DNA of 39,234 bases, from NCBI GenBank assembly GCA_002269645.1, contig NIVC01004655.1, forward strand, positions 1 through 39,234, written 5' to 3'. A program made the position numbers and the translations under genes. This DNA is from Macrostomum lignano (lineage: Eukaryota). Below, in pieces: positions 1 to 39,234 of this stretch; position 1 is the stretch's first letter; every line of letters starts with the position of its first letter. The notes under the pieces are model-generated. The model was given only the letters and a program-made list of their open reading frames with translations. It searched no databases and was not told where the DNA came from.

Positions 1-831
1 GCGCCAGCTTGCGGCTACAGCGAGATAAAAAACGAATACCCATGTAGAAGGCAGTGGAAAGAGCAAAAATGCACTAAGCTTGTACTAGAAGTCAGCAATG
101 GAAACCCATTTCTAATGTGAACTCCCAGGTCAATCAGATTTCAACTTGGCTTTCCCTTCTTTCTTACTACTTTCCTTCTTCCACACCGCCTCTCTCTCTC
201 ATCAGCTCTGATTTATCCCATTGACTTTTTATCGCGCTTACACCGAAAAGAGAACCAGATAGAGAGATAGAAGGAGGAAAGGGAAGGAGAGACAGAGCTC
301 GCACCGCTGATTTTCTCTATTACATCTCGGCTGGTCGTCCGGGTTCCCTGCTCCTGCCCATCGCCCAGCTCCCAACCCCTAATTTCCTTTCTAAGCATCT
401 CTAAAGCCCCTTTCCAGCTTCATCCTTCTCCTCATCCCTCTGAGCCTTTCGCTTTCCTTTGCCTCCCCCCCCTCGACCGACCCTCCCACCCCATTTCCAA
501 CAAGCCAGTCCGGCAAGTTTTAGCTGCCACTCCAGTTGAGCAACTCTAAACCAATTCTGCATCTGCGATTCGAATACACTAGTATATTCGAATAATATAA
601 CTATATATACTTTGCATACACTAAACAGCATAGTAGCTCGTAAGTATAGTAAGCAGGCAGACAGAAATTCGATGCAAAACAACTCAGACTCTATGCTAGC
701 GTTTTTTATTTGCTGACTTGCACAATTGAACTTATCGAAACTGAATTTATCAATTAATGTAGCTTTATGCTTAGTCGGGGATATACAAATTGTGAAAAAA
801 AGCATCATTTCATTTCCAACAAAGAGCCTCA

Positions 832-4994
<4,163 letters not shown>

Positions 4995-5499
4995 GATGGG
5001 GCATGATTGACCAGGAAAAATCTAAATCACATCGTACGCATTGAAAGCATTCTATAAATAAATACGATTCAAAATAAAAAAACTAGACTCCTTTTTCAAG
5101 ATATGAGTCAATCTGCCGCTTAGGATAATGCAAAATATACAAAAATTTACATCACAAAGCGATAACTTAAATGTGCGCGTCATGCATCTTCGAATCAAAA
5201 CCGCAGTAAAATAAATACTTAAAGTGTGTACTTATACAAAAGCAAAAAGAATATTGTTAAAAGAATCTACCGTTTGAAAATTGTTTTTCGTTTCCCACAG
5301 AATATATCAATTGCCTTTTGCAACAGTTTTCGTTATTAAACTTAAAACTTTGAAGTTTGTTCTCTATCTTTGAAGAATGTGAATTCTTGGCATCTTAATG
5401 CGTTTTAAAATTTCTGAAAAATTAAGAAAAAGAAAGACTTGTAATATCTTGTAAACTACGAATATTTCAGTATCAAATTTTTCACTCACTGACTGAATG

Positions 5500-5595
5500 T
5501 TGGCTGGCAAAGGTCAGCTGGCAAACATCGGCTGGCAAACGTCCCGCAGGCAAACGTCGGCTGGCAAACGTCCCGCAGGCAAACGTCGCTATCCC
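5500..5595. repeat. Short 14-15-bp tandem GGCAAACGTC repeats, probably a MITE end
   Basis: Direct inspection; transposon origin is inference. Confidence 0.7.
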
Positions 5596-6738
5596 TATAT
5601 CTACTCTAGCTATCATTTTTAATATAGTGCAGTTATCCTTTTACTAAGCACTATAACAATTAATCGGAGAATTCATGCGGTTCATTTTCACAGAAACGCT
5701 TCGTGCGCTTCAAATCAGGAATTTTTTAAAACATACATGTATAATTCCAAATGCACATTACGTACGTACATGTATTTTTGTACTAAAGAAACAAATTCTT
5801 TTTTTTATTTCGTCTCTGGCCTGTACGAGTGTGCGAGCTAAAGTTGTAAAGTCGAATAATAATAGAAACCGATTCATTTTGACTCCTATGACACATACAT
5901 GTACGAGTATTTCAGCTAAAAATAGCGTGGGCTCATTGAAGTTGATTGCTGTGAAAGAAGCACGAAAGAAATTTACAAAACGTATGCAAACTATAATATG
6001 TATGCATAAAAGCGATTTAGTGTTTCGGGTCTATACTATAATTTAACAATAGGAATTGTATATTTAGACAGCATTACAAGCATGAAGGTATTTTTCCTTC
6101 AAAGATATTTTTTTTAATTTTTCTAAAGTAACTGCATTAGCATCAGTATACCTGCGACTCAGTAGATGCTGAGTGTTAATACACAGATAAAATATGCATA
6201 GCTATGCAAATATACGTTATTTTGGGGTTTAATCTAAGGAAAAATAAATAGAAAATAGAAAAATCTCTTGAGTGTCGGCTTTCGCTAAATGAACTGCAAT
6301 TTTTATAAAATAAGTATCAGCTGCAGAAATAATAATATCACAATTATGGAACAAAGAGCAATTCATAACCTACCTGACAGATTCGTTAGCAGAAAAATTA
6401 AAAACAACCTTTACTATATAGGTAACAATTAAAGTAAGTTAGATTTCAGTCTTTAGAAATTAAGAGGCAATTTCCATATAAAATATAAAAAATAACAAAG
6501 TCAAGAGTTGTACATAATAGACAAAAATACTAAATTGCTGGTTTAATTGACACACTCGTGTATCACAGTTCAGGGATGATGGACAAAAATTAATAAAATA
6601 TAACTGCCACGTTAACAAAACAACAATAAATACTTGAGTTTTTTCCATTAACCTTTTTTTCATAAAAATCCAAAACTGAATGGTTTGCCGCGGCGAAGCC
6701 CAATCTGTATGATCCTGTCAAATCCCGTTTGTCGAAAT

Positions 6739-18948
<12,210 letters not shown>

Positions 18949-19980
18949 TTCTGACAAAACGGGAAACTGTCGAAGGATAAGGCAGGTGAATAGACATAAA
19001 TATTAATTAATGAAAGCGCGACAACATAATATTTCAGTTATCACGGTTTCTAAGTTAAAAGCGTATGCCACTATTTTACATAGAAACAAAGGAATATGCT
19101 CCGTTAATTTCAGAATGATTTTTAAATCTTTATAACTTTGTAAAAGCTACAAATATTTGTTCAATTTCATTTAAACCTGTTAAAGTATGTTTTTATTTTT
19201 GATATACTATCACTCGGTGTTTTTTCGACAATGTTAAGCTAAAGTAGGCCGGCACAACTTGATTATAATTGTAATACAACCGTTTTTTAGTTCTAAATTC
19301 CGTATATTTTTATGTCTGAAGGATGCATAATTCGTGATCGAAAGGTCCAACTTTTAATTTCTTACAATCAGTAATACAACAGCAGACTTATCAAAAAAGA
19401 TCACAATTAAATTTTGTGTAGATTTCTCTAAATGTATAAAAGTACTTAACACTCAACAGCCTCTTTCATTTACATCTTATCTGCTTTTGTAGCGTGAGCA
19501 TTATCTATCTTGCCGATATGAAAAAACAACATAATTTTGTAAGCAACAAGAGAAAGAACACAAACAAAAAAATCTTATTATCATGAATGTTCTCTCGAAA
19601 CAGTTCCAGCTCACTTTGACTTGAAAGTTGAAATTAGGTGCAGCTTCGGCTTAAAAAAGCTGTTAGGTCGTCAGAAACTTGTAACTCAGAATTTTAGATT
19701 TACTTCTGCTAAATTCACACACCAGAAAATTGTAATTTTCTCTAACTATTCCATTCCGTCAGATAATTTTGTCGTCTTTTTTGTTTACTTTTCAAAATAT
19801 CCGTTTGACTATATTTTTCGGAGAACAAAAAATTTCTTTTATTCAGTTTGCCTCGTGTTCGTGTAATACTAAGAAAGAGTATATTATACTTATTAATAAC
19901 AATAGATATTACAGACAGTAAATCATAATTTAAGAGATCTTTCAGTTCCGTTTTGATCTATACGCAATTTAAGTAGTAAA
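18949..19980. promoter_or_regulatory. Probable shared divergent promoter/5' region of C1orf87-like (-) and CTDNEP1 (+)
   Basis: About 1 kb between opposed start codons; AT-rich, CpG-retaining, no tandem repeats. Confidence 0.6.
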
Positions 19981-22900
19981 ATGCTTTTGAGTCAAAGGAA
20001 TGAACGAGTAGCTTGGTTTCAAGTAGGAGTCTTTGCTCTAATTAGAAACTTTTTTTTGTCTTTCTCAAAAGTATTGACATTCTTCTCTTGGATTCTTCGT
20101 AAAAAGTGTCGTGAGGTTAGTTGATAATAATTCTTTGAACAAGTGACTTGTTTTCATTGTTTTTGTTTAATGTTTTTTGATGCTTTTTGTATAATATATA
20201 TAGGGACTTTGTATGTTAGCCATTGCTGGTAGATAGATAAGCCTATAATAGTTACAGTAAATACTTATAGCATTTAATTTTAGTTTTTTTGTTGAGGCAT
20301 AGCAAAGTAGGCCTTTGAAATTTCATATTTTAAGCCTAGATACAAATTCAATAACAATGTCAATAGTTCCTAGACACTTTATCATCTTATAGGCCTAACT
20401 CTGTTATCTTTAACTTTTTGTTTAATCATCCACTTTAAACTTTAAAAGACTGGACATCTAGCCAAATAGCATGCTTTAAAGTTTGGTCAGTGTGTTAATA
20501 CCAATATTCAATTTATAGATATTGTTAAGTTCAAATATATCTAAAAACTAAGGTCAAACTTTGAGACTATAATGTCCCCACTTTCTCATTCTAAACTTGG
20601 GACTCCAAAGAGTAGTGAGTTACAACTACAAATATTGTTTTATTATAAATTAATATAGAGGTCGGACGGGATTGAAATCTTCGGGCGGGATCGGGATCGG
20701 GAATAATTTTTTTCTCGGGATCGGGATCGGGATTTCGGGAATCGGGATCAGGTCTTTTAGTGTATTGTCCATGTAAAGTTAAACAAAATTGAGAAAAGAT
20801 TGTCAAGATCAAGAAGTAAAACACAACAAAATTGATATGAAGTTTTGTAACCAACAAAGTAAATAATGTAACGAGTACAAGTTAAAGCAAAATACCTTCA
20901 AGTAATCACTAATTCTATAAATTATTTAATCAAAAGACCTGTTCCCAAATCTCGAGTTTTTTAGGGTCGGGATTCTCGTCCCGCGGGAATTCAATTTTCC
21001 TCGGGATCCCGAGATTTCGGGATCGGGATTGGGATCCCATCCGACCTCTAATATAAAATATACTTTAGAAGAAAATGAAAAGATAAATTAAAAAAGATAC
21101 AATTATTAAGGCACAAAGATAGCATTCATTATTTGCAATTGCTATCTTGCAGAATCATGCATTAAACTCACTGTACATATATTTTTTAACTATTGATATG
21201 AAACTTTCCAAAAATGAATATTTTTATTATGCCAACATTTTAGAAGTGTTTTGGCAATAAAATTCCATTGTGCAGTGTTGCAACTTAACTTTAATTGCAA
21301 TTTCCAGGGGTTTTTTTAATTTTAATAACTATTAACAATTTATGCAATTTTGAACTTTTGCACTAATGTCAATGGCAAAAATGTGTCTATTGCCAAAATT
21401 AATTACATACTCTAAGGTTCTAAAAAGAGGGGTTTGGGTTAGAAATATTTTGCTACTAAGCTACAAATATTGCAAATAAAGTGCTTTCTACCTAAAAATG
21501 ACTTGTGGATGACTTTTGTTCCAACATGTATTATGCTTAGTGCTATTTCAATTAACAATTAACAATGGAACTTTAATGCCTGAACACTTCTAAAATGTTG
21601 GCTTATTGAAAATACTCATTTTTCGAAGGTTTTATATCAATAGCTAAAAAAATGTACATATAGTGAGTTTAATGAACAATTCTGCAAGATAGCTTGCAAT
21701 TGTATGGTATTGTGTAGATATTGCTAGTGTTTTTATTTGGTAACTAAAATAAATACCTTATAAATATTTATCTTATTAGGGACTACTGAATATTTGTCCC
21801 TATATATTTTTTCATATGAGTTCAAACTAACTAAAGCTAGTATTCTAGATGGAGTTTAGGCATGATTTATATATGTTTATAGCATTAGGTTTTTATTAGA
21901 TTGTACTATTAATGATTTAAGTACAAAGGATATTTCAGAAAAAACAAACAATAAAAGTATTACACAATATATAAACCTTGTATTTATTTTAGTTACTATG
22001 TAAATAACAATAGTACTATTTATATGGTACCTTGCAATTAACAAGTACTTATCAGTTGTTAGTATTATTAAAAAATGAGATTGTTATCTTGTAATTATTT
22101 TATTCTAAACTTATAATACTGATGGGTGACATTAAATTTAATATTTTCTGGTTGACAAAGTGATTGTATCATAGTTTTGTGGACAAAAGAGCAAACGAAA
22201 TGGCAATAGACAAAACAACTGTTAACTAAGCATTGGTCTAGATGGAAGAAATATAGGGTATATATTTTCAGGATATGTATAGATAGATTTAGATATCCTT
22301 ACAGAAATGCATTTTTATCTGGTTCCTATATTTAATAATATTGGCCACTCAATAACTAAAACTTAAAAGATCATTAAAATCATAGATTTCATAGGTAGAA
22401 GGATAGAGAAATAGAAATGAATATTTATTAAACATTTAAAGCTGTTTTAAGAGAAGTCTTAAGTCCACAAGGTCAGAGACTCATCAATAGATATTTTTAT
22501 ACCACTTGCATACTATATCATTAGGGTTATAGGGGCTAATATTAATATAAATGTCTGTTTAAGAGTGATGGGTTAAAGTATTGCTGTCATTCTTTACTTT
22601 GTCAATTATTGTGGTAAATGATAGAAGAGCATCATTAAAAGTTATGAGAAGTTAAAATATATTAATTAGCTATAGATATATATATATATATATATATATA
22701 AACCACTTTTAGTATTTAGAGATATAGACTATAAGGAGAAACTTTAAATGGCTATGGAGTATGGAAATAAATATAGAAAAATTATGGTTACATTAGAACT
22801 CTACAAAACATCAATACAATGGGATAGAAAATGGAAATATAAACTGAAAAGTCAATAGAAAAATATAGGACAACAAAAATGAAGTACCAAGGTATGCTTA

Positions 22901-25061
22901 AATAAATCTTACTAAATTTGAATTTGAATATTAATCTATAAATATCTTTCCCAGATCCAGCAATACAGGACAGTCAGATATGACATTGCTCCACTGTCGC
23001 CGCATTCCAAATTGCGACTAAGTAAGTTTACTATTAATTTTTTCAATGCAATGCAATATTTTTATTGTAACTTTTGGCACAAGCAAACTGGCCCGGTGCC
23101 ACCAACTGCAGGCCGGGTCAGGCGCAAAACCCTTGTGCTGGATTTGGACGAGACTCTGATTCACTCCCAGCATGACGGCCTGGTGCAGATGGGAGGCCAG
23201 ACAAAACAGCCAGCAGACTTCATTGTTCACGTGAGTTTGAGAGTTTGAGTATGAAATGTGGAATAATAGGAGTTCAATGTGAGATGTGGAATAATGGGGA
23301 TTTCAATATGAGATGTGGAATGATGGGGATTTCAATATGAGATGTGGAATGATGGGATTTCAGTATGAGATGTGGAATGATGGGATTTCACTATGAAATG
23401 TGGAATAATGGTATTTCAATATGAATTGCGGAATAATAGGGATTTCACTATGAAATGTGGAATAATGGGATTTCAATGTGAGATGTGGAATAATGGGATT
23501 TCAATATGAGATGTGGAATAATTGGGGATTTCAATATGAGATGTGGAATAATCGGGATTTCAGTATGAGATGTGGAATAATGGGATTTCAGTATGAGGTG
23601 TGGAATAATGGGATTTCAGTATGAGATGTGGAATGATGGGATTTCAGTATGAGGTGTGGAATAATGGGATTTCAGTATGAGATGTGGAATGATGGGATTT
23701 CAGTATGAGGTGTGGAATAATGGGATTTCAGTATGAGATGTGGAATAATGCGGATTTCAGTTCGGCCGCAATCAACTATCCACCCCATTGTCCGCTTCCG
23801 CAGGTGCGCATCGACCGGCACAATGTCCGCTTCTTCGTGCGCAAGCGGCCTCACGTTGACTTCTTTCTAGACGTCGTTAGCCAGTGGTACGACCTGGTGG
23901 TGTTCACCGCTTCTCTCCAGATCTACGGCGAGGCCGTGGCCCAGCGGCTGGACAATGGCCGCCAGATTCTGAAGCGCGGCTTCTATAGGCAGGACTGCCA
24001 AGTTGACAACGGCAGCTACATCAAGAATCTGGCCGCCGTGTCGCCCGACCTGGGCTCAGTTTTTATTCTGGACAATTCTCCGGGAGCTTATCGCACTTTT
24101 CCAGGTGGGAGAGGTTGACTTTATTCTTGCTTTTTGTGTTCCCTAGTGCCTATTGCCTGCCTTCCACATTCCCCGGGTCCTCAAGCTGTGTTACCCTGCC
24201 AGATCCTCGGTTGCTGGGCCAGCCTCCCAGATCCCCAGTTGCTGAGCCAGCCTCCCAGATCCTCAGTTGCTGGGCCAGCCTCCCAGATCCTCAGTTGCTG
24301 GGCCAACCTCCCAGATCCTCAATCGCTAGGGCAGCCTCTCAGATCCTCAGTTGCTGAGCCAGCCTCTCAGATCCTCAGTTGCTAGGCCAGTCTCCCAGGT
24401 CCTCAGTTGCTGGGCCAGCCTCTCAGATCCTCAGTTGCTAGGCCAGTCTCCCAGGTCCTCAGTTGCTGGGCCAGCCTCTCAGATCCTCAGTTGCTAGGCC
24501 AGTCTCCCAGATCCTCAGTTGCTAGGGCAGCCTCTCAGATCCTCAGTTGCTGGGCCAGCCTCCCAGATCCTCAGTTGCTAGGCCAGCCTCCCAGATCCTC
24601 AGTTGCTAGGCCAGCCTCTCAAATCCTCAGTTGCTAGGCCAGCCTCTCAGATCCTCAGTTGCTAGGCCAGTCTCCCAGGTCCTAGCCTCGCCGTGAAAAA
24701 AAGCTCTAATAATTAACTAGATTCCGAGTTTATGAGTTTCAAAAGTGAGTTTCAAACTCGCGACAGGTGCCTGAGTTATTTGTTGTCATCAATCCATCTC
24801 AACCACTGAGCCAGAATCTCGCCTGTGTGTAAATTTTGTACACACACTATAAGGATCCTCGTCGCACTCATCTCATGCTACTCTTCAGTAGGCGATCTCT
24901 CTTATCCAATTCCGCCATCCGCAGAGAACGCCATCCCCATCGTGTCGTGGTTCTCGGACAGTTCGGACACGGCCCTACTGGCGCTGCTGCCGGTGCTGGA
25001 CTCGCTGCGGTTTGTCACCGACGTGCGCAGCGTGCTCAGCCGCAATCTGCACAGATCCTGA
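19981..25061 (+). CDS. CTDNEP1: CTD nuclear envelope phosphatase 1 (dullard/Nem1 family HAD phosphatase), 252 aa; exons 19981-20115, 22955-23021, 23112-23230, 23804-24104, 24925-25061
   Basis: Spliced translation [90 protein letters not shown]...[27 protein letters not shown]...[25 protein letters not shown]...[12 protein letters not shown]. Contains the DxDxT motif DLDET and a hydrophobic N-terminus. All introns are GT-AG and phases are consistent (759 nt). Confidence 0.95.
20658..21048. mobile_element. Young MITE with CGGGAT subterminal repeats in CTDNEP1 intron 1
   Basis: TIR GAGGTCGGA(C/T)GGGAT; flanked by direct repeat TAATATA (20651-20657, 21049-21055). Confidence 0.85.
21133..21700. 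mobile_element. Old, decayed foldback element in CTDNEP1 intron 1
   Basis: About 140-bp diverged inverted arms (21133-21271 vs 21561-21700), e.g. GCTATCTTGCAGAAT / ATTCTGCAAGATAGC and GCCAACATTTTAGAAGTGTT / AACACTTCTAAAATGTTGGC. Confidence 0.7.
22676..22700. repeat. (AT)n microsatellite
   Basis: Direct inspection. Confidence 0.9.
23245..23760. repeat. 28-29-bp minisatellite (GAGATGTGGAATAATGGGATTTCAGTAT) filling CTDNEP1 intron 3
   Basis: Direct inspection. Confidence 0.97.
24195..24680. repeat. 28-bp minisatellite (CAGATCCTCAGTTGCTRGGCCAGCCTCY) in CTDNEP1 intron 4
   Basis: Direct inspection. Confidence 0.97.
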
Positions 25062-25697
25062 GCTGCTGCTGCTGTGCACCTATATTTATTATTGTTCATT
25101 TTTGTTAAATTTGAAACATTTTGTGTCTCTGTCTGTCTGGTCAATTTGTTTGTTTTAATGCGTGTTTTTGAACTGTTTAGACAAGATTTCTTCTGCCCCA
25201 ATGCCGTCCGGCTTTTGTTGCAAAACAGTCTCCATCTTTTTTGCAGTCAGTTTGAGAATAGTAGCAGTTGACTTAATCCAGAAGGCAGAACGCTATACTC
25301 AAGACAACTGCTGCAAAACTTTTGGACAGCCAGCAGTTATCTTTAATGTAGCGTTCTGCCACTCTGGATCGTACTTGCGCAACACCCGGCCGACTGGCGA
25401 GGGGCCCAGCCAAAGGTAAGTCGCAAAAATCCCCCAAAAATACTGACCTAGTGCTAATTAGATGACGAGGTATTTAGCCCTAATAGTAGAGTCAGCTTAC
25501 TCTCGCCGTTTACCCAAAATGACGTTAATTTTGCTTAGGTATCTTTCACAGGTAAGTCGCATTTTTGGCACGGCCGGTGTAAATCAAGGGGGTGCGCATG
25601 TATGCTCTGAATTATAAAGCAACTAACTGCTCTGCTCTTAAGCTCAAACTGACTGCAATGTAGTTAGCACAGCTCTAACTCTAATGGTGAGAATTTA

Positions 25698-25832
25698 CCA
25701 TAGACAGTCTCTCGGTGGGCGTGAAACCTGGATTTCTCGTCTGCCGCCTTAAATTGGAGGGGGGGTTCAATTTGGCTCCGCGAAGCCCCGTTCGCACCAA
25801 TTGGCTACTGAAGATTGCTTTGTTGTCTATGG
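25698..25832. mobile_element. Small MITE with CCATAGACA/TGTCTATGG termini, TA-flanked
   Basis: 13-bp inverted repeat at 25694-25706 and 25824-25836; a near-identical end also occurs at 1201-1220. Confidence 0.55.
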
Positions 25833-26797
25833 TAAAAGCTGCAATGCCGAATCTCTGCAGTGCTCATTATCAGAGACTTCTGCGATATAAATTTACCATA
25901 GACAAATAATAGAGTAAAGATAATTAAGTAGTGTAGTTGTACCCCCAAATTTAAGGCAGACAAGCAGTCTATGCTTTTAATCATCCATGGTTCAGACTGA
26001 CTACAATCTGAGTTAATATTTGTTCCGAGCTTTTGTCTATGGCTAAGAAAACCCGACGCAGATCTGACGTTACAATAATTAATTGATGGTTTAATGAAAA
26101 CTAGTAAATAATATGCAATTAATTTATTTTCATGCACAAATTTTCACGACAAAACTCTTTACAGACGCTCAAAAGTAGTAGTCAAGTGGTGCGGGTGATT
26201 GTTTTGCTGCTTGTATAAATGTGTGTGTGCTTGTGATTGCATGACTTGGGCAGCATTTTAATATATTTCTTTATGGTTTCTATAGAGCTTTTTAAGAATC
26301 AAGTAAATAAATAATGCAATTAATATTGCTGTATGCACACTTTCCATTGGCTGATTGGAGATTTGCAATAGGAGACATATGCGGCATTGTTTAGAGGGTA
26401 ATTAGCACTGAGCCTTTACTCACTGACTCGGTTTGATTCAGTCTTATCAACAATTAAATCTTTTGCAAAAAATGTTGTCAGCGAAATTTCTCTGATAAAA
26501 AATTGTGCGATTCATTTATTTGTTAAATTTGCTTTTTATCTAGCTGTGTGCTGCCCTGTCTACTTGTCTGTGACTGTCTTTTGCCATTGTTATATGCTGT
26601 ATCCGCTGAGAGTAGTATGTGCTGAGTTGGGGATTCAAATATGATATAATATTATATTTGCATGTACATTCTAAGCCTATTAAAATACTAATAAATATAT
26701 TTGCCATGCTCTGACACTCTGGCGGAACTGGATATCCCACACTCATTAGAACTGTGAATTGTGACCTTCGATTGTCAGTTTTTTTCTGGGTGGCAAC

Positions 26798-27139
26798 CAA
26801 GGACTACTTAAGTAGAAGGACACAAGACTCAGAATTTCATTGGAGGCCGATTTTTTAATGTATCTCCTGTGCACGATATTGATCGTAAGATGCTTATTTT
26901 GTCGCAGAATAGGCAGTAACATATGCACTTTCAGTTAAGACATCAATAAGTTGAATAATTCGGACTTTAACAGCTCAAAATACTTGTCAACAGTACAGTC
27001 CTATATACTAAAAAAATAATCTAAAACTGCTGATTTTATTATGTCAAAATAAACAAGAAAGAACGTCAAAAGAGACGAAACTCCAAACTAGCAAGGTAGC
27101 AGATACAGGAAGAAAGATTTAAGACACTAGTCGTCCTTG
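26798..27139. mobile_element. hAT-like MITE, same CAAGGAC-end family, 342 bp
   Basis: Left end CAAGGACTACTTAAGTAGAAGGAC, right end AGTCGTCCTTG; perfect 8-bp TSD GTGGCAAC at 26790-26797 and 27140-27147. Confidence 0.85.
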
Positions 27140-28370
27140 GTGGCAACACGCCAAGTTGGGGTGGGCACTCGGCGGTGAACGTAATGCCATAAGGGCCAAC
27201 CCCAAGGCAGGGTGATTTTGTGGAGATTGTGTTGAGGAGGGTCTGTGCTGAGGCGGATCTGTGCTGTGAAGGATCTGCTGTGGAGGGTCATCTCTCTTGT
27301 GCATTTTTATTTTTCGGGATTTTGACTTTTTAGACTTTTGAAGCTGTCTCTGAATATGTAATATTGACTGTGAAAAAAGACTTTTTTTTGCCTAATTTCA
27401 AGCACCTGATCTGTTACTTAATGGAAAATTCGCTTTTATTGCAAAATTTCGCCATTGGTTTACTGTTAGTAGTCTGTTAAATTAGTCTGTTAGTAACAGA
27501 AAGGCGCTCGAATCTTGGAATTTGTTACGGAATCAATACACCATGTGACCGGCGTGTAGACTGCAACTTCCGTGTTCGAATCAAGCAAAGGGTCTTTGTT
27601 ACTTTTGCGCACAAAATAATCGCTTTTTCTGCGCGCTGTTTACTTGGCAACAAAAGCTGCTGTCTTTTGTATAACTCCAGTTTAATCAAGAGTTGGAGCT
27701 GAACATATATTTAAAAGTGGACAGGCGCGGCGGCGCCTCAAGTAGCGCTTTGAGACGGCTCTGAGAACGCTATATATGCGCTCCTTTATAATGCCGCTCT
27801 GTGTGGTACTTTCAATTGCGGCTTGAGTTTCTCCCCTTATACAGCGCTCGCCGCCTGTGTGAGGGCTATGAGGAGAGGAAAAGGGAAGTGTGAAAATGCG
27901 CGCGAGAGAGAGAGACCGTCGGAGAAGCGGCAGTGTGTCGGTTTCTCCCACTCACAATATACTCGTAGCTATCCGCGCCTTTGATTCTCAATTATTTTGG
28001 CTGGCCAACGGCAGAATTGGCACTCAAGTGTTGGAGTTCCTTTTTAGAGGAGGCTTCGGCTAAAGCCTTGGAAACTCAACACCCAATTAATAGGCTCTTT
28101 GCTTAGCCGTTTGTTCCTAACTTTCTGCTGTGAATAGCCGCCCCCCCCCTCAGATCCTCTATTGTTCGCGATAAAAGCGCTGATTGCGACTCTCAATGCG
28201 ACCCGGCAGTTCATTGGCTCGTACCGTAGAGAGTGTCTGCTGTGGCTGTCAACTTTTTCTGTCGCCTCAGATAGACAAAAAATACAAAACTAAACCAAAA
28301 TGTCAAAAAATATTTGTCAAGAGATACTTTAAATTCTAAAAGTAAAAATATCAAGTCCAAATCTAACAGA

Positions 28371-28990
28371 CAGACAGATTGCAATAGATACAGATTGCAA
28401 TAGGCACAGATTGCAATAGATACAGATTGCAATAGGCACAGATTGCAATAGATACAGATTGCAATAGGCACAGATTGCAATAGATACAGATTGCAATAGG
28501 CACAGATTGCAATAGATACAGATTGCAATAGGCACAGATTGCAATAGATACAGATTGCAATAGGCACAGATTGCAATAGATACAGATTGCAATAGGCACA
28601 GATTGCAATAGATACAGATTGCAATAGGCACAGATTGCAATAGGCACAGATTGCAATAGATACAGATTGCAATAGATACAGATTGCAATAGACACAGATT
28701 GCAATAGGTACAGACTGCAATAGGCACAGATTGCAATAGACACAGATTGCAAAAAATAGGCACAGATCGCAATAGACACAGATTGCAATAGACACAGATT
28801 GCAATAGACACAGATTGCAATAGACACAGATTGCAATAGGCACAGATTGCAATAGGCACAGATTGCAATAGGCACAGATTGCAATAGGCACAGATCGCAA
28901 TAGGCACAGATTGCAATACACAGACTGCAATAGACACAGATTGCAATAGGCACAGATTGCAATAGACACAGAGTTCAATAGACACAGACT
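28371..28990. repeat. 16-bp minisatellite (CAGATTGCAATAGRYA), with a 32-bp dimeric pattern in the left part
   Basis: Direct inspection. Confidence 0.97.
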
Positions 28991-29464
28991 GCAACAGACA
29001 CAAACTAAAACAGACCAAAGAAACACAAATAAACGCAAAATAGAGCAGAAAGACTCCTGCCAATAAAAAGTAAGTTTTAGCCACACCATTATAATCTCTA
29101 GCAGAACAAAGCAGGCTCACGGCCAACTCTCCTCCCAACCCCCTGTTGAGCACTGAACTCCGGAACCTGGGGTGAATTTCCTGAATTTGTCCCGAAGTGC
29201 TTGTGCTGCTTTTCCCAAACGATGAAGAGTTTATGGTCTGCTTGTAGCAGTTGGATTTGCGCTGAGAATGGCGTCCTGTTGAACTCACTGAAGCACCTAC
29301 CTATGTATGAGACAAGGATGCTTGGTCTAAAAAAATAGCGGAAAAAGTGGTTCTCCTGCTAGGCCAAGCAGCACCACTTGACAGTCACCAGACCAGTGCG
29401 TGTTGCAGTCACAGAGCGAATTACTTGAAGACAATGTCCAGTGTTTTTTTAACCTTTGCCAATT

Positions 29465-29645
29465 TAGGTAGTGGTGTTAAAGGGGCTTAGTAGCGTCACA
29501 GGGGTTTGATTCCCCTGAACGGCCCCATTAATTTGTGGTTCGTACGCACCAGGGCCAACCCCCAAGGCACGGAGAGTGTACACATGCCTGACGTTTAGAA
29601 AGTCAGGGTGGATGTACATGTACACCCTGTGTGAGCGTGTGTGTG
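29465..29645 (+). mobile_element. tRNA-derived SINE-like dispersed repeat, copy 2 (a further body fragment at about 27190-27212)
   Basis: B-box-like GGTTTGATTCC (29503-29513) followed by the same body as copy 1. Confidence 0.55.
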
Positions 29646-29664
29646 CTAGTAATAGTGAACTCTG

Positions 29665-30046
29665 CCCAGATCCCCAATAATTTCAGCTCAGATCCCCAGT
29701 AATCTCAGCTCAGATCCCCAGTAATCTCAGCTCAGATCCCCAGAAATCTCAGCTCATATATCCCAGTAATCTCAGCTCAGATCCCCAGAAATCTCAGCTC
29801 AGATCCCCAGAAATCTCAGCTCAGATCCCCAGAAATCTCAGCTCAGATCCCCAGAAATCTCAGCTCATATATCCCAGTAATCTCAGCTCATATATCCCAG
29901 AAATCTCAGCTCAGATCCCCAGAAATCTCAGCTCAGATCCCCAGAAATCTCAGCTCAGATCCCCAATAATCTCAGCCCAGATCCCCAGTAATCTCAGCTC
30001 AGATCCCCAGGAATCTCAGCTCAGATCCCCAATCATCTCAGCTCAA
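29665..30046. repeat. 22-bp minisatellite (CCCCAGAAATCTCAGCTCAGAT)
   Basis: Direct inspection. Confidence 0.96.
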
Positions 30047-30732
30047 ATCCTGAGTAACCACAGTGCTGAAATATATGGAAGGTATTCCCATTCCCTCTGA
30101 GACCGCAGCAGCAGGCAATGTATGAACGACATCAGCTGGCCCATTATGAAAAATACAAAGGGAACTGATGCCAGAGTCTCAGACAAAGAGCAAATTCCCT
30201 TGCCACTTTGCAACCAGCGCAGCTCCCATTGTCTCCGGCAGAGCTGACAGGCACAGCAGGCCCGCCGTGTTTGACAAGAATCAGAAAAGTCCCACGGGGA
30301 AAGTGATACGAGCTCAACCCATGGCTGATGAAGCTATTATTTACACATTTTAGGAGTCGAAAAAATTGGTAGCAGACTCTGCAGCCAGGGTGTCGGCATT
30401 GTTTGACTTTGGCCACTTCAGATCTTTCTGCATTGCATAGCCCAGTTCTGGGCCTGCTGCTAGCCTGGATACACGGCGGCAGAGGGCGGCTGCAGCTGGG
30501 CGCCGATTCCAGCCGGACGCCTTGCGCGTATCGGATTACTCGGCAGCTGGAGAGAGCGAAACCGCCTAGTGACTCTCTGCGATATATTTATAGAGTACCG
30601 GCTCATTGTTCAGCCCTGTCTGCTATTGCTGCCCTCTCCGCTTGTCACTCTTCATGTCATATTTGCCTCCGGAAATTCTTTGCGAATATTTTTGACCTGC
30701 TTTTTTCTAAGCTTTCGTAATTAAAATATCTT

Positions 30733-31716
<984 letters not shown>

Positions 31717-31899
31717 ATACAGAGTCAGAAAGATAAGTAGTACCGTGAACAGCATGCGAGCACAATGGGCCCGCACTGAGCATGGAAACTCATTTTGATC
31801 AGATTTCTCCCAAATGCCAGCTCTTTGCCAGCTGTCCGGCTTGTCAATCAAGCAGCAGCCCTTCCTGACAACCTGTCTGGCATGCATCGAGCCCCAGTG

Positions 31900-32236
31900 C
31901 CCCAATGAAGTGGCAGTGCAGAATGAAGCGGACTCAGCCGCTGCATTTAGCCAGCCATGTGACTCACGTCGCTGCCTTCTCACTTTCCCCCCCCCCTCGT
32001 CTCATTGGTTCGCCATGCGTGAGCCAAACCCGCAATGTTTGCGGCCTTCTCCTCCGTCCAGCTCCGCCCACTTTCCCCTTTTTGATCGCGCGAGTAGAGG
32101 GAAGAGAAACATTTTTCTAGAGAAAAAACTTTGGTTAGAAGAAAAATGACCAACTGACTCAATTATCGGCTTTGATAATTCTCTTGAAGGAACAGGTGTG
32201 AAAATTAGTTTATTGGTTTACCTTTGTGCTGATTGC
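31900..32236 (+). promoter_or_regulatory. GC-rich promoter-like region upstream of the signal-peptide exon
   Basis: Contains TGACTCA, reverse CCAAT (ATTGG) and a GC box (CTCCGCCC); CpG-rich; directly precedes ATG 32237. Confidence 0.4.
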
Positions 32237-32357
32237 ATGGCGAACACCTGGGGTCGACTGCAGCTCGCACCGATGCTGGTGCTGCTGACGCTGTTGCTGC
32301 TGACGCCGGCGCACCTCATGCTGGCACCCGATGCCGACAGGCTGCCCGAGGAGGCGC
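32237..32357 (+). CDS. First coding exon of an unidentified secreted/membrane protein (signal peptide)
   Basis: ATG...MANTWGRLQLAPMLVLLTLLLLTPAHLMLAPDADRLPEEA followed by the consensus donor C|GTAAGT (phase 1). High GC3 and a hydrophobic Leu core. No downstream exon recognised within the window. Confidence 0.7.
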
Positions 32358-32414
32358 GTAAGTATTTCATCTTTTGGGGCTCAAAACACAGATTCAGAGG
32401 AATGATGAAGAAGG

Positions 32415-32695
32415 CTGAGAGGCAGATTCAGTGACAGAAGAGTCAAAGCTAAGAGGCAGATTCAGTGACAGAAGAGTCAAAGCTAAGAGGCAGATTCAGT
32501 GACAGAAGAATCAAAGCTGAGAGGCGCAGATTCAGTGACAGAAGAATCAAAGCTGAGAGGCAGATTCAGTGACAGAAGAATCAAAGCTGAAAGGCAGATT
32601 CAGTGACAGAAGAGTCAAAGCTGAGAGGCAGATTCAGTGACAGAAGAATCAAAGCTGAGAGGCAGGTTCAGTGACAGAAGAGTCAAAGCTGAGCT
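32415..32695. repeat. 34-bp minisatellite (GAGGCAGATTCAGTGACAGAAGARTCAAAGCTRA)
   Basis: Direct inspection; starts just after the donor at 32358. Confidence 0.95.
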
Positions 32696-33305
32696 CAGCT
32701 GGCTGTTGGAAACGCAAGCGGCCCAGACTGAGCCATCTAAAGCCGGCACTGTATACAGGCTAATATGCATGTAGGATACGGCATTTCTCTCGCCCGGCGT
32801 GAGCATAAAACTTTAATTAACACCGAATAGTTAATTAATTTCTCCGCCCTCCACCCGTCCTCCCCTCTCCGCCACGCGGGTAGCTGAAGCAGCAGAAGCA
32901 GCAAGCAGCAAAATCGAAAGCAGAAGCCTGTGAAAAAGGCGAACCAAGCAAGCCCTGCTAACCCTTTCTGAATTGAAAACCTCGGTGGTAGGTCCGATGC
33001 TGCTCAGACCCGATACAGCCAATAAATATATTTTAGAACCTCGGCTATTCTAAAATTTAAGAAATTTAAGCATCTGCTCAAGTCGTGAAACTGAGAATTT
33101 GCCCTCTGGCGTGCTTTCGATTCTGCGGTGAGAAGCGCGCAGTAACTTAAGAGGGGGGGGGGGCTGCGAGTCGAATACCGCAAACCAAGCAAATTAAAAG
33201 TACTGATTTCGAGTCTTCCAGACGGATTTTTTGTAGAATGCATCGGCACCTAATTGGGCCTTTTCTTTAGTGAAGGCTGCATAAGCGCGCACTGCTATAA
33301 GCGTA

Positions 33306-33818
33306 CCAAAAACTGGGCGCTTAAGGGGGACTCTACCAAAAACTGGGCGCTTAAGGGGACTCTACCAAAAACTGGGCGCTTAAGGGGGACTCTACCAAAA
33401 ACTGGGCGCTTAAGGGGACTCTACCAAAAACTGGGCGCTTAAGGGGGACTCTACCAAAAACTGGGCGCTTAAGGGGGACTCTACCAAAAACTGGGCGCTT
33501 AAGGGGGACTCTACCAAAAACTGGGCGCTTAAGGGGGACTCTACCAAAAGCTGGGCGCTTAAGGGGGACTCTACCAAAAACTGGGCGCTTAAGGGGGACT
33601 CTACCAAAAGCTGGGCGCTTAAGGGGGACTCTACCAAAAGCTGGGCGCTTAAGGGGGACTCTACCAAAAGCTGGGCGCTTAAGGGGGACTCTACCAAAAG
33701 CTGGGCGCTTAAGGGGGACTCTACCAAAAACTGGGCGCTTAAGGGGGACTCTACCAAAAACTGGGCGCTTAAGGGGGACTCTACCAAAACTGGGCGCTTA
33801 AGGGGGACTCTACCAAAA
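33306..33818. repeat. 30-bp minisatellite (ACCAAAAACTGGGCGCTTAAGGGGGACTCT), about 17 copies
   Basis: Direct inspection; bracketed by the inverted repeat ATAAGCGCGCA (33281-33291 / 33821-33831). Confidence 0.97.
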
Positions 33819-34174
33819 TCTGCGCGCTTATTCGATGCGCGCTAACGATAGCATCCGTTTTTCTACATGCTACCATTCGAACGGAGAAAGTTCCTTGAGA
33901 AATCTCCCGTTTAAAAAAAACAGCATTGCAGAGATGGGGTTGAGTTTAAATTCAGGATTTCTGCCGCCTTGATTTTCGGCAGTGGCCCCAACTTACTAAC
34001 TGACTAATATCTAAATAATCCGGTTGACAGCCAGTTTTGATTGATGGACGCTGGCCCAGCTAGTTATTGATAATATAATCGGTTTTAATTTAAGTAATGC
34101 GTTTGACTATGGTTAAATATTTAAATATGGCTTTTCATTGAGTCTAAATTCCCACAATATTTGAAATCTCCAAA

Positions 34175-34670
34175 TTTTCCAATTCACAAGTGTGTTTACA
34201 TTCCCAAAAAGTTCACGTTTCCAAGTTATCACATTCCCAAGTGTTCACATTCCCAAGTGTTCTCATTCCCCAAGTGTTCACATTCCCCAAGTGTTCACAT
34301 TCCCCAAGTGTTCACATTCCCAAGTGTTCACATTTCCCAAGTATTCGCATTCCCAAGTGTTCACATTCCCAAGTGTTCACATTTCCCAAGTGTTCACATT
34401 CCATAAGTGTTCACATTCCCAAGTGTTCACATTCCATAAGTGTTCACATTCCCAAGTGTTCACATTCCCAAGTGTTCACATTCCCCAAGTGTTCACATTC
34501 CCCAAGTGTTCGCATTCCATAAGTGTTCACATTCCCAAGTGTTCACATTCCCCAAGTGTTCACATTCCCAAGTGTTCGCATTCCCCAAGTGTTCACATTC
34601 CCAAGTGTTCACATTCCCCAAGTGTTCACATTCCCCAAGTGTTCACATTCCCAAGTGTTCGCATTCCCCA
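34175..34670. repeat. 16-17-bp minisatellite (CCCAAGTGTTCACATT)
   Basis: Direct inspection. Confidence 0.96.
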
Positions 34671-35974
34671 GGTATCCACATTTTTCAAGTTTTCGATCAC
34701 ATTCCTTAAGTAATCAAATTCGCGGATTTTTTTAATTACCTTGCATTTCTAATTCTCTGAAAGACGGTTGAGAATAAAATTTGAGGTGCAAGCTGCTATG
34801 AGGAATGGATCAGCTTTTTGACAGCCTGAGCCAAAAGCCTCCAGACTCCACAGGCTGCCCCAGGCTCTCAGTTTCACCACCCGCGGGGCTACATGACGAT
34901 GAGGTTTAAATTTTTAACTGGAGAAAAAGAGACGAGGCTGCATGCTTCATCAACACCTGACGAGGCGCACCAGACACTGTCAGAAATATTTCATTTCGTT
35001 TTTGACTGCGGCCGCGGGGCTGCAGTGCCGTGAAGGGGCTGCTTGAGAAAAGTAAAAGGGAGTTGGTAGGGGGGGGGAGAATTGAGGCAGCTCAGCACGC
35101 CCGCTGGGAAAGGCCCTCGGCTTCTCCTGCTTCTTAGCAGCAGCAGCAGCAGCAGCAGCAGCAAAGTGAAGAAACAAAAAGTGGCGGCAAGACAAAAAGT
35201 TGTCGCGGCAGGAAAATCGAAGCCGCTTGCAGGAGAATTGAGAAGGGAGAGGTTTAAACCTCTGCGGCCGTCACCTGAATGTCTGCAGGAAATTCACACC
35301 CCGACACTTGACTGCTTCTAGGAGGCGCTTTCTGCTGCTTCCCGGCTGTAACTTTTAATTCCCACCTGGCCCCCTCCCGGCTCTGAGGGGTCCTGTGTTT
35401 CACTTCTCTCTTCCTAACCTTCTCCCCCAACCTTAACCAGTTTTTCATCTCTTCTAGAGGGAGTTTTTTCTGCCAGAAAAAAGTTGTCCAGTCTGTTTCC
35501 CCAGCCTCGTGGCCAAGGAGTTGATAGCCCGGCTGACCTGACAAGGTGGCCAAATTCTTTTTTTGTTTTGTTCGTCTTGCTCCAAAAAAGCAGTTTTAAC
35601 GGATCTGCTGGAGCTCCTGGCCTCATCCGGGATTTCCGTGACTCATCTTTCTTCTGCTTTTTAACTCCAGTTTTCTTCTTTCTGTAGAGAATTCTTCTGG
35701 AGCAGCAGCGGTCGGCTGCAGGGCCGCCTTGGAGAAATTCTGGTTTGAGCCCCTCGGATTGAGTTTATCGGGCCTCAGCCATCTCTGCCTGGCGTCTCTT
35801 CCAGCTTGCCTTGTCAGATTTCTGAGTTCCCGATTTCCCTGAAAGATCTTTCTCTGTATTTCCTTTGCTCTCGTTCTCTTTCGCGTCGTTTCTAAGAAAA
35901 GTTGCGCTACTTCTTCGGCGTGGGGTTAATTTTTTGGGCGCCTCACTGGAGCACCAGCTGACGGCGCAGCACAG

Positions 35975-36100
35975 GTGGCGCCACACTGAGGGCGCAGCAC
36001 AGGTGGCGCCACACTGAGTGCGGCACACTGAGGGCGCAGCACAGGTAGCGCCACACTGAGAGCGCAGCACAGGTGGCGCCACACTGAGGGCGCCACACAG
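35975..36100. repeat. About 28-bp GC-rich minisatellite (GGCGCCACACTGAGGGCGCAGCACAGGT)
   Basis: Direct inspection. Confidence 0.88.
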
Positions 36101-36124
36101 GATCAGGTCTTTGAACAGAGAATG

Positions 36125-36292
36125 TTGAATTTAAGAGTCAAAATGGAGCCTGAAGCATTGGGTCCCGGTTTCTCTACGCCAATCCCCTTCATTTGGAGCT
36201 TCAAATGCTTGAAAGACGAGATTTTATATGTTGGTATGGCTTAGAGAAATCGGGACCGAATGTTTCGGGCTCCATTTTGACTCTTCAGTTCA
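36125..36292. mobile_element. Small palindromic MITE-like element
   Basis: About 50-bp imperfect inverted arms (AAGAGTCAAAATGGAGCC...TTTCTCTA / TAGAGAAA...GGCTCCATTTTGACTCTT). Confidence 0.65.
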
Positions 36293-36954
36293 CATCCTCT
36301 TTGTATAAGCTTCATTGATAGATAAAGGCAAACCATAAAAAAGCTTAAAAACCTAAATTCAACATCTTCAACATACTACTTGTTTAGTCGTCCAAGTAGC
36401 CAGTAGAAACTTTTTTCTCTATACCTACCTAGTAAATTAAATTACAGAATGAAGACAAATTTGCTGTTCTCAGCTACACAATCAGATAAATGGCGCCAGC
36501 TGCAGTGGAGCTGGTTACAATTTGTTTCTGCAGCCAGACCGGAGTCGCAGTATTTTCAAGCTGAATCAAATCGAGCGTGCAATTCTTGCCCCTAGAAAGA
36601 CTCCGTGGAGCTGTCAGTCTCTGGTGGGATAAAGGCCACGTGGTGCGGTATCGGGACGATTTGTATATCACTGAGGCATGCAAATCTTCTGTCTTAGTCA
36701 GTGCACGTACCATGGAGAGTAAGTTTCCTTTGTTAGGCGAGTAGCTGCAGTGGAGTGTGTATATTTTTTGGTGAGACAAATGCAATTGGAGCAAAATTAC
36801 TTCCACTGCTTCAGTTTTTTGAAAGCACTGAACTGACTGCAGTAGAAATTAAAACAAATAACTCAGTTCAATAAGTCATACCTGTTCTTGTCAAATTGTT
36901 TGTAACAGTAACAGGTAACAGGATTAATTACCAAACTTCACAGTTTTTTAGGAG

Positions 36955-37503
36955 CGCCAAAATCAGGCTAAGATTGGCGCCAAAGTCAGTGTTAAGATTG
37001 GCGCCAAAATCTGTGCTAAGAAGGGCGCCAAAACCTGTGCTAAGATTGGCGCCAAAGTCAGTGCTAAGAAAGGCGCCAAAACCTGTGCTAAGATTGGCGC
37101 CAAAGTCAGTGTTAAGATTGGCGCCAAAATCTGTGCTAAGATTGGCACCAAAGTCAGTGCTAAGATTGGCGCCAAAATCAGTGCTAAGAAGGGCGCCAAA
37201 ATCAGTGCTAAGATTGGCGCCAAAATCAGTGCTACGAGCGTACGATTGGCGCCAAAATCAGTGCTACGAGCGTACGATTGGCGCCAAAATCAGTGCTACG
37301 AGCGTACGATTGGCGCCAAAATCAGTGCTACGAGCGTACGATTGGCGCCAAAATCAGTGCTAATATTGGCGCCAAAAATCTGTGCTAAGATTGGCGCCAA
37401 AGTCAGTGCTAAGAAGGGCGCCAAAATCAGTGCTAAGAAGAGCGCCAAAATCAGTGCTAGAAGGGCGTCAAAGTCGTTGCTAAGAAGGGCGCCAAAATCA
37501 GTG
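36955..37503. repeat. 24-bp minisatellite (GGCGCCAAAATCAGTGCTAAGATT) with a longer TACGAGCGTACGA variant block
   Basis: Direct inspection. Confidence 0.96.
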
Positions 37504-38234
37504 CCTCAAATCATCTCATTTGGATTTTAAGAATCAGGCTGTCATGGAATAGCTTGTATATTTTAAATTTTTACAAGCGCGTAAGATCGAGGATATTGAA
37601 CTGCTCTGCTAGCACAGAGATTTTTTATAATTGTCTTTGTCCAGCTGCAACAAAGACGCCACGCGGTGCGCCCTTTGAAGCTGGCCCTCCAAACGGCTAC
37701 TTAAGAAAGTGAGCCTTCAAAAGCCCTAAAAAGCTTGGCCCTGCCAACTGGTGAGTTGCATAATCCACCGCCTGACCCTCAGCGGGGGGTGCGGCGCGTC
37801 CAATATCTAAACTGGTAGGCCGGCCCGCCAGTGTGACGTCATCAACTGGAGGTCCATCTGGGGGCTCTATGATGATGATGATGATGATAATGGGCTCGTG
37901 TTTGCCCCATCCCAGCAGCCAGGCTTAACAACCCCTCCCTTTCTCTGGAGAGAAAGTCAAGACTGCAGGAAGCGCTATGCGAATTTAATTTAATCCCCTC
38001 CATCTCCCCAATGACTCGTCTTCCTTCTGGTCTTTGTTTGACTGTGTGCATGGCTGTGTGTTTGACTGGGTTGTCAGGCCCCCCCCCGCGCCCGAACTCC
38101 CTCTGACAGCAGCAGGAAGTCTGCATAATTGACGCACAACGCAGGAAGTCGCTTTAGTTGAAGCAGATAGCAAAACTTCAGATTTATCACCTGACTTTCC
38201 GGCCCGGTCTTGCTTTCAGACCTTGTGTCTGACT

Positions 38235-39234
38235 CTCAACATGACTCTCACCATGTCTCTATGGCTCTCACATTTCTATGACTCTCATCATGTTTATGAC
38301 TCCCACCATGTCTATGACTTTCACCATGTCTATGACTCTCACCATTTCTATGACTCTTACCATGTCTATGACTCTCACCATTTCTATGACTCTCACCATG
38401 TCTATGACTCCCACCATGTCCTATGACTTTCACCATGTCTATGACTCCACCATTTCTATGACTCTTACCATGTCTATGACTCTCACCATTTCTATGACTC
38501 TCACCATGTCTATGACTCCCACCATGTCTATGACTTTCACCATGTCTATGACTCCCACCATGTCTATGACTCTCACCATGTCTATAACTCTCACCATGTA
38601 TATGACTCCCACCATTTCTATGACTCTCACCATTTCTATGACTCTCACCATGTCTATGACTCCCACCATGTCTATGACTTTCACCATGTCTATGACTCTC
38701 ACCATTTCTATGACTCTTACCATGTCTATGACTCTCACCATTTCTATGACTCTCATCATGTTTATGACTCTTACCATGTCTATGACTTTCACCATGTCTA
38801 TGATTCTCACCATGTCTATGATTCTCACCATGTCTATAACTCTACCATGTCTACTAACTCTCACCATGTCTATAACTCTCACTATGTATATGACTCTCAC
38901 CATGTCTATGACTCTCACCATGCATATGACTCCACATTTCTATGACTCTCATCACCATGTCTATGACTGTCACCATGTCTATGTCTCTCACCATGTCTAT
39001 GAACTGTCACTCATGTCTATGACTCTCACCATGTCTATGACTCTCACCATGTCTGTGCTCTCACCATGTCTGTGGCTCTCACCATGTCTTATGACTGTCA
39101 CCATGTCTATGACTCTCACCATGTCTATGACTGTCACCATGTCTATGACTCTCACCATGTGTATGACTCTCACCATGTCTACACTCTCACCATGTCTGTG
39201 TGCTCTCACCATGTCTGTGGCTCTCACCATGTCT
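38235..39234. repeat. 18-bp minisatellite (CTATGACTCTCACCATGT), runs off the window end
   Basis: Direct inspection. Confidence 0.97.

What the first reader, a model, noticed from the sequence alone, without database searches (positions are those of the whole stretch)
19981..25061. Steep monotonic 5'-to-3' GC3 gradient inside one 5-kb gene (CTDNEP1)
Hand-counted GC3 (Met/Trp excluded) by exon: 11/42 (26%), 11/22 (50%), 26/39 (67%), 73/99 (74%), 38/43 (88%). Exon 1 uses codons as if from an AT-rich genome and exon 5 as if from a GC-rich one, yet they splice in frame into one conserved protein. Introns follow the same trend. This is the inverse of the vertebrate CpG-island pattern and implies a position-dependent mutational or conversion regime tied to distance from the TSS (mechanism is inference).
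Basis: partly seen in the sequence, partly recalled or inferred. Interest (0 to 1): 0.75.

Follow-up and report, generated by a model that had tools for sequence, protein, structure and literature searches.

The report
Steep within-gene GC3 rise, flatworm CTDNEP1
One flatworm (Macrostomum lignano) phosphatase gene really does switch from AT-ending codons in its first exon to GC-ending codons in its last. The switch is kept in an old duplicate and absent in other animals, and it reflects both the local DNA composition and a weaker GC enrichment in 5'-most exons, but whether this holds genome-wide is untested.

Summary
The window is the whole contig NIVC01004655.1 of Macrostomum lignano, and the five-exon CTDNEP1 model equals the annotated protein. 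GC3 by exon is 11/42, 11/22, 26/39, 73/99 and 39/44 (trend p=6e-11). Four-fold sites go from 1/17 to 27/28.

It is not an assembly or annotation artefact. All three homeologous contigs show it, and exon 1 and the first intron positions are conserved in three other phyla. An old paralog, with third positions 33-60% different, keeps a weaker version (.43/.32/.40/.66/.72). Orthologs in Clonorchis, Lingula and Owenia have no gradient.

The cause looks compound:
- **Regional composition.** The gene crosses a junction between an AT-rich block without minisatellites (about 14-23 kb) and a short GC-rich block full of minisatellites. Over 26 exons of six genes, GC3 tracks flanking non-coding GC (r=.58-.68).
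- **Position in the gene.** M. lignano exons usually have GC3 far above their flanks, but the 5'-most exons often do not (BRSK .20, NARS2-like .39). Gene Y (.79) is a counter-example.

The TSS-anchored reading is therefore partly supported. The mechanism (mutation bias, gene conversion or 5' codon selection) remains an inference, and generality is untested.

The parts
19981..20115 (+). CTDNEP1-A exon 1 (45 codons, N-terminal membrane helix). GC3 11/42 = .26, four-fold sites 1/17.
   Evidence: Homologous to the N-termini of orthologs, with a phase-0 junction conserved in Clonorchis, Lingula and Owenia.
20116..22954 (+). Intron 1, 2839 bp, GC .28, no minisatellite. Holds a MITE-like element (20644-21062) and a foldback element (21141-21693).
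22955..23021 (+). Exon 2 (67 nt), GC3 .50. The exon size is conserved in Lingula, Owenia and Clonorchis.
23112..23230 (+). Exon 3 (119 nt), GC3 .67 although its unique flanks are only .27 GC. Carries the DLDET catalytic motif.
23244..23761 (.). 28-bp minisatellite (18 copies) that fills intron 3. Intron length differs among homeologs (573/737/602 bp).
23804..24104 (+). Exon 4 (301 nt), GC3 .74. It equals three ancestral exons (72+117+112 nt) fused.
24195..24683 (.). 28-bp GC-rich minisatellite (17.5 copies) that fills intron 4. Intron length is 820/1072/820 bp among homeologs.
24925..25061 (+). Exon 5 with the TGA stop, GC3 39/44 = .89, four-fold sites 27/28.
14000..22950 (.). AT-rich block (about .26-.41 GC per kb) without minisatellites. 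It covers the divergent intergenic region, exon 1 and intron 1.
22969..23096 (.). Interval in which the relationship among the three homeologous contigs switches. To the left the window copy is the odd one; to the right the window is identical to L002 and L001 is about 4% different. It coincides with the AT-to-GC junction.
4857..4994 (-). Comparator: first coding exon of the neighbouring BRSK/SAD kinase gene, GC3 9/44 = .20 in an AT-rich block. Its exons 2 and 3 are .66 and .65.
6742..6906 (-). Comparator: presumed last exon of gene Y (read off ORFs by eye, not validated), GC3 .76 inside the same AT-rich block (flanks .28-.30).

Best explanation
The gradient is a real, maintained feature specific to M. 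lignano, and it has two superimposed components.

(1) Where the exon sits. CTDNEP1-A spans a sharp junction between two kinds of DNA. One is an AT-rich block (about 30% GC) without minisatellites, holding the intergenic DNA, exon 1, the 2.8-kb intron 1 and exon 2. The other is a 2-kb GC-richer block full of minisatellites, holding exons 3-5. Silent sites follow the local non-adaptive substitution regime of the surrounding DNA.

(2) Which exon it is. M. lignano exons normally carry GC3 well above their flanks (CDS 58.7% GC against 45.9% for the genome), but this boost is weak or missing in many 5'-most coding exons.

Shown: the counts, their persistence in the paralog, their absence in orthologs, the correlation with flanking GC, and the smaller excess in first exons. 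Inferred: the two blocks differ in mutation bias and/or GC-biased gene conversion, with the minisatellite-rich 3' block being the recombination-active one.
For: - GC3 and four-fold counts, and the trend tests.
- The same profile in three independent contigs, including a 1.4-Mb scaffold.
- Paralog B has the same exon sizes (67/119/301/134 nt), a 3.1-kb AT-rich intron 1, and GC3 of .43/.32/.40/.66/.72. Third positions of identical amino acids differ between A and B at 33-60%, so the shared profile is maintained rather than inherited.
- Orthologs show no rise: Clonorchis .53/.50/.44/.45/.62/.42, Lingula .50/.36/.40/.12/.49/.30/.54, Owenia .40/.41/.18/.25/.35/.41/.41.
- Over 26 exons of 6 genes, GC3 against flanking non-coding GC gives r=.58 (p=.002), or r=.68 (p=3e-4) without tandem repeats, with slope about 1.25.
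- The GC3 excess over flanks is lower in first exons (MWU p=.046). In a per-codon logistic model with gene effects, both flank GC and first-exon status stay significant, also when both CTDNEP1 paralogs are excluded.
- Minisatellites cover 0.9% of AT-rich kilobases against 24% of kilobases with GC>=.42.
- Polarised changes among homeologs give GC*=.33 in AT-rich DNA (current .30) and .48 in GC-rich DNA (current .52).
- Published context: M. lignano has the most GC-rich CDS among 22 flatworms (PMC6739440). A GC3-to-intron-GC correlation is the standard signature of neutral substitution patterns (bioRxiv 10.1101/2024.07.22.604600).
Against: - The sample is small (six multi-exon genes from two loci), and two of the genes are paralogs.
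- Several exon models (NLK, gene Y) were read off ORFs by eye.
- The per-codon regression is pseudo-replicated. The real n is 26 exons, and the first-exon test is only p=.046.
- Exon 3 (GC3 .67) and BRSK exon 2 (.66) sit in flanks of .27-.33 GC, so regional GC alone does not explain the rise.
- The polarised-substitution test has only 15-45 events per class and cannot separate the two regimes statistically.
- Introns 3 and 4 are single minisatellites, so their GC is not independent evidence.
- No recombination, polymorphism or expression data were available.
Confidence: 0.5

Rival explanations
1. One reading: a genome-wide regime anchored at the TSS, either transcription-associated mutation or a 5'->3' rising recombination/conversion gradient, makes silent sites AT-rich near gene starts and GC-rich downstream. 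Local composition is then a consequence and not a cause.
For: - The lowest GC3 is in the 5'-most coding exon(s) in CTDNEP1-A (.26), BRSK (.20) and NARS2-like (.39). The three 5' exons of CTDNEP1-B (.43/.32/.40) and of NLK (.50/.41/.43) are below their later exons.
- In one and the same AT-rich block, a first exon has GC3 .20 and a last exon .76.
- Both old paralogs keep the polarity.
- Intron 1 has a G>C skew of +.12 on the coding strand, against -.07 upstream.
Against: - Gene Y's first exon has GC3 .79.
- NARS2-like falls again after exon 2 (.70.58.49) in step with local GC.
- The AT-rich block extends 6 kb upstream of the ATG and ends about 1.3-2.7 kb short of gene Y's annotated start.
- Flank GC explains more than position does.
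- TSS positions are not known here. Only ATG positions were used.
Confidence: 0.3
2. Selection on the first codons: AT-ending or rare codons are favoured near the start, for weak mRNA structure at initiation, a translational ramp, or co-translational membrane insertion of the N-terminal helix.
For: - GC3 is lowest in the very first 19 codons (.16) and rises over the next ones.
- Several unrelated genes have low GC3 in the first 45-90 codons.
Against: - The upstream DNA and intron 1 are just as AT-rich (.28-.30), so no selection is needed to explain exon 1.
- The rise continues beyond codon 100 and from exon 3 to exon 5 (trend p=6e-4 without exon 1).
- Orthologs encoding the same N-terminal helix show no dip.
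- First- and second-position GC is also low in exon 1 (.38/.36), which fits a mutational pull.
Confidence: 0.12
3. Artefact: a misassembly at the compositional boundary, or a wrongly attached exon 1.
For: - The relationship among the three contigs switches exactly at 22969-23096.
- 36% of the Mlig_3_7 assembly length lies in scaffolds that are chimeric between subgenomes (PMC10733133).
Against: - A switch between homeologous copies cannot create the pattern, because all three contigs and the three paralog contigs have the same layout.
- Exon 1 is homologous to ortholog N-termini, and the junction phase and position are conserved across phyla.
- Annotated proteins from two independent annotations join exon 1 to exon 2 (P0199/P0001 and P0200).
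- The Mlig_3_7 annotation is transcriptome-based (PMC5730564).
Confidence: 0.03

Closest known systems
5'->3' GC3 gradients in plant genes (grasses, Arabidopsis; PMC4684703, PMC4316631, PMC5460877)
   Same: Both show a steep change of GC3 from exon to exon within single genes. In plants it is accompanied by intron composition and attributed to a recombination/gBGC gradient rather than to translation.
   Different: The polarity is opposite: plants fall from a GC-rich 5' end, while this gene rises from an AT-rich 5' end. The plant pattern is shown genome-wide, whereas here it rests on one gene, its paralog and four neighbours. No recombination data exist for M. lignano.
Regional (isochore-like) control of codon usage: GC3 tracks intron/flank GC (mammals, birds, Hymenoptera; bioRxiv 10.1101/2024.07.22.604600, PMC5576983)
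   Same: GC3 correlates with neighbouring non-coding GC with a slope above 1, which fits a neutral substitution pattern.
   Different: The scale here is 2-9 kb with a junction inside one gene, not tens to hundreds of kb. The cited survey reports little change of intron composition along genes outside vertebrates.
Reduced codon bias at the 5' end of coding sequences / translational ramp (from my own knowledge: described in bacteria, yeast and Drosophila)
   Same: The first tens of codons use fewer of the species' usual (GC-ending) codons.
   Different: Here the effect is far larger (.16-.26 against .8-.9), spans more than 100 codons, and is mirrored by the non-coding DNA.
Vertebrate CpG-island promoters with GC-rich first exons (PMC7181179)
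   Same: The composition anomaly is centred on the gene's 5' end.
   Different: The sign is opposite. CpG o/e is uninformative here once the minisatellites are removed.

Membership tests
CTDNEP1/Dullard (FCP/SCP-type HAD phosphatase) | NIF/FCP1-homology domain | tested here: met
   Pfam PF03031, E=2.5e-46, residues 73-242, full profile.
CTDNEP1/Dullard (FCP/SCP-type HAD phosphatase) | Closest solved relative is CTDNEP1 rather than SCP1 or TIM50. DxDx(T/V) motif and an N-terminal hydrophobic helix are present. | tested here: met
   8UJL (CTDNEP1-NEP1R1) at E=3e-89 against SCP1 at 4e-35. DLDET is at residues 78-82. The N-terminus aligns with orthologs at 60-68% identity overall.
Plant-type intragenic GC3 gradient (gBGC from TSS-proximal recombination) | GC3 declines from 5' to 3' | tested here: not met
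   GC3 rises from .26 to .89.
Plant-type intragenic GC3 gradient (gBGC from TSS-proximal recombination) | The pattern is genome-wide and linked to recombination hot spots | not testable with these tools
   Only 6 multi-exon genes could be reached. There is no recombination map.
Isochore-like regional composition | GC3 correlates with flanking non-coding GC | tested here: met
   r=.58 (p=.002), or r=.68 without tandem repeats, over 26 exons.
Isochore-like regional composition | Domains far longer than a gene (>100 kb) | tested here: not met
   The blocks are 2-9 kb, and the junction lies within exon 2 to intron 2.
5' codon ramp / start-proximal structure avoidance | The effect is confined to roughly the first 10-50 codons and to coding sequence | tested here: not met
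   The rise continues to exon 5 (p=6e-4 without exon 1). Upstream DNA and intron 1 are equally AT-rich.
CpG-island-type promoter | GC- and CpG-rich 5' end | tested here: not met
   The 5' end has GC .28-.30. CpG o/e is .80 in exons 1-2 and .44 in intron 1.

The most novel reading that the evidence does not exclude
M. lignano genes in general may carry a 5'->3' rising gradient of silent-site GC, the reverse of plants and vertebrates. The proposed cause is that gene bodies rich in minisatellites are hot for recombination and GC-biased gene conversion, while promoter-proximal DNA (intergenic region, first exon, first intron) is cold and decays to an AT-rich mutational equilibrium. The haplotype switch at exon 2/intron 2 in both paralogous loci would then mark the 5' edge of such a hot zone.
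Probability: 0.22. Interest if true: 0.72.

Novelty: new variant of a known kind. Interest (0 to 1): 0.48.

Why it matters
Intragenic composition gradients are one of the few handles on where recombination-linked gene conversion or transcription-linked mutation acts within genes. All well-studied cases (grasses, vertebrates) are GC-rich at the 5' end. A reversed, kilobase-scale gradient in a flatworm would have three consequences if it is general:
- It would give a contrasting system in which to test gBGC against mutation and selection models.
- It would affect codon optimisation and promoter/first-exon design for M. lignano transgenesis.
- It would warn against using whole-gene GC3 or codon-bias indices in this species.

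As it stands, it is one well-documented locus with partial support from its neighbours.

Tried and rejected
- **Homolog search for gene Y.** A search with the large exon of gene Y returned nothing, so gene Y exons were read off ORFs and are approximate.
- **Look-ups that failed.** P0002 and my 488-aa NARS2-like model were not on record. This ended the attempt to walk along the scaffolds for more M. lignano genes.
- **Six-frame Pfam scan.** A scan of the whole window was prepared but dropped as too costly for the expected gain. The annotation calls no gene in 25-35 kb.
- **Translated PDB search.** NARS2-like exons were then fixed by anchor peptides plus the 488-aa length constraint.
- **Polarising substitutions.** Using the three homeologs is underpowered. 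In 23.1-27.1 kb only two distinct haplotypes exist, so the GC-rich part of this gene cannot be polarised at all.
- **CpG o/e.** An apparent depletion (.52) in the 3' block came from the minisatellite units. Without them it is .88-.95, so the methylation idea was dropped as untestable here.
- **PRMT as a single-exon control.** The gene is not clean, because its annotated CDS has no ATG and its first ~70 codons may be non-coding.
- **AT-rich block built from shared repeats.** Rejected, because only exons align between the A and B loci.
- **Literature.** Searches found no description of an intragenic gradient or of gBGC in Macrostomum.
Full report
**What the sequence is.** The window is the complete 39,234-bp contig NIVC01004655.1 of the Macrostomum lignano assembly Mlig_3_7. 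Locus L003, fetched with the annotated protein P0199, is window 9981-35061 of a contig of exactly this length. The five-exon model is 19981-20115, 22955-23021, 23112-23230, 23804-24104 and 24925-25061, all with GT/AG borders. It translates to 252 aa identical to P0199 (PAA46911.1/PAA61352.1). The protein has a full NIF/FCP1-homology domain (E=2.5e-46). Its best solved relative is human CTDNEP1 in complex with NEP1R1 (8UJL, E=3e-89). It shares 60-68% identity with CTDNEP1 of many phyla. The gene name is therefore right.

**The observation.** GC3 without Met/Trp is 11/42, 11/22, 26/39, 73/99 and 39/44. Four-fold degenerate sites are 1/17, 5/10, 12/19, 37/51 and 27/28. Heterogeneity has p=6e-9. 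The Cochran-Armitage trend has p=6e-11, and still p=6e-4 when exon 1 is left out. In 21-codon bins GC3 climbs from .16 to about .8 within the first ~110 codons and then stays at .75-.9 with one dip, so the curve saturates. Introns have GC .28.37.38 and .54, but introns 3 and 4 are almost entirely single 28-bp minisatellites. Unique non-coding DNA is .25-.34 GC from 18.5 to 23.0 kb.42-.44 from 24.5 to 26.0 kb, and back to .34-.36 beyond 26 kb.

**Not an artefact.** M. lignano carries three homeologous subgenomes (PMC10733133). All three copies of the locus are in the assembly: the window, L001 on a 1.4-Mb scaffold, and L002 on a 68-kb contig. Each shows the same exon layout and the same GC3 series (.26-.29/.45-.50/.64-.67/.74-.76/.86-.89).
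- Exon 1 is a true ancestral exon. It aligns with the N-terminal helix of orthologs.
- The phase-0 junction after exon 1 and the 67-nt and 119-nt exons that follow are conserved in Lingula and Owenia (in Clonorchis the 119-nt exon is fused with the next, 191 nt).
- Two independent annotations join exon 1 to exon 2 (P0199/P0001 from NCBI and P0200 from UniProt).
- The Mlig_3_7 gene models are transcriptome-based (PMC5730564).

**Persistence and specificity.** An older paralog, CTDNEP1-B, is present in three copies (L004-L006). Its annotated proteins are 5'-partial. I found its missing first exon 3.1 kb upstream (L005 6714-6842, MGMKHNKF...KKQCHQ, GT donor, phase 0). B has the same exon sizes (67/119/301/134 nt), an AT-rich intron 1 (.30) and GC-richer 3' introns filled with minisatellites (.46-.52). 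Its gradient is weaker but has the same direction.43/.32/.40/.66/.72. Between A and B, third positions of identical amino acids differ at 33-60%, so synonymous sites have largely turned over. The common profile is therefore maintained at both loci rather than inherited as sequence. In contrast, Clonorchis sinensis, Lingula anatina and Owenia fusiformis show no rise. Their first exons have GC3 .53.50 and .40, at or above the gene means. The gradient is thus a property of the M. lignano genome and not of the CTDNEP1 coding sequence.

**Regional component.** The window is a mosaic. The AT-rich blocks lie at 4.0-7.4, 14-23 and 25.5-27 kb and carry foldback/MITE-like elements. Minisatellites with a period of at least 8 bp cover only 0.9% of the kilobases whose unique DNA is below .36 GC. 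They cover 24% of the kilobases at or above .42 GC. CTDNEP1-A crosses such a junction within exon 2 to intron 2. I modelled six multi-exon genes from the two loci: CTDNEP1-A and -B, a BRSK/SAD kinase, a 500-aa gene Y, an NLK-type kinase and a NARS2-like tRNA synthetase. Over their 26 exons, GC3 correlates with the GC of the 300 bp of non-coding DNA on each side. The correlation is r=.58 (p=.002), or r=.68 (p=3e-4) with tandem repeats masked, with slope about 1.25. The NARS2-like gene illustrates this: GC3 is .39/.70/.58/.49 while local non-coding GC goes up and down again. Gene Y begins in 52%-GC DNA and its first exon has GC3 .79. The AT-rich block also extends 6 kb upstream of the CTDNEP1 ATG, so it is not anchored at the gene start.

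**Positional component.** Regional GC is not the whole story. Most exons have GC3 far above their flanks. Examples are exon 3 of CTDNEP1-A (.66 against .27), BRSK exon 2 (.66 against .33) and the last exon of gene Y (.76 against .28-.30). This fits the species-wide GC-rich coding DNA (CDS 58.7% against genome 45.9%, PMC6739440). The boost is small or absent in several 5'-most coding exons: CTDNEP1-A -.02, BRSK -.07, NARS2-like -.09 and CTDNEP1-B +.14, against +.26 and +.27 in NLK and gene Y. The mean is +.08 for first exons and +.24 for later ones (Mann-Whitney p=.046). BRSK exon 1 (.20) and gene Y's last exon (.76) lie in the same AT-rich block. A per-codon logistic model with gene effects keeps both predictors. 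Flank GC given position has chi-square 28-36, and first exon given flank GC has chi-square 18.6. This also holds without the two CTDNEP1 genes. These p-values are inflated, because the covariates vary by exon (n=26).

**Mechanism: what could and could not be tested.**
- *Polarised changes.* Changes among the three homeologs in both loci give GC*=.33 in AT-rich DNA (current .30) and .48 in GC-rich DNA (current .52). This is consistent with each block being near its own equilibrium, but it rests on only 45 and 15 W<->S events.
- *Haplotype switch.* The relationship among the contigs is mosaic. From about 18.4 to 22,969 the window copy is the odd one. From 23,096 to about 27.1 kb the window and L002 are virtually identical and L001 differs by about 4%. 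From 28.3 kb on, the window matches L001. The first switch falls in exon 2/intron 2, exactly at the compositional junction. In the B locus an identity tract also ends at exon 2/intron 2 (9944-10028), although there the evidence is thinner. This could mark a recombination or conversion boundary next to hypervariable minisatellites. It could equally be assembly chimerism, which affects 36% of this assembly by length (PMC10733133).
- *CpG o/e.* It is uninformative once the minisatellites are removed.

**Comparison with what is known.** The finding resembles the intragenic GC3 gradients of plants in form but has the opposite polarity. It resembles isochore-type regional control in the link between GC3 and flank GC, but on a kilobase scale. 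It resembles the familiar 5' dip in codon bias, but it is much larger and is shared with non-coding DNA. A recent survey of 257 animal species reports little change of intron composition along genes outside vertebrates and apparently includes no flatworm (bioRxiv 10.1101/2024.07.22.604600). I found no paper that describes such a gradient, or gBGC, in Macrostomum.

**Verdict.** There is a maintained, position-related regime specific to M. lignano. The best current description is a compositional junction inside the gene plus a weaker GC3 boost in 5'-most exons, rather than a simple function of distance from the TSS. Generality and mechanism need the genome-wide and population analyses listed under next steps.

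Noticed in passing
window 15.8-33 kb against L001 and L002; L004-L006: The three homeologous contigs form a mosaic of identity tracts: window=L001 at 10.5-14 and 27.9-33 kb, window=L002 at 23.1-27.1 kb, and three distinct haplotypes at 15.8-23.0 kb. In both the A and B loci one switch maps to exon 2/intron 2 of CTDNEP1. This may be real recombination or conversion between subgenomes, or it may be assembly chimerism.
   Followed up: partly
window 24071-24073 (codon 197); L001 copy: The L001 homeolog (P0001, and also P0200 from another assembly) has AAT->TAT, which changes N197 to Y in the conserved ILDNSPGAY (DNSP) motif of the HAD phosphatase fold. One of the three copies may be functionally impaired.
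   Followed up: partly
window 23804-24104; L008 and L009 exons 4-6: M. lignano exon 4 (301 nt, in both paralogs) equals the three ancestral exons of 72+117+112 nt seen in Lingula and Owenia. Two introns in the 3' half were therefore lost before the A/B duplication. Clonorchis has fused a different pair (119+72).
   Followed up: partly
L005 6714-6842 (L004 6715-6843, L006 6313-6441): An unannotated first coding exon of the paralog CTDNEP1-B lies 3.1 kb upstream of exon 2. The NCBI proteins PAA65598/PAA91609/PAA91660 are 5'-partial for lack of it.
   Followed up: yes
L005 12294-15672 (also L004 and L006): CTDNEP1-B, a PRMT-like single-exon gene and a NARS2-like tRNA-synthetase gene lie on the same strand about 1.07 kb apart. 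The annotated PRMT CDS has no ATG, and a UniProt model (P0203) reads through from CTDNEP1-B into PRMT. The cluster may be an SL-trans-spliced operon.
   Followed up: no
window 23244-23761, 24195-24683; L004-L006 introns 3 and 4: Introns 3 and 4 hold unrelated minisatellites in both old paralogs, and the arrays differ in length among homeologs (intron 3: 573/737/602 bp; intron 4: 820/1072/820 bp). The same introns seem repeatedly prone to array formation.
   Followed up: partly
window 15016-15715; 21141-21693; 20644-21062: There is a 700-bp foldback with 260-nt arms that are 97% complementary in the intergenic AT-rich block. Intron 1 holds a 553-bp foldback (arms about 85% complementary) and a MITE-like element with 36-nt terminal inverted repeats around GGGATCGGGA-type repeats.
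   Followed up: partly
window 6742-11301 (-), L001 1-2753: Gene Y is annotated as 500 aa on this contig but 604 aa on the homeolog. It has no Pfam hit and no detectable homolog when searched with its 255-aa Gly/Pro-rich exon (7393-8160). Its GC-rich exons (GC3 .67-.79) include one inside an AT-rich block.
   Followed up: partly
window 4857-4994 (-): The N-terminus encoded by BRSK exon 1 is an Asn/Lys-rich low-complexity stretch ([18 protein letters not shown]) that is absent from orthologs. The AT pressure appears to shape the protein sequence as well. In CTDNEP1 exon 1, GC1 and GC2 are only .38 and .36.
   Followed up: no
window 6928-7383 and 30734-31468: Two very long tetranucleotide microsatellites are present: (TAAC)114, probably in an intron of gene Y, and (TAGA)186.
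   Followed up: no
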